Translations under genes and position numbers: made by a program | DNA from: an uncultured Candidatus Saccharibacteria bacterium | GTDB lineage: Bacteria; Patescibacteriota; Doudnabacteria; UBA920 | Assembly (NCBI GenBank): GCA_964597895.1 | Contig: CAZQZS010000001.1 | Span: 81,008 to 145,007 of the forward strand | DNA length: 64,000 bases | Direction of reading: 5' to 3' | Shown: positions 1-64,000 of the stretch, piece by piece | How the letters are laid out: every line of letters starts with the position of its first letter | How positions within the stretch are numbered: position 1 is the stretch's first letter | Notes under the pieces: model-generated | What the model was told of the DNA's origin: nothing | Seen by the model: only the letters and a program-made list of their open reading frames with translations | Database searches by the model: none

Positions 1-2
1 CG

Positions 3-431
3 GCTGTGATGGTCTCCACTTTTGCCAATCGCGGCCTAAAGGTAACGCCTTTTATTCCTAAAAAGAATCCTGATGGCACAATGCCGGAGCCAAAAGTCAC
101 CAAAGTGGACTTGCCGGAAGATGTGTTGGATGGCGCAATTCCAGGAATGAAGGGCGCTGCCGAATACGGTACAGCCCACCGGGGAGTGGATGCTTCCAAA
201 GGCATTGCTGGTAAAACCGGCACTTGCCAAGGAACTGGACTATTTGCTTCGGTTGCTCCCATCAGCGATCCAAAGTACACCGTTGTGGTCATCACGCGGG
301 GTGCAAGTGGACGCGGAAGAATAGCCGCAGCAATTGCTGGAAAAATCTATCAAAGCATCATGCCGGAGCTTGAGATCCGGAAGCCTTCAGTTGAGGAGGT
401 AGACACGCCGAGATTAGGTATTTTACAGTAA
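3..431 (+). CDS. penicillin-binding protein (transpeptidase) C-terminal fragment, 5' end outside window
   Basis: ORF runs off the window start; KTG(T) motif (GKTGTCQ) typical of PBP transpeptidase domain. Confidence 0.6.
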   Translation, partial: AVMVSTFANRGLKVTPFIPKKNPDGTMPEPKVTKVDLPEDVLDGAIPGMKGAAEYGTAHRGVDASKGIAGKTGTCQGTGLFASVAPISDPKYTVVVITRGASGRGRIAAAIAGKIYQSIMPELEIRKPSVEEVDTPRLGILQ

Positions 432-484
432 CTTTTCATTTCTTCAATTCTTGTCAGCTTACGGGGAGCTGGCAGGTGGCGAAG

Positions 485-518
485 GAGCTGATCGTATCCG
501 CACGATCAGCTCTTTTTT
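485..518 (+). terminator. rho-independent terminator after PBP gene
   Basis: 10-bp perfect stem gagctgatcg/cgatcagctc followed by TTTTTT. Confidence 0.6.
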
Positions 519-524
519 AATCCA

Positions 525-553
525 TTGACTTATGGCCTGATTTAGCGTATAAT
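525..553 (+). promoter_or_regulatory. sigma70-like promoter of rpmF leader
   Basis: TTGACT - 17 nt - TATAAT read directly. Confidence 0.55.
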
Positions 554-600
554 TATCACATTGACTTTAAGATTAAAACAAATTTTTGCTTGGGCCGACA

Positions 601-672
601 GGTGAAGGCGCGACGAGTGTAGCGAGGAGCGCCGTAGCGAACCCCAAGGTTAAGCGAAAATTTGAGAGGAGA
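601..672 (+). ncRNA. conserved structured motif copy A (candidate leader RNA element of rpmF)
   Basis: About 80% identical to 4743-4814; helix ggcGc...gCgcc vs ggcTc...gAgcc covaries; shared core gagtgtagcga...ggttaagc.aaatttg. Confidence 0.3.
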
Positions 673-738
673 AATTGACGAAGACAGCTAGCGGACAAGT
701 TTGCTTGCCTGCGAGAGGTCGGAGACAATTTTGACGAC

Positions 739-903
739 ATGGGAGTTCCAAAGAAGCATAAAACCCGTAGTGGCCGCGACCAACGTCGCAGTCATCACGC
801 CTTAACCGCCAGCCAACTGGCCAAGTGTAAGAATTGCGGCAGCCCAACTCAGCCTCATCACGCTTGTCCAAACTGTGGTTATTACAAAGGACGCAAGGCT
901 TAA
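739..903 (+). CDS. rpmF: 50S ribosomal protein L32
   Basis: 54-aa ORF MGVPKKHKTRSGRDQRRSHHALTA...CxxC...CxxC zinc-ribbon, below 60-aa cut-off of ORF track. Confidence 0.85.
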   Translation: MGVPKKHKTRSGRDQRRSHHALTASQLAKCKNCGSPTQPHHACPNCGYYKGRKA

Positions 904-1097
904 GTTTGAACCAGCTATTACGAAAAGAAACAGCGAATCGCTGTTTCTTTTCTTTGCCCGATTGCTTTGTCAGAAGCCTGCGTTCGGCTTCGCCGTAACT
1001 TTCATTACGCCTCCGCCGAGCCTCGGCTTCTTGCGCGCACTCGGGCAAAATAGCTAGGTTCTAGCAGTTTGTGGATATTTAAGTTAAACTTAACTAT

Positions 1098-1523
1098 ATG
1101 GCCAACCGACACTTACTTAGAACCATAGCCCTTCAATCTTTGTTTGAGTGGGACTTTCATAACCGCCAAGGGGATTTGGCGGATATTTTGGACAGAGTAT
1201 CCAAAGAGTTTTCTCCCGACCAAGAAGGGTTGGAGTTTGCCAATGAGCTGCTCATGGGCGTAGTTAATAATATAGACGAGCTTGATGCGGTGATTGTAAA
1301 GCATGCTCCAGAATGGCCAATCGAACAGATTACTATCATTGACCGTAATGTTTTGCGGTTGGGGATTTATGAGCTTCTTCACCTTAAAGAAACTCCGGCT
1401 AAGGTAGCAATTAACGAAGCTGTAGAAATGGGCAAGCGTTTCGGCGGGGAATCATCGGGCAAGTTTGTTAATGGTGTACTCGGCGCTTTGTTTAAAGAAT
1501 TGCCCGAGGCTGAACAATCCTAA
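1098..1523 (+). CDS. nusB: transcription antitermination factor NusB
   Basis: 141 aa, NusB-like sequence ([13 protein letters not shown]...). Confidence 0.85.
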
Positions 1524-1535
1524 AACCATAAGTTT

Positions 1536-1566
1536 GCACCTCGCGATTGCGAGGTGTTTTTTTATC
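1536..1566 (+). terminator. rho-independent terminator after nusB
   Basis: cacctcgc-gatt-gcgaggtg hairpin followed by T7. Confidence 0.6.
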
Positions 1567-1642
1567 CCAGTTTGAGTTTTTATTGACTGTGTTTTGAACA
1601 GCGCCATGCATAATTACAACAAGATAATCAGAAAGGAGTATT

Positions 1643-3676
1643 ATGCAACAAAAAGTATTGCTTTGGTTTACAGCATTGGCTGTAGCTATTGGCAGCATGG
1701 CTGGTTTGGCTGTACAGACTGCCCGGGCCGAAGTGGCGGCTCAGCCGATTGTTATTTCGGCAGTTCAAGTCTCCGGAGGGGACGGCTTTGTTAATCAGGA
1801 TTTTATAGAGCTATATAATCCGAATCCGTACCCAATGGATTTAAACGGACATCGATTGGTAAAGCGTTCCGCAAATGGCACTGCGGATAGCTCAATCAAA
1901 TCATTTTCGGCAGAAACAATCATTCCGGCTTATAGTTTTTATCTGTGGGCCAATTCTTCCTGGTTGGATATTGCTGTAGTGCCTGATGCTACAACTTCGG
2001 CTACACTAGCCAACGATAATGGCGTGGCTTTGCGCCAGGGTGCATTAGACACTGGGACGATCATTGATAGCCTAGCTTGGGGAGAAACTAGCAATGGTTT
2101 TGTAACTACAGGTTTATCTAACCCCTCGGGAGGAGAATCTGTAGTCAGGCAAGATTTGTTTGAGAATCTTGGCTATTTTCTGGCTAGCAGCAGCCCGCGA
2201 AACAGCAGTGTTCAAGTGTTGCCAGATCAAATCCCTGAGCTAACCGATAACGCTCAGTGTGGTGTAGAAAATCATTCTGTCCAAGTAGCGCCTGGTCAAT
2301 CCTTGCTGCTGAACCTTAACTTGGTAAATTTAGGAAACACGGTTTGGAGCAGCTCAAATTATTTTGTCCAGCAAAATTATACTTCTAGTGAGCTACGAAT
2401 AAGTTTGGGCAAAGATGTAAATCCTCTAGAACAGATTACGCTTGCTTTAACTCTATCCGCACCCGTACAGATCGGAGAGTACTTTTACCAATGGCAGATG
2501 AATTCTGGAGTACAGCTGTTTGGGGAGGTGTGCTCAATGACCGTGACGGTGCAGGTGGAGGTGCCGGATGATCAACCAGGTAGCCAGGCCAAGACAGTTC
2601 AGATCACCGAATTTCTGCCTAATCCAATCGGGGAGGATAATGGTTTTGAGGTGGTGGAGTTACATAATTTTGGCAATACTGTAATCAACTTAGAAAATTG
2701 GGTTTTAGATGACGTTTTAACAGCACCTTTAAGTTCAAATGCATTTGTCCTGGGAAATCAGACATTGGGAGCAGGGGAATATGTTGCCATAACGATTCCT
2801 TCGGGCAAATTTGGCTTGAATAATAGCGGGGGAGATGGTTTAGGCTTATTTGACCAAGAAGGCGAATTAATCAGCAAAGTTACTTATACGAGCACGGCCC
2901 CAGAAGGTAAGTCGTATAGCTTGATTGGCGGTTCTTGGTACTGGTCAGCGCCAAGCCTGGGATCGGTTAATCTAGAATTGCCGTCAGATAATCCAGACAT
3001 TCCCGATGATTCTGATGACGAAGCACCACCTGTTGATCCTGAGCCTGATGATGAGTCAGTGAATTATGAACTGATAATTTCGGAAATCTACCCAGCGCCC
3101 AAACCAGCGCAAAAGGAGTTTGTGGAGATTTATAACCCCAGCGTTTCATTGGTAAATCTGTCGGCCTACAAACTAGTTATCGGATCTAGGGCACAAGTTT
3201 TGCCTGATGTAGATTTGGGGAGCGGGGAATATTTTATACTAACCGGCCAAGATTTAAAGCTTCCTTTGGCAGATTCAGGGAAATTAATTCAACTGCAATC
3301 TCTTTCGGGCGAGATTATAGATGAAGTTGAGTATCCAAAGGCTCTTAAGGGGAGCAGCTATGCTTGGGCTGAGGATAGTTATGTTTGGACTTTAACGCCA
3401 ACTCCTGGACAAGCTAATCAACTGACTGTGTCTGGTGAGGGTCGCTCAAGCAAGGCTAAGCCTGCCAAAAAAACTGTGCCAGCAAAAGTTGCCAAGCAGC
3501 CCATAGCCGGAGTAAGCGAGACTAATCAGGACAAATTTCCTCAGGAAATTGCTCCAGCTTTAGCTCCTCCAGCCCAACAACCCAAGGCTAACATTATCAA
3601 TGCTATAGCCATTGGTTTTGCAAGCTTAAGCGCTGGTGTTTATGCGCTGTATAAATTCGGAATAGCTGGGCTTTAG
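1643..3676 (+). CDS. secreted/membrane-anchored protein with three lamin-tail-like domains
   Basis: Signal peptide; three repeats of the V.ISE..YNP....EF+ELYN...L.GW pattern (aa about 45, 320, 470); C-terminal TM helix; strong RBS aaaggag. Confidence 0.6.
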   Translation: MQQKVLLWFTALAVAIGSMAGLAVQTARAEVAAQPIVISAVQVSGGDGFVNQDFIELYNPNPYPMDLNGHRLVKRSANGTADSSIKSFSAETIIPAYSFYLWANSSWLDIAVVPDATTSATLANDNGVALRQGALDTGTIIDSLAWGETSNGFVTTGLSNPSGGESVVRQDLFENLGYFLASSSPRNSSVQVLPDQIPELTDNAQCGVENHSVQVAPGQSLLLNLNLVNLGNTVWSSSNYFVQQNYTSSELRISLGKDVNPLEQITLALTLSAPVQIGEYFYQWQMNSGVQLFGEVCSMTVTVQVEVPDDQPGSQAKTVQITEFLPNPIGEDNGFEVVELHNFGNTVINLENWVLDDVLTAPLSSNAFVLGNQTLGAGEYVAITIPSGKFGLNNSGGDGLGLFDQEGELISKVTYTSTAPEGKSYSLIGGSWYWSAPSLGSVNLELPSDNPDIPDDSDDEAPPVDPEPDDESVNYELIISEIYPAPKPAQKEFVEIYNPSVSLVNLSAYKLVIGSRAQVLPDVDLGSGEYFILTGQDLKLPLADSGKLIQLQSLSGEIIDEVEYPKALKGSSYAWAEDSYVWTLTPTPGQANQLTVSGEGRSSKAKPAKKTVPAKVAKQPIAGVSETNQDKFPQEIAPALAPPAQQPKANIINAIAIGFASLSAGVYALYKFGIAGL

Positions 3677-3852
3677 TCAAACAATTTTGCGTGTTAAAAT
3701 GTTCATATCTATGGAATATCTCAAAAAAATCTGGAAGTGGATAGAAATCGGTATAGGGTTTGTAATTAATAGCCTCGGGAATCTCATTCTGCCTGGTTAG
3801 AAAATTTATTTTAGGTATGTTATAATTCAGAAAATCAGTAATTTGATGCTTT

Positions 3853-4164
3853 ATGAGTTTGAACAAATCTGATTTAATTGAGGTTTTGGCAGCCCGTTTG
3901 TCTATCACTTATACAGAAGCCGAACGCATGCTTAATGCCTTTATTAATTTAATCTACGAATCGCTCAAAAACGGCGAGAAAGTTAACATTAGCGGCTTTG
4001 GCCAGTTTAGCGTTTCTCATAGAGCGCCACGCATTGGTGTTAACCCGCGTAATCCTACCCAAAAGATAGAGATTCCAGAATTGAACACCCCAAAGTTTAA
4101 AGCCGGAGAGGCTTTTAAAGAAGCTGTGAAGTTAAGAAAAAATTCTAGCCATATACAAGAATAA
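3853..4164 (+). CDS. hup: HU/IHF family DNA-binding protein
   Basis: 103 aa with HU signature (GFGQFSVSHRAPRIGVNPRNP). Confidence 0.85.
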   Translation: MSLNKSDLIEVLAARLSITYTEAERMLNAFINLIYESLKNGEKVNISGFGQFSVSHRAPRIGVNPRNPTQKIEIPELNTPKFKAGEAFKEAVKLRKNSSHIQE

Positions 4165-4165
4165 A

Positions 4166-4192
4166 TAAAACCGCCGTAAGGCGGTTTTATTC
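4166..4192 (+). terminator. rho-independent terminator after hup
   Basis: aaaaccgcc-gtaa-ggcggtttt hairpin plus T-run. Confidence 0.6.
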
Positions 4193-4230
4193 TAATTAAG
4201 AAAAAAGCACCGAACGAGATGTCTTTTCTT

Positions 4231-4631
4231 TGGAGCGGGTAAGGGGAATTACGCGTCGGCTTTCTGCTGAAAGCCTCCTTGCCCGGGGTTGCGGAAACCT
4301 GCCACTGGCAGCTTTCCGATCGTTCGCTTTCGGTTTTCTCTGCAGAGAAAACCTCAGCTCACTTCAACCCGTTCGATTCCTCTATAATCATTCCAAAGTA
4401 AAAGCCCCAGCTATCGCTGAGGCATTTACTTTGGAGCGGCTAAGGGGAATGTCGCGTCGGCTTTCTACTGAAAGCCTCCTTGCCCGGGGTTGCGGAAACC
4501 TGCCACTGGCAGCTTTCCGATCGTTCGCTTTCGGTTTTCTCTGCAGAGAAAACCTCAGCTCACTTCAACCCGTTCGATTCCGCTAACTCACCAAAATAAA
4601 AAAGTACCAGGCAAGCTGATACTTTTTTATT
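4231..4631. repeat. 200/201-bp tandem repeat (2 copies) ending in the tRNA-Gly gene; each copy begins with a 19-nt duplicate of the tRNA-Gly 3' end
   Basis: tggagcgggtaaggggaat at 4231 and 4432 (1 mismatch) equals the 3' end of tRNA-Gly at 4632; the rest of each unit is near-identical between copies. Confidence 0.75.
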
Positions 4632-4706
4632 TGGAGCGGGTAAGGGGAATCGAACCCCTATCATCAGTTTGGAAAACTGAGATAATAACCATTATACGAT
4701 ACCCGC
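4632..4706 (-). tRNA. tRNA-Gly (anticodon UCC)
   Basis: Manual cloverleaf: acceptor GCGGGTA/TACCCGC, anticodon stem TCAGT/ACTGA, loop TTTCCAA, T-arm AGGGG-TTCGATT-CCCCT, discriminator U, CCA encoded; close to E. coli glyT. Confidence 0.85.
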
Positions 4707-4742
4707 AATCTAATGGTGATCAAATTTCTGCTTGGGGCAAGT

Positions 4743-4814
4743 TGGAGCAGGCTCACGGAGTGTAGCGACGGGAGCCGTCGCGACAACGCAGGTTAAGCAG
4801 AAATTTGTAAGGCA
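4743..4814 (+). ncRNA. conserved structured motif copy B
   Basis: Paralogue of 601-672 with compensatory change in the closing helix. Confidence 0.3.
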
Positions 4815-4883
4815 CAATAATGCGGAAGGTGGAGTGGGTCCGCCAGGGGCGGGCACACGCAACCTGCAGCATTAATTGGGCCG

Positions 4884-4960
4884 TGGTCGGGAACCCGGGA
4901 CTCGAACCCGGAACCTCTCGGTCCCAAACCGAGTGCTCTAGCCAATTGAGCCAGTTCCCG
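4884..4960 (-). tRNA. tRNA-Pro (anticodon UGG)
   Basis: Manual cloverleaf: acceptor CGGGAAC/GTTCCCG, anticodon stem CTCGG/CCGAG, loop TTTGGGA, T-arm CCGGG-TTCGAGT-CCCGG, CCA encoded. Confidence 0.85.
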
Positions 4961-5203
4961 AAGCATGATTGCCTCAAATCTACATATGTTACCGAGCCAC
5001 AGCCATCTAAGGCTAGAGGCACTCGGTGAGTGCACTATCTCTTGGTCTGCCTTGGGCAGAACCCAATTGAGCCAGTTCCCGAAGCATGATTGCCTCAAAT
5101 CTACATATGTTACCGAGCCACAGCCATCTAAGGCTAGAGGCACTCGGTGAGTGCACTATCTCTTGGTCTGCCTTGGGCAGAACCCAATTGAGCCAGTTCC
5201 CGT
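4944..5203. repeat. 121-bp tandem repeat, about 2.1 copies, first copy overlapping the 5' 17 nt of tRNA-Pro
   Basis: aattgagccagttcccgaagc... recurs at 4944, 5065, 5186 with identical units. Confidence 0.8.
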
Positions 5204-5263
5204 CGCACATATACATCAAATACAAGTTATTCTACTAATTTTGTCGTAAAAAATCAAGCTGGA

Positions 5264-5292
5264 TTGACATTTATAGGATTAATCTGTAAAAT
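5264..5292 (+). promoter_or_regulatory. sigma70-like promoter
   Basis: TTGACA - 17 nt - TAAAAT, followed by RBS aaaggagg and ATG 5353. Confidence 0.5.
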
Positions 5293-5352
5293 GATATAAC
5301 TGATTTTAGGTTCGGCAATTGGCCCGTATTTTGTTCAAAGGAGGAAACTAAC

Positions 5353-5886
5353 ATGTTAGGTGGAAGGCAGATCTTTGGTTTGGCGGTTTTTGTTTTTGTC
5401 GTCGTATCGTGGGTCGCATGGTACGATTGGTCGAAGTTTTATAGTTCGGCTTGTGAGGAGTGGGGATCGTCTGCTATTGACTGCAACAGCGAATCCTATC
5501 GTCCTGCCGATAAGGTCAAGCACTTGCACGAGTATGTGCGCAATCCTGGTAATGCCAAAAGTTTTCAGCAGTACCAACAGCTGGATACAAATAGAGTTAA
5601 GTACTCCGCCGCTGTCCTCAAGACAGACAATGGGGTATATTACTTGAACGCTTTTCCAGATTCCCTTCAGGTTTTGTTTGTAAAGAATGGAATGCAAGAT
5701 CCGGAATTTGGCTGGCAGGATTTTGATGCCGACGGCACCATTGATTTTGCCACCAGGAGGTTGGTCGATAAGTCACCTCCAGTAGTCTACGATTCCGAGA
5801 TGGGCTTAAACCGTGACCTTAGACCCATATTCCAAGCTGCTTACTCTATGCACGTAGAGACCATCACTACCAGGCTTGGCCTGTAG
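5353..5886 (+). CDS. hypothetical membrane-anchored protein
   Basis: 177-aa ORF with strong RBS, N-terminal TM helix; no recognisable family. Confidence 0.45.
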   Translation: MLGGRQIFGLAVFVFVVVSWVAWYDWSKFYSSACEEWGSSAIDCNSESYRPADKVKHLHEYVRNPGNAKSFQQYQQLDTNRVKYSAAVLKTDNGVYYLNAFPDSLQVLFVKNGMQDPEFGWQDFDADGTIDFATRRLVDKSPPVVYDSEMGLNRDLRPIFQAAYSMHVETITTRLGL

Positions 5887-5891
5887 GCGTT

Positions 5892-5926
5892 AGCGGTCGT
5901 TGTTAACGGCCGCTTTTTTATTTTGA
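5892..5926 (+). terminator. rho-independent terminator
   Basis: agcggtcg-ttgttaa-cggccgct hairpin and T-rich tail. Confidence 0.45.
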
Positions 5927-6866
5927 CTTTATATTGGTAGATCTCTGCGCAGCTTGCACAAACAAAACTTTAGCTATTTTTAGGCTAGATTATGACTTTT
6001 AAGCCATTTTGCAAGACAATTTGCTCGGCCAGACCTTCAAGCTAACCGTGAATATACCCCCATAATTAGTTGACCTTTTTGGCCAGGTATTTTATAATAT
6101 ATGCACAAATGAAAAAGATTGGTTGCCAATTAAATAGCAATCTCCAAATGCGCAAATAAGCGTATTTTTGCCAAATCTCCGTATTTTGGCAAAAATCTCC
6201 ATATTTTGCGTGTTTTTTGTTACCAAAGTTGGCCCAAAGTAGTAAACATATATACATTAAAAAATCAGCCATTTTTTGTAACAGCTTACTAGTATAGACG
6301 TCTAATTTACCGTAATCTGACAATCCTAGAAACAAACACCTAAAAAATCGAGTTTAGAGTAATGCCTGACAGACAGGTATCACCCTGAACTTGAATTGTG
6401 TCATTCTTGGGCTCTACCCTGAGCTTGTCGAAGGGGAGAGAGCCGGGATCTATAATTTATGGATCCCCGGCCGCCGTCGGCGCCAGGGATGACAACTAAA
6501 GAATTCTCGGGCGTGAACCGGGATTCCACAAGTTCAGTTAGTTCTTTTTAGTTATTGACTCATTTTGTACCGTTTCTCAAAAGGTGACTTACGTATTAAT
6601 CACCGAGGCCGGTTGGTAGTCTGAGTTAGCGTTAGATTCCTTGGTCCTAGATCAGGGAGGCCTATGCAAACTCGCGGCGCTCTTGCAGCGTCCTGCCCAC
6701 CCGTTTTGGCAGTAAGTATCCTTGGTCGAACTTTTGGGAGCGAGCGCGTGCGAAATGAATTATCAATAATCGGTCTATGTTTGAAATAGGCGAGCGTGAA
6801 CTCTAGAGCTCGCTCGAAACTAACAGATATAGCTCGTTAAACCTAATTAATATTTTTTGAATCTTT

Positions 6867-6894
6867 TATTGATTATCTCAATTGAATAATCAAG
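6867..6894. promoter_or_regulatory. palindromic operator-like site upstream of acidic surface protein paralogue A
   Basis: TTATTGATTATCTCAATTGAATAATCAAG; inverted repeat ttgattat/ataatcaa; related copy at 11011-11040. Confidence 0.4.
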
Positions 6895-6969
6895 ACTGGT
6901 ATTCTCTCTCTTGTCCTAATGAACAACGAAAGAGATTCTGCCAGCCCGATTCAAAAAATGGAGTATTAA

Positions 6970-9204
6970 ATGTCTTTATTTAAGAAAATTGCTGTTGGTG
7001 TATCTACAGTAGCTCTTCCTGCCTCTATGTTTTTTGGCAGCGCTGCTGTAACCAAGGCTGCTACTGCTGGTGGAGTTTACTCTACCCCAGACGGTACCGT
7101 ATGGTTCGTCACTAAGGATATGCAGAAGCGTCCTTTCACTAGCGCAGGTGCTTTCTTGAGCTATGGTTTCTTAAACTTCTCTCAAGTTACCCCAGCTGAC
7201 GCTAGCGTAACCGCTTTGCCTACTGGTAGCTTCATCGCTCCAGCTGACGGCAAAATCTTCTGTGCTACCGAAACCAAAGGTACTGACGTAGCCGGAGAAT
7301 GTGCTCTAATCACTGGAAGCAAGAAAGCTTCCTTTACCTCTGCTGCTGTATTCGCAGCACAAGGCCACAGTTTTGCCCGCGCAATGTATGGTGACTCTTC
7401 CTTCTTGGAAAAGACCTCTAACATCAGCGACGGCAGTGCTGCTCACCTTCCAGGTGTGTTAGTAAACAACGGCGGCACCGTTCAAATGGTTGTCTCCGGT
7501 GGTCTATGGGGTATCCCATCTCAAGATGTGTTCAACTCTTGGGGCTACAACTTTGCTGACGTAGTACCTGCAAACTCTGCAGATACCGCTAAGAGCCAAG
7601 TTGGTGTAATCCCAGCTCGTATGGCTGGCGAACTCGTTCCTACTGGTACTACCGGTGGAACTCCTGGTCCATCTGATTGTAACGTTGACGGCGTAGCTGG
7701 TGACGTAACTATCACTTTGGGTAATGAATACTCTGATGAAGAAGTTGGTGAAGGCCAAGAAGAAGTACCAGTAATGGACTTCGATGTTGAAGCTGATGAT
7801 GATTCAGATGTAGCCGTTACTTCTGTAAAGGTTGAATTAGAACAGACTAACGCTGCTGACTCTGACGACATCACTGATTACATCGACGAAGTTGTAATTA
7901 TGTTTGGTGACGAAGTAGTAGGTTCTGCTGATGCAGACGACTTCTCCGAAAACAATGACCGTTACAGCAAGTCCATTTCTTTGGACGATTGTGTAATCGT
8001 TGATGCTGGTGAAGAAGAAACCTTCACTGTTGCTATCACTGCATTAGAATCTTTGGATTCTGCTGACATTGATACCGATGTTTGGGATGTAGAATTAGAC
8101 TCTCTCCGTTTCGAAGACGGTGATGGTGTAACTACTACCGAAACTCCAGCTGCTGACGCAATTGACCGTGCATTTGATTTCGGTACTTTTGCTGCAGTAA
8201 ACGATGTTGAATTGACTATTGCCCTCGCTGATTCAGACGAAGGCGATGCTATCAATGACGCACACGTTATCGACATCGATGAATCTTCTGATACTGACGA
8301 TGTAGAAATTTTATCTTTCACCATGGAAGCTACTGGCGACTCTGACATTAATGTCACCGAAATTCCAGTAACTATTACTACCACTGGTGAAACTGATGAA
8401 GCTGTATTGTTAATCAACGCCACTCTTTGGATGGATGGTGAAGAACTAGCTTCTGAAGATGTACCAACTGGCGGTGCTGTAACCTTCGAAGACCTTGACA
8501 TTGATGTAGAGGCTGACGAAGAAGTTGAGCTCGTAGTTGCAGTTAGCATTCAAGACACTGACGGTGCAGCTGACAATGGCGACACCGTACAAGCTTCCGT
8601 TACCAGTGGTAACGTTGATGCTATTGAAGCTGAAGACGAAACTGGCGAAGATGTAGCTACTACTGACCTCGAAGGTTCTGCAGTAGGCGACACCCATGCC
8701 GTTTACGATGCTGGTATCATGGTTGATTTCGTTTCTGCAGAAGCAGAACGTACTTTCACCGCTGACGCAGCGACTGAAGATGATCAAGGTACTTATGAAA
8801 TCGTATTTGAAGTAACTGCCTTTGACGGCGACGCTTACATCGACACTTCTTGTGAAGATGACAACGGCGCTGACGCAGCTGGTCAAGGTACAGTATTTGA
8901 TATTAACTCATCTGCTGGTACCCCAACCGGTGGCAGCACATGTCTAGTAGACGCTGCAGGAACCGTAACTGGTGATGTAGTAGGTACTTCTTGGCGTGTA
9001 ATTGAAGGTCAGACTCGTGAATTTACTTTCACAGTAACATTGACCGCTGACTCTACCCCAACCGATGGCAATCACCAAGTTATCTTGGAATCCATCAACT
9101 GGGATAATGAAGCTGGCGGTGTAGATGCTACTCCTGACTTCTTCTACAACTTCAACATGGATGACTTCAAGACTCCATACCTGTTCTTGAACGGTATCGC
9201 GTAA
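6970..9204 (+). CDS. secreted acidic (D/E/T-rich) surface protein, paralogue A
   Basis: 744 aa, signal peptide, conserved N-terminal about 200 aa identical to paralogue B, highly acidic variable C-terminal region. Confidence 0.7.
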   Translation: MSLFKKIAVGVSTVALPASMFFGSAAVTKAATAGGVYSTPDGTVWFVTKDMQKRPFTSAGAFLSYGFLNFSQVTPADASVTALPTGSFIAPADGKIFCATETKGTDVAGECALITGSKKASFTSAAVFAAQGHSFARAMYGDSSFLEKTSNISDGSAAHLPGVLVNNGGTVQMVVSGGLWGIPSQDVFNSWGYNFADVVPANSADTAKSQVGVIPARMAGELVPTGTTGGTPGPSDCNVDGVAGDVTITLGNEYSDEEVGEGQEEVPVMDFDVEADDDSDVAVTSVKVELEQTNAADSDDITDYIDEVVIMFGDEVVGSADADDFSENNDRYSKSISLDDCVIVDAGEEETFTVAITALESLDSADIDTDVWDVELDSLRFEDGDGVTTTETPAADAIDRAFDFGTFAAVNDVELTIALADSDEGDAINDAHVIDIDESSDTDDVEILSFTMEATGDSDINVTEIPVTITTTGETDEAVLLINATLWMDGEELASEDVPTGGAVTFEDLDIDVEADEEVELVVAVSIQDTDGAADNGDTVQASVTSGNVDAIEAEDETGEDVATTDLEGSAVGDTHAVYDAGIMVDFVSAEAERTFTADAATEDDQGTYEIVFEVTAFDGDAYIDTSCEDDNGADAAGQGTVFDINSSAGTPTGGSTCLVDAAGTVTGDVVGTSWRVIEGQTREFTFTVTLTADSTPTDGNHQVILESINWDNEAGGVDATPDFFYNFNMDDFKTPYLFLNGIA

Positions 9205-9256
9205 TTGATTCATCTATCGCCAATAGCGAACCTAATCTGCTAATGGCATAGTTGTA

Positions 9257-9284
9257 CAAAACCCCGCCCGAAGGCGGGGTTTTG
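9257..9284. terminator. bidirectional rho-independent terminator between convergent genes
   Basis: aaaaccccgcc-cgaa-ggcggggtttt. Confidence 0.55.
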
Positions 9285-9315
9285 TTTTGCCTGCTAAGCA
9301 CCATGCGAGGCAGGT

Positions 9316-10149
9316 TTATTCATACTCTTCGCTGTATTGATCAGCGAGGATAGATATTTTAGCGTCAAGAATTTTCTGTAAGGCCTCATCATAGTCTGCT
9401 CCATCCATTTCGTCTATAGCTTGTTCAAGTAATAGCTCTTCTTCCTGGGTTAACTCTGTATCTTTACTGAGTTCTACAACATCATTTATTTCGGATTCAA
9501 CTAACTGTTTTTGCTCAGTTTCGTTCGCACTTTCGATAAACATATCCAGCTCATTTTCTATCTCTATATCTATGGTTTGTTCGGCTAAGGCGATATCTTG
9601 GCTTTCTGTTCCTGCTTCGGAAAATAATTCATCCTGAGCATCTAATATGGCTGCCACTTCCACTAGCTGATCAATTTGTAAAGAAGGGGATTGTTCCGAT
9701 TCATTTAATACTACCTCCAGAGCATAATCTTCTATATTTTCGGAAATATAGCTCAGAGTTTCTGAATCCAGCTGCTCTGGTGAAGAGTTTTGCAATTCAT
9801 TTAGCCTTTCGTGAAGTCTTTCAGTAGCAAATTCGTTTTGCTCCTGCCACGGGGAGGTGAGCAGTTCTTCTGCAGGCTCAATTATCATAATTTCTACTCC
9901 ATAAAGCCAACCGCCGGGTCGGCTATTTTGAGCTGCATATGTGAGCGGGGTGGCAATTAATATTAGCAAGAGTGCTACGCTCACAGGCATAGCCACTTTG
10001 CTCTGCAGAAGCTGATGAATTAAGTGACTAATCCCGCTTGGCTGGGCTTTATCGCTCCCAATCACAGCAGTCAGCATTTGTTCCTTTTCCTTGGCCGACA
10101 GCCTAGTTTGATTGGCTTGTTCTGTAAATTTTTGTAATGGGTCAGTCAT
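9316..10149 (-). CDS. putative anti-sigma factor (single TM, acidic extracytoplasmic domain)
   Basis: Overlaps ECF sigma gene by 8 nt (translational coupling); short N-terminal cytoplasmic region, one TM helix, acidic C-terminal domain. Confidence 0.5.
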   Translation of the reverse strand: MTDPLQKFTEQANQTRLSAKEKEQMLTAVIGSDKAQPSGISHLIHQLLQSKVAMPVSVALLLILIATPLTYAAQNSRPGGWLYGVEIMIIEPAEELLTSPWQEQNEFATERLHERLNELQNSSPEQLDSETLSYISENIEDYALEVVLNESEQSPSLQIDQLVEVAAILDAQDELFSEAGTESQDIALAEQTIDIEIENELDMFIESANETEQKQLVESEINDVVELSKDTELTQEEELLLEQAIDEMDGADYDEALQKILDAKISILADQYSEEYE

Positions 10150-10627
10150 AAATTTTTTTAATCTTCTCTAGTCCTCGTTTGATTTGCACCGAGACTGTAT
10201 TTTCTTTGCGGTTAAGTATTTGGGCAATTTCTTGAACTTGCATACCTTCTACATACCTCATAAGTAGCACATCTCTGTATTGTGGATCGATAGATCTAAT
10301 TTTTTCCAGCACTTCATTTTGAAAGACTATTTCCGAGACATTGGCTTTCTGGTCGGGGATGTCGAAGCCAGTATCTAGTAGTTGGTTAAGGGAAATCTCT
10401 TTATTACCTTTGCGGATTTCGTTGATAAAAATGTTCGCCGCGCTACGATAGAGGAAAGCTTTAGGGTGCTCCACGGCATTTCCCTTTTGCAGATACTGCC
10501 AGAAGTTGGAGAAGACATCTTGGGTTAGCTCTTTGGCCCTTTCCCGGTTCGCTAATTTAAAATACAGATACCGAAATATAGCATCTGCGAATTCGTGATA
10601 GATCTTTTCGAATTCTGCTTGGTCCAA
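10142..10627 (-). CDS. ECF-family RNA polymerase sigma factor (sigma-70 regions 2 and 4)
   Basis: 161 aa with sigma-70 region 2/4-like sequence (LLMRYVEGMQVQEIAQILNRKENTVSVQIKRGLEKIKK); TTG start with RBS aaggag. Confidence 0.8.
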   Translation of the reverse strand: MDQAEFEKIYHEFADAIFRYLYFKLANRERAKELTQDVFSNFWQYLQKGNAVEHPKAFLYRSAANIFINEIRKGNKEISLNQLLDTGFDIPDQKANVSEIVFQNEVLEKIRSIDPQYRDVLLMRYVEGMQVQEIAQILNRKENTVSVQIKRGLEKIKKIYD

Positions 10628-11010
10628 CCCGTCTCCTTTATGAAAATAAAAATCCGCTTATTTCCGGATGATTTTTATTGTCAGATTTTCCGGTTTTCTG
10701 TGTCTTTAATTACAGAGGCGGACTTCCGCTTACATAAATCAAGACGTGTTTTGGCTGGGTGTGTTACTTCGCGCTCATTATAACTCACTAATGTATTTCT
10801 GTTAAGTTTGCCGTCCGCCTCTATCTAAATCTTGTTGACTTGTCAGGGGCATACGGATCACCGGACATAGCTGGTGATTGGTCGTGCGTATGTGTTCATT
10901 ACTTTGTCTGCACAAGCAATAAGCAAGAGAGTATAAAGTTTTTGCGATAACTCTAGATAGTCGCTAATTCATTAATATTCTGTTGAGTAATTAATTATGT
11001 TTTCTATAAT

Positions 11011-11040
11011 TATTGATTGTCGCAATTGAGCAATCAATTA
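11011..11040. promoter_or_regulatory. palindromic operator-like site upstream of paralogue B
   Basis: TTATTGATTGTCGCAATTGAGCAATCAATT; inverted repeat ttgattg/caatcaa; TATAAT immediately upstream (11004-11009). Confidence 0.4.
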
Positions 11041-11095
11041 TGAAGACCCTCTAACTTTTGGAAGAGGGTCGCAGTTATAGAAAACGGAGTATCTC

Positions 11096-13342
11096 ATGAA
11101 AACTTTTTTAAGTAAAATAGTAACTGGTTTTTCTGTTGTTGCTTTATCTGCAACAATGTTGGTTATGCCGGCTGCTGTAACCAAGGCTGCTACTGCTGGT
11201 GGAGTTTACTCTACCCCAGACGGTACCGTATGGTTCGTCACTAAGGATATGCAGAAGCGTCCTTTCACTAGCGCAGGTGCTTTCTTGAGCTATGGTTTCT
11301 TAAACTTCTCTCAAGTTACCCCAGCTGACGCTAGCGTAACCGCTTTGCCTACTGGTAGCTTCATCGCTCCAGCTGACGGCAAAATCTTCTGTGCTACCGA
11401 AACCAAAGGTACTGACGTAGCCGGAGAATGTGCTCTAATCACTGGAAGCAAGAAAGCTTCCTTTACCTCTGCTGCTGTATTCGCAGCACAAGGCCACAGT
11501 TTTGCCCGCGCAATGTATGGTGACTCTTCCTTCTTGGAAAAGACCTCTAACATCAGCGACGGCAGTGCTGCTCACCTTCCAGGTGTGTTAGTAAACAACG
11601 GCGGCACCGTTCAAATGGTTGTCTCCGGTGGTCTATGGGGTATCCCATCTATTGATGTATTCAATTCTTGGGGCTACAACTTTGCTGACGTAGTACCTGC
11701 AAACTCTGCAGACTTAGTTAAAGAACAAATTGGTGTGATTCCTGCCCGCCAAGCTGGTGAATTAGTGCCGACTGGCCTTACTGGCGGTCCAACTCCTGGT
11801 CCAAAGGATTGTAATTTGGATGGCTCTGCCGGCTCAATTGACGTGGAATCTTCATCCATTTACAGCAATGAAGAAGTGGGCGAAGGGCAAGAAGAAGTTC
11901 CTGTAATGGCCTTCCGTGTAGAAGCTGATAACGATTCCGACATTGAAATCCGCTCTATCCGTGTTGCTTTGGAACACACTGGTTCTGGATCTCAGGACTT
12001 AGACGATTACGCAACCGAAATCACTGTTTGGCAAGGCGATGATATGGTAGGTTCTGCAGATGTTGATGAATTCACCGAGAATAATGACATCTTTACCAAG
12101 ACCATTAACTTGGATTGTGCAGTGATTGATGCAGACGAAACTGAGGAATTCTCGGTAGCTGTTTCTGCATTGCGCAACATTGACTCCAATGATTTGGATG
12201 AAGTTTGGAACATTGACGTGACCAGCATCCGCTTTATGGATGGTGACGGCGTGACCACTACTGAATCCCAGTCTGGCCTGGATCAAGACTTTACTTTTGT
12301 GGATTTTGTCACTGCTGCTGACGTTGAACTTCGCGTTGCTCTTAATGACGACGAGGAAGACATCAATGACGCGCATAACATCTTGGTAGATGAAGACACC
12401 ACCACCAAGAATGAGCCAGTATTGGCATTCACCTTGGAAGCTCGTGGTGATTCTGACATCACTGTGGATGAAATCCCAGTGTTGTTGACCACTGATGACG
12501 ATGATATGGATTCTGTAGCAACTACTGCTCATCTTTATCAGGGTACGACAAAGTTGAGTACAGAAACAATTACTAGCAGCAATACTGACCATGACAATGA
12601 TGCTCAAACTGCTCTGGTTATCTTCGATGATCTCGACTTTGACATCGACGCAGGCGATAAGGAAGAGTTCCAGGTTCGCTTGGATTTTGCCCGCCGCACT
12701 GTAAGCACTTATGCTGAAGGTACTACCGTCCGTGCAGAAATCACTAGCGCCTTGGCTGATTCTGACTTGGAAGCCGAAGACGAAGAAGGTAATGATTTGA
12801 GCTCTAGTGAAATCAGTGGTTCTGCTCTAGGTGAAGACCACTCCTTGTTTACCCAAGGTATTCAGGTAGAAGTAACTTCTAAGCAAACCAATGTTAACAC
12901 TAACGACGGAGCAGACAACGATTCTGTGGAGTTCGTTTGGGAAGTTACCATTACCAACATTGGTGATGAAGATGTATTCATCAATGCCGACAATGCCGAT
13001 GTAGTATCTAGTGATACTGCAGCAGATGTTGACACTTTGTACGCATCTGAGGACGGTGCAGCAACTCTTGGTAGTTTCAGTGGTACAATCACTGATGAAA
13101 ATGCAACCGAGTCTACCGCTAGTGCCGGCAACTTTAATGGTGAAGTGTTCTACAAGATCGCTGCTGGCGGTTCGGAAGACTTTACCATCACCGTGACTGC
13201 GACTAACAGCGCAGGTGCAGGTCAGGTTCGTGGTTGGTTGACTGCCATCGAATGGACAACCAACATTAATGGTGGGGTAGCTGAGTCTTATACCGCTAAT
13301 CTGGTTCAAGATTCACGCACACCATTCAAGCTGGTAAACTAA
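11096..13342 (+). CDS. secreted acidic surface protein, paralogue B
   Basis: 748 aa; DNA 11171-11650 is 100% identical to 7042-7521, then the sequences diverge. Confidence 0.7.
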   Translation: MKTFLSKIVTGFSVVALSATMLVMPAAVTKAATAGGVYSTPDGTVWFVTKDMQKRPFTSAGAFLSYGFLNFSQVTPADASVTALPTGSFIAPADGKIFCATETKGTDVAGECALITGSKKASFTSAAVFAAQGHSFARAMYGDSSFLEKTSNISDGSAAHLPGVLVNNGGTVQMVVSGGLWGIPSIDVFNSWGYNFADVVPANSADLVKEQIGVIPARQAGELVPTGLTGGPTPGPKDCNLDGSAGSIDVESSSIYSNEEVGEGQEEVPVMAFRVEADNDSDIEIRSIRVALEHTGSGSQDLDDYATEITVWQGDDMVGSADVDEFTENNDIFTKTINLDCAVIDADETEEFSVAVSALRNIDSNDLDEVWNIDVTSIRFMDGDGVTTTESQSGLDQDFTFVDFVTAADVELRVALNDDEEDINDAHNILVDEDTTTKNEPVLAFTLEARGDSDITVDEIPVLLTTDDDDMDSVATTAHLYQGTTKLSTETITSSNTDHDNDAQTALVIFDDLDFDIDAGDKEEFQVRLDFARRTVSTYAEGTTVRAEITSALADSDLEAEDEEGNDLSSSEISGSALGEDHSLFTQGIQVEVTSKQTNVNTNDGADNDSVEFVWEVTITNIGDEDVFINADNADVVSSDTAADVDTLYASEDGAATLGSFSGTITDENATESTASAGNFNGEVFYKIAAGGSEDFTITVTATNSAGAGQVRGWLTAIEWTTNINGGVAESYTANLVQDSRTPFKLVN

Positions 13343-13378
13343 GCTCTATCTGTTGAGCTAGCTCCCTAGCTTTTGTAT

Positions 13379-13432
13379 AAACCCCGCATTAGGTTTGGCA
13401 AGTTTGCGGCCTAAGCGGGGTTTTACTTTTTC
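13379..13432 (+). terminator. long-stem terminator hairpin
   Basis: ccccgc...gcgggg stem followed by ttttactttttcg. Confidence 0.4.
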
Positions 13433-13505
13433 GTTTATAATTAAGGCAGAAAACATTTTCTAAAAAGTGTTACATTTTTTGCTCAGTGCAGTTATAATAG
13501 TTAGT

Positions 13506-14162
13506 ATGGAACCACAATCAAACATTCAAAATAATTCAAACAACCAAAATAATCTCACCAAGGATTTGCCAAACAAGAGTTTCTTGTCTCGGTATTTTTG
13601 GCCGTTAATTTTAATCTTGATTATTGCCTTGGCTACAGGCTATTGGCTTAGCCAGAAGGATCGGGCAACTGACCCAGATCTAAGTCTTTCACCAAACGAA
13701 GTTGAACAGCTGCCAGCTGATCAGCAGAAGGGTGTATTAGAAAAGCAGTTACAAGATTTATTGGGGCAGGAAAAAGCTCTAACATCAGAGTCAGACCGCG
13801 GCGATAGATTCACAGTTTACATTCAACTTGGCGAAGTTTATACAGCCTTAGGGCGTCACGATGAAGCTTTGGCTGTATTAGACAAGCTTAAAGAAGAGCG
13901 CAGTGGCAATACTCGGCTTTGGATGACCTATGCCCAGGTATATAAAAACAAGAATAGCTTGCCAGAAGCACGTGCTAATGTGCGTATGGCTTTAGATATT
14001 GATCCAGAGTTAGCCCAGAACTGGCTGTTTATGCTTGGCATCCTTGAGGATTTAGATAAACCAAGCCAGGAGAGTATTTATAAGGAAGCCCTGCAGCGAA
14101 GTGGTAACCTACCAGAAATACAAGCAGCATATCAAGCTTGGCAGCAAAGTAATCAACAATAA
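13506..14162 (+). CDS. membrane-anchored TPR-like repeat protein
   Basis: ORF 13467-14162; TATAAT at 13493-13498 lies 7 nt before ATG 13506, so the shorter, possibly leaderless start is preferred; one TM helix then helical repeats. Confidence 0.4.
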   Translation: MEPQSNIQNNSNNQNNLTKDLPNKSFLSRYFWPLILILIIALATGYWLSQKDRATDPDLSLSPNEVEQLPADQQKGVLEKQLQDLLGQEKALTSESDRGDRFTVYIQLGEVYTALGRHDEALAVLDKLKEERSGNTRLWMTYAQVYKNKNSLPEARANVRMALDIDPELAQNWLFMLGILEDLDKPSQESIYKEALQRSGNLPEIQAAYQAWQQSNQQ

Positions 14163-14877
14163 ACAAAACCGCCTTCTAGCAGTTTTTCGCTATTTGGTTT
14201 CTTGAGAAATTTTTCAGTAAATCTTGTTCCCAAAAATACATTGACTCAAGCCTGCTCTGAAGGCTAGAATAAATTACTAACCAACTTTTGAATGCTAACG
14301 AATCAAGATATTGAAAAATTAAAAAGCGTTTTTGCTACCAAAGAGGATTTTGGTATTTTCGCAACCAAAGACGACTTTAAATATCTAAAAATCAAAATTA
14401 ATGGCATAGATTCCAAACTTTTGAAGCTTAGAGAGGAAATAAAGAGCATCGGGTAAAGAGACATAGAAGATATCACCGCTTTATCAAAAAGTATTTTGAA
14501 TCATGAGGGTCGTATTAAGATATTGGAGCGTCGGGTCAGACGCGGAATAAAGAGATCAGTATAAACTGCCATTTAGCTGTTTTTTTACATGATATTTATA
14601 ATAAAAATAATTTTTTTGTAGTTTGTATCGTGCAGGTATTGTAGTAGCTGGTATAATCAATTTCATAGGAATTAATTTAAATCATATGACTATAAAAAAG
14701 TGTGATGTGTGCCAAAATGATATTCCAGATAAGTCCTGGTTTTCAGTATCAATCCGTTCCATAGCTATCTTTTATGATTTATGTGATGAATGTAGTAAAC
14801 CTATCAAAGACTATTTGTTTGAAAATAATTTATCTTTAGAAAGATAGTATCGACATTTGGAAAAAGATAACTAAATA

Positions 14878-14886
14878 TGTTATAAT
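14878..14886 (+). promoter_or_regulatory. extended -10 element (TGTTATAAT) upstream of pilB
   Basis: Read directly; about 60 nt upstream of pilB start. Confidence 0.35.
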
Positions 14887-14944
14887 TTAGTCATAAATTC
14901 GCGCACAGGGCGGGAAAATTTTAGAGTTAGAAACCCAAACAAAA

Positions 14945-16687
14945 ATGGTTACAGCTGAGCTCAATCAGCTCCTCAAAAAAAAGCGCATTGTTTCCAGTTC
15001 TGCTTTAACTAAGCTGGAAAAAGAATTCTCTGGACTCAAGCAGCCTATGGCTTGGGAAGATTTTTTGTTGGAGCAAAAAGCTCTCACCGAAGACCAGCTT
15101 CTTAAAGTCAAAGCCGAGGAGTTTGGGGTAGAAATTGTTGATTTGCATGATAAAGATCTTGCTGAATCTGTGCTCAATATGGTTCCCGAACCAATCGCGC
15201 GACGACACCACGTGATTAGTTTTGCCAAAACCAAGAATGAGCTGTCTTTGGCCATGACGGACCCAAGCGACTTGCAAACTAAAGAATTTATAAAAAAGAA
15301 AACCGGCTTGGACATTAAAGTTTTTTTGATCGGCAAGAGTTCGCTTGATCACGGTCTGTCAAAGTATCACACCAACTTAGAAGGCGAAATCAAGCACATG
15401 GTTGATGAGGGCAAGCCTGACGCAGCCGGCGGTACAGATGAAGTTGGTGATGAGCTAAAAAAAATGGCTCAAGAGATTCCGATTATCCGCGTGGTGGACA
15501 CTTTGTTGGAATATGCCGTAATCGAAAAAGCTTCCGATATTCATATTGAGCCACAAGAAACTGCAGTGGTCGTGCGATATCGTATTGACGGCGTACTTCA
15601 TGATGTCATGACTTTGCCTAAGCCAATTCAGGCGGCGCTGGTTGCGCGCATAAAGGTGTTGGCAAACCTTAAAATAGACGAACACCGTTTGCCGCAAGAC
15701 GGCCGCTATAAAATAGAAAAAGACGGTTATAAGTTTTCTTTGCGTATTTCTACGATTCCGATTTTTGATGGTGAAAAAGTTGTAATTCGGTTACTGGATG
15801 AATCCACCAAAGCTATGAACTTGGAGCAGTTGGGTTTCTTAAAGGAGCAGTTGGATATTGTCACCCGGAATATCAAAAAGCCTCATGGCATGATGCTAAT
15901 TACCGGTCCAACTGGAAGCGGTAAATCTACGTCTTTGTATGCTATCTTGACTATCCTTAACACTAAAACTGTTAACATTTCTACCATTGAAGACCCTGTG
16001 GAATATCGTATTGTCGGTGCGAATCAGATGCAGGTCAACCCAAAAATTGGCCTGACCTTTGCTGTAGGATTGCGCGCTTTGCTTCGCCAAGATCCGAACA
16101 TTATTATGATAGGTGAAATTCGCGACCAAGAAACTGCCGAAGAGGCCATGCATGCGGCCATGACCGGGCATATCGTGCTGTCTACGTTACACACTAATTC
16201 GGCCGCCGCTGCTCCACCGCGCCTAATTGATATTGGGATTGAACCTTACCTGATCGCTTCTACTACCAACGCCATCATGGCCCAGCGTTTGGTCCGTGTT
16301 ATTTGTCCTGATTGCAAAGCCGAAGAAAAGCCTGATCCTGCTACGTTTGAATCTTTGGGTAAGCAGTTTAACTTAGACGCCTTAATGTCAGTGTTGGCCC
16401 GCTTAGGCTTGTCTGGTTCGGCTAAGTCTCTTGCAGACATGCCGTTTTATGTTGGCAAAGGCTGTGAAAAATGCGGCAACACCGGCTATAAGGGTCGTAT
16501 CGGTGTTCATGAAATTTTAGAAAATACTCCAGAAATTGAAGATCTAATCGTAAAGCGTGCTACAGCGCAAGATATCGAGGTTGCCGCAGTTAAAAACGGC
16601 ATGATTACCATGTGGCAGGACGCCTTTATTAAAGCCGTGCAGGGCCAGACCACCATAGAAGAAATTCTGCGCGTAACCAAAGAATAA
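14945..16687 (+). CDS. pilB: type IV pilus assembly ATPase PilB (GspE family)
   Basis: 580 aa, Walker A GPTGSGKST, GspE N-terminal domain, tetracysteine motif. Confidence 0.85.
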   Translation: MVTAELNQLLKKKRIVSSSALTKLEKEFSGLKQPMAWEDFLLEQKALTEDQLLKVKAEEFGVEIVDLHDKDLAESVLNMVPEPIARRHHVISFAKTKNELSLAMTDPSDLQTKEFIKKKTGLDIKVFLIGKSSLDHGLSKYHTNLEGEIKHMVDEGKPDAAGGTDEVGDELKKMAQEIPIIRVVDTLLEYAVIEKASDIHIEPQETAVVVRYRIDGVLHDVMTLPKPIQAALVARIKVLANLKIDEHRLPQDGRYKIEKDGYKFSLRISTIPIFDGEKVVIRLLDESTKAMNLEQLGFLKEQLDIVTRNIKKPHGMMLITGPTGSGKSTSLYAILTILNTKTVNISTIEDPVEYRIVGANQMQVNPKIGLTFAVGLRALLRQDPNIIMIGEIRDQETAEEAMHAAMTGHIVLSTLHTNSAAAAPPRLIDIGIEPYLIASTTNAIMAQRLVRVICPDCKAEEKPDPATFESLGKQFNLDALMSVLARLGLSGSAKSLADMPFYVGKGCEKCGNTGYKGRIGVHEILENTPEIEDLIVKRATAQDIEVAAVKNGMITMWQDAFIKAVQGQTTIEEILRVTKE

Positions 16688-16689
16688 GC

Positions 16690-17904
16690 ATGCCAACTTT
16701 TTTATATACAGCAGCCGCTAAAGATGGTAAACAGCAGACTGGCACTATAGAAGCTGCTAATTTTTTGTCAGCAGGACATTTGTTAAAAGAGCAGGGTTTG
16801 ATCCCTATGGATTTGCATGAGCAAAGTACAGGGTTTGACTGGCAAGAATATTTGCAGGGCTTTGCCACCATTCCGCTTAAGGCCAAAATTGCTTTTATTC
16901 AAAATTTGGATTTACTGCTAAAAAGCGGGGTAGCAGCGCCGCGGGCCTTAAGGATTATTGCCAAGCAAACTGCTAATCGCAAGTTTCGTGGCATTATTGA
17001 TAATTTGGCTACAGCTGTAGAAACTGGTAAATCCCTGCACGAAGCTATGGCTGAGTATCCAAATATTTTTTCGCATATCTTTATTAGCATGATAGAGGTA
17101 GGGGAGCTGTCTGGTAATTTGGAAAAGAGCTTAGAATATTTGCGAATTCAATTGCAGCGCGAGGCAGATTTAAAGTCCAAAACAAAAGGAGCAATGATCT
17201 ATCCGGCGGTAATTGTGTCGGCCATGATTGTGATTGGTATTGTGTTGGCTATATTTGTGCTGCCTAAATTAACCGCCACGTTTAAGGAATTTAACACTCA
17301 GCTACCAATCTTAACTAGAATTGTAATTTTTATAAGTGATTGGATGGCAGCCAATTCAATTGTTGTAGTAATTGGTTTTGTGGCTTTGGTAGTGGGTGCG
17401 GTGTTTTTTTTGCGAACCCCTGCTGGCAAGCGCTCCCTGGCTTGGTATTTACTGCACATGCCAATGATCAGCCCGATCACAAAAAAGATCAATATTGCCA
17501 GGTTCTCCAGAATATTGGGTTCGCTCATGAAGTCGGGCATATCGGTAGTGCAGGGCTTAGGTGTTACCGCTGACGCGCTTAGTAATGTGTATTACCAGGA
17601 GGTGCTAGAGGATACGGCCGAAAGCGTGAAGCTGGGCAAGCCGCTTACGGAATCCTTAGCCAAGCACGATAAGCTATTTCCGTTTATTGTTACCCAAATG
17701 CTCGCTATAGGCGAGGAGACTGGTAACTTAGAAGATATCTTAGAGCAGTTGGCGCAGTCTCATGAGGCGGAAATAGATGAAACCATGAAGAATTTGTCAT
17801 CCATCATTGAACCGTTGCTGTTGTTGGTAATAGGTGTTGTGGTTGGTTTCTTAGCGTTGGCATTGATTATGCCAATTTATAATATTACGCAATCAATCTC
17901 TTAA
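16690..17904 (+). CDS. pilC: type IV pilus assembly inner-membrane platform protein PilC (GspF family)
   Basis: 404 aa with duplicated GspF domains and TM helices. Confidence 0.85.
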   Translation: MPTFLYTAAAKDGKQQTGTIEAANFLSAGHLLKEQGLIPMDLHEQSTGFDWQEYLQGFATIPLKAKIAFIQNLDLLLKSGVAAPRALRIIAKQTANRKFRGIIDNLATAVETGKSLHEAMAEYPNIFSHIFISMIEVGELSGNLEKSLEYLRIQLQREADLKSKTKGAMIYPAVIVSAMIVIGIVLAIFVLPKLTATFKEFNTQLPILTRIVIFISDWMAANSIVVVIGFVALVVGAVFFLRTPAGKRSLAWYLLHMPMISPITKKINIARFSRILGSLMKSGISVVQGLGVTADALSNVYYQEVLEDTAESVKLGKPLTESLAKHDKLFPFIVTQMLAIGEETGNLEDILEQLAQSHEAEIDETMKNLSSIIEPLLLLVIGVVVGFLALALIMPIYNITQSIS

Positions 17905-17926
17905 TTTGTTATACTTTTATTAGCAG

Positions 17927-18976
17927 ATGGGGTTATTTAAGAAAAAACATCATTACATTGGACTGCATATTAATAACCACGCCATAAAGGCGTTGCAGTT
18001 TGATGTTTCTAAATCGCGAACTAAGTTGCGCGGCTTTACCAATGTTGTCATGCCAAAGGGTATGATTGTTAGCGATGAGTTTGCGGATGTGGCCGCTTTG
18101 GCAGATTTTATTTCCCGCAGTTTCAAAAAACCACAGCACGGTAGTTTTTCAACCAATCGGGTGGTGGTGGCGATACCAGAATCGAAATCATTTGTACGTA
18201 TTATTCCGCTTCAAAAAATGAAAGAGTCTGAGATTGCCAATGCTATCTTGTTTGAAGCCGAAAGTTATATCCCACTACCTATGGATCAGGTGTACTTTGA
18301 TTGGCAGGTGTTGCGGGAAACAGACGGTGGTTTGGAGATTTTAGTAATTGCTTCACCAAAAGCTTATGTTGATAAGTATATTTCGGTTTTAGAGTCATCT
18401 GGTTTAAAAATTGCTGGCATAGAGACCGAAAGTCAAAGCGTGGCTAGGGCGCTGGTGCCACCATCCGTGCTTGAACCGATTTTAATCGCGGATATGGATG
18501 CTTATAAAACTGCGTTAGTAATGGTTCAGGGCGGCACATTGCAGTTTACTTCGTCGGTACCATTAGCTGGAAATAATTTTACAGAACGGCTAGCCAAAAC
18601 TTTGTCTATTAGCCAGGCCGAAGCAGAAAAAATTAAACGTGACGTTGGCTTTGCCAACACTGTTGAGTACCCAAATTTGAAAATTCAGATGTTACCGGCC
18701 CTAGAGGATCTGGCGGCCGAAATCAAGAATATTTTACGTTTTCACTATGATCACCATCAAGATCATATCGGTAGCTTGGTATTGACTGGCGGGGGAGCAA
18801 AGCTTCAGCATATTGCCGAAGCTTTGGAGACCATGATGGATCAGTATGCGCCGATAAAAGTAACGGTGGCTAATCCATTGGAGCATATTCCCAATTATCG
18901 CGATGAAGCGTTGGGTCCTTATGAAGCCTTAAGCTATACAACGGCCATTGGTTTGGCAATGTGGGAGTTGACCTAA
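17927..18976 (+). CDS. pilM: type IV pilus assembly protein PilM (actin-like ATPase fold)
   Basis: 349 aa, PilM-like; position between pilC and pilN. Confidence 0.7.
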   Translation: MGLFKKKHHYIGLHINNHAIKALQFDVSKSRTKLRGFTNVVMPKGMIVSDEFADVAALADFISRSFKKPQHGSFSTNRVVVAIPESKSFVRIIPLQKMKESEIANAILFEAESYIPLPMDQVYFDWQVLRETDGGLEILVIASPKAYVDKYISVLESSGLKIAGIETESQSVARALVPPSVLEPILIADMDAYKTALVMVQGGTLQFTSSVPLAGNNFTERLAKTLSISQAEAEKIKRDVGFANTVEYPNLKIQMLPALEDLAAEIKNILRFHYDHHQDHIGSLVLTGGGAKLQHIAEALETMMDQYAPIKVTVANPLEHIPNYRDEALGPYEALSYTTAIGLAMWELT

Positions 18977-19540
18977 ATGAAGCGGATTAATTTATTACCA
19001 CAACACAAACAGGTTGAATTATACTACGAAGATCTTTATCATAGCGTCAACGCTCTGGTGGCCTTATCTGCTGTGATTTTGTTGCTTGGCGTGGTGGTTC
19101 AAGTTGGGGTGTGGGTATATTTAGACCGTAAAGAAGCGCGCTTAGTTGCCGAGGTGACTGAACTGCAGCAGGTAATCAATAAAAGCGAAAACGCAGAAGT
19201 GAAGCAGGAGATCAAGGATATAAACGCTCAAATGACCGATTTTGACAAACTGACGACTAGCTCGCCTCAATGGTCGAAAGTCTTAAAAGCTTTTGCCGGT
19301 TTGGTTCCTAACGGGGTGTTGATTAACAACTTTATTTCGGATTCAGAAAGTCAAGAAGTGGAGATTAGCGGGTATAGCCCCACCCGAGAACAGGTGATTG
19401 AGTTATACAACAATATTAATGCTAGCAAGGAATACTTTAAAGACATTAACTATCCTCTTGAAAATGTTGCCAAGCCGACTGATGTGACTTTTAATTTTAA
19501 GTTTTATATCCAAGATGGAATATTAACCCCGACCGAATAA
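18977..19540 (+). CDS. PilN-like pilus assembly protein
   Basis: 187 aa, N-terminal TM and coiled coil, operon position. Confidence 0.5.
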   Translation: MKRINLLPQHKQVELYYEDLYHSVNALVALSAVILLLGVVVQVGVWVYLDRKEARLVAEVTELQQVINKSENAEVKQEIKDINAQMTDFDKLTTSSPQWSKVLKAFAGLVPNGVLINNFISDSESQEVEISGYSPTREQVIELYNNINASKEYFKDINYPLENVAKPTDVTFNFKFYIQDGILTPTE

Positions 19541-20092
19541 ATGTCTAAAGTAAGTTCCAGAGTAAAACTTTTTATTTCTATTATCTCGTTTGCTGGTTTT
19601 GCAGCACTCATGTTTAGTTTTGGTTACAGTATTATGGAAAATCGCAATCAGTCTAGGCTAGAGATTGTCAATCAGAAAAATCTGGAGCTACTAGTTTTAC
19701 AGCGAGAACAGCAGAATTTTGAGCAAGGTAAGCGGGACTTGGCGACCTTACTAGAAAAACCTTATCCACCGCAGGAGTTGTTTAGCCGCGATACTAAGGT
19801 GGTAGGGGAAATCCGTACTTTGGAAGCCATTGCTGCACGGTACAGCTTGGATTTTACCTTGCAAGTTGCTGGTTCCGCCCAAGCAGCCCCCAAGGCTAAA
19901 GGTGTTAGTGGGGAATTGCTGCAAATTCCTTATTCTGTCACAGTGAGCGGACCATTCAATAATATTTTAAAATACATTGAAGCCACCGAGCATGCCAATT
20001 TTATTAACCAGGCACAAGCAATAGAGCTCACGGCAATTTCAGATGGTAATACTCGAGCCACCATTAATTCCCAATTTTATCTGACGCCATGA
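19541..20092 (+). CDS. PilO-like pilus assembly protein
   Basis: 183 aa, TM plus coiled coil, operon position. Confidence 0.45.
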   Translation: MSKVSSRVKLFISIISFAGFAALMFSFGYSIMENRNQSRLEIVNQKNLELLVLQREQQNFEQGKRDLATLLEKPYPPQELFSRDTKVVGEIRTLEAIAARYSLDFTLQVAGSAQAAPKAKGVSGELLQIPYSVTVSGPFNNILKYIEATEHANFINQAQAIELTAISDGNTRATINSQFYLTP

Positions 20093-20379
20093 AATCTCTA
20101 AAACGCTATTTAGATTTACGCAAATTAACCGAACTGCTTGCAACCAAATTTGCCTTGGTGCTTTGGTTGGTTTTGGCTTTGGTCTTGCTCGGCGAGGCCT
20201 GGGTAATCAAGGGTTCTTTGGATAAGATTTTAAAGGCTAATGATAATTCACAGGTTGGTAATGCACAGGTTATTCGAGTTAATTTTTCCTTGTATGACGT
20301 AATTGAGAAGCGTTTAATAGATAATCAAACCTACCTGCCTCCAGAGCCAACCACACGCGATCCTTTTGGTGTGAAGTGA
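20089..20379 (+). CDS. hypothetical small membrane protein (end of pilus operon)
   Basis: 96 aa, ATGA overlap with the pilO-like gene, one TM helix. Confidence 0.35.
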   Translation: MKSLKRYLDLRKLTELLATKFALVLWLVLALVLLGEAWVIKGSLDKILKANDNSQVGNAQVIRVNFSLYDVIEKRLIDNQTYLPPEPTTRDPFGVK

Positions 20380-20457
20380 ACTGAGTAGCCATCGCATGGA
20401 TTCTACAAGGACCTATCTTTTTAGCCATTTAGATATCTAATTTAAAACAACAGGGTT

Positions 20458-20575
20458 GTCTGCTAAAAGCCTCGTTGATCGGGGTTGCGGAAACTTGCCA
20501 CTGGCAGCTTTCTCGATCGTTCAACGCGAATTTTTCTGCAGAAAAATTCTTGCTTCACTTCAACCCGTTCGAGTC
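20458..20575. repeat. tRNA-associated conserved module, copy 3 (22-nt perfect palindrome gaatttttctgcagaaaaattc at 20528-20549)
   Basis: Aligns with 4255-4380 and 4456-4581; shared ggggttgcggaaac.tgccactggcagctttc.cgatcgttc ... cttcaacccgttcga. Confidence 0.55.
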
Positions 20576-20593
20576 ATTCCTAGGAAAACCATA

Positions 20594-20625
20594 AAAAAAT
20601 TCCGAACAAGTCGGAATCTTTTTTT
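20594..20625. terminator. bidirectional terminator (A-run, hairpin, T-run) between pilus operon and tRNA-Lys
   Basis: aaaaaaa-attccga-acaag-tcggaat-cttttttt. Confidence 0.55.
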
Positions 20626-20627
20626 GG

Positions 20628-20700
20628 TGGGTCGGGTGGGACTCGAACCCACGACCGAGTGCTTAAGAGGCACCTGCTCTACCAGCTGAGCTACCGACCC
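20628..20700 (-). tRNA. tRNA-Lys (anticodon CUU)
   Basis: Manual cloverleaf: acceptor GGGTCGG/CCGACCC, anticodon loop CTCTTAA, T-arm GTGGG-TTCGAGT-CCCAC, CCA encoded. Confidence 0.85.
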
Positions 20701-20763
20701 TAGTTTGTAAATACCGCGTAATTATAGCAGATTATAGGGAATTTTGCAACGGATGCGGCTATT

Positions 20764-21435
20764 TTAGAATTTTTTAATGAAATAATCGTTGGCAAACTGC
20801 AGCTGTTTGGGCGTGCCAACTGGAAGCCAGCGAGTAGCACTAACAAGATTGACTTTAGTATTCAGTGCCAGTTTCGCCAAGGTGTGGGGGAGGCTATATT
20901 CAATACCATTTGGCACAGGCACATCAACTAAAGGAATAGAGAAGAACTCTTCTGTTAAGAAGTAGGCACCGCAGTTAATCAAACTGGATTGGTCACTGAA
21001 ACCACCGAAGCTATTGTCTTCATTGCGGACTATTCCATAATTGCTAGTTGCTTGGCTCTGCCAAACTAGCATTGAATTGGGGAGTGCGATGAGCTGTTCT
21101 AGATCTTTCTTCTCATAAAGGTCATCGCCATTCAAGACCAAGAAAGGGCTTTGCAATAAATCTTTAGCCCTGTGCAACGCATCTCCAGTGCCTAGGAGCT
21201 CGGTCTGTTTGACATAATGAATTTGCTTAGTGTTCCAATAACTGCCAAAATGTTCTACGATTTGCTCGCCTAAATAGCCAACCACGATAATAACCTTGTC
21301 TATACTGCTTGGCAAAGCGCCGAGCGTATATTCCAACAAAGGCTGATGGTTGATTTCTATCAAAGGCTTAGGGTGTTTTTCGGTGAATGGCCGGAGGCGC
21401 AGACCTTTGCCGGCGGCGAGAATGACAGCTTGCAT
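20764..21435 (-). CDS. sugar-phosphate nucleotidyltransferase
   Basis: N-terminal MQAVILAAGKGLRLRP nucleotidyltransferase motif; ORF extends to 21474 but the internal ATG is preferred. Confidence 0.65.
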   Translation of the reverse strand: MQAVILAAGKGLRLRPFTEKHPKPLIEINHQPLLEYTLGALPSSIDKVIIVVGYLGEQIVEHFGSYWNTKQIHYVKQTELLGTGDALHRAKDLLQSPFLVLNGDDLYEKKDLEQLIALPNSMLVWQSQATSNYGIVRNEDNSFGGFSDQSSLINCGAYFLTEEFFSIPLVDVPVPNGIEYSLPHTLAKLALNTKVNLVSATRWLPVGTPKQLQFANDYFIKKF

Positions 21436-21502
21436 ATTTTCTAATCCCAAAGGTTCCAGCAGAATTTGGTACAATTAAATTACAATTAATTGGAGGTGTG
21501 AT

Positions 21503-21679
21503 ATGGGTTGCGCTCGTGATAACGAAATGGTAGTGGCTGGTCGGTGTGCCGAACTACAGATTCCATACTTTGCTCCAAGCAAATATCAGTCTAGAAGTTG
21601 GCATAAATTGCTACCAGTAATGAATTTGCTATTAGGCGCTTTTGTCTTTACTGTTTATCGGTTACGATTTTTGATTTAA
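21503..21679 (+). CDS. small hypothetical protein (58 aa, C-terminal TM helix)
   Basis: Strong RBS GGAGGTG 5 nt upstream of ATG; own hairpin terminator immediately after the stop codon. Confidence 0.45.
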   Translation: MGCARDNEMVVAGRCAELQIPYFAPSKYQSRSWHKLLPVMNLLLGAFVFTVYRLRFLI

Positions 21680-21706
21680 ACGGAACTTCTGTTCCGTTTA
21701 TTTTAC
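21680..21706 (+). terminator. rho-independent terminator
   Basis: acggaac-ttct-gttccgt followed by ttatttt. Confidence 0.5.
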
Positions 21707-21716
21707 AATCAAAAAG

Positions 21717-21743
21717 ATTGATGGTGCTCTCGGTAGGATTCGG
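21717..21743 (-). repeat. 27-nt duplicate of the tRNA-Arg(UCG) 3' end, located 204 bp downstream of the tRNA
   Basis: gattgatggtgctctcggtaggattcg is identical at 21717-21743 and 21919-21945. Confidence 0.75.
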
Positions 21744-21924
21744 TCACCTCCCGCTACTCTCCTCTCCTTCGACAAGCTCAGGATCGTCGAGTAACGCTGC
21801 GGCGACCCCCGCCGCTATTGATTGCTCCAAATAGTCGCAACCAATTTCCGCTTGCGCGGAACCGCTCTTTTTCTTATCCTGCTGTGCAATCAATCATTTA
21901 TCATCTACGATGAGAAATGATTGA

Positions 21925-22001
21925 TGGTGCTCTCGGTAGGATTCGAACCTACGACCCCTTGTTCCGAAGACAAGTGCTCTAATCCACTGAGCTACGAGAG
22001 C
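21925..22001 (-). tRNA. tRNA-Arg (anticodon UCG)
   Basis: Manual cloverleaf: acceptor GCTCTCG/CGAGAGC, anticodon stem CTTGT/ACAAG, loop CTTCGGA, T-arm GTAGG-TTCGAAT-CCTAC, CCA encoded. Confidence 0.85.
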
Positions 22002-22062
22002 GAGTAAGAATCCCCGTAAGTTTAGCTCAAAATGGCTTCTAAATCAATGCTATAATCTAGCT

Positions 22063-22989
22063 ATGCTAACTTTACTTATTGGCCAAGATATCTTCGCAAA
22101 ACAGGAGTATTTGGACGCAGAATCAGACAAACACGGTGCAGAGGTAGTAAAATATGATAACATTGCCCAGGTGCCGAATTTAGTTAATCTATCTGGGGCG
22201 AACCTGTTTGGTGGGGCCACGGTCCATGTTTTAATCGGGCTGTTAAAAGAGTATGAATTGCCAGAATTAGAGAAAGCTGCAAGCAGCGAGAGCCTGATTT
22301 ATTTCTGGGAGGATTCGGTAGATAAGCGGCTCACGAAGACTAAGAGCTTAGCAAAAATTGCCGCTATGCAAGAATTCCCGGAACCAGATGCCAACTCGGC
22401 CAGTGCCTGGATCATTAAGCATGCGGGTCAGAATGAAATTAAAATCCAACCTTCTGCGGCAGCTGAGCTCGCAAAGCGTTTATTAGGGGAAACCAAGCTT
22501 GCATTGCCTGTGGTCGCTGCTCACAATGAATTGTTAAAGCTCGCAAGTTACTCGGGCGATAGGGCCATTACCGTAGCTATGGTAGAGGAGCTAACCCCGC
22601 GCGATTTAAGCATTGATATCTTTGGGTTATTAAACCATATTGCTTCTGGGAATAAATCTTTGGCTATGCAGGCCATTAAAAATTATTACGACAACTCCAG
22701 TGAAGATGATAAGGTGCTAACTATTAGATTAGTAGCCTTAATGTCTGATCAGCTGCGCAGTTTGTTGATTGCTAAACAACTTACCGAGCAGGGTTTAACA
22801 GAACAGCAGATTTTAACTGCCACTGGCTGGAAGAGCGGACGTCTTTTTGTTATGAATAAGCTCGGGCGTAATTTTAACCAACCACAGCTGAATACTAGCC
22901 TTACCAAATTATATAATTTAGATAAAGAATTAAAGTCTTCTACATTGCCGCCTCGCGCGGTAATGGATATGATTGTAGCTTCAATTTGA
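22063..22989 (+). CDS. DNA polymerase III delta subunit-like protein
   Basis: 308 aa; weak resemblance to the HolA N-terminal domain; assignment tentative. Confidence 0.4.
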   Translation: MLTLLIGQDIFAKQEYLDAESDKHGAEVVKYDNIAQVPNLVNLSGANLFGGATVHVLIGLLKEYELPELEKAASSESLIYFWEDSVDKRLTKTKSLAKIAAMQEFPEPDANSASAWIIKHAGQNEIKIQPSAAAELAKRLLGETKLALPVVAAHNELLKLASYSGDRAITVAMVEELTPRDLSIDIFGLLNHIASGNKSLAMQAIKNYYDNSSEDDKVLTIRLVALMSDQLRSLLIAKQLTEQGLTEQQILTATGWKSGRLFVMNKLGRNFNQPQLNTSLTKLYNLDKELKSSTLPPRAVMDMIVASI

Positions 22990-23108
22990 TTTTTTGGGGC
23001 ATTTCTGCTATAATTACTTATATGACTACCAAGAAGCGCACGCTTTTAGTTTGCACAGCCATAGCAGTTGCTGCAGCTCTAACTTTTCCAGCACTTGCTT
23101 TATTAGCA

Positions 23109-23150
23109 TAAAAAACCGTCCTTAGCGAAAGCCGAAGGACGGTTTTTTAA
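23109..23150. terminator. bidirectional terminator between convergent genes
   Basis: aaaaaaccgtcctt-agcgaaagccga-aggacggtttttt. Confidence 0.55.
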
Positions 23151-24976
23151 TTGCTGCGTTTTTCTCTTTTACGCTCGTTGGGATCGAGCAGTCGTTTGCG
23201 GATTCGTACGCTTTGGGGTGTGACTTCTACGAGTTCGTCGCTGCCAATGTATTCTAAGGCAAAATCTAACGTAACTTCACGCGGAGGAACCAGAATGATG
23301 CCTTCGTCAGAACCGGAAGCTCGCATATTAGTAAGTTTTTTGCCTTTGCAGACATTAACTTCAATGTCGCTCTCTAAAGCATTCTTTCCGACAACTTGGC
23401 CAAGGTAGACTTCAGTGCCGGGTCCGACAAACATCACGCCGCGCTCTTGGGCATTGTTAAGACCGTAGGCAGTGGTTGTGCCAGCTTCGGAGGCAATCAG
23501 AGAGCCATGCTCGTTGGTTGAAGTGTCAATGTCGTGGGCAGGGCGATAGCTGTCAAATAAGTTGTTGATGACTACAGTACCTTTAGTCCGAGTTAATAAC
23601 AGGTTTTTAAGACCGATTAAGCCTCGGGTGGGAATAATATATTCTGCATGGATATCACCGCTCGCCGCTGTTTCTAGGGTTTGCATTTCGCCGCCACGCT
23701 TGCCGATTTCTTCAATCACTGCTCCTTGATGCTCGGAAGGCACATCAATTGTTAAGTATTCGTAAGGTTCTTTCTTAACTCCATCTTCTTCGTGGAAAAT
23801 AACCTGCGGCTGGGAAACCTGCATTTCAAAACCTTCACGACGCATAGTTTCTATTAAGACAGCTAAGTGAAGTTCGCCGCGTCCTGAGACTAAGAATGAA
23901 TCCCCGGTGGCTTCTTCTACGCGCAGGGCTACGTTGGTTTCTAGTTCGCGCATGAGGCGGTCACGGATTTGGCGGGAAGTTAATAGTTTACCTTCGCGGC
24001 CCGCAAACGGGGAAGTGTTAACGCCAAAGGTCATCTTAATGGTTGGCTGTTCAATTTCTACTGGAGGAATCTGGCGCGGATTGGTAGTGTCGGTAATAGT
24101 GTCGCCGATTTGCACGTTGTCAAAACCGCCGATAGCAACAATATCGCCTGCCGTGGCGCTGTCTACTTCTGCAGTGGCCAAACCTTCATACATCAGGAGG
24201 CTGGTGGCTTTGCTGTTAGTTTTACTGCCGTCGCGGGAAATTAGCGTTACGTTTTGGGCTTTCTTGATGTCGCCAGAGGCAATTTTTCCGATACCGATTT
24301 TGCCTTTGTAGTTGTCGTAACGAAGAGCGAGTACGAGCATAGCAAAAGGTTGGTCCGAAATAGTCGGCGCTTCAATGTTGTTGATGATAGCGTCAAACAC
24401 TGGGGTGATGTCGCCAGGTTCTGTGCCAACAACTGCTGCTTGAGCTTTAGCTAAGTCAGTATGAGCGATTCCTTTTACGCCACTGGCATAGAGAATCGGA
24501 AAGTCTAGCTGTTCGTCAGTTGCACCCAAAGACACAAACAAATCAAAGGTTTTATTTACTACTTCGTCTACCTGTGCGTCCGGCTTGTCTATTTTGTTGA
24601 TTACCACAATTGCTTTATGACCAAGCTCTAGAGCTTTCTTCAGTACGAACTTGGTTTGAGGCATCGGGCCTTCTTTGGCGTCCACTAATAGCAATACGCC
24701 ATCGGCCATACGCAAAGTACGTTCTACCTCGCCGCCGAAGTCAGCGTGGCCAGGAGTGTCTACGATATTGATTTTGATGTCCTTATATTTAAGCGAAGCG
24801 TTCTTAGCAGTGATGGTGATACCGCGTTCCCGTTCAATATCGCCTGAGTCCATGATTAAAACTGCGTCAGTATCCTTGACGGTTTGAGTGGATTTTAGCA
24901 TCGCGTCTACCAGGGTGGTTTTACCGTGGTCAACGTGAGCAATAATGGCAACGTTGCGAATATTATCTCTTTTCAT
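23147..24976 (-). CDS. typA: translational GTPase BipA/TypA
   Basis: 609 aa, N-terminal RNVAIIAHVDHGKTTLVDAML G-domain, EF-G-like architecture, length typical of BipA. Confidence 0.8.
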   Translation of the reverse strand: MKRDNIRNVAIIAHVDHGKTTLVDAMLKSTQTVKDTDAVLIMDSGDIERERGITITAKNASLKYKDIKINIVDTPGHADFGGEVERTLRMADGVLLLVDAKEGPMPQTKFVLKKALELGHKAIVVINKIDKPDAQVDEVVNKTFDLFVSLGATDEQLDFPILYASGVKGIAHTDLAKAQAAVVGTEPGDITPVFDAIINNIEAPTISDQPFAMLVLALRYDNYKGKIGIGKIASGDIKKAQNVTLISRDGSKTNSKATSLLMYEGLATAEVDSATAGDIVAIGGFDNVQIGDTITDTTNPRQIPPVEIEQPTIKMTFGVNTSPFAGREGKLLTSRQIRDRLMRELETNVALRVEEATGDSFLVSGRGELHLAVLIETMRREGFEMQVSQPQVIFHEEDGVKKEPYEYLTIDVPSEHQGAVIEEIGKRGGEMQTLETAASGDIHAEYIIPTRGLIGLKNLLLTRTKGTVVINNLFDSYRPAHDIDTSTNEHGSLIASEAGTTTAYGLNNAQERGVMFVGPGTEVYLGQVVGKNALESDIEVNVCKGKKLTNMRASGSDEGIILVPPREVTLDFALEYIGSDELVEVTPQSVRIRKRLLDPNERKREKRSN

Positions 24977-25074
24977 AAAAAAATGCCCCGCCCTCGGGGC
25001 AATCCAAATTACTGATATATTTTAGCGCTTTTATGCTTAATTGTCAATATTTTGTTATACTATAAAGACTTAAT

Positions 25075-26118
25075 ATGAAACTTATGAGTACAACCAAACG
25101 ACTCCATTCGGTCAGTTTTTTAGTAGCCCTGCTACTAATGTTTTTGTTAATCGGTTGGATTTTACATCCATTTATTAATATCGTGGCCTTTGCCATCATC
25201 GTGGCGATAATTTTTCACCCGCTATATAAATTCTTTTACCGCCGGCTCGGCAAACCAGCCATTGCCAGCTTACTTACTGTATTAAGTATCTTGGGATTAA
25301 TTGGATTACCAATTTGGCTATTTGGCCACATCATCATCTCTGAGCTGATTAATTTGTATGATCGTTATCAGTCTGGAGCATTTGTGATTGATCAGAGCGA
25401 GATTGTGGCCAGTTTGCCGCCCCAGGTTCAAAACTTTATCCAGAATTTTAGCCAAGATATTAATAACTTTGTCGGCCGCGTTTCAAACCAGCTATTTTCT
25501 TCTGTTACTTCCATTCTTGGCAATGTGGCAAGTTTTGTGGTTGCCTTTTTTGCTTTCGTGTTCACAGTTTACTATTTGCTTAAAGACGGCACAAAGATTA
25601 AGCATGTCCTGATGGATATTTCACCGATTTCTAGCCGACAGGAACATCAACTTATTGATAAAATTGTGGCTGCAGTAAATGGGGTAGTAAAAGGTTCATT
25701 CTTGGTTGCGTTTGTGCAGGCTGTGGTGGCAACAGCTGGTTATGCGATTTTTGGTTTGCCAGATCCATTTGTGTGGGGTGCGTTCACATTTGTCGCTGCA
25801 TTAGTGCCGAATGTTGGTACTGCGCTGGCATTGGTCCCGGCAGTAATCTATCTCTTAGTTACAGGTCAAAATCCTCAGGCACTTGGCTTGGCTATTTGGG
25901 GAGCGGTTGCTGTGGGCTTGGTGGACAATTTTATTGGCCCGCGTTTGGTGGGTAGCTCTGCCAGGCTGCATCCGGTGCTGGTATTGTTGTCTGTCCTGGG
26001 CGGTTTGCAGTTCTTCGGAATCCTCGGATTTCTGATCGGCCCGATCATTATGGCGATCTTTGTAGCTATGATAGAGATTTACCGCGATGAGTTTAAAGAT
26101 TATATCAACGCAAAATAA
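25075..26118 (+). CDS. AI-2E family transporter (UPF0118/PerM-like)
   Basis: 347 aa, multi-TM, conserved FVAALVPNVGTALALVP region. Confidence 0.75.
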   Translation: MKLMSTTKRLHSVSFLVALLLMFLLIGWILHPFINIVAFAIIVAIIFHPLYKFFYRRLGKPAIASLLTVLSILGLIGLPIWLFGHIIISELINLYDRYQSGAFVIDQSEIVASLPPQVQNFIQNFSQDINNFVGRVSNQLFSSVTSILGNVASFVVAFFAFVFTVYYLLKDGTKIKHVLMDISPISSRQEHQLIDKIVAAVNGVVKGSFLVAFVQAVVATAGYAIFGLPDPFVWGAFTFVAALVPNVGTALALVPAVIYLLVTGQNPQALGLAIWGAVAVGLVDNFIGPRLVGSSARLHPVLVLLSVLGGLQFFGILGFLIGPIIMAIFVAMIEIYRDEFKDYINAK

Positions 26119-27324
26119 ATGATTTGGCTGTACGCAAGTTTAATAGCAGCCGCGCCTCTATATATTTGGCGGTTTGAATTAGTTGGCCTGCCAACTAATT
26201 TTTTCATGGTTTATGCGTTTGCAGTGGCTTTGGTGGGAGGTTTGACTATTGTATTTCGCGGTCAAACCAAATTGGCATGGCAAGTATCAAAAGAACTTCC
26301 AGCTGTGCTAAAATGGAGCGTTTTGGCTTTTTATTTGGCTACGGTGATATCGCTATTTGTCGGAGGATTGGATTTGCCAAAGTTGGCCCAGTGGCTGGTA
26401 CTTTATGCGCTGCCGATAAAGTTAGCTGGACAATTTTATTTTTTCTTACAACAACAGTCTGACAAAAAAGCAGTGGTCTTAGGTATTATTTATGCTTTTT
26501 TGTTTGGTTCAGGTATTGCCGCGTTGGCGCAGTATTTTTGGCTGATTGGGTTGCCCCAGGACTGGTGGGGAAATAGCAATGAACCTAAACGGGCAATTGG
26601 TTTCTTCGTTCATCCAAACAATTTAGCATTATTCATAACACCATTATTGGCTTACTCTGTGCCGGACTTAAAGCTACGCTTGGAAAAATGGTGGAATTTT
26701 GGAAAGCCAATTTGGTCGCAGAATTTTCTGATCGCTTGTGCTTGGCTCGGGGGAGCAGTGGCTTTATTGCTGTCACTATCGCGCGGCGGCTGGCTGGGCA
26801 TGGTTGCTAGCTCGGCAATCTTCGTTTTCTGGGCAGGAAACAAGCGCCTGCGCTTAATAGCTTTAGCCTTGGCAGTTATCATCATATTAACAGTCGCAGC
26901 TGTGCCGAATTTGCGATATCGCGTAATTCTTCCTTTCTACGGAGAAAAGTCCAGCGTGGCGCGGCTTAGTCTGTGGGATACCGGCAGTAAGATGATAAAG
27001 GATTCGCCAATTTTGGGACAGGGAATTAACGGCTTTAATTATAACTGGGATAAGTTTAATACTGATCCGAATCTGGATCATTATAACTTTCCTCATAATT
27101 TTATTTTGAATACCTGGATTGATTTAGGATTACTAGGCTTATTGTCTTGGCTGACCATTACCGGCTGGGCGATATGGTATGGTTTTCGCAATCGGGCTAA
27201 GCCATACGCATTTGGACTGCTACTGTTTATGATTGCTCTTTTGGCTCATGGACTAATTGATATTCCGTATTTTAAAAATGACCTAGCCATGATTTATTGG
27301 CTGGTCATTGCTTTGGCCTTATAG
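26119..27324 (+). CDS. O-antigen ligase/polymerase family membrane protein
   Basis: 401 aa polytopic membrane protein with Wzy_C-like LSLSRGGWLG loop. Confidence 0.55.
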   Translation: MIWLYASLIAAAPLYIWRFELVGLPTNFFMVYAFAVALVGGLTIVFRGQTKLAWQVSKELPAVLKWSVLAFYLATVISLFVGGLDLPKLAQWLVLYALPIKLAGQFYFFLQQQSDKKAVVLGIIYAFLFGSGIAALAQYFWLIGLPQDWWGNSNEPKRAIGFFVHPNNLALFITPLLAYSVPDLKLRLEKWWNFGKPIWSQNFLIACAWLGGAVALLLSLSRGGWLGMVASSAIFVFWAGNKRLRLIALALAVIIILTVAAVPNLRYRVILPFYGEKSSVARLSLWDTGSKMIKDSPILGQGINGFNYNWDKFNTDPNLDHYNFPHNFILNTWIDLGLLGLLSWLTITGWAIWYGFRNRAKPYAFGLLLFMIALLAHGLIDIPYFKNDLAMIYWLVIALAL

Positions 27325-27352
27325 AAACCTGCTTACGCAGGTTTATTTTTTA
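27324..27352. terminator. bidirectional terminator
   Basis: aaacctgc-ttac-gcaggttt and T-run. Confidence 0.5.
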
Positions 27353-28097
27353 ATAAGTACAGCGCACCCCATAGTCCGGCCATATCATTGAGCCCGGCAA
27401 TTTTAATTTTTGGTACAGTAAAATAGTTTTTAGAAAGAGATGAGAGTTCATCTGATAATTGTTGGAGGCTCCAACCTTTATGGAAAGTCTTACCCCCACC
27501 TAGCACGACAATTTCTGACGGCCACATTAACAGACAGTTAAACAATCCTACAGCCAAAAAGTGAACTTGTTCTTTTGGGGTAGGGGAATTGTCCACTAAG
27601 TATTCCCAGTTGGTAAGTGTTTTAAAGTCTATAATTTGGTGTCCTGGCTCAAAGCTGCCTTGTCCTGCGAGCTGACCATTTACCATCCAGGATCCACCTA
27701 GTCCGGTACCGACAGCAATGTAAAGCACTTGTTTAAAACCTTTTCCTGCACCCAAATTGGCTTCCCCCAAGCCGCCTAGAACAGTATCATTTTCTAAGTA
27801 GATTGGCCGGTTAAAGTGCTGGTGAAGTTTTTCTACGATTGGAAAGTCAATCCATTTGGGTAGATTTTGTGCAGTGTTGAGTGCGGATTTTTGTTCGTTG
27901 AGCACTCCCGGCAAGCCTCCGCCAATGGCTTCAATCGGCTCTCTGCCCGAAGCATCCTCTATCAGCGTGATAAGTTTTTTAATAGCTTCTTCGGGGCGCT
28001 GCGGCGTGCGTACAATTATTGGCTCGCTTAAATTGCGACCATCTATACTGGTCGCGATTCTGATTTTTGAACCGCCGATGTCGAAAACTATCTTCAT
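27333..28097 (-). CDS. ROK/glucokinase-family sugar kinase
   Basis: MKIVFDIGGSKIRIA N-terminal ATPase motif, ENDTVLGGLGE. Confidence 0.6.
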   Translation of the reverse strand: MKIVFDIGGSKIRIATSIDGRNLSEPIIVRTPQRPEEAIKKLITLIEDASGREPIEAIGGGLPGVLNEQKSALNTAQNLPKWIDFPIVEKLHQHFNRPIYLENDTVLGGLGEANLGAGKGFKQVLYIAVGTGLGGSWMVNGQLAGQGSFEPGHQIIDFKTLTNWEYLVDNSPTPKEQVHFLAVGLFNCLLMWPSEIVVLGGGKTFHKGWSLQQLSDELSSLSKNYFTVPKIKIAGLNDMAGLWGALYLLKNKPA

Positions 28098-28098
28098 A

Positions 28099-29103
28099 TT
28101 AGTTGTTACGAAAGATTGGTTTAACTGTTTCTATGAGTGAATTGTCGTTATGAGTTTTAGCTAACCAGTACCACCATTCTGCACCCCAGAAATAATGCTG
28201 CTCTAATCCCGATCTTTTGGCATACTCAATATTCTCAAGCAGAATGTCAGAATTCATTAAGCGCTTGTGTTCTTCGTAAGGAGTTTGGACTGGTCCCGTG
28301 CCGGCAAACCATGGCTCAGCTTGAAGCTCAACCCCAAAGGCCCGATTGGCGCCACTAAACATGCGCACCCAACCTGCTTTTACGCGATAGGTCCACGCCG
28401 GCAGAGGATAGGTGGTATAACGCCGCTCTTTGTCCAAATATACTTCGCGGTACATTGTCGAGCCAAAGATATTTATGCCTGTCCAGGCTGTGGGCAGCCA
28501 GGCGCCTTTCTCGCCGCTGTCTGTGCCAATCACTGGTCGTGGGTCAAGTTCATGGATAATTGCCAGTTGCTGTCTGTATAGCTCGCGTTCAGATACAGGG
28601 CAATCTTCGCCATAATCAAAGAATGGCTCGTTTTCCAGTTGCCAGGCAAAAATATTGTCATAAGTTTGAAAGTGAGTGACAGTGTTCCGGACTTTGTTGA
28701 ACGTGGCTTCTACTTTTTGTTGACCGTCCAGAGTTTCCCACCATTCTGGCACGTGGCATTCAGGCCAGCGCGGCAATTTTCGTCCTACCGCAAGAATGAT
28801 TTGCACATCGCGCTCTTTGGCGATAGTCAGCAGTTCGTCTATTTCGCTGAAGTCGTACTGGCCTTGCTGGGCTTCAATATCGCTCCAGTAAGCTGGTAGG
28901 CGAACGTATTTTACCTGCAGCTCGTCCAACATTTGGGTAAATAACTGTTTTGGTTCAAAACCCAAGCCACGAGCATGGCTGGGAGAAAAGTTAATTCCCC
29001 AAACTGGATCATTTGTAACAGGCGCGGCAAAATACCCCGCTGCTATCAGGAGGGAAAGGGCAAGAATGATGCCGAGGATAATTTTTGCAATTTTTTTTAC
29101 CAT
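28099..29103 (-). CDS. secreted TIM-barrel glycoside hydrolase (GH5-like)
   Basis: Signal/TM N-terminus; LENEP catalytic-acid-like motif; family assignment tentative. Confidence 0.45.
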   Translation of the reverse strand: MVKKIAKIILGIILALSLLIAAGYFAAPVTNDPVWGINFSPSHARGLGFEPKQLFTQMLDELQVKYVRLPAYWSDIEAQQGQYDFSEIDELLTIAKERDVQIILAVGRKLPRWPECHVPEWWETLDGQQKVEATFNKVRNTVTHFQTYDNIFAWQLENEPFFDYGEDCPVSERELYRQQLAIIHELDPRPVIGTDSGEKGAWLPTAWTGINIFGSTMYREVYLDKERRYTTYPLPAWTYRVKAGWVRMFSGANRAFGVELQAEPWFAGTGPVQTPYEEHKRLMNSDILLENIEYAKRSGLEQHYFWGAEWWYWLAKTHNDNSLIETVKPIFRNN

Positions 29104-29993
29104 TGCGTCAGTAAAATTAGGCCAGCGCTAATCATGGCGATAGCAAACAGTTTTTGGAAGATGATAGCCCTGGTCACTTCTTCTTTCAGGATTTTTGGGA
29201 AATACTTGGACAGCGCCACTGTGCCGATTAACAGCAAGGCATACTGCGTGCCTTGCATGGCATTGACGATAGTTACGCTTCCCAAACTGATTGCGTAGTT
29301 TTGCAGAAAGCCAGCGATACTGCCACTCACCCGAGCGCCGTAGTAAAGGTATTTGCTACCAGTGGAAGTTTGCTTCGGCGCATTGAATACAGCTTTGCGA
29401 ACATCTTTAGGAATAAGAAAGCTTAAGGCTACAGCAAAGAAACCTAAACGCGTCCAGATCAGTCCCGAAACTAAATTGTAGTTGTCAAAAATGTACTTCG
29501 TTAAAACGAACGACAGCGCAAACAATATTGCGGCGATCACGGCGTTGGTAAGCGCACGGGAATGCCAGCCAGTCTTTTCTTGTTTGAATGAGATTAGTAC
29601 TGCGCCGCTAACTAAAAAGGCGAAAGCTGCCAGCTGGGTTGGCAGAAGTCGTTCGCCTAAGATTAAGTACGCAAATAATAGAGTAAACACAGGCACCAGC
29701 CCGCCTTCAATCGGTAATATTCTTGAAATAGAAGTTTGGCGAGTCGCTTTGTATAAGAAGTACAGTGCCCAGACAAAAGTCGCGCCGCCGAACAACGCCA
29801 CAAAAAAATCCGAGAATGAAATTAGCTTTAAGCCAAACGGAGCCAACACCAAAGTGAGTGGACCGGTGATGCCGATGTAAAATGCGTATACTGCCGGCGA
29901 GCGAACTTCCTTGGTTAGTAAAAATTTATCAATGATGCCATTAATCGCGTAAAGCGAGTAGGCGATAATGGCTATGGTGATATAAAAGCTCAT
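29097..29993 (-). CDS. EamA/DMT-family permease
   Basis: 298 aa, about 10 TM helices, duplicated EamA-like halves. Confidence 0.5.
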   Translation of the reverse strand: MSFYITIAIIAYSLYAINGIIDKFLLTKEVRSPAVYAFYIGITGPLTLVLAPFGLKLISFSDFFVALFGGATFVWALYFLYKATRQTSISRILPIEGGLVPVFTLLFAYLILGERLLPTQLAAFAFLVSGAVLISFKQEKTGWHSRALTNAVIAAILFALSFVLTKYIFDNYNLVSGLIWTRLGFFAVALSFLIPKDVRKAVFNAPKQTSTGSKYLYYGARVSGSIAGFLQNYAISLGSVTIVNAMQGTQYALLLIGTVALSKYFPKILKEEVTRAIIFQKLFAIAMISAGLILLTQW

Positions 29994-31171
29994 ACGATTT
30001 GTTTAAAGATGTCTGCACTTGGTCTGATGGTGCGCTTTTGGTTTTCAAAATTAACTTCCACTAATCCGAATTTGGGGTCATAGCCGTCGTGCCATTCGTA
30101 AGTGTCAGTGAGTGTCCAGTAAAAGTATCCTCGCACATCTGCTCCGTCTTGGTTGGCTTTACTGATCCATTCTAGGTGTTCGCGAATATAATCCTGTCGC
30201 ATGTCGTCGCGGGCGTTGGCTATGCCATTCTCTGTTATGTAAATAGGTTTGTTGTAGCGCTTATGCAGTTCCATAACGAGATAATAAATACCTTTCGGGT
30301 AGGTGCGCCAGCCCATGTCTGATTTCGGTCCCTCTAAGTTTTTTTGCTTGATGCCATCAAGGCCAACCGACAAAGAATGATAGAAATAATAGTTGAGTCC
30401 GATGAAGTCAAGATGATCTTTGATCATATTTAGAAACCAGTAGTTACCGTACCAGTCATTAATTTTTACTGCCAGACTGTCTAAAAAGTTATCCTTTCGG
30501 TACGCTTCGTTGTATACGTTGTTTTTAGCAATCCCGATCTTCGCTTCTGGTTGAATTGACTTTATGGCCGAATAAGCTTGGCGGTGAGCTTTGGCTAAGA
30601 TTGTAAAGTGGGCTAGTGCGGTTAAGGGGTTTTGCGAGAAGGGCGGCCAGAGCCCTTTGATGTAACCCATGTAGGTGAGCACTTCTGGTTCGTTGATAGT
30701 GTTCCAGAGATCAATTTCTTCGCCGAGCTCTTTTGCGATCAGTTTTGCATAACGTACAAAGTAACTTACATTTTTGTGTGAAGTAAATCCACCCTGTTTT
30801 GCAAACCACTGTGGAAGCGTAAAGTGAAACAGCGTGACCATGCGCGTGAGTCCTTTGGCTTTCATGGTTTCTAGTACACGGTGATAGTGCGCGATTGCGG
30901 CGACATCAAATTGGCCTTCTTGAGGTTCTATACGGCTCCACTCAATAGAGATGCGCATAGCATTGAGTCCGATGTTTTTGGCTAGATCAAAATCTTCCTC
31001 AAAGCGATGGTAATGATCTGTTGCCAGGCCTGATTTAGGGAGTTGGCCTAATTGTTCAAAAGCCCACCAATCATTGTGCGAGTTATTGCCTTCTACTTGG
31101 TGGCTACTGGAAGCCGCACCAAGCAAGAAACTTTTCGGTAATAGTATTGGTGTTGGTTTCAAGTCAGTCAT
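29990..31171 (-). CDS. glycoside hydrolase family 1 beta-glucosidase
   Basis: TINEPEV (acid/base) and IYITENGIA (nucleophile) GH1 signatures. Confidence 0.85.
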   Translation of the reverse strand: MTDLKPTPILLPKSFLLGAASSSHQVEGNNSHNDWWAFEQLGQLPKSGLATDHYHRFEEDFDLAKNIGLNAMRISIEWSRIEPQEGQFDVAAIAHYHRVLETMKAKGLTRMVTLFHFTLPQWFAKQGGFTSHKNVSYFVRYAKLIAKELGEEIDLWNTINEPEVLTYMGYIKGLWPPFSQNPLTALAHFTILAKAHRQAYSAIKSIQPEAKIGIAKNNVYNEAYRKDNFLDSLAVKINDWYGNYWFLNMIKDHLDFIGLNYYFYHSLSVGLDGIKQKNLEGPKSDMGWRTYPKGIYYLVMELHKRYNKPIYITENGIANARDDMRQDYIREHLEWISKANQDGADVRGYFYWTLTDTYEWHDGYDPKFGLVEVNFENQKRTIRPSADIFKQIV

Positions 31172-31392
31172 TAGTAATTTAATTATACTATAAAATGTGC
31201 AGTTTTTTTTGGGACATGAGCTATCTAATTATATGTTGTAAGTTCCTTGCTAAGATGTAAAAAATATGTTATAATTATATTAACTTAGCAGTTTTACTGC
31301 CTAGAAATAGAAACAAAAATACAATTTATCCTAAAGATTATCTGCAGTCTTAAGCATTTCTTTTTGAGTCTGCTGCATCTTTGTAGCGTTAA

Positions 31393-34300
31393 ATGAAAAG
31401 ATTTTATTGGTTCACAATATTTGCGGTCGCGACTTTGGTAGCTGTGGGGCTAGTGGCTCGGTACTTGGACTTGCGCTATATTCCCAGCGGCGCGGATCAG
31501 CAAGTGATAGAAATTACAGCTCGGACTACTGATACTTATGTTGATGCAACTTCTGCAATCAGAGATGGTATAACTCAACTCTCCTCTGGCAATGGGGGAG
31601 TGTTATTTTTTGGTCCTGGTAAATATTTAGTTAGAGAAACAATTGTAGTACCTTCAAATATCACTATTCAAGGCGTCGGCGCTGGTGAAGTTGGGCCAAC
31701 AATGTTAATCTTGGGCACCGACCAAGATATGAATGCTTCTGGTGTGGCGTTGTTAGAAATACAGCCGGGCGCGGAAAATGTAATCATTCAGGATATTGAA
31801 TTGCGCTCCATGACTCCTGGTCCAAATGTTTACCCGCGGTATGATACTGTTAGGATTCGTGATGAGAACACCACAGCTATCCGTATCCCTGGTGGAAGCG
31901 CTACGACTCGTAATTTGCAATTCGAAAATGTCCGCATCGTTAACTTTACTTACGGGATAGATGTTGGTGCGAGTGATGGTAATAATTACAGTATCAGGGA
32001 TGTGAAAATCAAAAGTTTATCTAGCGGTGTTAATCACTGGGCTATGCGAGTGCGTAGTACTAGTGCTACTAATTGGGATCTACAAAATTTTAATGTAGTG
32101 GAGATGCTGGAGGGACAGAATGGTATCTTGTTTGAACGAGCCGGTAAGATGAGTTTTATGCAACTATCTTGCGCGTCCACTTTGCACAATGCTGCGCTGT
32201 GCTTAGATATTAGGGAGCGCTCTGGCGAGCTTTATTTTGTGCAAGCCCATGTAGAGGGGCCAGCTGAAGGCTTTAGGGTAAAGCAACAAAGTTCTCAGCC
32301 AATCTATTTTGTAAATTCAGCTCTGGCAGGTTATGTGGAGCAAGAGAGTGTAATTTACAGTCTCGCCAATAGGTATTGGTCACAGCTGTCATCTAATCGT
32401 ATTCATTTCACTGGGCCAGGCAGTAGTTCTACGCTGTACAGGTGCGGTGATGTATTTACCAATGGGGCTCCGAATCCGCTTGAGGTTTTACCGGCAGAGT
32501 TGTATCCAGGTCTAAGCAGTCTGCCAGAAGAGTGTAACTTTGACCTTAGTTCAATAGCGGTAAATTTTGACACTCACACAGTACCATTTACAGCTTTAGA
32601 TTGGATAATTTCTGGGAACAGTCCATCTGCTGCATATTTAAATGTGCGAAATTTTGGTGCAGTTGGTGATGGCGTGACAGATGATACAGCCGCCTTTCGT
32701 ACAGCTTTGCAAGAGGCCGGTTTTTGGTACAACAGTACGATTGTCGTACCGAATGGCATTTATCGAATCTCCGATACGCTGGTGCTAGACGACGGGATTA
32801 GTATTGTTGGGGCAGGGAATAGCACACTTTTCTTTACAGCCACGGATAAGCCTCTGTTTTTGGTAAGGGCGATGCAGTCAGACACGATTATTAAACGAGG
32901 TATTTCTTTGCAAGCTCTACAAATAGAGCAGGCTAATGCTTCTGACCTTGGCCAGACTACAGCAGTTGAACTGTCCGGCAATCGCGGGGCGGCAAGCGAT
33001 TTTATATTTGAAGATTTAGTGATTAGCAATTTCAATAAAGGCATCATTGTGAAGAATGACAGCGGTGCATTTGATGAGCAACAGCCTCAATTTGATTCTA
33101 TTGCGTTGAGAAATTTAATCTTCTCTAATAACAATATCAGTATAGAGATGAGAGATCAGAATGCGTCTAATTGGAATATTATCAATACCCAAATTCAATC
33201 CATGCGAGTTGGGCAAACAGGAATTAAAGTTGATGGAGGACATGTCGCGATTTCAGATTTAGAATGTGATGGACAATCAGCGCAGAATAAAGCCGAGGCC
33301 TGCATACATTTGTCTAGGCATAGCAATGTGTATGTAGAAAGAGTTCAATCCAGTAACAACAAATTTGCTATGTATGTGGAATGGCCGATCGGTTACATGC
33401 CTTTCCCTGTAGTCGTGAAAGACAGCGACTTGCGCGATGGCTTTTACGCAGCAGGAAAAATATACTTGCTTAGCGTTAACAATATTTTTACAGACAATGG
33501 GCAGGGCGATCCGTTAGGATCGCAGGCTACCTTTTTTAATTCTTCTGGCTCAGATAATCCAGCCAATGTTTATCCTGGCATTGATAGTCGCGTGCGCTCA
33601 TGTAGTGATGAGTTTCGGACTCTCCAAGGAGAACCTTCTGTTAACCCGCCATTTGTTGGGTTAACTAACGCACCAGTAATATGTTCTGCAGTGGTACCCC
33701 CTCCGCCACCTCCCACTGACACCACTGCTCCAGTGATGAGTAATGGTGCACCAAGCAGTAACCAGCCAGCTGGTACCACTCAGGTAGCTATGTCTTTAAC
33801 CACTGATGAATCAGCCACCTGTAAGTATGGCACAGCTACTAACCAAACCTATGCCAATAAACCTAACACCTTTGCAACAACCGGAGCCACCACTCACTCA
33901 ACTACACTCACAGGCTTAACCAACGGCACATCTTACACCTACAGAGTAAGATGCCAAGACACTGCAGGCAATGCTAACACCACTGACTTAGTTATCTCCT
34001 TTGCTGTTTCTAGTCCAGCAGGGGACACCACCGCTCCAACTGTCAGCTTAACTGCTCCAAGCGCTAATGCCACAGTCTCTGGCTCAAGTGTCACTGTCTC
34101 TGCCTCCGCCTCCGACAATGTCGGTGTAGTAGGAGTCCAGTTTAAGCTAGACGGCTCTAATCTTGGAGCAGAAGATACCTCTTCTCCATACAGCATCACC
34201 TGGAACACTACCACAGCTTCTAATGGCACTCATAGTCTAACTGCAGTAGCTAGAGATAGCGCTGGCAACACTACCACCAGTACTGCGGTCTCAGTGACTG

Positions 34301-35292
34301 TTTCTAACACTATCCCTCCTGCAACTGTAGCTAACCCAAGTATCTCACCTAATGGCGGCAGCTTTACGTCTAGCCAGCAAGTTACTCTCTCTACTGCAAC
34401 CACTGGTGCATCTATTAGATATACTACCGATGGTTCAAACCCAACCTCTTCTAATGGCGCTCTCTACAGCAGTCCATTTACTATTACCTCAACTACTACC
34501 ATTAAAGCTATTGCTTACCAGACTGGCTCTACTGATTCAGCTGTTACCTCAGCTACCTTTACTCTCAGCACTCCACCATCATCTGGCGGAGGAGGCGGCG
34601 GAGGAGGCGGCGGAAGCAGTAATCGTCCTCCAAGCACTCCTCCTGGTACTCCTAATCCTCCAAGCACCCCTTCACCATCTGGTGTAGTCCTTCCTCCTAA
34701 TGTGATTGCTGGTCAAACCATCAAGTTCCCAGATAGCCCTGCTGTCTACTTAGTTCAGTCAACAGGCCTGCATCCTTTTGACACTTATGCCTCGTTGCAA
34801 GCCTATCAAGCAGTCAGTGGTGCTGTCATCATCACAAGAAGCGGAACTGCCTCTACTTATACAGTTTCTCCAGTTTTCGCTCGTACCATACTAGATCAGG
34901 GTGGTAATCCGGTTCCTAGCAGCTCTCCACCTGCCAATGGTACCAACTTTGTCTGTTCTGGCAATCCAACTATTTACTACATGCATAATTCACAGAAGTT
35001 AGCGTACAGTGAGCTAGCTTCGTATCAGGCGTGGAATGGTAACAGCTTTGCTGGGGTAATAAGCTTACCTGTTAGTACTTGCGCGACAATTCCTAGTGGC
35101 GGGATTGTACCGATGCCAGAAGGTAGTATTGTAAAAATTCCTGGCGGTCCCGAAATTTATAGAATTGAGGGTACAACTGCCAGACCCTTTACAAGCTACT
35201 CTGCGTTTCTAAGAGACTCCGCAGGCAAAATTACATACACAATTTCGGTTCCTTACTTGCATACTTACTCTCGGGGAGAAAATATTAATTAA
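31393..35292 (+). CDS. large secreted protein with pectate-lyase-like beta-helix, Ig-like domains and a poly-Gly linker
   Basis: 1299 aa; NVRNFGAVGDGVTDDTAAF pectate_lyase_3 motif; Ig-like repeats; chitobiase/beta-hexosaminidase C-terminal-like motif (TIKAIAYQTG); G11 run at 34585-34615. Confidence 0.6.
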   Translation: MKRFYWFTIFAVATLVAVGLVARYLDLRYIPSGADQQVIEITARTTDTYVDATSAIRDGITQLSSGNGGVLFFGPGKYLVRETIVVPSNITIQGVGAGEVGPTMLILGTDQDMNASGVALLEIQPGAENVIIQDIELRSMTPGPNVYPRYDTVRIRDENTTAIRIPGGSATTRNLQFENVRIVNFTYGIDVGASDGNNYSIRDVKIKSLSSGVNHWAMRVRSTSATNWDLQNFNVVEMLEGQNGILFERAGKMSFMQLSCASTLHNAALCLDIRERSGELYFVQAHVEGPAEGFRVKQQSSQPIYFVNSALAGYVEQESVIYSLANRYWSQLSSNRIHFTGPGSSSTLYRCGDVFTNGAPNPLEVLPAELYPGLSSLPEECNFDLSSIAVNFDTHTVPFTALDWIISGNSPSAAYLNVRNFGAVGDGVTDDTAAFRTALQEAGFWYNSTIVVPNGIYRISDTLVLDDGISIVGAGNSTLFFTATDKPLFLVRAMQSDTIIKRGISLQALQIEQANASDLGQTTAVELSGNRGAASDFIFEDLVISNFNKGIIVKNDSGAFDEQQPQFDSIALRNLIFSNNNISIEMRDQNASNWNIINTQIQSMRVGQTGIKVDGGHVAISDLECDGQSAQNKAEACIHLSRHSNVYVERVQSSNNKFAMYVEWPIGYMPFPVVVKDSDLRDGFYAAGKIYLLSVNNIFTDNGQGDPLGSQATFFNSSGSDNPANVYPGIDSRVRSCSDEFRTLQGEPSVNPPFVGLTNAPVICSAVVPPPPPPTDTTAPVMSNGAPSSNQPAGTTQVAMSLTTDESATCKYGTATNQTYANKPNTFATTGATTHSTTLTGLTNGTSYTYRVRCQDTAGNANTTDLVISFAVSSPAGDTTAPTVSLTAPSANATVSGSSVTVSASASDNVGVVGVQFKLDGSNLGAEDTSSPYSITWNTTTASNGTHSLTAVARDSAGNTTTSTAVSVTVSNTIPPATVANPSISPNGGSFTSSQQVTLSTATTGASIRYTTDGSNPTSSNGALYSSPFTITSTTTIKAIAYQTGSTDSAVTSATFTLSTPPSSGGGGGGGGGGSSNRPPSTPPGTPNPPSTPSPSGVVLPPNVIAGQTIKFPDSPAVYLVQSTGLHPFDTYASLQAYQAVSGAVIITRSGTASTYTVSPVFARTILDQGGNPVPSSSPPANGTNFVCSGNPTIYYMHNSQKLAYSELASYQAWNGNSFAGVISLPVSTCATIPSGGIVPMPEGSIVKIPGGPEIYRIEGTTARPFTSYSAFLRDSAGKITYTISVPYLHTYSRGENIN

Positions 35293-35304
35293 CTGAAAAA
35301 GCTA

Positions 35305-35328
35305 AAACCGCCCTTTTGGGCGGTTTTA
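35305..35328. terminator. bidirectional terminator
   Basis: aaaaccgccc-tttt-gggcggtttt. Confidence 0.5.
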
Positions 35329-36033
35329 AAATGGCAATTTCATCGGCACATCAATGGCGATGAATTCTGAATCAGCTGAGGCTTTAATTAGAATATCTGC
35401 TTCGTCCATAATGCGTGCTTGGTCTTCTTTCTCAAACTCAACCCCATTGATTGTAAGTTTTCCTTGTTTAATATAGATGAATAAACCGCGATCATTTTCT
35501 AATTGGTAACGAATTGTTTTGTCTGAATCAAGTTTGGCCAAGTAGATTGTGGATGCGGTGCGGATTTTGATTGCGTCTGGTTTGTTTTGCCCGGAAGCAA
35601 CTGGTATCAGCTGATTCATCGTCATATTGCTAAATCCCTTTTGGGCATATTGGGGCTGTTGATTTTGCTCGTCGGGGAAAATCCAGATCTGGTAAAGATG
35701 TATCGGTTCTTTCTGCTGGTTGACTTCGGCGTGCGTAACGCCAGTGCCTGCAGACATGTATTGCACCTCGCCGGTTTTGATTTGGCCAGTGTTGCCCAGG
35801 CTGTCCTGGTGGGTTAGTGTGCCTTTATGGACGATTGTGATGATTTCCATGTTGTCATGGCTGTGCGCGCCAAAACCAGATTCGCCGTCTATGTAGTCAT
35901 CATTAAATACGCGCAGTGCGCCAAAGTTCATATTGCCTCGGTCGTGATACATGTTGAACGAAAAGAGGTGGTAGGTTTTTAGCCAGTCATGCTCGGCTTT
36001 ATAGCGATTGCTGGCTGGAATTTTTCTAATCAT
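35326..36033 (-). CDS. pirin-family cupin protein
   Basis: 235 aa; HSHDNMEIITIVHKG metal-binding cupin region typical of pirin. Confidence 0.65.
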   Translation of the reverse strand: MIRKIPASNRYKAEHDWLKTYHLFSFNMYHDRGNMNFGALRVFNDDYIDGESGFGAHSHDNMEIITIVHKGTLTHQDSLGNTGQIKTGEVQYMSAGTGVTHAEVNQQKEPIHLYQIWIFPDEQNQQPQYAQKGFSNMTMNQLIPVASGQNKPDAIKIRTASTIYLAKLDSDKTIRYQLENDRGLFIYIKQGKLTINGVEFEKEDQARIMDEADILIKASADSEFIAIDVPMKLPF

Positions 36034-36076
36034 AATATGAGCATAACAAAAAACCGCCCTGAAGGCGATCTATTGC

Positions 36077-36153
36077 TGGGGTGGCTGACGGGTTTTGAAC
36101 CCGCTGCCTCCGCTGCCACAGAGCGGCGCTCTACCGATTGAGCTACAGCCACC
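36077..36153 (-). tRNA. tRNA-His (anticodon GUG) with encoded G-1
   Basis: Manual cloverleaf: extra 5' G pairing with C73, anticodon loop CTGTGGC, T-arm GCGGG-TTCAAAA-CCCGT, CCA encoded. Confidence 0.85.
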
Positions 36154-36272
36154 ATATAAAATAAAAACTCGCACACAGCGAGATGTTTCAAGACTCATAT
36201 CTGCTGTGCCAGATAGGGATTAATCCGAAGCCATTATAGCCCAAAAAAAGCGCCGAGTCAATCGGCGATTTT

Positions 36273-37721
36273 TTATTCATCATCATTATACGGCTTGCGT
36301 TCTAGAAAGAAACCAGAACTGGCTTGCGAGATTTTCTTTAGTGATTGCGGCGGTGCTTTGCGGCCGCGTTCATAATCTGATTGTCTGCGTTTGCGTGTGC
36401 TACCGGAGTTGCTGTCATAGGGCTGGGCATGACTGCGTCGCTTTGAGGGGCTTTCTGGGCGCCTTGATCGTTTTTCCGAACGTTCGCTAGAAGGCGCATA
36501 CTGCCGTGAACTGTTTCTTGGTTTGGCGTTCGGTCTTTGGTGTCCGCGTTCGCGCGGGCTTGGTTCGTAAGGCAGTGATTCGCCCTCAGGCAACGAGGCC
36601 GGTGTTTTTGAGACAGGCAAGGATTTCCGAATCAGTCTTTCAATTGTGTTGATGTCCCGTTTTTGGTCGTGCGTGGCAAATGAGATGGCATGGCCAGTGC
36701 GATCGGCACGGCCGGTGCGGCCGATGCGATGCACGTAATCTTCGGCCTGTTCTGGCAAGTCATAATTGATAACCAACTCTATGCCGGTAACGTCTATGCC
36801 GCGGGCAGCGATATCTGTGGCCACCAAGATTCTATATTTTCCAATTTTGAATCCGTTCAATGCTTCCAGTCGCTGGTTTAAAGTGCGGTTGGAATGAATT
36901 TCGGTTGCAGTTTCACCGTGATTGCGGATGGCTTGGGCAATTTTTTTTGCGCCAAACTTGGTACGAGAAAAGACAAGTACGCTTCCTTTATACTCTTGTA
37001 AAACTTTTTTTAGTAACGGCAGCTTTTGGTTTTTTGCAACAAAGAAAATTTCTTGCGTAATTGACTTTGCGGCAATGCCTGCCGGCGCAACTTCAATTCT
37101 GAGCGGAAGCTCCATATAAGTATCGGCAATCTTCATGATTTCGTTAGGCATTGTTGCAGAGAATAGCAACATCTGTTTTTGCTTCGGCACTGCTGCTAGG
37201 ACTTTTTTAATCTGTGGGGCAAATCCCATATCCAGCATGCGGTCCGCTTCATCCAGTACCACAATATTTGTCTGCGTTAGACTCAAGGTTTTTTGCTCAA
37301 TATGATCAATCAGGCGACCAGGCGTGGCGATGATGATATGCGGTTTGGTTCGCAGCGCGCGGAGCTGTTTGCCCATGGCTTCGCCGCCGATGAGAATCGC
37401 AGTTTTTAAGCCTAGTGAACCGCCGATTTTCTTGAGAGAATCGTTAACTTGTACGGCTAACTCTCTAGTCGGAAGGACTATTAAGCCGCGGCTTTTGCCG
37501 CCGCTTTGGGCCAAACGCTGAATCATCGGCAGACCAAAGGCTAGGGTTTTTCCGGTTCCAGTTTGGGCAATTCCGATTAAATCCTTACCTTCAATAGCAG
37601 CAGGTATAGACTGCTGCTGAATCGGCGTTGGGGTTTTAAAGTTGTGTTTAGCAAGAATATCCAGAAGCTTTGGCGCAATACCGAGGTTTGCGAAGCTGCC
37701 AGAGTTTGTTGGCGTTGTCAT
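36273..37721 (-). CDS. DEAD-box ATP-dependent RNA helicase
   Basis: AQTGTGKT, DEAD, SAT, HRIGRTGR motifs; basic R/S/K-rich C-terminal tail. Confidence 0.9.
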   Translation of the reverse strand: MTTPTNSGSFANLGIAPKLLDILAKHNFKTPTPIQQQSIPAAIEGKDLIGIAQTGTGKTLAFGLPMIQRLAQSGGKSRGLIVLPTRELAVQVNDSLKKIGGSLGLKTAILIGGEAMGKQLRALRTKPHIIIATPGRLIDHIEQKTLSLTQTNIVVLDEADRMLDMGFAPQIKKVLAAVPKQKQMLLFSATMPNEIMKIADTYMELPLRIEVAPAGIAAKSITQEIFFVAKNQKLPLLKKVLQEYKGSVLVFSRTKFGAKKIAQAIRNHGETATEIHSNRTLNQRLEALNGFKIGKYRILVATDIAARGIDVTGIELVINYDLPEQAEDYVHRIGRTGRADRTGHAISFATHDQKRDINTIERLIRKSLPVSKTPASLPEGESLPYEPSPRERGHQRPNAKPRNSSRQYAPSSERSEKRSRRPESPSKRRSHAQPYDSNSGSTRKRRQSDYERGRKAPPQSLKKISQASSGFFLERKPYNDDE

Positions 37722-37808
37722 AAAGATGGAAAAAGCTGGGCAAGCCAGCTTTAAGATAAGTTAAATTGGTAAGCTCATTATAGTGTAAACTTGCGGATTT
37801 AACAAGCC

Positions 37809-38909
37809 CTAAGGGATTAATAGCAATGGATCAATCCAGTCTTCTAAATCTTCTTTGGCCGTCACATAACCCAAGATGTTTATGGTTGTGCCGCGGCGCA
37901 CGCTTAAGTGCAAATGCTTGCGCGCGTCATCAGTTTCTATACCAGGTTCACCGAGTCTGGCAATGTATTGCCCGGATAGTAAAGAATCATTCATACTTGC
38001 GTTAACGCTGGCTAGAGCGATATGTCCGTAGATTACTTGAATAATTTGATCATTGATCTGGCATTGCTGAACCGCATATCCGCCATAACCAGATGCTGTG
38101 CCTTTGCGTTTGAGCGGACCGCTACAAATCGCCTTTACGCTGACTTGTTGCTCTGATTCATTGCCGATAATTTCAAAATCTACGCCGGTGTGATAGCCGT
38201 CAAATTTATCTGGCTGAACAGGGGATGTCTCTGGTGTAATAAAAATCCCGAATGGTTTTTTAGTAACGCGGGATTTGGCTTGCGGGAGCGGTTCAGTATA
38301 GCTTTGAAGGTCATTGTGGAAGCGGAGGCTTTTGAGGAACTCATCAAAAACAGTTTCGTTGAGCGCGGGATTGGCAGCAATAACGAAAAAAGTGCTGGGG
38401 TTGGTGTCGGCATAGCGAACGTCTATCAGCTTATGTTGTTCGTTCCGCCAGGCAGGCTGTGAAGGAAAATTGGCAGCCTCAGGCTGTTTGACAATTTCAT
38501 AACGGACAGCCGCGTGGTTGCCAAGAGTTGTTTCTTCGCGCGACAGAATGTCTACTGTATTAAGGGTTAAGAACGAATTAGCAGAGAAGTTGCGGATAAA
38601 AATTTGGGATTTGTCTAAACTTGTTTCGCCGGCGACATTCGGGTTATAAATGTTCAAACTGTCGTTAGCCGAAACATATTCAACCTCCCAGTCGTTAGAT
38701 ATATACCCAGAAAACTTATATGTGTCGTCAAAATTGCTGAACTCAACAAGTTTTGTGTCGGTGGAGGTGCTTAGTGTCGGCTGACTAGTCACACTTTTGT
38801 CGTCAGAATTTTTAGAATTTTTCTGCTCAGGTTTGGTAAAATAAACAGTACTAACTATCCCAGCGCCTACTAAGGCAAATACGATGATAATTGGCAGGAC
38901 TTTTTTCAT
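37809..38909 (-). CDS. secreted M23-family metallopeptidase
   Basis: Signal/TM N-terminus; GYHTGVDF ... YGH ... HLHLSV M23/LytM motifs. Confidence 0.6.
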   Translation of the reverse strand: MKKVLPIIIVFALVGAGIVSTVYFTKPEQKNSKNSDDKSVTSQPTLSTSTDTKLVEFSNFDDTYKFSGYISNDWEVEYVSANDSLNIYNPNVAGETSLDKSQIFIRNFSANSFLTLNTVDILSREETTLGNHAAVRYEIVKQPEAANFPSQPAWRNEQHKLIDVRYADTNPSTFFVIAANPALNETVFDEFLKSLRFHNDLQSYTEPLPQAKSRVTKKPFGIFITPETSPVQPDKFDGYHTGVDFEIIGNESEQQVSVKAICSGPLKRKGTASGYGGYAVQQCQINDQIIQVIYGHIALASVNASMNDSLLSGQYIARLGEPGIETDDARKHLHLSVRRGTTINILGYVTAKEDLEDWIDPLLLIP

Positions 38910-38942
38910 ATAAAGTTAGTATATCAAGTAATTTTAATTATA

Positions 38943-40487
38943 ATGAAACAAATATCCAAATATATTTTGGCTACAGCAATGGTATTCGGCTTGGTGATGC
39001 CCCAGCCTGCTCTAGCGCAGCTCTCAGCAATTAGAAGCATAATTTTTCCTGTGATAGGGACGGTGACTTACTATGACGATTTTGGAAATGCACGTGATGG
39101 CGGAGCCCGTAGTCATGAAGGTAACGATTTATTTGCAAAAAAAATGACCCCGCTGGTCGCAGCGGTTGACGGCACGATTGTGAATGTGAATTACCCGGAA
39201 GAAAGTTGGGGCATGGCTGTTACCATCCGCGATAAAGATGGCTTCACTTATCATTACATTCATATGAATAATGACACGCCCGGCACTGATGATGGTAATG
39301 GTGATGGCATTAATGCCTATGCAGTAGAAGTAATGGAAGGTAATAAAGTGGTGAAAGGTCAATTGATTGGTTATATCGGCGATAGCGGTAATGCTGAAAC
39401 CACGCCGCCGCATTTGCATTTTGAGATACGCCAGCCTGACCGGCAAGCCTTTAGTCCGTACCAGAGTTTGAAGGCGGCTACTAAAATCACTTCACCTGTT
39501 CCTGCGCCAAAACAAGACGGTGAAATTTTGCCTTACGAAGAGTTTAATGGCGGGGCTTCTTTAGCCGCTGCCAATCTAGACAAAGACGAAGATACTATTG
39601 AGTTGGTAACAGGAGCTGGCCCAGGCGGCGGCCCGTTAGTAAAAGTTTTTGATGAAGCCGGCAAACAGCTTGCTGCTTTTTATGCTTATGATCCAAACTT
39701 CAGCGGGGGAGTGGATGTTGCGGCCGCAGATGTTGATGATGACGGCGTAGCCGAGATAATCACCGCACCAGGCCCAGGCGGCGGCCCGCATATTAGAATT
39801 TTTGACAGCAAGGGTACTCCAATCAATAATAGTGCAATTAAAGAATTTTTTGCATATGATACCAACTTTACTGGAGGTGTATTTATAGATGCAGGAGATA
39901 TAGATAATGACGGAGTAGCCGAGATTGCCACAGGAGCTGGTCCAGGCGGCGGCCCGCATGTCAAAATTTTTAAACCTAACGGCAGCGCGATTAAAGATTT
40001 TTTTCCTTATGACTCTAATTTTCGTGGGGGAGTAGATGTTGCGGTCATTCCAGCTGGGCGCAGTTCTTCCAGAAATTCTCGCATTACACCTGGTGGTGTT
40101 GTTACCGCACCAGGCCCAGGCGGCGGCCCGCATGTGCGTATCTACGACGAAGATTTTGTACTGGACAATGAGTTCTTTGCCTATGATGGAAACTTTAATG
40201 TTGGTCTCAGGGTTTCTGCCGGTAATGCTGACACGAGCGAAGCCGGGATGGAAATCGCAACCGTGCCGGCAACTAGCGGTGGTCCGCATGCTAAGCTGTT
40301 TAGCCGCAGCGGCGAACAGATCTTTAGTGGCCTGATTGAGTTTGAGCCATGGTGGCGCGGCGGTTATGATATCGCGTTGCATGATGGCGGCGGGTACAAG
40401 AGCAGTTTCGGGGGTAGACGAGCTAGCGTGCGTGAAGCATCTTTTCGATCATTCAGTTTGGATCGTGATTGGCGCGATAGAAATTAA
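38943..40487 (+). CDS. M23 peptidase fused to five FG-GAP-like repeats
   Basis: HEGNDLFA...PPHLHFEIR M23 motifs, then five repeats of G(A/P)GPGGGPHV(K/R)IF; signal peptide. Confidence 0.7.
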   Translation: MKQISKYILATAMVFGLVMPQPALAQLSAIRSIIFPVIGTVTYYDDFGNARDGGARSHEGNDLFAKKMTPLVAAVDGTIVNVNYPEESWGMAVTIRDKDGFTYHYIHMNNDTPGTDDGNGDGINAYAVEVMEGNKVVKGQLIGYIGDSGNAETTPPHLHFEIRQPDRQAFSPYQSLKAATKITSPVPAPKQDGEILPYEEFNGGASLAAANLDKDEDTIELVTGAGPGGGPLVKVFDEAGKQLAAFYAYDPNFSGGVDVAAADVDDDGVAEIITAPGPGGGPHIRIFDSKGTPINNSAIKEFFAYDTNFTGGVFIDAGDIDNDGVAEIATGAGPGGGPHVKIFKPNGSAIKDFFPYDSNFRGGVDVAVIPAGRSSSRNSRITPGGVVTAPGPGGGPHVRIYDEDFVLDNEFFAYDGNFNVGLRVSAGNADTSEAGMEIATVPATSGGPHAKLFSRSGEQIFSGLIEFEPWWRGGYDIALHDGGGYKSSFGGRRASVREASFRSFSLDRDWRDRN

Positions 40488-40490
40488 ATT

Positions 40491-41885
40491 ATGGTACAAA
40501 AATCAAAACAAAATCTTTCGCCATGGCTTCATTATTCAGCTTGCGACCGCCCGGTTAAAAAACTATCAGAAGACGAGCAGGTAGAAGTGGCCATTACTGG
40601 TGCTGGGATTGCGGGCGTTGCCAGCGCTTATTTTTTACTCAAGCATACAAGCATTCCTAGAATCGCTTTGGTAGAAGCCAGGCGTGTGGCTCATGGGGCC
40701 AGCGGCCACAACGGCGGTTTCTTGGCGACGTATTTTGAGCGCAGCTTTCGTGACTTGGTCTCTGAGTTTGGTTTGGACATGGCCAGTAGCGGTCAGCGCG
40801 ACATGGACAGCGCTTGGGATTTGCTAGATCAAATGATTGCTGATACACATATTAACGTACCAGTTCAAAAATTTACTGGTTACACAGCCATCCAAACCAA
40901 AGAGCAAATCTTTGCTTTTTTGGAAGACAATAGACTTCGTACGCAGGGCGGCTTGCCAACCGAACCGATGTTGATTTCAGACACTCAGTCTTGGCTCGAT
41001 CAAATTCCAAAAAAGTATCAGCCATTTTATACTCTGGCGAGTCATGCTGATATTTTGGCATTACTGCAATCAAAAGACGATAGTTATATCGGATTACTGC
41101 AAACCCCTAAAGGCACAGCCAATAGTGCGATGCTTTGTGAGCAATTGGTTTGCTGGATGCTGGAACGTTATCCCGAACGCTTTCAATTATATGAAGAAAC
41201 TAAGATTGACGAGTTGGTCCTAAAGCAAGACTTTGCTGTGCTCGCAACAGACGGCGGCCAGAAAATCACTGCCGGCAAGATAGTCCTATGTACCAACGGT
41301 TTTGAAAATTTTAAGATTGTTAACGAAAATGGGCCGGAGATTGACAGCAAGTTTCATCACTTGGTGCGTGGTATTGTCGGTTATATGGCTGGCTATATAG
41401 AAGATCGTTTGGTGCCGGCAGGGGAGACCAGCTTTCTGCCGAAAGGGATGACTAATCCTAGACGAGATATTTTTTCTGAGGAAGCATATTTTTATTTAAC
41501 AAAGCGTCCTATGCAAATTGATAATCAAAGCTCAACTTTGGTTTGTTTAGGTGGCCCCGAAACTTTACTAGAAGATACAGCAAATTATGATCATCAAGAG
41601 CCTTATCCAGATTTTGCTTTACACCAATTTAACAATTTTTTGCAAAAAACTTACCAGTTAAAAGTTCACGATAGACTGCATTATAGGTTTTTATGGCACG
41701 GCTTGATGGGTTTTACACCTAATGGAGTTCGTCTGATTGGTCCAGAGCCAAGGAATCCGATTTTACTTTATAATCTAGGTTGCAACGGCGTGGGTTTATT
41801 GCCATCTATATTTGGCGGCCGTAAAATCGCCAGCTTCCTGGCTGGCGAAAAGCTGGCTCCGTCTATGTTTGATCCGCAACAATAA
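40491..41885 (+). CDS. FAD-dependent oxidoreductase (DAO family)
   Basis: VAITGAGIAGVASAY Rossmann GxGxxG motif, 464 aa. Confidence 0.6.
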   Translation: MVQKSKQNLSPWLHYSACDRPVKKLSEDEQVEVAITGAGIAGVASAYFLLKHTSIPRIALVEARRVAHGASGHNGGFLATYFERSFRDLVSEFGLDMASSGQRDMDSAWDLLDQMIADTHINVPVQKFTGYTAIQTKEQIFAFLEDNRLRTQGGLPTEPMLISDTQSWLDQIPKKYQPFYTLASHADILALLQSKDDSYIGLLQTPKGTANSAMLCEQLVCWMLERYPERFQLYEETKIDELVLKQDFAVLATDGGQKITAGKIVLCTNGFENFKIVNENGPEIDSKFHHLVRGIVGYMAGYIEDRLVPAGETSFLPKGMTNPRRDIFSEEAYFYLTKRPMQIDNQSSTLVCLGGPETLLEDTANYDHQEPYPDFALHQFNNFLQKTYQLKVHDRLHYRFLWHGLMGFTPNGVRLIGPEPRNPILLYNLGCNGVGLLPSIFGGRKIASFLAGEKLAPSMFDPQQ

Positions 41886-41905
41886 AACTCAGAGCAAACT
41901 GAGTT

Positions 41906-43540
41906 TTAATTGTGCCGCAAATGTTCGGTGTAGTAGCTCATGTTGGCTTCGGTTTTTTTGTGCGGATTAAAGATATTCTCTGGATCAAAGATTTTTTTCA
42001 CCTGTTTGAACAGGGCAAAGATTTCTGGACCGTACATGTGTTCCAAGAATGGACCGCGTACTAGGCCGTCGTTATGTTCGGCGGTAATAGTGCCATCATA
42101 TTCCTTAACTAAATCAAACACTGCGTTACTCATTTCTACTACTTGACGGCGGTGTTCTTCGGTGGATAAGTCAATTAATGGAATAATGTGGAAATTAGCA
42201 TCGCCTGCGTGGCCGGCTAGAGTTGAAATAAAGTCTGGATACCGCTTGATAATCTTATTGAGTTTAGGAATAAAACTTGGCAGCTGATCAGGGTGGACAG
42301 CAATGTCTTCAATGAATGGCGCGCTGATTTTTCGGGCATTGTGCTGACGCAGTAAGTTGTAGCTTTCACGGCGGAATGTCCAGTATTTTTGGGCTTGCTC
42401 GAAAGTTTTACAAACTTTTACGGACAGATTGAAGTGTTGGTTTAAGTTTTGGGCAGCTTCGTGAGCGGCTTTGGCGGCTTGTTCTTGGGTTGGTGCAGTG
42501 AATTCTGCTAACAATACCAATTTTGGTAAACCACCAGTCATAAAACTTAACATGTCCGGCAGGAATTGCTTTAGTAGTTTAAGCTTGGAGCCTTTCATTC
42601 GCGATAGCATCTCTGGCCAATACTTAATTGCCAATCGAAAAGTTTGATCGTCAAATACTTCAAAACTTTCTGGCTTAAGTTCGTTCACATGGTTGATGAT
42701 CTCGCCAAGCAGTTTAAGGTCATGCAGGTAGAAGACAATTAGCTGGCGGCCACGTTCAACCGGTACAAGCTTCCACTTGATATTGGTAATTATTCCCAGA
42801 GTGCCTTGCGAGCCCACAAATAATTTGGTGAGATCAAAAGTATTGTTATCCCATACATCCCACAAAAAATAACCAGCTGCATTCTTGGATGTCGTGGGTT
42901 TGGCTTTTTGGATTTTTTGGAAGTTGTTGCGTACGAGCTCATAAACTTGTTTATAGAGTCGTCCTTCAAAATCGTCTTTGGCAATTTTTGAGTCTAGTTC
43001 AGAAGAGGTGAGGGGTTTGATGTGGTAGGTATTGCCGTCGGCTAAGACTACGTCTAGTTCGACTACATAATTTTTTACTTGCCCGAACTTAAAAGTCTTT
43101 TCACCGCCTGCATTATTGCCAACCATGCCGCCGGTTGCGCACCAGGCTTTGGAAACAGGGTAAGCCGGCATAATCACATTCTTGGCCAGTAGCCTGGGTT
43201 CTAGATCGCGGAAGAATACTCCGGGCCCGGTTTCTACTGACTCATTGGTCAGGTTATTTATATGATTGAGGTGTGCTACATTCACAATCAAAGAATCATT
43301 GATACTGCCGCCAGTCATATCTGTTCCGCCAGCGCGGGGAGTAAGGGAGAGCTCTGGAAATTTTGCTTTGTTTGCGTTTACATATTTTACCAAAGCGCAA
43401 ACATCAGCGCTGTCTTGCGGACTTACAACGGCAGTCGGATGGATTTCAAAAATGCTCGCGTCGCGAGAGAATTTTGTGAGGGTTGCTTCGTCAGTTGTAA
43501 TTTCGCCTTTAAAATTTTGTTTCAAACCGTCTAGGTCCAT
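41906..43540 (-). CDS. FAD-linked oxidase (GlcD / D-lactate dehydrogenase-like)
   Basis: 544 aa with FAD_binding_4-like N-terminal domain and FAD-oxidase C-terminal domain. Confidence 0.65.
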   Translation of the reverse strand: MDLDGLKQNFKGEITTDEATLTKFSRDASIFEIHPTAVVSPQDSADVCALVKYVNANKAKFPELSLTPRAGGTDMTGGSINDSLIVNVAHLNHINNLTNESVETGPGVFFRDLEPRLLAKNVIMPAYPVSKAWCATGGMVGNNAGGEKTFKFGQVKNYVVELDVVLADGNTYHIKPLTSSELDSKIAKDDFEGRLYKQVYELVRNNFQKIQKAKPTTSKNAAGYFLWDVWDNNTFDLTKLFVGSQGTLGIITNIKWKLVPVERGRQLIVFYLHDLKLLGEIINHVNELKPESFEVFDDQTFRLAIKYWPEMLSRMKGSKLKLLKQFLPDMLSFMTGGLPKLVLLAEFTAPTQEQAAKAAHEAAQNLNQHFNLSVKVCKTFEQAQKYWTFRRESYNLLRQHNARKISAPFIEDIAVHPDQLPSFIPKLNKIIKRYPDFISTLAGHAGDANFHIIPLIDLSTEEHRRQVVEMSNAVFDLVKEYDGTITAEHNDGLVRGPFLEHMYGPEIFALFKQVKKIFDPENIFNPHKKTEANMSYYTEHLRHN

Positions 43541-43660
43541 AGCTGTATTATAGCAGATAGCTTGACAAATCGTTAAAAAATGCTATAATTTAGATGAATT
43601 AAATACTCGTGGCAGGGAAGTATTTTTTTGTTGCTGTAATTAATCAAGGAAGGGAGTCCT

Positions 43661-44143
43661 ATGGCACCTAAACATCAAAAACCAGTTGTGAGCGGGGTGG
43701 AGCGCTTGGCGGCTAAGTTTACTGCCTGGCTAGGATCTCCGGCATCTATTATTGCCCACACCTTTGTTTTTATTGGCGCGTTTGTTTTTGTTTTGCTCGG
43801 CACGCCTTTAAATACTGTGTTGCTGGTATTAACGACTGCTGTTTCGCTTGAAGCAATTTATCTGGCGCTATTTATTCAGATGAGCGTAAATAAGAATACA
43901 CAAAGCTTAGCCGAAGTTGAGGAAGACATTGAAGAAATCGCCGAAGACGTTGAGGGGATCGAAAAAGACATTGATGAAATCGAAAAAGACATTGATGAAA
44001 TCCAAGAGGATGTAGAAGAGATCGAAAAGGATGATGAAGATGATTTACATGATGCTGAAACAATGAAGACTCTTTCTGAGTTGCAAAACCACATGATTAC
44101 CATCACCAAAGAAATTCAAAACCTCAAAGAACAGAAAAAATGA
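43661..44143 (+). CDS. DUF1003-like membrane protein with acidic repeat tail
   Basis: Two TM helices then EDIEEIAEDVEGIEKDIDEIEKDIDEIQEDVEEIEKD repeats. Confidence 0.45.
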   Translation: MAPKHQKPVVSGVERLAAKFTAWLGSPASIIAHTFVFIGAFVFVLLGTPLNTVLLVLTTAVSLEAIYLALFIQMSVNKNTQSLAEVEEDIEEIAEDVEGIEKDIDEIEKDIDEIQEDVEEIEKDDEDDLHDAETMKTLSELQNHMITITKEIQNLKEQKK

Positions 44144-44185
44144 ATTGAGTTATAAAGAAGCGCCAGCTAGAATGCTGGCGCTTTG

Positions 44186-44869
44186 TTATTCAATTGGCTT
44201 GCTGACAAAAGTGGCTTGGCCTAACGAGCTATTGGCTTCGTATTTTCTTGTCACGATACCCAGTAGTGTTTCGCCGTCACGCGAGTAGATGCAGCCTCCA
44301 GAGATGCCGCTGTCTACGTATTGTGCGGAGATAATTTTCTTGTCGGTAAGCACTCGCTTCGTGTTTTCATCAACAGCGTCACTCAGGATTTTGCCAGGCT
44401 GGACTAATGTACTGAACCCTCCCGGACTACCAACAATGATGATATCGTGGTTATCACCAAAGCTATTGTAGTTGTCTAATTCGGCATGCCGTTTATCAAT
44501 CTCGGCAAAAGTTGAGAGTACTGCTAAATCCAGTTCTTGGTTTCTGATTGGGTCGGATATTAATCTGGCCCTCTCGTCATTTACTGCAATCGCTGGGTTA
44601 GCGTTCAGGTCTCCCAGGCAGTGGAGCGCAGTTAGTACGTAACCTTTTCGGATTAAACAGCCCGAGCATTGCGAACCCCCGGCAGTCACAGTAACTGAGC
44701 GGTTTTTGGTCTTAGCTTTCACTTCTGGTGGTATATCAAACCAGGGCTTCACAGTGAGCTGGGGTAATTGCACGGGAGTGAGGCCAAAGAAATGTGCCGT
44801 CACCATACCAAGACCAAAAGTTATCACCACAACCATCACTCTCAAAAATATGGACAGCTTATTGTTCAT
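44186..44869 (-). CDS. secreted trypsin-like (S1) serine peptidase
   Basis: TALHC (His) and DSGISGG (Ser) catalytic motifs; signal/TM N-terminus. Confidence 0.6.
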   Translation of the reverse strand: MNNKLSIFLRVMVVVITFGLGMVTAHFFGLTPVQLPQLTVKPWFDIPPEVKAKTKNRSVTVTAGGSQCSGCLIRKGYVLTALHCLGDLNANPAIAVNDERARLISDPIRNQELDLAVLSTFAEIDKRHAELDNYNSFGDNHDIIIVGSPGGFSTLVQPGKILSDAVDENTKRVLTDKKIISAQYVDSGISGGCIYSRDGETLLGIVTRKYEANSSLGQATFVSKPIE

Positions 44870-44997
44870 TTTGACCTCCTGTCTAGTTTTCAGTATTTGG
44901 TATTTTTATCGTAGCATATACGGGTTTGTGGATAAAATCCTTTTATTAAAAAAACTATATGGGATAATATAGCTATATTTAATTAACACAAAAATCC

Positions 44998-45855
44998 ATG
45001 GGTAATTCTAAAGGAAAATTTTTGAATTATTTTACGAGACAGCATTTAATGCTTTTATTGCTTTTAGTGGTCGCTGCAGGGGGATTAGTGTATTGGCGCT
45101 ATTATAGTGCAAATCCTCCGAGTGCATTGTATTCTAGTGCAGATGAACAGCCTCCTCACTGGTCACATACAGAGGATTTTCCAGTTAGCATACCTTTGCT
45201 TAATCATACTTCTTTTCAGTGGCAACCCCCACTCAATAAGGCTTTAGGTATTTGGGAGTCAAGTGGTTTAGTTGATTATGAAGAACTTGCTGGAGGCGAT
45301 TTTGAGTGTTATCCAATCAGATTAGATCCAGAAAAAATGAATATTTGTAATTTTTCTGAGTCAGGAATCTATCCAGCCATCGCAGCTATGTACGTTGCCC
45401 CGAATGGCTATATTCACGGTGGCACTGTCGCGCTCAATGATTATTATCTATTTGATCCCAAGTCAGAATATGGTAATGATATTATTCGTCAAAAAATACT
45501 TTGCTGGGGATTAGGGTGGACTTTTGGTTCCCCGATGAGATATCTGGATCCCAATGATGCTAAAAGTTGTATGAATGCGTTTTATACCGTAGAGACAGCT
45601 GCGAACATGCAAGAGCCAGATGAGTATGACTATCGCGCCTTAAAGAACATCTATTCTCATCAGGGTATACCATCTTCTAGTGCTGTGACTTATAAAATGC
45701 AGCAAGCCAATGTGCTCTTGAGTCAAAATTATTTTGGTACACTTGATGCAAAACAAAGTAATGAGCTTGTAGACTATTATGTTATGGATTTAGGTGAGGG
45801 GTTTGAAGTGCTTGTTATGGGAATAAAAAATATATCAGGAAGCGTTACAAAATAA
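44998..45855 (+). CDS. hypothetical secreted protein
   Basis: 285 aa, N-terminal TM/signal; no recognisable family. Confidence 0.35.
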   Translation: MGNSKGKFLNYFTRQHLMLLLLLVVAAGGLVYWRYYSANPPSALYSSADEQPPHWSHTEDFPVSIPLLNHTSFQWQPPLNKALGIWESSGLVDYEELAGGDFECYPIRLDPEKMNICNFSESGIYPAIAAMYVAPNGYIHGGTVALNDYYLFDPKSEYGNDIIRQKILCWGLGWTFGSPMRYLDPNDAKSCMNAFYTVETAANMQEPDEYDYRALKNIYSHQGIPSSSAVTYKMQQANVLLSQNYFGTLDAKQSNELVDYYVMDLGEGFEVLVMGIKNISGSVTK

Positions 45856-45892
45856 AAAAACCGTCCTGGGGCAAGCTCAGGACGGTTTTTTT
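45855..45892. terminator. bidirectional terminator
   Basis: aaaaaaccgtcctg-gggcaagc-tcaggacggttttttt. Confidence 0.55.
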
Positions 45893-47633
45893 ATTTGCTG
45901 GCCACTTGTTGTCGCCAGAGGGCGGCATAGAGACCGCCTTGTTTGAGGAGTTGCTCATGGGTACCACTTTCGGCAATGGAACCCTTTTCGAGTACGTAAA
46001 TAGTGTCAGCGTGAATAATGGTGGAGAGTCGGTGCGCTACCAGTATGCGGATTAAATCAGGGTGCTGTTTTTCGATGTCTTTGATTGTGCTGGTAATGGA
46101 TTCTTCGGTAATGGAGTCTAGACTCGAAGTCGCCTCATCGAAAATAAGGATGTCAGGGCGGCGGAGGAGTGCGCGGGCGATTGCTAAGCGTTGTTTTTCA
46201 CCACCGGAAAGTTTCAGGCCACCCTCGCCAATTTTTGTATCTAAGCCTTTTTCACCGCGCTCGATTAAGCTTTCCGCGCTGGCAGCTCGCAAAGCATCAA
46301 TAGCTTCACCATCAGTCGCATCGGGGCGGACAAACAACAGGTTTTCGCGAATAGTGCCAGCAAATAATTGCGTATCTTGAGCCACCAAACCAATGCGATT
46401 ACGCAAAGCCACTAAATCAATTTCCGTGCTTGGGATGCCGTTGAATTTTACTTGGCCGCCAGTGGGGTGATACAGACCCACAATCATTTTCACTGTGGTG
46501 CTCTTGCCGCTACCAGAAGGACCCACAAATGCTACGGTTTGTCCGGAGTTAATTTTTAAATCAATCGCATTTAATGCGTGATCATTTCCTGACTGGTAAC
46601 CAAAAGAAACTTTTTCAAAGCTGATATCCTTGATATTTTCCACTGGGCGCGGATTCTTGGGGTGATCTTCTTTTTCCTGGTCGAGAATTTCTTCAAGTTT
46701 TTCTAGGCTCGCTTTAGCTTCTTGATAAGTGGTTGCTACATTGCCGAGTTCTGAAAGCGGGCCAAACACAAAGAATGAGTAGAATAATAAGCTGAAAAAT
46801 TCACCCAACGTAATCGCTTGATTAAAAATTAACCAGAGCATTAAGAAAATTAATCCGGAGCGGAAAGCATTGATGATTGTTCCTTGAATAAAACTGTAAG
46901 TGCGGACAATGCGAACTTTTTTAAGTTCTAATTCAAGGATTTTGTCGTTGGTAGAATTAAGGCGGTCAATTTCTTGGCCTTCCAGGCCGAGCGACTTCAC
47001 TAATTCAACGTTGCGCAAAGTTTCTGTGGTACTGCCAGCTAAAGCTTGAGTTTCGGCTACTATTTCGGTCTGAGCCTGTTTGATTTTACGGGTTAGGCGG
47101 AAAGTAATTATGCCAAGCACTGGAATCATTACCACTAAAGCTAAACCGATCTGCCAGTGCACAATGAAAGAATAGATGAGTACGAATACAACTCCAACTA
47201 AAGTTAAGAAAACAATATTGATAAATTGTTGGATTAAGCGTTGACTATCTTTGCGGGCGTCTTGAAGTTTGGATAAAAATTCACCGCTGCGTTGATCTTC
47301 AAATACAGCGTAGGGGAGTGAGAAGGAGTGAGTGACAGCGTCGTTATATAATTTGGCGCCAAGTCGTTGGGTAATAACATTCGTGTAGTAATCCTGGAAA
47401 GTTTTGGCAACCCGGGACACGAATGCTACTGCCATGATTCCAAGTAGTAATAACAACACGCCTTGCACATAATCACGCGCGCTAAGTTCTGCAAAGCGAT
47501 TGGCATAGTTATCTACAATAACTCGAAAAATTTGCGGGTCTAGCAAAGAAAAAACCTGATTGATGGCTGCTAAAACCAATGCGGCAGCAATCAGGCCTTT
47601 GTAGGTTTTTAAGTAGTTCCAAAGTAATCTCAT
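45891..47633 (-). CDS. ABC exporter, fused permease/ATPase (MsbA-like)
   Basis: Six-TM domain plus Walker A GPSGSGKST, LSGGEKQR signature, Walker B. Confidence 0.9.
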   Translation of the reverse strand: MRLLWNYLKTYKGLIAAALVLAAINQVFSLLDPQIFRVIVDNYANRFAELSARDYVQGVLLLLLGIMAVAFVSRVAKTFQDYYTNVITQRLGAKLYNDAVTHSFSLPYAVFEDQRSGEFLSKLQDARKDSQRLIQQFINIVFLTLVGVVFVLIYSFIVHWQIGLALVVMIPVLGIITFRLTRKIKQAQTEIVAETQALAGSTTETLRNVELVKSLGLEGQEIDRLNSTNDKILELELKKVRIVRTYSFIQGTIINAFRSGLIFLMLWLIFNQAITLGEFFSLLFYSFFVFGPLSELGNVATTYQEAKASLEKLEEILDQEKEDHPKNPRPVENIKDISFEKVSFGYQSGNDHALNAIDLKINSGQTVAFVGPSGSGKSTTVKMIVGLYHPTGGQVKFNGIPSTEIDLVALRNRIGLVAQDTQLFAGTIRENLLFVRPDATDGEAIDALRAASAESLIERGEKGLDTKIGEGGLKLSGGEKQRLAIARALLRRPDILIFDEATSSLDSITEESITSTIKDIEKQHPDLIRILVAHRLSTIIHADTIYVLEKGSIAESGTHEQLLKQGGLYAALWRQQVASK

Positions 47634-47690
47634 AGGTTTGAATTATACTACAAATATTGCTAATATGCCTAAAATCACAGGAGGTGAAAT

Positions 47691-47954
47691 ATGATAGGTA
47701 AGTTGCTGTGTTGGCTAGGTCGTCATAAGCCCCACCAGGAACCATTTCATCGGGAATTGCTAAAAGACGAAGGAAGCTTTATTCTTTGGAGTTTCGCGGT
47801 TCAAAAAGGCATCACCAAATGCGCCCGAGAAGGCTGCCAAGTTGAAATTAAAGTTTATCGTAGTGGAATCTGCGGGTCAGGTGGAGACGCGTCGCCGTGG
47901 CGAGAGCTTTCGGAGGAACTAGAAGCACACATCGATCGGTTGCCCGTATTATAA
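47691..47954 (+). CDS. small hypothetical Cys-containing protein
   Basis: 87 aa; strong RBS aggaggtg; own terminator. Confidence 0.4.
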   Translation: MIGKLLCWLGRHKPHQEPFHRELLKDEGSFILWSFAVQKGITKCAREGCQVEIKVYRSGICGSGGDASPWRELSEELEAHIDRLPVL

Positions 47955-47959
47955 TTTTA

Positions 47960-47984
47960 AAAGAGGCGCAAGCCTCTTTTTTAT
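47960..47984. terminator. bidirectional terminator
   Basis: aaagaggc-gcaa-gcctcttttttatt. Confidence 0.5.
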
Positions 47985-48748
47985 TTGCTGACGATGATGA
48001 TGTCTTTGTCCAAAGTGTTAACTTCTTTGGTGGAATGTGAATAATTACCGGCAGCCGCTTCAACAGTGTCAAAAGTATATTCATAATTTTCGCCGCGACG
48101 CGTACCAGGGTCATTGGTGATAAAATAATCAACGCCGTTTTCGGTGTAATAGCCAGTGATTACGAACATATGGTAGGGCGGACCTGGGGGAGTGAAGTTA
48201 GGATTACCTAGTAGTTGTCCTTGCGCCGGTACAATCACTAACTTTCCTTCAGCTAAGGCTTGCTTGATTGTGTCAGCATTAAAAGATTTGATTTCAGTTT
48301 CCAAGCCATAAACTTGCTGGGCCATGCGCGCAGTTTCTGGTGTTGTGATGCTAAGGTAGTAACCGTAATTATCCTGTTGCCACTTTGTGAGCTTGGTTAT
48401 TTCTGCTTCTACGGTAGTAGGGGGTAGGGAAGTGATGTCGTTAAAATAAGCCCAGGCCATAATGACGCTAGCTTCCTCGCAAGCTTCGTTATGAAGTTCG
48501 TCCCAGTTGCCAGTAGGTGCCTGCGAGGTAAATGGAACTGTTAGTTTCAACTCCTCTGGTAGAGACGTTGTTTCAGTTGGCGTTTGTTGGTTTGCGGGAG
48601 TTTCTTGCTCAGTAGATATGGGTTGCTCGGATAACTCAGCAGTAGGCGAATTATCTTTTAAAATAAAAACTATCCCAGCTATCAGTGCCAGTGTAAAGAT
48701 AGCCAGCCAGATCGTTTTGGCTGTTTGATTTATTTGATGCATTAACAT
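47981..48748 (-). CDS. secreted peptidase-C39-like domain protein (YvpB/BtrH-like)
   Basis: Signal/TM N-terminus; HNEACEEASVIMAWAYF resembles the C39_2 catalytic Cys region; tentative. Confidence 0.4.
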   Translation of the reverse strand: MLMHQINQTAKTIWLAIFTLALIAGIVFILKDNSPTAELSEQPISTEQETPANQQTPTETTSLPEELKLTVPFTSQAPTGNWDELHNEACEEASVIMAWAYFNDITSLPPTTVEAEITKLTKWQQDNYGYYLSITTPETARMAQQVYGLETEIKSFNADTIKQALAEGKLVIVPAQGQLLGNPNFTPPGPPYHMFVITGYYTENGVDYFITNDPGTRRGENYEYTFDTVEAAAGNYSHSTKEVNTLDKDIIIVSK

Positions 48749-48750
48749 GC

Positions 48751-49434
48751 TTATAGAATATCGCTTTTCTGGACTTCAATATACTCTCCGGGAGCGATAT
48801 TGGGCAGTTTGAGCTTATTGATGCGGACTCTTTTTAGATTATGCACGCCTAAGCCGACAGCATTAAACATGCGTCTTACTTGTCGTTTTTTGCCTTCGTG
48901 CACAGTAATGTAAATTTTGCCGCTGCGCTGTTTTATAGCAGCGGGGGAGGTGAGACCTGTTGGCAGTTCAATACCATCACGCAGCTTTTCTAGCTGAGCT
49001 GGCTTAGGTTCGCCATCTGTAATGACTTCATATTCTTTATCATGCTCGTATTTAGGGTGGGAGAGCTCTTGCGTTAAATCGCCGTCGTTCGTCAGTAATA
49101 ACAAGCCTTCAGTATCGTAGTCTAATCGGCCGACATTATGCACCTTAGTTCGTAAGTCTTCTGGCAGTAGGGAAAATACAGTCTTGCGTCCCCGTGGATC
49201 GCGTTTGCTAACCACAACGCCTTTAGGTTTATTGAGGGCGATATAAATTTTTCGTTCAGAATGCTTTACGATTTTACCGTAAACTTTTACCTCATCTTTT
49301 TCTGGATCAACTTTGTCGCCAAGCTTGGCTTTGCGTCCATTAATTGAAACTTGGCCAGACTTAATAAACTCCTCGGCTTTTCGCCGAGAAGCTATCCCCT
49401 GCTCACTTAAAAATTTTTGAACGCGTTCTTGCAT
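48751..49434 (-). CDS. pseudouridine synthase, RsuA/RluB family
   Basis: N-terminal S4 domain plus VGRLDYDTEGLLLLTNDG catalytic motif. Confidence 0.8.
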   Translation of the reverse strand: MQERVQKFLSEQGIASRRKAEEFIKSGQVSINGRKAKLGDKVDPEKDEVKVYGKIVKHSERKIYIALNKPKGVVVSKRDPRGRKTVFSLLPEDLRTKVHNVGRLDYDTEGLLLLTNDGDLTQELSHPKYEHDKEYEVITDGEPKPAQLEKLRDGIELPTGLTSPAAIKQRSGKIYITVHEGKKRQVRRMFNAVGLGVHNLKRVRINKLKLPNIAPGEYIEVQKSDIL

Positions 49435-49437
49435 AAA

Positions 49438-49761
49438 TTATGAGCCTGTGACCACAAAGATAATCATAAAGGCGATGATTACGAATAAGAGAATCCAGCC
49501 TAAGGTATAACCTAAAAAGAAAAATGCATCTCGCTTTAAATTATTTAAAAATAGATAGACAGGGCGACCGAACACGAGGATGGCCATAACCGCAACCGAG
49601 AGTACTAATAACAGCAGCATGGCAATCGGGGCCATAAAGGTATCAGGGGTGTTGGCGAAGTACTTTTCTAGATTGGTCATCAGGGTGACGACTAGGCTGA
49701 TGTAGACAACTACGCCGGCGGCGTGCCCAAAGCTATGTAAAAGCATTTTTGATTTGTTCAT
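49438..49761 (-). CDS. small hypothetical membrane protein
   Basis: 107 aa with three predicted TM helices. Confidence 0.35.
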   Translation of the reverse strand: MNKSKMLLHSFGHAAGVVVYISLVVTLMTNLEKYFANTPDTFMAPIAMLLLLVLSVAVMAILVFGRPVYLFLNNLKRDAFFFLGYTLGWILLFVIIAFMIIFVVTGS

Positions 49762-49987
49762 AAAACTCCTTTGTTACATAATTTTGTAACGATTGGGTAA
49801 TGGTAATTGTAACAATCATATGGTAGCTCCGGCTGGGATTGCACCAGCGACCGCGTCGTATCGGGCTTCGCCCGTGCGACGCCAACTTTCGTTGGGTCGC
49901 AACTCAGCTTCGCCGATACTCCTTTAACTTTCTTACTTAACCTCGCTTTACTCGGCCCAAGTAAGAAAGTTGTCCATGAACTCTTGC

Positions 49988-50064
49988 TGGTGGCCTCGAC
50001 TGGGATCGAACCAGTGACCTTGGGCTTAGAAGTCCCCTGCTCTATCCAACTGAGCTACGAGGCC
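49988..50064 (-). tRNA. tRNA-Arg (anticodon UCU), non-canonical anticodon stem
   Basis: Perfect acceptor and T-arm, D-arm identical to E. coli argU, loop CTTCTAA; anticodon stem has G27.A43 and A31.G39 mismatches. Confidence 0.6.
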
Positions 50065-50090
50065 ATCAGCAAGAGTTCATTAATTACTCG

Positions 50091-50125
50091 AAGCCCCTGC
50101 TCTATCCAACTGAGCTTCGGAGCCG
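50091..50125 (-). pseudogene. tRNA-Arg 5'-half fragment (acceptor, D-arm, start of anticodon stem)
   Basis: GGCTCCGAAGCTCAGTTGGATAGAGCAGGGGCTTC is about 90% identical to tRNA-Arg(UCU) nucleotides 1-35. Confidence 0.5.
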
Positions 50126-50167
50126 TGATGCTTATATTATAACAAAAACCGCTGTTTGCGGTTTTCG

Positions 50168-50244
50168 TGGTGCACCCGACAGGATTCGAACCTATGACCT
50201 CTCGCTCCGCAAGCGAACGCTCTATCCAGCTGAGCTACGGGTGC
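50168..50244 (-). tRNA. tRNA-Arg (anticodon GCG as read)
   Basis: Manual cloverleaf: acceptor GCACCCG/CGGGTGC, anticodon stem TTCGC/GCGAG, loop TTGCGGA, T-arm ATAGG-TTCGAAT-CCTGT, CCA encoded. Confidence 0.7.
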
Positions 50245-50405
50245 ACGTCGTAGTTTTCTTCGGGTTTACGAAATCGGCTAAAGCCAATTTCTACCGCCCT
50301 CCGTAAACTACTCCTGTCACATTCACGATTAACTTCGCTCTGCTCGGCCCAAGTGTGAATGTGGTCTAGAGTAACAACTAAAGAATTATAATGAAAAATA
50401 GAGAA

Positions 50406-51362
50406 TTAATCAAGCTCGGCTTGGACGACTTTTTCAGCTTCGGCAGCGGTTTTGCATTCGTATAATTTTGCGCGCAGTTCGGCAGCGCCGTCAAAGCCAT
50501 GTACGTACGCTTTAAAATGGCGCTTCATAACATCAAAGTGTTTGATGTTATTAAATAATTCGTGATAAAGCCTGACATGCTCAAGTAGAACTGTTAATTT
50601 TTCCTCACGGTTTGGTTGGTGTTCAGAAAATAGCCACGGATTTCCAAAAATTGCCCGACCCATCATCACTCCATCACAGCCTGTTTCTGCAACTTTCTGC
50701 TTGGCTTCTTCCACTGAACGGACATCTCCATTGCCGATAATGACCGGCCGGGTTTCTGGCGTTGTCTGTGCGTGGATAAATTTCACAATTTCTAGCATAA
50801 GCTCCCAGTGCGCTGGTACTTTGGACATTTCTTTGCGTGTGCGCAGGTGAATTGCAATTGCGGCTGGCTGTGCTTCTAATAATTTACCGATCCAGTTTTG
50901 CCAATCTACTTTAGTATCGCCAATTCTAATTTTGCAGGATACTGGTAAATCCCCAGCGCCTTCTTTAGCAGCTAGAATAATTTCTTTGGCGAGTTCGGGT
51001 GTGTGAAATAAACCGGCACACGAACCTGTTTTAATAATTGCTTTGTCGGGACAACCCATGTTGATATCAATACCGTCAAATCCAAGCTCACGAGCCAGCT
51101 TGGCTGTATCTTTAAACTTGTCTGGTTTGGTGCCAAAGATTTGCGCCACTACAGGATGCTCGCCGTCACTCAGCCAGAGGTGATGGATAAGCTTTTCCCG
51201 TCCGGCACTCATCAAGCCATCAGTTGACACAAACTCAGTATAAAAGACATCTGGCTTGCCATATTTGGCGATGATGCGGCGAAATGCTTCGTCGGTCACA
51301 TCATACAGCGGCGCCAGAGCCATAATCGGTTTAGGTAAAGTTTTCCAAAAATTCTTAGACAT
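50406..51362 (-). CDS. dus: tRNA-dihydrouridine synthase
   Basis: 318 aa TIM-barrel flavoenzyme with Dus-like N-terminus (LAPLYDVTDEAFRRI). Confidence 0.8.
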   Translation of the reverse strand: MSKNFWKTLPKPIMALAPLYDVTDEAFRRIIAKYGKPDVFYTEFVSTDGLMSAGREKLIHHLWLSDGEHPVVAQIFGTKPDKFKDTAKLARELGFDGIDINMGCPDKAIIKTGSCAGLFHTPELAKEIILAAKEGAGDLPVSCKIRIGDTKVDWQNWIGKLLEAQPAAIAIHLRTRKEMSKVPAHWELMLEIVKFIHAQTTPETRPVIIGNGDVRSVEEAKQKVAETGCDGVMMGRAIFGNPWLFSEHQPNREEKLTVLLEHVRLYHELFNNIKHFDVMKRHFKAYVHGFDGAAELRAKLYECKTAAEAEKVVQAELD

Positions 51363-51429
51363 GCCGTATATTTTACACAGAAATTGAAAATAAAGAAAGG
51401 CACCACGAATGTGGTGCCTAAATACCTGC

Positions 51430-52233
51430 TTAATTGTAGCGGATGAAGAATTTTCCTATTACAGAATTACGCTCATGCACTTGGCCAGAAAAGAATCTGG
51501 AATAGTCCAGTCCTCCCCCTAAGCATAGTCTGTTGAATCGGTATCCGATCATCAAGTCTAAATTGCCGATAGTTCGCTTGCCTGGCTGAATTGCGCCGTT
51601 ATCCCAAATTATTTGAGCTGTTGGCTGAAGCCAAATCCGACCGAGGCTGATGCGGTTTTCAATGCCGCCAGAAACTGTATATCCTCTGTTGATTCGGAAC
51701 CCTGCTTCTGTAGGAGTAAAGTACTCCACTTTGGAAAACAGTTCTGTGCGTTCAATTCGCGGCCGGGATTCCGATAGATCAATTCCTGCTTCGTGGAGCT
51801 TGGCGTTAACCCCAGCATACACCGAAGAAAAGCGCCTTGTTCTGGTGTAATGGTATGAACCACCTACTTTGAGATCAAAAGCTTGGCTTAGTCGCTGGTT
51901 GCGTTCCACCGCAAAACCTAGGTAATGATTGTTTAAAGTTTGCTTGCTGGCAAAGCCAAACAGTGACTTGAGTTCGGTTCGGCCGTAGCGGTCCGCTTTG
52001 CTGAACTGGGCGCTGGTTAAGCTCACCGGCGCATCAATCAGCGACAGTTTGTTATCCGTTTCGAGTTTGCTCTGGAAAGTGGCAGTAAAAGAAAGCTTCC
52101 ACTGGGGTTGATTTTGCTCTGAAGGCGGCCAGTCTGTCGGCGTTTCAAAGGTGATGTCTTGGCAGCGGGCTGCAGCGTACAAAACCACAAGCAAAATGAC
52201 AAGCACGAAAAATCTGCCTATGTTGGTAATCAT
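51430..52233 (-). CDS. hypothetical secreted protein (possible beta-barrel)
   Basis: Signal peptide, alternating amphipathic strands, C-terminal aromatic residue. Confidence 0.35.
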   Translation of the reverse strand: MITNIGRFFVLVILLVVLYAAARCQDITFETPTDWPPSEQNQPQWKLSFTATFQSKLETDNKLSLIDAPVSLTSAQFSKADRYGRTELKSLFGFASKQTLNNHYLGFAVERNQRLSQAFDLKVGGSYHYTRTRRFSSVYAGVNAKLHEAGIDLSESRPRIERTELFSKVEYFTPTEAGFRINRGYTVSGGIENRISLGRIWLQPTAQIIWDNGAIQPGKRTIGNLDLMIGYRFNRLCLGGGLDYSRFFSGQVHERNSVIGKFFIRYN

Positions 52234-52346
52234 CCGGTAGTTCCTCCTGTTCAGTTGTCGGGTCAGATTACAATTATATCTGACGGAAACCCGAGGTCAA
52301 GTCACCTAGGTGCAACCTTTCAAGCTAGTAATGACCGGATTTAAGG

Positions 52347-53312
52347 TTATTTTTTATTGTGAAATTTTTTATGCACGTCTCGCAATTGCTGGTTTGTAAC
52401 GTGAGTGTAGATTTGAGTTGTTGTGATTGAAGCATGCCCTAAAAGAGTCTGTACGCTGCGAATATCTGCCCCATTTTGCAATAAATCAGTCGCGAACGAA
52501 TGGCGAAAGGTGTGCGGCGTAACTTTATGCATGATTCCCGCCAGCATGGCATATTTTTGAACTAACCTCTGCACACTGCGTGCGGTTAGTCCTGGCACTT
52601 TATTATGACCGCCAACGCTTTCCATTTGCCGCTCTACGGTATTGCCAATTTTTGAATGGCTCACAAACAAAGCTGGGTTGTTATCATGCCTTTTCTTTAA
52701 GTAAGACTGAATCGCTCTAATTGCTTCTTCGGACATAAAGGCCAGGCGCAGCTTGTCGCCTTTGCCGCGTACAGTGAATTCGCCGCTTTTAAAGTTTAGT
52801 TGAGTAATTTTTAATTGAACTAGCTCGGAAATACGGATTCCGCTAGAAAACAGCAATTCTAATATGGCGGCATCGCGCAGGCGGTTCATTTCGATCTTTT
52901 CTTCTGCTGTGGCGTCTTTAATGCGCTGGACTTCTTCGTTTGTCATTACGGACACCTCGCGGCTGGGATTCTTGGCTAATTCTATTTTTTCTGCAGAAAG
53001 GGTATTTACGTCTCGTTTAGCCAGGTATTTTAAAAAGGCCCGAACAGCGATTACGTGGTAGTTTTGCGTAATGAGCTTTAAGCGGCGGCCTTTGTCGTCC
53101 TCAAACCGGTTTAGATATAGACGGAAGCTCCGCACGGTATCTAAATTGATATCTTCAGGTCTAAAAATGCCATTTTGTTTGCAAAAATCAGAAAAGCGGG
53201 CGAGATAGTGCCTATAATTGCGGATTGTTAAATCGCTCTTATTTCTTTCTATTTCACAGTAGTCTAGGAAGTCCTGGATGTACTTATCTATTTTTGTTCT
53301 GTTTTCGGCCAT
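52347..53312 (-). CDS. tyrosine site-specific recombinase (XerC/XerD-like)
   Basis: N-terminal SAM-like domain plus HTFRHSFATDLL ... LLGHASITTTQIYTHV catalytic region. Confidence 0.8.
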   Translation of the reverse strand: MAENRTKIDKYIQDFLDYCEIERNKSDLTIRNYRHYLARFSDFCKQNGIFRPEDINLDTVRSFRLYLNRFEDDKGRRLKLITQNYHVIAVRAFLKYLAKRDVNTLSAEKIELAKNPSREVSVMTNEEVQRIKDATAEEKIEMNRLRDAAILELLFSSGIRISELVQLKITQLNFKSGEFTVRGKGDKLRLAFMSEEAIRAIQSYLKKRHDNNPALFVSHSKIGNTVERQMESVGGHNKVPGLTARSVQRLVQKYAMLAGIMHKVTPHTFRHSFATDLLQNGADIRSVQTLLGHASITTTQIYTHVTNQQLRDVHKKFHNKK

Positions 53313-53489
53313 TTTATTTTAATTTCTAGATAGAATAGGCTACTTTGATTATATACCCGCGTCGTAAATTATTCAATTGTGCGACAAGGACCAAAACTTG
53401 CGATTTTTAGCGATAATTGTTATAATTGCTTTGTAATTAACCACGCGCTGGAAATATACTGCCAGCGTCGTGAAGAAGGATTAAAGTAT

Positions 53490-53765
53490 ATGTTAACTAA
53501 AAAGGAAAAAGACGCGATCATTAAAAAGTATCAGGTCCACAAAGATGATACTGGCTCCCCTGAGGTACAGATCGCTATTCTTACCAAAGAGATTGAGCAA
53601 GTCAGCGAACACCTTAAGGAACACCGCAAAGACAATCACTCTCGCCGCGGACTTCTGAAGATGGTTGGTAATCGCCGCAGACTGCTTCGCTACCTAAAAG
53701 GTGAAGACCAGACTCGCTACGAAAAGATTGCCGACAAACTCAAGTTAAAGCGCGATTCAAATTAA
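53490..53765 (+). CDS. rpsO: 30S ribosomal protein S15
   Basis: 91 aa, S15 signature; RBS aagga; ORF-track entry extended upstream. Confidence 0.85.
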
Positions 53766-53801
53766 AGATTCTAGCCTCATCTTTTTAGGTGGGGCTTTGT
53801 A

Positions 53802-54215
53802 ATGTTTATGGAAAATACCAACACTAATCCCGCATTAGATGCGGAAGAGTTTGAAAGAATTTGGATTTCTTGCAACGAAGGCATTATTAAAGACATCATG
53901 GCGGATTCGGATATAGAGCAAATTAAGCAAGAAGTTCGCAACAAGGGCCATGTAACTGACGAACATAAAGATCAGTTTATTCGTAAAGTCAACGAAATCA
54001 AGAACAAGCATATCAATAAACAGTTTGGGGATGTAGGCACCGAAGACTATACCAAATTTATAAGACAGTGGGAGAACTGGCAGAGATTGCGCGGCAAGGA
54101 TCGGCCAAAGCCCGAAAATATGTTTGAAGATAATATCAACCACTTGTTGTACGGCAGTACACCAGATCCAGATCTGTTTTTGCGCGACTTTAATATCTAC
54201 ACTGATATCAATTAA
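53802..54215 (+). CDS. hypothetical protein between rpsO and pnp
   Basis: 137 aa with RBS aggtgggg; no recognisable family. Confidence 0.35.
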   Translation: MFMENTNTNPALDAEEFERIWISCNEGIIKDIMADSDIEQIKQEVRNKGHVTDEHKDQFIRKVNEIKNKHINKQFGDVGTEDYTKFIRQWENWQRLRGKDRPKPENMFEDNINHLLYGSTPDPDLFLRDFNIYTDIN

Positions 54216-54337
54216 TTAACGCGCCGATCTATAATATAGACCGAGTAGAGTAGGAGGTTCCCAAGGTATTGCGCCGTAAGCGGCTCAGCACTTTGGAAAT
54301 CTTCCCGCTCGGATAAGGATTGGCGCCAAGGACATTT

Positions 54338-56623
54338 ATGACCTCACAAACCATTACCACCCAAGTTGGTGGCAAAGAGTGGAAGTTTGAAACCGGCAAG
54401 TTAGCCGGTCAGGCCAATGGCGCGGTTTTAGCACGCCTAGGCGATACGGTAGTACTAGCTACTGCAGTTATGAGCAAGCAAGTTCGCGAGGGGATGGACT
54501 TTTTCCCATTGCTCGTGGATTATGAAGAACGTTTATACGCTGCTGGAAAAATTAAAGGCAGCCGCTGGGTCAAGCGCGAAGGTCGCGCCACCGATGAAGC
54601 TATTTTGACCGGCCGTATTATTGACCGCACTCTGCGGCCAATGTTTGTTGACAACATGCGTAACGATGTACAAGTTGTTGCAACTGTTTTGTCTGTGGAC
54701 GGTGAAAATGACCCCGACATGGTGGCTGTAAATGCTGCGGCAATGGCGCTGCATATTTCTGACATTCCTTTTGACGGGCCGGTAGCCGGTGTCCGCGTCG
54801 GAAAAGTAGACGGCCAGTATGTAGTCAATCCAACCAACTCTCAGCGCGAGCAATCTGATTTGGACTTGATTGTTTGCGGTACTGCCGTGCACATCATTAT
54901 GGTAGAAGCAGGGGCTAATTTGGTGCCTGAATCTGATATCGTTGGCGGAATTGAATTTGCCCAGGCGCATTTAAAGGAGCTTACTGATGTCCAAGCTGAC
55001 TTCCATAAACAAGTTGGTAAAACCAAAGCTACTCCAATTATCAAAGAATATTCTGCTGAAGTAATGGAAAAAGTAACAGCCTTGCTTACAGACGATAAGA
55101 TTGAGGCTGCTGTTTACGTGCCTGTTAAAGCGGAGCGCGATATGAACATCCAGAATCTGACAGCAGAAATTACAGAGCAAGTTAAGGCAGAACTTGGCGA
55201 GCGAACAGATATTAACATCGCCAAAGAAGTAGCAGGTAGCGTTGATAAACTTCTCAAAAAGTATCAGCAAAAGCAAATTTTAGAAAACGAACGCCGTGTG
55301 GATGGTCGTAAATTAAACGAGACGCGCTTGATTACCGCTGAGGTTGGCGTATTACCTCGCGCTCACGGCAGTGCTTTGTTCACTCGCGGGGAAACCCAAA
55401 TCCTAACCGTGGTTACGCTCGGCAGCAAAGGCGATGAACAGTTGTTGGATGGCATGGATGATCCAACCGAAGGCCGGGCCAAGCGTTACATTCACCATTA
55501 CAATTTTCCTGGCTATAGCGTTGGTGAAGTTTCGCCGATGCGCGGTCCAGGCCGCCGCGAAGTTGGTCATGGCGCGCTCGCTGAACGCGCAGTAGAAATT
55601 GCTTTACCAAAACAAGAAGACTTCCCTTACACTATGCGGCTCGTGTCTGAAACCATGTCTTCTAACGGTTCTACTTCCATGGCGTCTACCTGCGGTTCAA
55701 CACTCTCACTTATGGATGCTGGTGTGCCAATCTCTACTATTATTGGTGGTGTGGCTATGGGTTTGGTCATGGATGAGAGCAATCCAGAGAAATTTAAAGT
55801 TCTAACCGATATTGCTGGCATTGAAGACTTTAATGGTCATATGGACTTTAAAGTAACCGGAAATGAACAGGGTGTTTCTGCTCTCCAATTAGATATCAAA
55901 GTAAAAGGTTTGACTGCAGCAATTTTGGCGCAAGCTTTAGAAGAAGCCAAGCCAGCTCGTATGCACATTCTTTCCAAGATGAAAGAAGCTTTGTCTGAAC
56001 CTCGTCCGGAACTTTCACCTTATGCTCCTCGGATTGTTTCCTTTATGATCAAGCCAGATCAGATCCGCGACGTTATCGGCAGTGGCGGGAAAACCATTAA
56101 CGGCATTATTGCGGAATGTCCTGGCGTCAAGATTGATATTGAAGACGACGGCTTGGTAATGGTAGCTTCAGTTGATGCAGAAATGGGCCAGAAGGCTGTA
56201 AAGATGATTAAAGATTTAACTCGGGAGATTGCAGTTGGTGAAGAATTTGAAGGTAAGGTTGTTCGTATTATGGACTTTGGTGCGTTCGTAGAAATTCTAC
56301 CTGGCCGTGATGGCATGGTGCATGTTTCGCAGCTTGCTAACTATCATGTTAATAAAGTAGAAGACGTCGTAAAGTTGGGCGACATGCTCAAAGTAAAAGT
56401 TCAGGAAATTGACGATCAGGGACGCATTAATTTAACACATAAGCCTTACGCACCAGCTCCAACTCCAGAACAGCTGGCAGCGGCAGGTGAGCGCGGCGGC
56501 CGCGGTTTTGACTGGAAGCCAAAGTTTGGCGGCGGTCGCGGCGGCGATCGCGGTCCGCGTGGCGGCGGAGCGCGAGACGGTCACCGTTCCCGTGCACCGC
56601 GTCCAAATGGCGCTAATAGATAA
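54338..56623 (+). CDS. pnp: polyribonucleotide nucleotidyltransferase (PNPase) with RGG-rich C-terminal tail
   Basis: Two RNase PH domains, KH and S1 domains; ATG 54338 with RBS aagga preferred over upstream TTG. Confidence 0.9.
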   Translation: MTSQTITTQVGGKEWKFETGKLAGQANGAVLARLGDTVVLATAVMSKQVREGMDFFPLLVDYEERLYAAGKIKGSRWVKREGRATDEAILTGRIIDRTLRPMFVDNMRNDVQVVATVLSVDGENDPDMVAVNAAAMALHISDIPFDGPVAGVRVGKVDGQYVVNPTNSQREQSDLDLIVCGTAVHIIMVEAGANLVPESDIVGGIEFAQAHLKELTDVQADFHKQVGKTKATPIIKEYSAEVMEKVTALLTDDKIEAAVYVPVKAERDMNIQNLTAEITEQVKAELGERTDINIAKEVAGSVDKLLKKYQQKQILENERRVDGRKLNETRLITAEVGVLPRAHGSALFTRGETQILTVVTLGSKGDEQLLDGMDDPTEGRAKRYIHHYNFPGYSVGEVSPMRGPGRREVGHGALAERAVEIALPKQEDFPYTMRLVSETMSSNGSTSMASTCGSTLSLMDAGVPISTIIGGVAMGLVMDESNPEKFKVLTDIAGIEDFNGHMDFKVTGNEQGVSALQLDIKVKGLTAAILAQALEEAKPARMHILSKMKEALSEPRPELSPYAPRIVSFMIKPDQIRDVIGSGGKTINGIIAECPGVKIDIEDDGLVMVASVDAEMGQKAVKMIKDLTREIAVGEEFEGKVVRIMDFGAFVEILPGRDGMVHVSQLANYHVNKVEDVVKLGDMLKVKVQEIDDQGRINLTHKPYAPAPTPEQLAAAGERGGRGFDWKPKFGGGRGGDRGPRGGGARDGHRSRAPRPNGANR

Positions 56624-56661
56624 ACTTAACTGGGCCACAACTGTGGCCCTTTGTTAACTTC

Positions 56662-57825
56662 ATGGCTTATTTTGATATTACAAAAAAAGACCCCAACTCC
56701 CAGGCCCGACTCGGGGTTATTCATACTGCGCACGGCGATGTGCAAACACCGCAGTTTTTACCTATTGGCACAAAAGGCACAGTAAAAACTGTCACCAGTG
56801 AAGAACTAAAGTTTTGGGGCGCGACCATGGTGCTGGCCAATACTTATCACTTGTGGCAACGCCCAAGTGATGTTTTGGTTTATAAAGCGGGTGGCCTGCA
56901 CAAGTTCATGAACTGGAAAGGCCCGATTTTTACCGACTCTGGCGGTTTTCAAGTTTACTCATTAGCGAAGATGCGCAAAGTCATGGAAGCGGGTGTGTTA
57001 TTCCAATTTGATTTAGATGGTAAGCAAGAAATTCTTTCCCCAGAAAAATCCATTCAAATTCAAGCTAACCTAGGTAGTGATATTGCGTTAATTTTAGATG
57101 ATTTTCCTGGCTACCCATTTGAGTATGAACGAAGCAAGCAGTCAATTGAATTAACCGAGCGTTGGGCGGAACGGGCAGTGCGTGAACACAAACGCATTGT
57201 TGAAGATGGTGATCCTGTTAATCCAGGTCAAAAGTTGTGGGGGATTGTTCAAGGTGCAAGTTTTGAAGACTTGCGCAAGCAGTCTGCTGAAACCATGGCT
57301 AATTTTGGTTTCGAAGGTTTTGCTATCGGTGGCGTGGCAGTTGGTGAACCGCACGAAGAAATGATGAAGGCTATTGAGTATGCCATTCCGTATTTGCCAG
57401 AAACAGCGCCAAAGCACTTGCTTGGCGTTGGAACGCCTTTTGATATTGTCCAAGGTGTGGCGCGCGGATGTGACACTTTTGACTGCGTTATTCCCACCCG
57501 CGAAGCTCGTCATGGCCGTCTATATATTTCTGCAAAGGACGAAGCAGGTAATGACGGCTATCAAACTATTGATATTCGTCTGGAAAAGTTTAAAGAAGAC
57601 TTCACGCCGATTGATTCAACTTGTAATTGTTATGCTTGTTTAAACCATACGCGCGCTTATGTCCGACATTTGATGACTAGCGAAGAGTTGTTAGGAGTCA
57701 GGCTAGCAACAATGCACAATTTGCGTTTTTATTTAAACTTGATGGAAAAAATTCGCAAAGCGATTGAGTTTGATTATTTTGATGATATGATTAAAAATTT
57801 CCGCGACCTTACCAAAAAGAAGTGA
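56662..57825 (+). CDS. tgt: queuine tRNA-ribosyltransferase
   Basis: 387 aa; Tgt catalytic region and zinc site CxCxxC...H. Confidence 0.9.
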   Translation: MAYFDITKKDPNSQARLGVIHTAHGDVQTPQFLPIGTKGTVKTVTSEELKFWGATMVLANTYHLWQRPSDVLVYKAGGLHKFMNWKGPIFTDSGGFQVYSLAKMRKVMEAGVLFQFDLDGKQEILSPEKSIQIQANLGSDIALILDDFPGYPFEYERSKQSIELTERWAERAVREHKRIVEDGDPVNPGQKLWGIVQGASFEDLRKQSAETMANFGFEGFAIGGVAVGEPHEEMMKAIEYAIPYLPETAPKHLLGVGTPFDIVQGVARGCDTFDCVIPTREARHGRLYISAKDEAGNDGYQTIDIRLEKFKEDFTPIDSTCNCYACLNHTRAYVRHLMTSEELLGVRLATMHNLRFYLNLMEKIRKAIEFDYFDDMIKNFRDLTKKK

Positions 57826-57883
57826 TATAATTTTATTATCTAGTTCAGTACAAGGGGAAATCTCAAACCGTAGGAGGTCGACC

Positions 57884-58036
57884 ATGGGATACAATGACGA
57901 TAACCGGAACGATGGTGGTGTTGTGTTGATTATTTTCGTCATAGTTCTTGCCTTCTTAGTGATTTGGTTAAAGCCAGGGTTTTTTGCCCAAGTACCGTCC
58001 AAACAGAGCGCTGTTAGCTATTTCACAGATAGGTGA
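57884..58036 (+). CDS. small hypothetical membrane protein (50 aa)
   Basis: Strong RBS aggaggtcgacc before ATG; one TM helix. Confidence 0.4.
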   Translation: MGYNDDNRNDGGVVLIIFVIVLAFLVIWLKPGFFAQVPSKQSAVSYFTDR

Positions 58037-58102
58037 GTCCCTCGAAAAGTCTCTAGTGAGGCTTTTCTTTTCGTTTGCGTGGTTTTTTGCTATAATTCCT
58101 TC

Positions 58103-59431
58103 ATGAATACGCCTGATTTGATGGATAAAATTGTCTCCCTGGCCAAACGTCGGGGTTTTGTATTTCCTGGTTCCGAAATTTACGGTGGCCTAGCTAACTC
58201 ATGGGATTATGGTCCTTTGGGTACTGAACTAAAGAACAACATCAAGAATTTGTGGTGGAAGCGCTTCGTGCAGCAGCGCGACGACATGGTAGGGATTGAT
58301 GCGGCTTTGGTGATGAACCCAAAAGTTTGGGAAGCTAGCGGTCATTTGGCTACTTTTACCGACCCGTTGGTTGAATGTAAAAAGTGTAACGAACGTTTGC
58401 GGGCTGACAACTTGCCCGAAGATTTAAACTGCGCTAAAGGCGGTCAGCATGAATTTACCGAAGCCAAGCAATTCAATTTAATGTTGAAAACTTTCCTTGG
58501 TCCTGCCGAGGAAGCAGCAAACGTGGCTTACTTCCGTCCGGAAACTGCACAGGCGATGTTTGTTCAGTTCAAAAATATTGCCACAACTTCTCGCAAACCC
58601 ATACCATTTGGTATCGCTCAAGTTGGAAAAGCTTTTCGTAACGAAATCACTCCAGGAAATTTTGTGTTTCGAACTCGCGAGTTTGAACAAATGGAAGTTG
58701 AGTATTTTATTCCTCACCCAAAAAGCGATGAAGAGTGGAATAAATATTTTGAAATGTGGCGTGTGGAAATGAATAAGTGGCTTAGTGATGATTTGAAATT
58801 AAACATGGATAGCGTTCATGAAGTTGAAATTCCAGAAGCCGACCGCGCGCATTATTCTAAGCGCACAATAGATTTTGAGTTTGATTATCCATTCGGCCGT
58901 AAAGAACTTTATGGTCTGGCCTACCGCGGCGATTTTGATCTGAAGAATCATCAGGATGCAAGCGGCGAAAATTTGGAGTATACAGATCCTCATACCAACG
59001 AAAAATATTTACCGCACGTGATTGAGCCGAGCTTGGGCGTGGACCGCAGCGTGCTGGCAGTGCTCTTGTCACACTACCATGAAGACGGCGAGGGCGATGA
59101 TAAGCGCGTTTGGCTCTCTTTGCCAGCTAGACTCGCGCCTTATAAAGCTGCGGTGTTCCCACTTCTCAAGAATAAGCCAGAATTAGTAGACAAGGCTCGC
59201 TCTATATATGATGAGCTGCGCAAGCATTTTAGCGTGGCCTGGGATGATCGCGGTAACGTAGGCAAGCGCTACTTTAGCCAAGATGAAATCGGCACGCCTT
59301 ATGGCATTACCGTTGACTTTGAGACTTTAGAAAACAACACTGTTACAATCCGCCATCGCGACACCATGCAGCAGGAACGTGTTAACGTGGATGATCTAAA
59401 GAATAAGATTCAAACTAAATTAGAAGAATAA
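58103..59431 (+). CDS. glyQS: glycyl-tRNA synthetase, single-chain class II (GlyQS type)
   Basis: Class II motifs; TATAAT (58091-58096) 6 nt before ATG 58103, so the GTG at 58079 is probably not the start. Confidence 0.85.
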   Translation: MNTPDLMDKIVSLAKRRGFVFPGSEIYGGLANSWDYGPLGTELKNNIKNLWWKRFVQQRDDMVGIDAALVMNPKVWEASGHLATFTDPLVECKKCNERLRADNLPEDLNCAKGGQHEFTEAKQFNLMLKTFLGPAEEAANVAYFRPETAQAMFVQFKNIATTSRKPIPFGIAQVGKAFRNEITPGNFVFRTREFEQMEVEYFIPHPKSDEEWNKYFEMWRVEMNKWLSDDLKLNMDSVHEVEIPEADRAHYSKRTIDFEFDYPFGRKELYGLAYRGDFDLKNHQDASGENLEYTDPHTNEKYLPHVIEPSLGVDRSVLAVLLSHYHEDGEGDDKRVWLSLPARLAPYKAAVFPLLKNKPELVDKARSIYDELRKHFSVAWDDRGNVGKRYFSQDEIGTPYGITVDFETLENNTVTIRHRDTMQQERVNVDDLKNKIQTKLEE

Positions 59432-60718
59432 ATGAAATATCACAAACGAGTTTTAAAAAATAAATTAACTATTATCGAAGTTCCTTCCACTGATGCCGAA
59501 AGCGTAGTGGTGGATTTTTTTGTGAAGACAGGTTCGCGCAGCGAAACAGCAAAGGAAAACGGCATCTCGCACTTCCTGGAGCATTTCTTATTTAAAGGAA
59601 CCAAGAAGTATCCAAGCGCTATGGCGATTACCGAATTAGTAGACGGTATTGGCGGCGAAATGAATGCCAACACTGGCAAAGAACATACCCAGTACTTCAT
59701 TAAAGCTCATCATAGCCGCTTGGAAATGATCTTTGAAATTCTCACAGACATGATTCAACAACCGTTGTTGGACAAGCCGGAGCTGGAGCGAGAGAAAGGT
59801 GTTATCGTAGAAGAAATTAACATGTATCAGGATAGTCCTCGTTCGGTAGTAGCAAATTTGTTAGAGGAGACGATGTGGCCCAAGCAGGCACTGGGCAGAG
59901 ATATTGCCGGCACCCCAGAAACTGTGACGAAATTTACTCAAGCTATGTTTAGAAGTTATCTTGAACGCCACTACCAAACCGGCAACATGATAGTTGGCAT
60001 TTCGGGTAAATATGATCGCAAGAAACTAAATTCTCTCATCAAAAAATATTGGGAAAAAATTCCAGCCAAAAAGTTTAACGGCTGGGATAAATCCAAAAAC
60101 CATCAAACTGAACCACGCGTAGCAGTGAAGTTTAAGGATACTCAGCAAGCTCACTTTGACTTGGGTTTTAAATCTTTTGGCTACGATGATAAGCGCGGCC
60201 GGATTGCCGCGGTACTCAGTTCGGTGTTGGGCGGCGGCATGAGCAGCCGGTTGTTTACAGAGATTCGCGAGAAGCGGGGATTGGCCTATTATGTTCGCGC
60301 CGGGCAAAGCGCCTACATTGATACCGGTGTCTTTGATATTTCTGCTGGAGTCCAGGTGGCAAAGTTAGAAGAGGCAGTTGCGGTCACTTTGCAAGAATTG
60401 GATAAAATCAAGGCCGGTGATATTTCGGATAAAGAGTTAGTCAAAGCCAAAGAGTACTTAAAAGGCCGCACTACTATATATTTGGAAGACAACCAGGCTC
60501 GGCTTGATTGGTTTTTGGAGCAAACAGCATTTAAGAAGGAAGTAAAGACTCCGGCTCAGGCTTTTAAGGAAATTGATAGCGTGACTAAGGCGGAGATAGT
60601 AAAAATCGCCAAAGACTTGTTTGTGCCAGAAAAATTGAGTTTTGCCGTGGTCGGCCCATATAAAAAACCGATGGAAGCCAAAATTAACAAAATTATCCGA
60701 GCATGGGCAAGCAAATAG
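59432..60718 (+). CDS. M16-family zinc peptidase (pitrilysin/insulinase-like)
   Basis: HFLEHFLFKGT inverted zincin HxxEH motif. Confidence 0.8.
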   Translation: MKYHKRVLKNKLTIIEVPSTDAESVVVDFFVKTGSRSETAKENGISHFLEHFLFKGTKKYPSAMAITELVDGIGGEMNANTGKEHTQYFIKAHHSRLEMIFEILTDMIQQPLLDKPELEREKGVIVEEINMYQDSPRSVVANLLEETMWPKQALGRDIAGTPETVTKFTQAMFRSYLERHYQTGNMIVGISGKYDRKKLNSLIKKYWEKIPAKKFNGWDKSKNHQTEPRVAVKFKDTQQAHFDLGFKSFGYDDKRGRIAAVLSSVLGGGMSSRLFTEIREKRGLAYYVRAGQSAYIDTGVFDISAGVQVAKLEEAVAVTLQELDKIKAGDISDKELVKAKEYLKGRTTIYLEDNQARLDWFLEQTAFKKEVKTPAQAFKEIDSVTKAEIVKIAKDLFVPEKLSFAVVGPYKKPMEAKINKIIRAWASK

Positions 60719-61575
60719 CACACTCTCTGATTGGCTGCCACGTTTCTATTGCCGGCGGGTTATTTAATGCGCCAGCTCGCGCTAAAGAACTAGGTTGCGA
60801 AACTTTTCAGATTTTTAGTCGTAGCCCGCAAGGTGGGGCCGCGCCAACAATAACCAAAGACACCCAGCAGCAGTTTGCGGCCGAGATGAAGTCTGCTGGT
60901 CTGGATACCTTTGTGATTCACGCGCCGTATATTTTAAATTTTGGCTCAGGCAAAAAATCCACCTTTCATGGGTCGGTAAACTTGGTTCGCACTGATTTGG
61001 AGCGGGGCAGTCAGCTCGGCGCTAAGTATGTGATGTTTCATCCCGGCAGTTTTAAGGACCTCGGCGAAGTGGCTGGCATGAAGCAGGCAAAAGAAGGCCT
61101 AAAACAAGTGCTGGATGGGTACAAAGGCACCACCAAGCTGCTCATAGAGATTTCGGCAGGAGCCGGCAGCGTGATCGGCGATACTTTTGAAGAATTGGCC
61201 GAGCTGATGAAGCCGATCCGCAAGAACAAGCATTTCGGCGGCATTTGCTTTGATACCCAGCATGCCTTCGGCAGCGGTTATGATCTGCGCGATGAGGCTG
61301 CAGTCAAGAAATTATTCAAGCAATTCGATAAAGTCATTGGTTTAGAGTATTTTGCCATGAGCCATGTCAACGATTCCAAGGTAGAATTAGGCTCCCATCG
61401 CGACCGTCATGAGCATATTGGCGACGGGCATATCGGCAAATCCGGCTTCAGCGCTTTCTTGGCCGAATTATCTCGTCGTAAAATGGAAATTCCCTTGATT
61501 CTGGAAACTGAGCATGATAAAGTTGAGTCAGATATTAAATTACTCAAGGTTTTAAGAGATAAAGCCAAGAAATAA
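60703..61575 (+). CDS. nfo: endonuclease IV (AP endonuclease family 2)
   Basis: 290 aa TIM-barrel with Nfo-like metal-binding His/Asp/Glu pattern. Confidence 0.8.
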   Translation: MGKQIAHSLIGCHVSIAGGLFNAPARAKELGCETFQIFSRSPQGGAAPTITKDTQQQFAAEMKSAGLDTFVIHAPYILNFGSGKKSTFHGSVNLVRTDLERGSQLGAKYVMFHPGSFKDLGEVAGMKQAKEGLKQVLDGYKGTTKLLIEISAGAGSVIGDTFEELAELMKPIRKNKHFGGICFDTQHAFGSGYDLRDEAAVKKLFKQFDKVIGLEYFAMSHVNDSKVELGSHRDRHEHIGDGHIGKSGFSAFLAELSRRKMEIPLILETEHDKVESDIKLLKVLRDKAKK

Positions 61576-61770
61576 AAGAAAGGTCATATGGGATTCATGA
61601 GCGAGATAGCGCCAGGATTTGGCGCAGAGGTAACAAAGAATTATCCAGAACTCAAATTAGTCGATATCAAAGAGATGTCGGAAATGAGTTATCATCGCAA
61701 TAATTTTGTTGAATTAGGAAAAAGCGTTGATCCCAGCTTTGAAGCTCCGGAAAGCAACTAGTACACACAT

Positions 61771-62001
61771 ATGGACGAAAAATTAGAAAAAATCATACAT
61801 TTGATTGAACAGTCTGCGCTTGATAGAACAATCAAAGATATTTTAATTCGCGACATTCAGAACGAGGGGTTGACTGATTTTTTGCGTGAACAGATTCGCG
61901 TCTACTGTTTGGAAGGCATTAAGCAACTTGATGCCCAGATGGCTGAGGCTAAAGCAGCTCTTGAAAACAATCCCGACCAATCATCCGAAAATCCAGCCTA
62001 G
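61771..62001 (+). CDS. small hypothetical protein
   Basis: 76 aa ORF; no recognisable family. Confidence 0.3.
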   Translation: MDEKLEKIIHLIEQSALDRTIKDILIRDIQNEGLTDFLREQIRVYCLEGIKQLDAQMAEAKAALENNPDQSSENPA

Positions 62002-62033
62002 CTGGATTTTTATGTTTTGATATAATTTAATTA

Positions 62034-63050
62034 ATGGAATATCGTTTAGACAACTCAACTAAGATCATCCTCCGTGTGGTGGTTATTTTGCTGGTCTTGA
62101 TGTTTTTGTGGCTCATCCGCGATATCGTGATCGTAGTTCTGCTGGGCTTAGTGTTGGCTTCTGCTATGGAGCCGATGGCAGATTATTTTCACAAATATAA
62201 AATCCCGAAATTTGTCAGCGTTTTGGCGGCCTACATTTTAGTATTTGGCCTCTTTGGTTTAGTGGCAGCATTAATGGCACCTCTAGTAGCGGATCAGGCG
62301 AGAGTTTTGGCGGCTAATTTACCGGCCCTGGCGGTTGAGCTTCAGGCGCGCTATCCAAACCTAACTATCTTGTTTGGTGGGGCCAACTTGTCTGCCATTG
62401 TGGATGCGCTGTTATCCAACAGCGGTTTTGGTAGTAATTTATTTGACCGCACTTTAGGTTTGTTTAATGGATTGGTAGCAATTGTCACTGTGTTGGTAAT
62501 TTCCTTTTACTTGGTGGCTGCCGATCGCGGCATGAAGCGTTTCGTCGGTGAATTGGTTCCAAAACAGTATCAAGACACTACAGTTCGCCTGATTGCGAAA
62601 ATTCAGAGAAAAATGGGAATGTGGGTTGTTGGCCAGTTTATCTTGAGCGTCTTTATTTTTGCTTTGACTTATATCGGATTAAGTATTTTAGGGGTAGAGT
62701 ATGCTTTGGTGTTAGCGCTGATCGCTGGCTTGCTGGAAGTCGTGCCATATATTGGTCCGTTCGTGTCAGCGATACCCGCGGTATTTTTTGCATTAATCCA
62801 GAGCCCGCCGCTCGTAATCGGTGTGATTGTGATGTATATTCTAATTCAAAAAACCGAAGGCTATATTTTAGTGCCAAAGATTATGGAAAAAACTGTTGGC
62901 ACTTCGCCTCTGGTCGTACTACTAGCTTTATTAATCGGGTTTAAATTGGCGGGGATTTTGGGCGTCCTCTTGGCTGTGCCTTTGGCCGGGGCGATTACTG
63001 TGATTTTGCAAGAATTCTTTCATACTCAACCAGCCAAAGCCGAAGGCTAA
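62034..63050 (+). CDS. AI-2E family transporter (second copy)
   Basis: 338 aa multi-TM; UPF0118 conserved region LLEVVPYIGPFVSAIP. Confidence 0.75.
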   Translation: MEYRLDNSTKIILRVVVILLVLMFLWLIRDIVIVVLLGLVLASAMEPMADYFHKYKIPKFVSVLAAYILVFGLFGLVAALMAPLVADQARVLAANLPALAVELQARYPNLTILFGGANLSAIVDALLSNSGFGSNLFDRTLGLFNGLVAIVTVLVISFYLVAADRGMKRFVGELVPKQYQDTTVRLIAKIQRKMGMWVVGQFILSVFIFALTYIGLSILGVEYALVLALIAGLLEVVPYIGPFVSAIPAVFFALIQSPPLVIGVIVMYILIQKTEGYILVPKIMEKTVGTSPLVVLLALLIGFKLAGILGVLLAVPLAGAITVILQEFFHTQPAKAEG

Positions 63051-63116
63051 TCGGCTTGTGAGTGCATAGATAAATAGCTATAATAAAAGAGCTCAATTTA
63101 GAGCTTTTTTACGTAT

Positions 63117-64000
63117 ATGAACAACAAATTTTTCGTCACTACCGCAATTGACTACATCAATGGCAAGCCTCACATTGGCCATTCTTACGAGAAGGTCGCA
63201 GCAGATGTGCTGGCCCGTCTTTATCGTGCACAAGGAAAAGATGTGCGTTTTTTGACAGGCACAGATGAACACGGCGCCAAGATTGAGAAGTTTGCCGCGG
63301 ACTCTGGTTTGCCAATTGAACAATTTGCTGATGAAGCAGCTGCGGGATTCAAGCTAGCTTGGGATAATTTAAATTTGAGCTACGATCGATTCATCCGCAC
63401 GACCGACGAAGATCATGTCAAAACTGTTGAAGAGCTAGTCACGAAAATTAAAGATAATGGATTTTTGTACGAAGCTGATTATGAAGGCTTGTACTGTGTT
63501 GGTCATGAGGCGTTTATCACTGAAAAAGATTTGGTGGACGGCGTTTGCCCAGAACACAAAAAAGCGCCGGAGTTGATTAAAGAAAAAAACTGGTTCTTTA
63601 AAGTTTCTGCTTTCACAGACACTATCAAGCAAAAAATTGAAAACAATGAGCTTCAGATTTATCCAGAACATTCCCGTAAAGAAATTTTGGCAATGCTAGA
63701 GGAAGGCTTTAATGATATTGCCGCAACTCGCCCAAATGTAAAGTGGGGAATACAAGTTCCTTGGGACAAAGAGCAAACCATTTATGTTTGGGTTGATGCG
63801 CTAATCAATTATTACACTGGCGGTAAAGATTTTTGGCCGGCAGATGTTCATGTGATTGGTCCGGACATTGCTAAGTTCCATTGTATTATCTGGCCAGCAC
63901 TACTGCTTGCGGCAGGTTTGGATATTCCGAAAAAAGTTGCGGTTCATGGCTTCTTAACTTTAAATCACGAAAAAATTTCTAAGAGCACAGGCAATATCAT
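63117..64000 (+). CDS. metG: methionyl-tRNA synthetase, N-terminal part (3' end outside window)
   Basis: HIGH motif (KPHIGHSY), zinc knuckle, KISKS variant at window end; absent from ORF track because no stop codon. Confidence 0.85.
   Translation, partial: MNNKFFVTTAIDYINGKPHIGHSYEKVAADVLARLYRAQGKDVRFLTGTDEHGAKIEKFAADSGLPIEQFADEAAAGFKLAWDNLNLSYDRFIRTTDEDHVKTVEELVTKIKDNGFLYEADYEGLYCVGHEAFITEKDLVDGVCPEHKKAPELIKEKNWFFKVSAFTDTIKQKIENNELQIYPEHSRKEILAMLEEGFNDIAATRPNVKWGIQVPWDKEQTIYVWVDALINYYTGGKDFWPADVHVIGPDIAKFHCIIWPALLLAAGLDIPKKVAVHGFLTLNHEKISKSTGNI

What the first reader, a model, noticed from the sequence alone, without database searches (positions are those of the whole stretch)
49926..50363. 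Two hairpins flanking the tRNA-Arg pair share a conserved 24-nt loop but have completely different, fully complementary stems
Hairpin 1 (49926-49971) is aactttcttac [ttaacctcgctttactcggcccaa] gtaagaaagtt, with an 11-bp perfect stem. Hairpin 2 (50318-50363) is cacattcac [gattaacttcgctctgctcggcccaagt] gtgaatgtg, with a 9-bp perfect stem. Loop cores are 21/24 identical (TAACYTCGCTYTRCTCGGCCCAAG). The stems share no sequence, yet each is perfectly self-complementary. Total stem covariation with a conserved loop is classic evidence for a functional RNA or DNA hairpin whose loop is the recognised part. Both sit just outside the two-tRNA transcription unit.
Basis: seen in the sequence. Interest (0 to 1): 0.6.

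Follow-up and report, generated by a model that had tools for sequence, protein, structure and literature searches.

The report
New structured leader RNA before tRNAs
The two hairpins are real and are the first helix of a previously uncatalogued, roughly 120-base folded RNA that sits directly in front of tRNA genes and a few protein genes in Patescibacteria (candidate phyla radiation bacteria), ending two to four bases before the downstream product starts.

Summary

**What the hairpins are.** Each is helix P1 of a ~120-nt, four-helix RNA read on the minus strand, the same strand as the tRNAs.
- Copy W2 lies at 50245-50364, and copy W1 at 49853-49972.
- A covariance model finds two more copies in the window: 578-738 (+), abutting the rpmF start codon, and a degenerate one at 4720-4884 (+).

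**Wider distribution.** About a dozen further copies occur in Saccharibacteria-, Doudnabacteria- and Parcubacteria-labelled genome bins.

**Structural support.**
- Structure-based alignment shows 93.5% of cells paired, against 29-39% in slid controls.
- 24 of 36 pairs show changes on both sides.

**What the "conserved loop" is.** Most of it is a sequence-invariant helix, 5'-CUUG-N-GCC / GGUUAAG-3', with two G·U pairs. That makes it strand-specific, so it acts as RNA.

**Position.** The motif ends in an invariant GAC. Two nucleotides later (occasionally 3-4) comes tRNA +1 or an AUG.

**Known families.** No Rfam 15 family matches, and six literature searches found no description.

**Distribution among relatives.** It is patchy: some orthologous sites are filled and others empty. 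W1 belongs to a ~235-nt insertion that split the resident tRNA-Arg(UCU) gene and carries a replacement tRNA.

**Function.** It is unproven. My best guess is a cis-acting leader module that defines or controls the downstream 5' end.

The parts
50245..50364 (-). Motif copy W2, the full ~120-nt structured leader. In window coordinates: P1 50318-50363, J1/2 ACAGGA 50312-50317, P2 50305-50311 paired with 50250-50256, P4 hairpin 50272-50289, GAC 50247-50249, spacer GU 50245-50246.
Evidence: cmsearch scores 114.6 bits, E 1.9e-24.
49853..49972 (-). Motif copy W1. P1 49926-49971, J1/2 AAAGGA 49920-49925, P2 49913-49919 paired with 49858-49864, GAC 49855-49857, spacer GC 49853-49854.
Evidence: cmsearch scores 104.2 bits, E 4.8e-22.
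50168..50244 (-). tRNA-Arg(GCG). Its +1 nucleotide lies 2 nt after the GAC of W2.
   Evidence: ARAGORN, Rfam tRNA 66.5 bits, junction table.
50385..50413 (-). Promoter-like site (TTGATT, 17 nt, TATAAT) upstream of W2.
   Evidence: 10 of 12 matches. The same TATAAT context is kept in the orthologous loci L029, L031 and L033.
50143..50167 (-). Terminator-like hairpin plus U run (CGAAAACCGCAAACAGCGGUUUUUG) after tRNA-Arg(GCG). A TATAAT box follows it and precedes the next unit.
   Evidence: Read from the sequence. The consensus scan did not list it. The equivalent in L033 has a different sequence but the same form.
50085..50124 (-). X5': the 5' part of the disrupted resident tRNA-Arg(UCU) gene, comprising acceptor strand GGCUCCG, D arm and anticodon-arm 5' side.
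   Evidence: It is a 90% direct repeat of the 5' half of the intact tRNA. Acceptor type and 5' flank match the intact tRNA-Arg(UCU) of relative L030 at 12251-12327.
49976..50080 (-). Replacement tRNA-Arg(UCU) (49988-50064) carried on a 14-bp flanking inverted repeat: AUGAACUCUUGCUG at 50067-50080 and CAGCAAGAGUUCAU at 49976-49989.
   Evidence: ARAGORN and Rfam. Inverted repeat of 23 nt, 96% complementary including the acceptor stem. The long stem appears in the minimum-free-energy fold. The segment is identical in L033.
49821..49852 (-). X3': the 3' part of the disrupted resident tRNA-Arg(UCU), from variable loop G45 through the T arm and acceptor strand CGGAGCU to ACCA. It starts 2 nt after the GAC of W1.
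   Evidence: Sequence. It is complementary to the X5' acceptor strand. The T stem GCUGG/CCAGC and the acceptor strand are of the L030 type. Variants occur in L011 and L033.
578..738 (+). Motif copy W3, with a 48-nt expansion of the P1 tip. It ends GAC-GAC and is followed at 739 by the AUG of rpmF (ribosomal protein L32, 739-903). A promoter-like site lies at 525-553.
   Evidence: cmsearch scores 73.8 bits with R1 and 83.3 bits with R2. Promoter matches 11 of 12. Translation and L32 homologs with PF01783.
4720..4884 (+). Motif copy W4, which is degenerate. P1, P2 and P4 are present, the P1 tip is expanded by 49 nt, J1/2 reads UAAGGC and there is no GAC. It lies between tRNA-Gly and tRNA-Pro on the opposite strand, with no sense gene downstream.
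   Evidence: cmsearch scores 42.3 bits with R1 and 61.2 bits with R2. P1 base stem is 13 bp, 100% complementary.

Best explanation
The two hairpins are the P1 helices of two copies of a ~120-nt structured RNA.

**Shown**
- The RNA is made on the minus strand as part of the same transcripts as the tRNAs.
- Its layout is: P1, J1/2, a P2-P3-P4 arm, then a 3' GAC.
- P1 has a free-varying ~10-bp base and an invariant core, 5'-CUUG-N-GCC / GGUUAAG-3', with two G·U pairs. Its tip is usually capped by tandem GA/GA.
- J1/2 reads ARAGGAR. The P2-P3-P4 arm has purine-rich internal loops.
- The 3' GAC can clamp onto the GGA of J1/2 as G-C plus tandem G·A.
- The motif is a modular 5' leader or spacer. It starts at or a few nucleotides after a promoter's start site, or just after an upstream tRNA.
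- Its clamp ends 2 nt (rarely 3-4) before tRNA +1 or a start codon.

**Inferred, not shown**
- The folded module acts in cis to define or gate the 5' end of what follows.
- An endonucleolytic cut just past the clamp separates it from the downstream RNA. RNase P at tRNA +1 is certain to be available. An intrinsic or recruited activity is needed in the mRNA cases.
- The invariant P1 core and the GA-rich loops would be the surface recognised by the responsible factor, or would form the active fold.
For: **Structure**
- RNAalifold on 11 copies gives 36 pairs, 24 of them with compensatory changes.
- On 13 copies, 93.5% of cells are paired against 28.5-39.1% when partners are slid. The covariation score is 0.645 against 0.184 in shuffles, with 0 of 500 shuffles reaching it.
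- P3 covaries by eye: AGCU/AGCU, AGGU/ACCU, GGGC/GCCC and GAGC/GCUC.

**RNA level and strand**
- Two G·U pairs are invariant in 13 of 13 copies.
- Orientation always matches the downstream gene.

**Leader position**
- Promoter-like sites lie directly upstream of W2 and W3. TATAAT-like boxes sit just before P1 in L002, L003, L006, L010 and L029.

**Fixed 3' junction**
- GAC plus 2 nt, then tRNA +1, for Arg-GCG (window, L011, L029, L031, L033), Ala, Cys, initiator-type Met and Ser.
- 4 nt for Ile.
- GAC-GA-AUG for the L002 sugar transferase.
- GAC-GAC-AUG for rpmF in the window.

**Long-term retention**
- The Dus to tRNA-Arg(GCG) leader is kept across lineages whose Dus proteins are 75-91% identical. 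It changes as a constrained RNA would: G-C to G·U, with a remodelled or expanded P1 tip.
Against: - No experiment supports it, and transcript ends are unknown.
- RNase P alone explains tRNA 5' maturation, so the module is not obviously needed there.
- It is dispensable at orthologous sites. It is absent before rpmF in six related loci, before the 85%-identical sugar transferase in L035-L040 and before tRNA-Arg(GCG) in L030.
- One copy (L003) is followed by a terminator and no product.
- W4 has nothing downstream.
- P1-like hairpins occur alone in L017 and L005.
- No known catalytic core or ligand pocket is recognisable.
- The short distance to the downstream start could partly reflect deletion pressure in streamlined genomes.
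Confidence: 0.35

Rival explanations
1. It is a cis-regulatory leader: a riboswitch-like or protein-binding element. The folded motif would bind a metabolite or a regulatory protein through the invariant P1 core and GA loops. Closing the GGA/GAC clamp 2-3 nt from the AUG or tRNA +1 would then hide the start from ribosomes or RNase P. This would co-regulate translation-apparatus genes (tRNAs and L32).
For: - The pattern is the classic one for such leaders: an invariant core with covarying peripheral helices, in 5' leaders right after promoters.
- Several differently stemmed copies occur per genome. The window has 4, and one Parcubacteria bin has copies on 3 contigs.
- J1/2 is Shine-Dalgarno-like (GAGAGGAG in both mRNA copies). 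It would lie about 5-6 nt from the AUG across a closed P2.
- RelA/SpoT genes exist in related genomes.
Against: - No separate expression platform or terminator lies between the motif and the product.
- Most downstream products are tRNAs, for which no riboswitch precedent exists.
- A sugar transferase is also preceded by the motif.
- Presence is patchy among close relatives.
- The most conserved part looks like a regular helix rather than a junction pocket.
Confidence: 0.25
2. It is a stable small RNA or ribonucleoprotein in its own right. It would merely borrow tRNA transcription units so that RNase P makes its 3' end, as in dicistronic tRNA-snoRNA or MALAT1-mascRNA arrangements. The GA-rich, K-turn or K-loop-like modules would be protein-binding sites.
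For: - L003 is a stand-alone gene with its own TATAAT-like box and an intrinsic terminator 14 nt after the motif.
- Tandem GA/GA at the P1 tip, the GGA/GAC clamp and GAA/GGAG loops around P3 resemble K-turn, K-loop or loop-E modules.
- Copies also sit after tRNAs, in W1 and L014.
Against: - The helices differ between copies of one genome. That fits a cis module better than a single trans-acting RNA.
- The same fixed spacing is kept before AUG codons, where RNase P cannot make the 3' end.
- The GA-capped tip is lost in the L033 ortholog and replaced in others.
Confidence: 0.15
3. It is a selfish mobile element or the scar of one. The motif would be the end structure of a small integrative or transposable DNA element that targets tRNA genes, or a self-cleaving and self-ligating RNA that spreads by attaching to RNA 5' ends.
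For: **Filled versus empty orthologous sites**
- rpmF.
- Sugar transferase.
- tRNA-Arg(GCG) in L030.

**W1 as part of an insertion**
- W1 is part of a ~235-nt insertion that split the resident tRNA-Arg(UCU) at about position 44/45 and brings a replacement tRNA. L030 keeps the intact gene.
- The insert is about 98% identical between the window and L033, while neighbouring genes are 66-78% identical.

**Duplicated tRNA 3' fragments after motif copies**
- The 32-nt fragment in L011.
- The 18-nt fragment in L006.

**Shared stem**
- The same P1 base stem (CCACAUUCAC) occurs in bins labelled Doudnabacteria and Saccharibacteria.
Against: - No transposase, reverse transcriptase, TnpB or integrase is adjacent. 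The neighbours are housekeeping genes.
- Copies within a genome are not near-identical but differ by compensatory changes.
- G·U pairs argue against a DNA hairpin.
- The tRNA-Arg(GCG) leader is vertically inherited across diverged lineages.
- No target-site duplications or terminal inverted repeats flank the motif itself.
Confidence: 0.12
4. It is a trivial feature: a local duplication with mutated arms, an intrinsic terminator, or a REP- or attC-like palindrome.
For: The two copies lie only ~390 nt apart and flank tRNA genes, where terminators and repeats are common.
Against: - More than 15 further copies occur in other genomes, with independent stems.
- No U tract follows the hairpins, and the terminator scan lists nothing there.
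- The conserved part is central and the variable part is the stem, the opposite of REP, MITE or attC elements.
- The conserved structure extends 70 nt beyond the hairpin.
Confidence: 0.01

Closest known systems
Orphan structured 5'-leader RNAs (riboswitch candidates, ribosomal-protein leaders)
   Same: It has an invariant core with covarying peripheral helices, a position right after promoters, several differently stemmed copies per genome, and one copy before a ribosomal protein gene (rpmF).
   Different: Most copies precede tRNAs rather than mRNAs. There is no expression platform. The motif abuts the product within 2-4 nt. No Rfam family matches.
Group I introns in Patescibacteria tRNA genes (PMC13011429)
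   Same: It occurs in the same phylum and is a structured RNA associated with tRNA genes. One copy (W1) lies between the two parts of a split tRNA gene. Its distribution is patchy.
   Different: - There is no RF00028 hit even at E up to 10.
- Most copies lie 5' of intact tRNAs or of ORFs, with no 5' exon.
- The split tRNA cannot be rejoined into a normal tRNA: the anticodon arm is damaged and U8 and the T loop are mutated.
- At ~120 nt it is shorter than group I introns.
E. coli tyrT operon repeats / rtT RNA (Rfam RF00391; recalled from memory)
   Same: It is an RNA embedded in a tRNA operon, associated with duplicated 3'-terminal tRNA fragments, and presumably released by tRNA processing.
   Different: Rfam finds no sequence or structure similarity. 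rtT lies 3' of the tRNA and is enterobacterial. The present motif has strong covariation and also precedes ORFs.
Kink-turn / K-loop containing RNAs (L7Ae-type binding sites; T-box stem I base)
   Same: Tandem GA/GA sits next to helices at the P1 tip. A GGA/GAC clamp sits at the P2 base, preceded by a 3-nt linker. The internal loops are purine-rich.
   Different: The geometry is not demonstrated. The P1-tip GA module is dispensable (L033, L005). No L7Ae-family partner was identified. T-box elements such as the specifier loop and antiterminator are absent.
Processing 'punctuation' elements and ribozyme insulators (mitochondrial tRNA punctuation; 5' HDV-like ribozymes of R2; lariat-capping ribozyme; synthetic RiboJ)
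   Same: It is a folded RNA placed directly against the functional start of a downstream RNA. That fits a role in generating a defined 5' end.
   Different: Cleavage has not been shown. There is no similarity to hammerhead, twister, pistol, hatchet or HDV models. The presumed cut would be at the 3' edge of the fold.
TnpB omega-RNA / right-end RNA
   Same: It is a ~120-nt scaffold whose 3' end abuts variable flanking sequence.
   Different: There is no tnpB or transposon end nearby. The distance to gene starts is fixed. At least one locus is vertically inherited.

Membership tests
Any Rfam 15 family | Covariance-model score at or above the family's gathering threshold | tested here: not met
   Whole window at gathering threshold: only 7 tRNAs. 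Region 49300-50900 at E up to 10: nothing on the hairpins. Other copies in L003, L014 and L016 at E up to 5, and ten loci at gathering threshold: only tRNAs.
Group I intron | Match to the conserved core (RF00028: P3-P8, P7 G-binding site) | tested here: not met
   No RF00028 hit at E up to 10 over 49300-50900.
Group I intron | Flanked by two exon halves that rejoin into an intact tRNA | tested here: not met
   W2, W3 and the copies in L002, L006, L010 and L014 have no upstream exon. W1 lies between X5' and X3', but these cannot be rejoined into a normal tRNA: the anticodon arm is damaged (several single-base deletions relative to L030, read by eye) and U8 and the T loop are mutated.
Intrinsic terminator | GC-rich hairpin followed by a U tract | tested here: not met
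   The scan lists no terminator at either hairpin. The hairpins are followed by ARAGGAG, not U runs.
REP / MITE / integron attC palindromes | Conserved arm sequences with a variable centre, and near-identical copies within a genome | tested here: not met
   Here the arms vary and the centre is conserved. Copies within the window differ throughout the helices.
Kink-turn / K-loop | Tandem sheared G·A pairs flanked by a helix, with a 3-nt bulge or loop | tested here: inconclusive
   The sequence is compatible. GA/GA flanks the P1 tip in 11 of 13 copies. GGA and GAC at the P2 base are invariant in all 11 rows of A2, and the G-C pair of the clamp is kept in 13 of 13. The geometry is not testable here, and the tip module is absent in L033 and L005 copies.
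Kink-turn / K-loop | Binding by an L7Ae-family protein | not testable with these tools
   No partner was searched genome-wide. Only 10 neighbouring ORFs were scanned and none is L7Ae-like.
Known self-cleaving ribozyme classes (hammerhead, twister, twister-sister, pistol, hatchet, HDV, hairpin, glmS) | Match to the class consensus | tested here: not met
   No such Rfam hits at permissive E-values.
Self-cleaving ribozyme (any, including new) | Site-specific self-scission in vitro | not testable with these tools
   This needs transcription and cleavage assays.
Riboswitch | Conserved aptamer with covarying helices in 5' leaders | tested here: met
Riboswitch | Expression platform (terminator/antiterminator or sequestered ribosome binding site) and a ligand | tested here: inconclusive
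   There is no terminator between motif and product. The clamp lies 2-3 nt from the AUG and could act as a platform. The ligand cannot be tested.
TnpB omega-RNA / IS200-IS605 end | Located at the 3' end of tnpB or at a transposon right end | tested here: not met
   Upstream of W2 is Dus, and upstream of W3 is a PBP fragment with a terminator-like hairpin (read by eye; the scan listed no terminator). No transposase-like ORFs are present.
T-box leader | Stem I specifier loop, T-box sequence and antiterminator; precedes aminoacyl-tRNA synthetase or amino-acid genes | tested here: not met
   No RF00230 hit. The downstream products are tRNAs, rpmF and a sugar transferase.

The most novel reading that the evidence does not exclude
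The motif is a new class of catalytic or ligand-gated RNA that sets the 5' end of stable RNAs and some mRNAs in Patescibacteria. It would make or control a cut exactly two nucleotides past its GGA/GAC clamp. That would yield mature tRNA 5' ends and leaderless (or nearly leaderless) mRNAs independently of, or in cooperation with, the diverged RNase P of these organisms. Reversible cleavage and ligation could then explain how it comes to sit against new RNA 5' ends, including tRNA fragments, and why it spreads patchily.
Probability: 0.15. Interest if true: 0.9.

Novelty: new variant of a known kind. Interest (0 to 1): 0.7.

Why it matters
Patescibacteria make up a large share of bacterial diversity, have tiny genomes and are barely studied at the RNA level. 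This is a ~120-nt RNA kept in several copies per genome, with strong covariation and a nearly invariant 15-nt core. It is placed with near single-nucleotide regularity against tRNA +1 and start codons. Such an element is unlikely to be neutral in genomes under heavy deletion pressure.

Depending on the mechanism, it could reveal one of three things:
- a new processing ribozyme or RNase recognition signal;
- a global regulator of the translation apparatus;
- a new kind of small mobile RNA module.

The associated finding matters for tRNA gene annotation and for how essential genes survive invasion. A resident tRNA-Arg(UCU) gene has been split by an insertion that carries its own replacement tRNA.

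The covariance model built here can be run over all Patescibacteria genomes immediately.

Tried and rejected
- **Rfam.** Four searches matched only tRNAs on or near the motif. The weak YrlA, SpF41 and Plastid-ycf2 hits are tRNA-derived noise.
- **Viral contigs.** The core pattern has no match.
- **Metagenome scan.** It returned only four loci. One is a full copy (L016), one is P1 only (L017), and two (L018, L019) lack the flanking arms.
- **Chance hits.** Seven of the 15 genome-contig hits (L001, L004, L007-L009, L012, L015) lie inside unrelated sequence without arms.
- **Group I intron reading of the split tRNA.** Rejected: there is no core match, no usable 3' exon, and other copies lack exons.
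- **Hammerhead-like CUGANGA/GAAA reading.** Rejected, because the elements are neither conserved nor correctly ordered.
- **Box C/D or H/ACA guide reading.** Rejected: no boxes are present, and the would-be guide region is the conserved part.
- **RNase P-like CR-I resemblance (GAGGAAG).** Judged coincidental.
- **11-nt tetraloop receptor reading of the P1 core.** The sequence is not the same, and P4 loops are not consistently GNRA.
- **Pairing between P1 tip and P4 loop.** No covariation seen by eye.
- **Conservation of motif-gene associations.**
  - The rpmF leader copy is absent from L020-L026.
  - The sugar-transferase leader copy is absent from L035-L040.
- **Broader model R2.** It found no further copies in about 280 kb of held loci apart from L029.
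- **Literature.** Six full-text searches found no description of this motif. They turned up group I introns in Patescibacteria tRNAs (PMC13011429) and diverged RNase P RNAs in the candidate phyla radiation (PMC8172020).
Full report
**1. Observation**

Both hairpins are at the stated coordinates with perfect stems of 11 bp (13 bp by the repeat finder) and 9 bp. Their 24-nt cores differ at 3 positions. The consensus, even with 3 mismatches allowed, occurs only at these two places in the 64-kb window, against 0.00 expected by chance. The closest public sequence is a contig labelled uncultured Candidatus Saccharibacteria (L011, CAZQMO010000005.1). It is 97% identical over 650 nt and has the same layout.

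**2. Anatomy**

The tRNAs here are on the minus strand. Read on that strand, each hairpin is followed by:
- A(R)AGGAG;
- about 70 nt of further helices;
- an invariant GAC.

RNAalifold on 11 copies gives four elements:
- P1, which has a variable base of about 10 bp. Above it comes C-G, U-A, U-A, G·U, a one-base bulge, G·U, C-G, C-G, and then usually GA/GA closing a short tip.
- A G-C plus GA/AG clamp between J1/2 (GGA) and the 3' GAC.
- P2, of 7 bp.
- The P4 hairpin.

A 4-bp P3 between P2 and P4 covaries by eye: AGCU/AGCU, AGGU/ACCU, GGGC/GCCC and GAGC/GCUC.

**3. Instances elsewhere and statistics**

One scan of 185,579 species genomes with TGGGCCGAGNNNAGCGANGTTA gave 15 loci. Eight are true copies with new, self-complementary arms and the same downstream elements. 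They come from bins labelled Saccharibacteria, Doudnabacteria, Parcubacteria (three contigs of one bin) and two probably misbinned 'Gammaproteobacteria'. The other seven hits are armless chance matches. The metagenome scan added one full copy and one P1-only copy.

A covariance model (R1) then recovered all copies at 77-122 bits and found new ones:
- window 578-737 (+), 74 bits;
- window 4720-4884 (+), 42 bits;
- L006 5572-5703, 99 bits;
- weaker or partial copies in L005, L006 and L017.

On the 13 best copies:
- 93.5% of pair cells are standard pairs, against 28.5-39.1% when partners are slid by 1-3 columns;
- 24 of 36 pairs change on both sides;
- the covariation score is 0.645, against 0.184 in shuffles, with 0 of 500 shuffles reaching it.

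That alignment was fitted to the model, which inflates pairing somewhat. The independent MAFFT alignment gave the same 24 of 36. The two G·U pairs are present in 13 of 13 copies. They would be A·C mismatches on the other strand, so the element works as RNA from the strand of the downstream gene.

**4. What is invariant and what is not**

Variants show that the P1 tip is plastic:
- it is expanded by 48-49 nt in the two other window copies and by 17 nt in L006b;
- it is greatly expanded in L029;
- it is reduced to nothing in an L005 copy;
- it is replaced by a plain hairpin in the L033 ortholog of W2.

What stays fixed is 5'-CUUG-N-GCC / GGUUAAG-3', the GGA of J1/2, the existence of P2 and P4, and the GAC.

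**5. Context**

Promoter-like sites lie just upstream:
- W2: TTGATT, 17 nt, TATAAT at 50413-50385.
- W3: TTGACT, 17 nt, TATAAT at 525-553.
- TATAAT-like boxes sit immediately before P1 in L002, L003, L006, L010 and L029.

Other copies follow a tRNA within an operon: W1, and L014 between two tRNA-Met genes.

The 3' junction is strikingly regular:

| Junction | Loci |
|---|---|
| GAC + 2 nt + tRNA +1 | tRNA-Arg(GCG) in five lineages, tRNA-Ala, tRNA-Cys, initiator-type tRNA-Met, tRNA-Ser |
| GAC + 4 nt + tRNA +1 | tRNA-Ile |
| GAC-GA-AUG | 470-aa sugar transferase in L002; the start is supported by equal-length homologs |
| GAC-GAC-AUG | rpmF in the window |
| GAC + 14 nt + intrinsic terminator | L003 |

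W4 has lost the GAC and has nothing downstream in sense orientation.

**6. Evolution**

At the Dus to tRNA-Arg(GCG) locus the motif is present in the window, L011, L029, L031/L032 and L033, where Dus is 75-91% identical. It evolves like a constrained RNA.

It is nevertheless dispensable at other sites:
- L030 (Dus 82% identical) has no copy before tRNA-Arg(GCG).
- Six related rpmF loci have none.
- Loci with an 85%-identical sugar transferase have an ordinary short leader instead.

In these filled-versus-empty comparisons, the right edge of the extra DNA falls within 1-3 nt of the AUG.

**7. The split tRNA around hairpin 1**

- Upstream of the annotated tRNA-Arg(UCU) lies a 40-nt 5' tRNA fragment (X5', 50085-50124).
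- Two nucleotides after the GAC of W1 lies a 32-nt 3' tRNA fragment ending in ACCA (X3', 49821-49852).
- Their acceptor strands are complementary: GGCUCCG and CGGAGCU.
- Relative L030 has, at the same place and with the same 5' flank, one intact tRNA-Arg(UCU) of exactly this acceptor and T-stem type.

So the resident gene was split at about position 44/45 by a ~235-nt insertion. The insertion consists of a replacement tRNA-Arg(UCU), with compensated differences in acceptor and T stems, held on a 14-bp inverted repeat, followed by W1.

L033 has the same composite. Between the window and L033 the insert differs at about 4 of 243 positions. The neighbouring genes are 66-78% identical and the unstructured spacers cannot be aligned. 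The X fragments differ more (5 of 60 and 4 of 32) and show patches of conversion toward the replacement tRNA.

A similar arrangement occurs in L006: tRNA, then motif, then a duplicated tRNA 3' fragment of 18 nt from tRNA-Ala. These facts point to recombination or mobility around the motif. No transposase, integrase, reverse transcriptase or TnpB is adjacent, and the neighbours are housekeeping genes.

**8. What it is not**

It is none of the following:
- a member of any Rfam 15 family;
- a group I intron;
- a terminator;
- a REP, MITE or attC palindrome;
- a known ribozyme class;
- a T-box;
- an omega-RNA at a transposon end.

The membership table gives the tests. Six literature searches found no description. 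The nearest papers concern group I introns in Patescibacteria tRNAs (PMC13011429) and diverged RNase P RNAs in the candidate phyla radiation (PMC8172020).

**9. Mechanism**

*Shown.* It is a conserved, strand-specific, multi-helix RNA used as a modular 5' leader or spacer, ending a fixed 2 (to 4) nt before the functional start of the downstream RNA.

*Inferred.* One rule covers both tRNAs and mRNAs: the product starts two nucleotides past the clamp. I therefore favour a role in defining or gating the downstream 5' end. This could be processing just past the clamp, by RNase P at tRNAs and by an intrinsic or recruited activity at mRNAs, or control of access to that site. The invariant P1 core and GA-rich loops would be the recognised or active surface (confidence 0.35).

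*Rivals.*
- A riboswitch-like or protein-binding regulator of translation-apparatus genes (0.25). The Shine-Dalgarno-like J1/2 would sit about 5-6 nt from the AUG across a closed P2.
- An autonomous small RNA or ribonucleoprotein that uses tRNA processing to make its 3' end (0.15).
- A selfish mobile module (0.12).

None can be settled without transcript-end mapping and biochemistry.

**10. Verdict**

It is a new family within a known general kind, the structured leader RNA, with an unusual clientele and geometry. Interest is 0.7.

Limits:
- There are about 20 copies from a handful of lineages.
- The taxonomic labels of the metagenome bins are unreliable.
- Some loci, such as the L011 X3' and the end of L031, may contain assembly chimeras.
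- E-values from the shortened calibration are rough.

Noticed in passing
window 49821-50124 (minus strand): The resident tRNA-Arg(UCU) gene is split at about position 44/45 by a ~235-nt insertion. The insertion carries a replacement tRNA-Arg(UCU) on a 14-bp inverted repeat, plus motif copy W1. An intact version of the split gene exists in relative L030 (12251-12327), and the same composite exists in L033 (6253-6556).
   Followed up: yes
window 4942-5202: A 121-nt tandem repeat of 2.2 copies, 100% identical. Each unit begins with the first ~19 nt of tRNA-Pro (the minus-strand 5' end) plus its upstream leader. It could be a real duplication or an assembly artefact.
   Followed up: partly
window 4720-4884 (+): A degenerate motif copy lies between tRNA-Gly and tRNA-Pro on the opposite strand, with nothing downstream. 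In relative L020 a plus-strand TPR gene occupies this interval, so this may be an orphaned leader.
   Followed up: partly
window 49765-49815: Three GTTACAA/GTAACAA repeats, partly palindromic, lie between the tRNA fragment X3' and the 107-aa membrane-protein gene. They may be an operator or promoter element.
   Followed up: no
L030 11498-11681: A ~165-nt structured insertion follows tRNA-Arg(GCG). After it come a 20-nt direct repeat of the tRNA 3' end and a terminator. It is not a member of the motif family, as neither model R1 nor R2 hits it.
   Followed up: no
L031 about 6253-6340: The tRNA-Arg(UCU) body is uninterrupted, but its acceptor 3' strand is replaced by CGCCGGUACCA, so ARAGORN does not call it. 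The contig ends soon after. This may be an integration junction or an assembly problem.
   Followed up: no
L035 about 9470-9890 (minus strand); L002 1-40: A GC-rich structured region containing GGGAGGAAAGTCCGAAC looks like RNase P RNA. It is divergent from the sugar-transferase operon whose L002 ortholog carries the motif.
   Followed up: no
L034 2693-4999: The XerC/D-type recombinase next to Dus is 768 aa long, with intein and LAGLIDADG Pfam hits. In the window and other relatives the protein is 321 aa.
   Followed up: no
L006 4764-4782; L005 2905-2995; L017 2142-2202: A truncated P1 5' half lies just upstream of another copy's promoter in L006. P1-like hairpins occur alone or in tandem without P2-P4 in L005 and L017. 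P1 may therefore be a separable module.
   Followed up: partly
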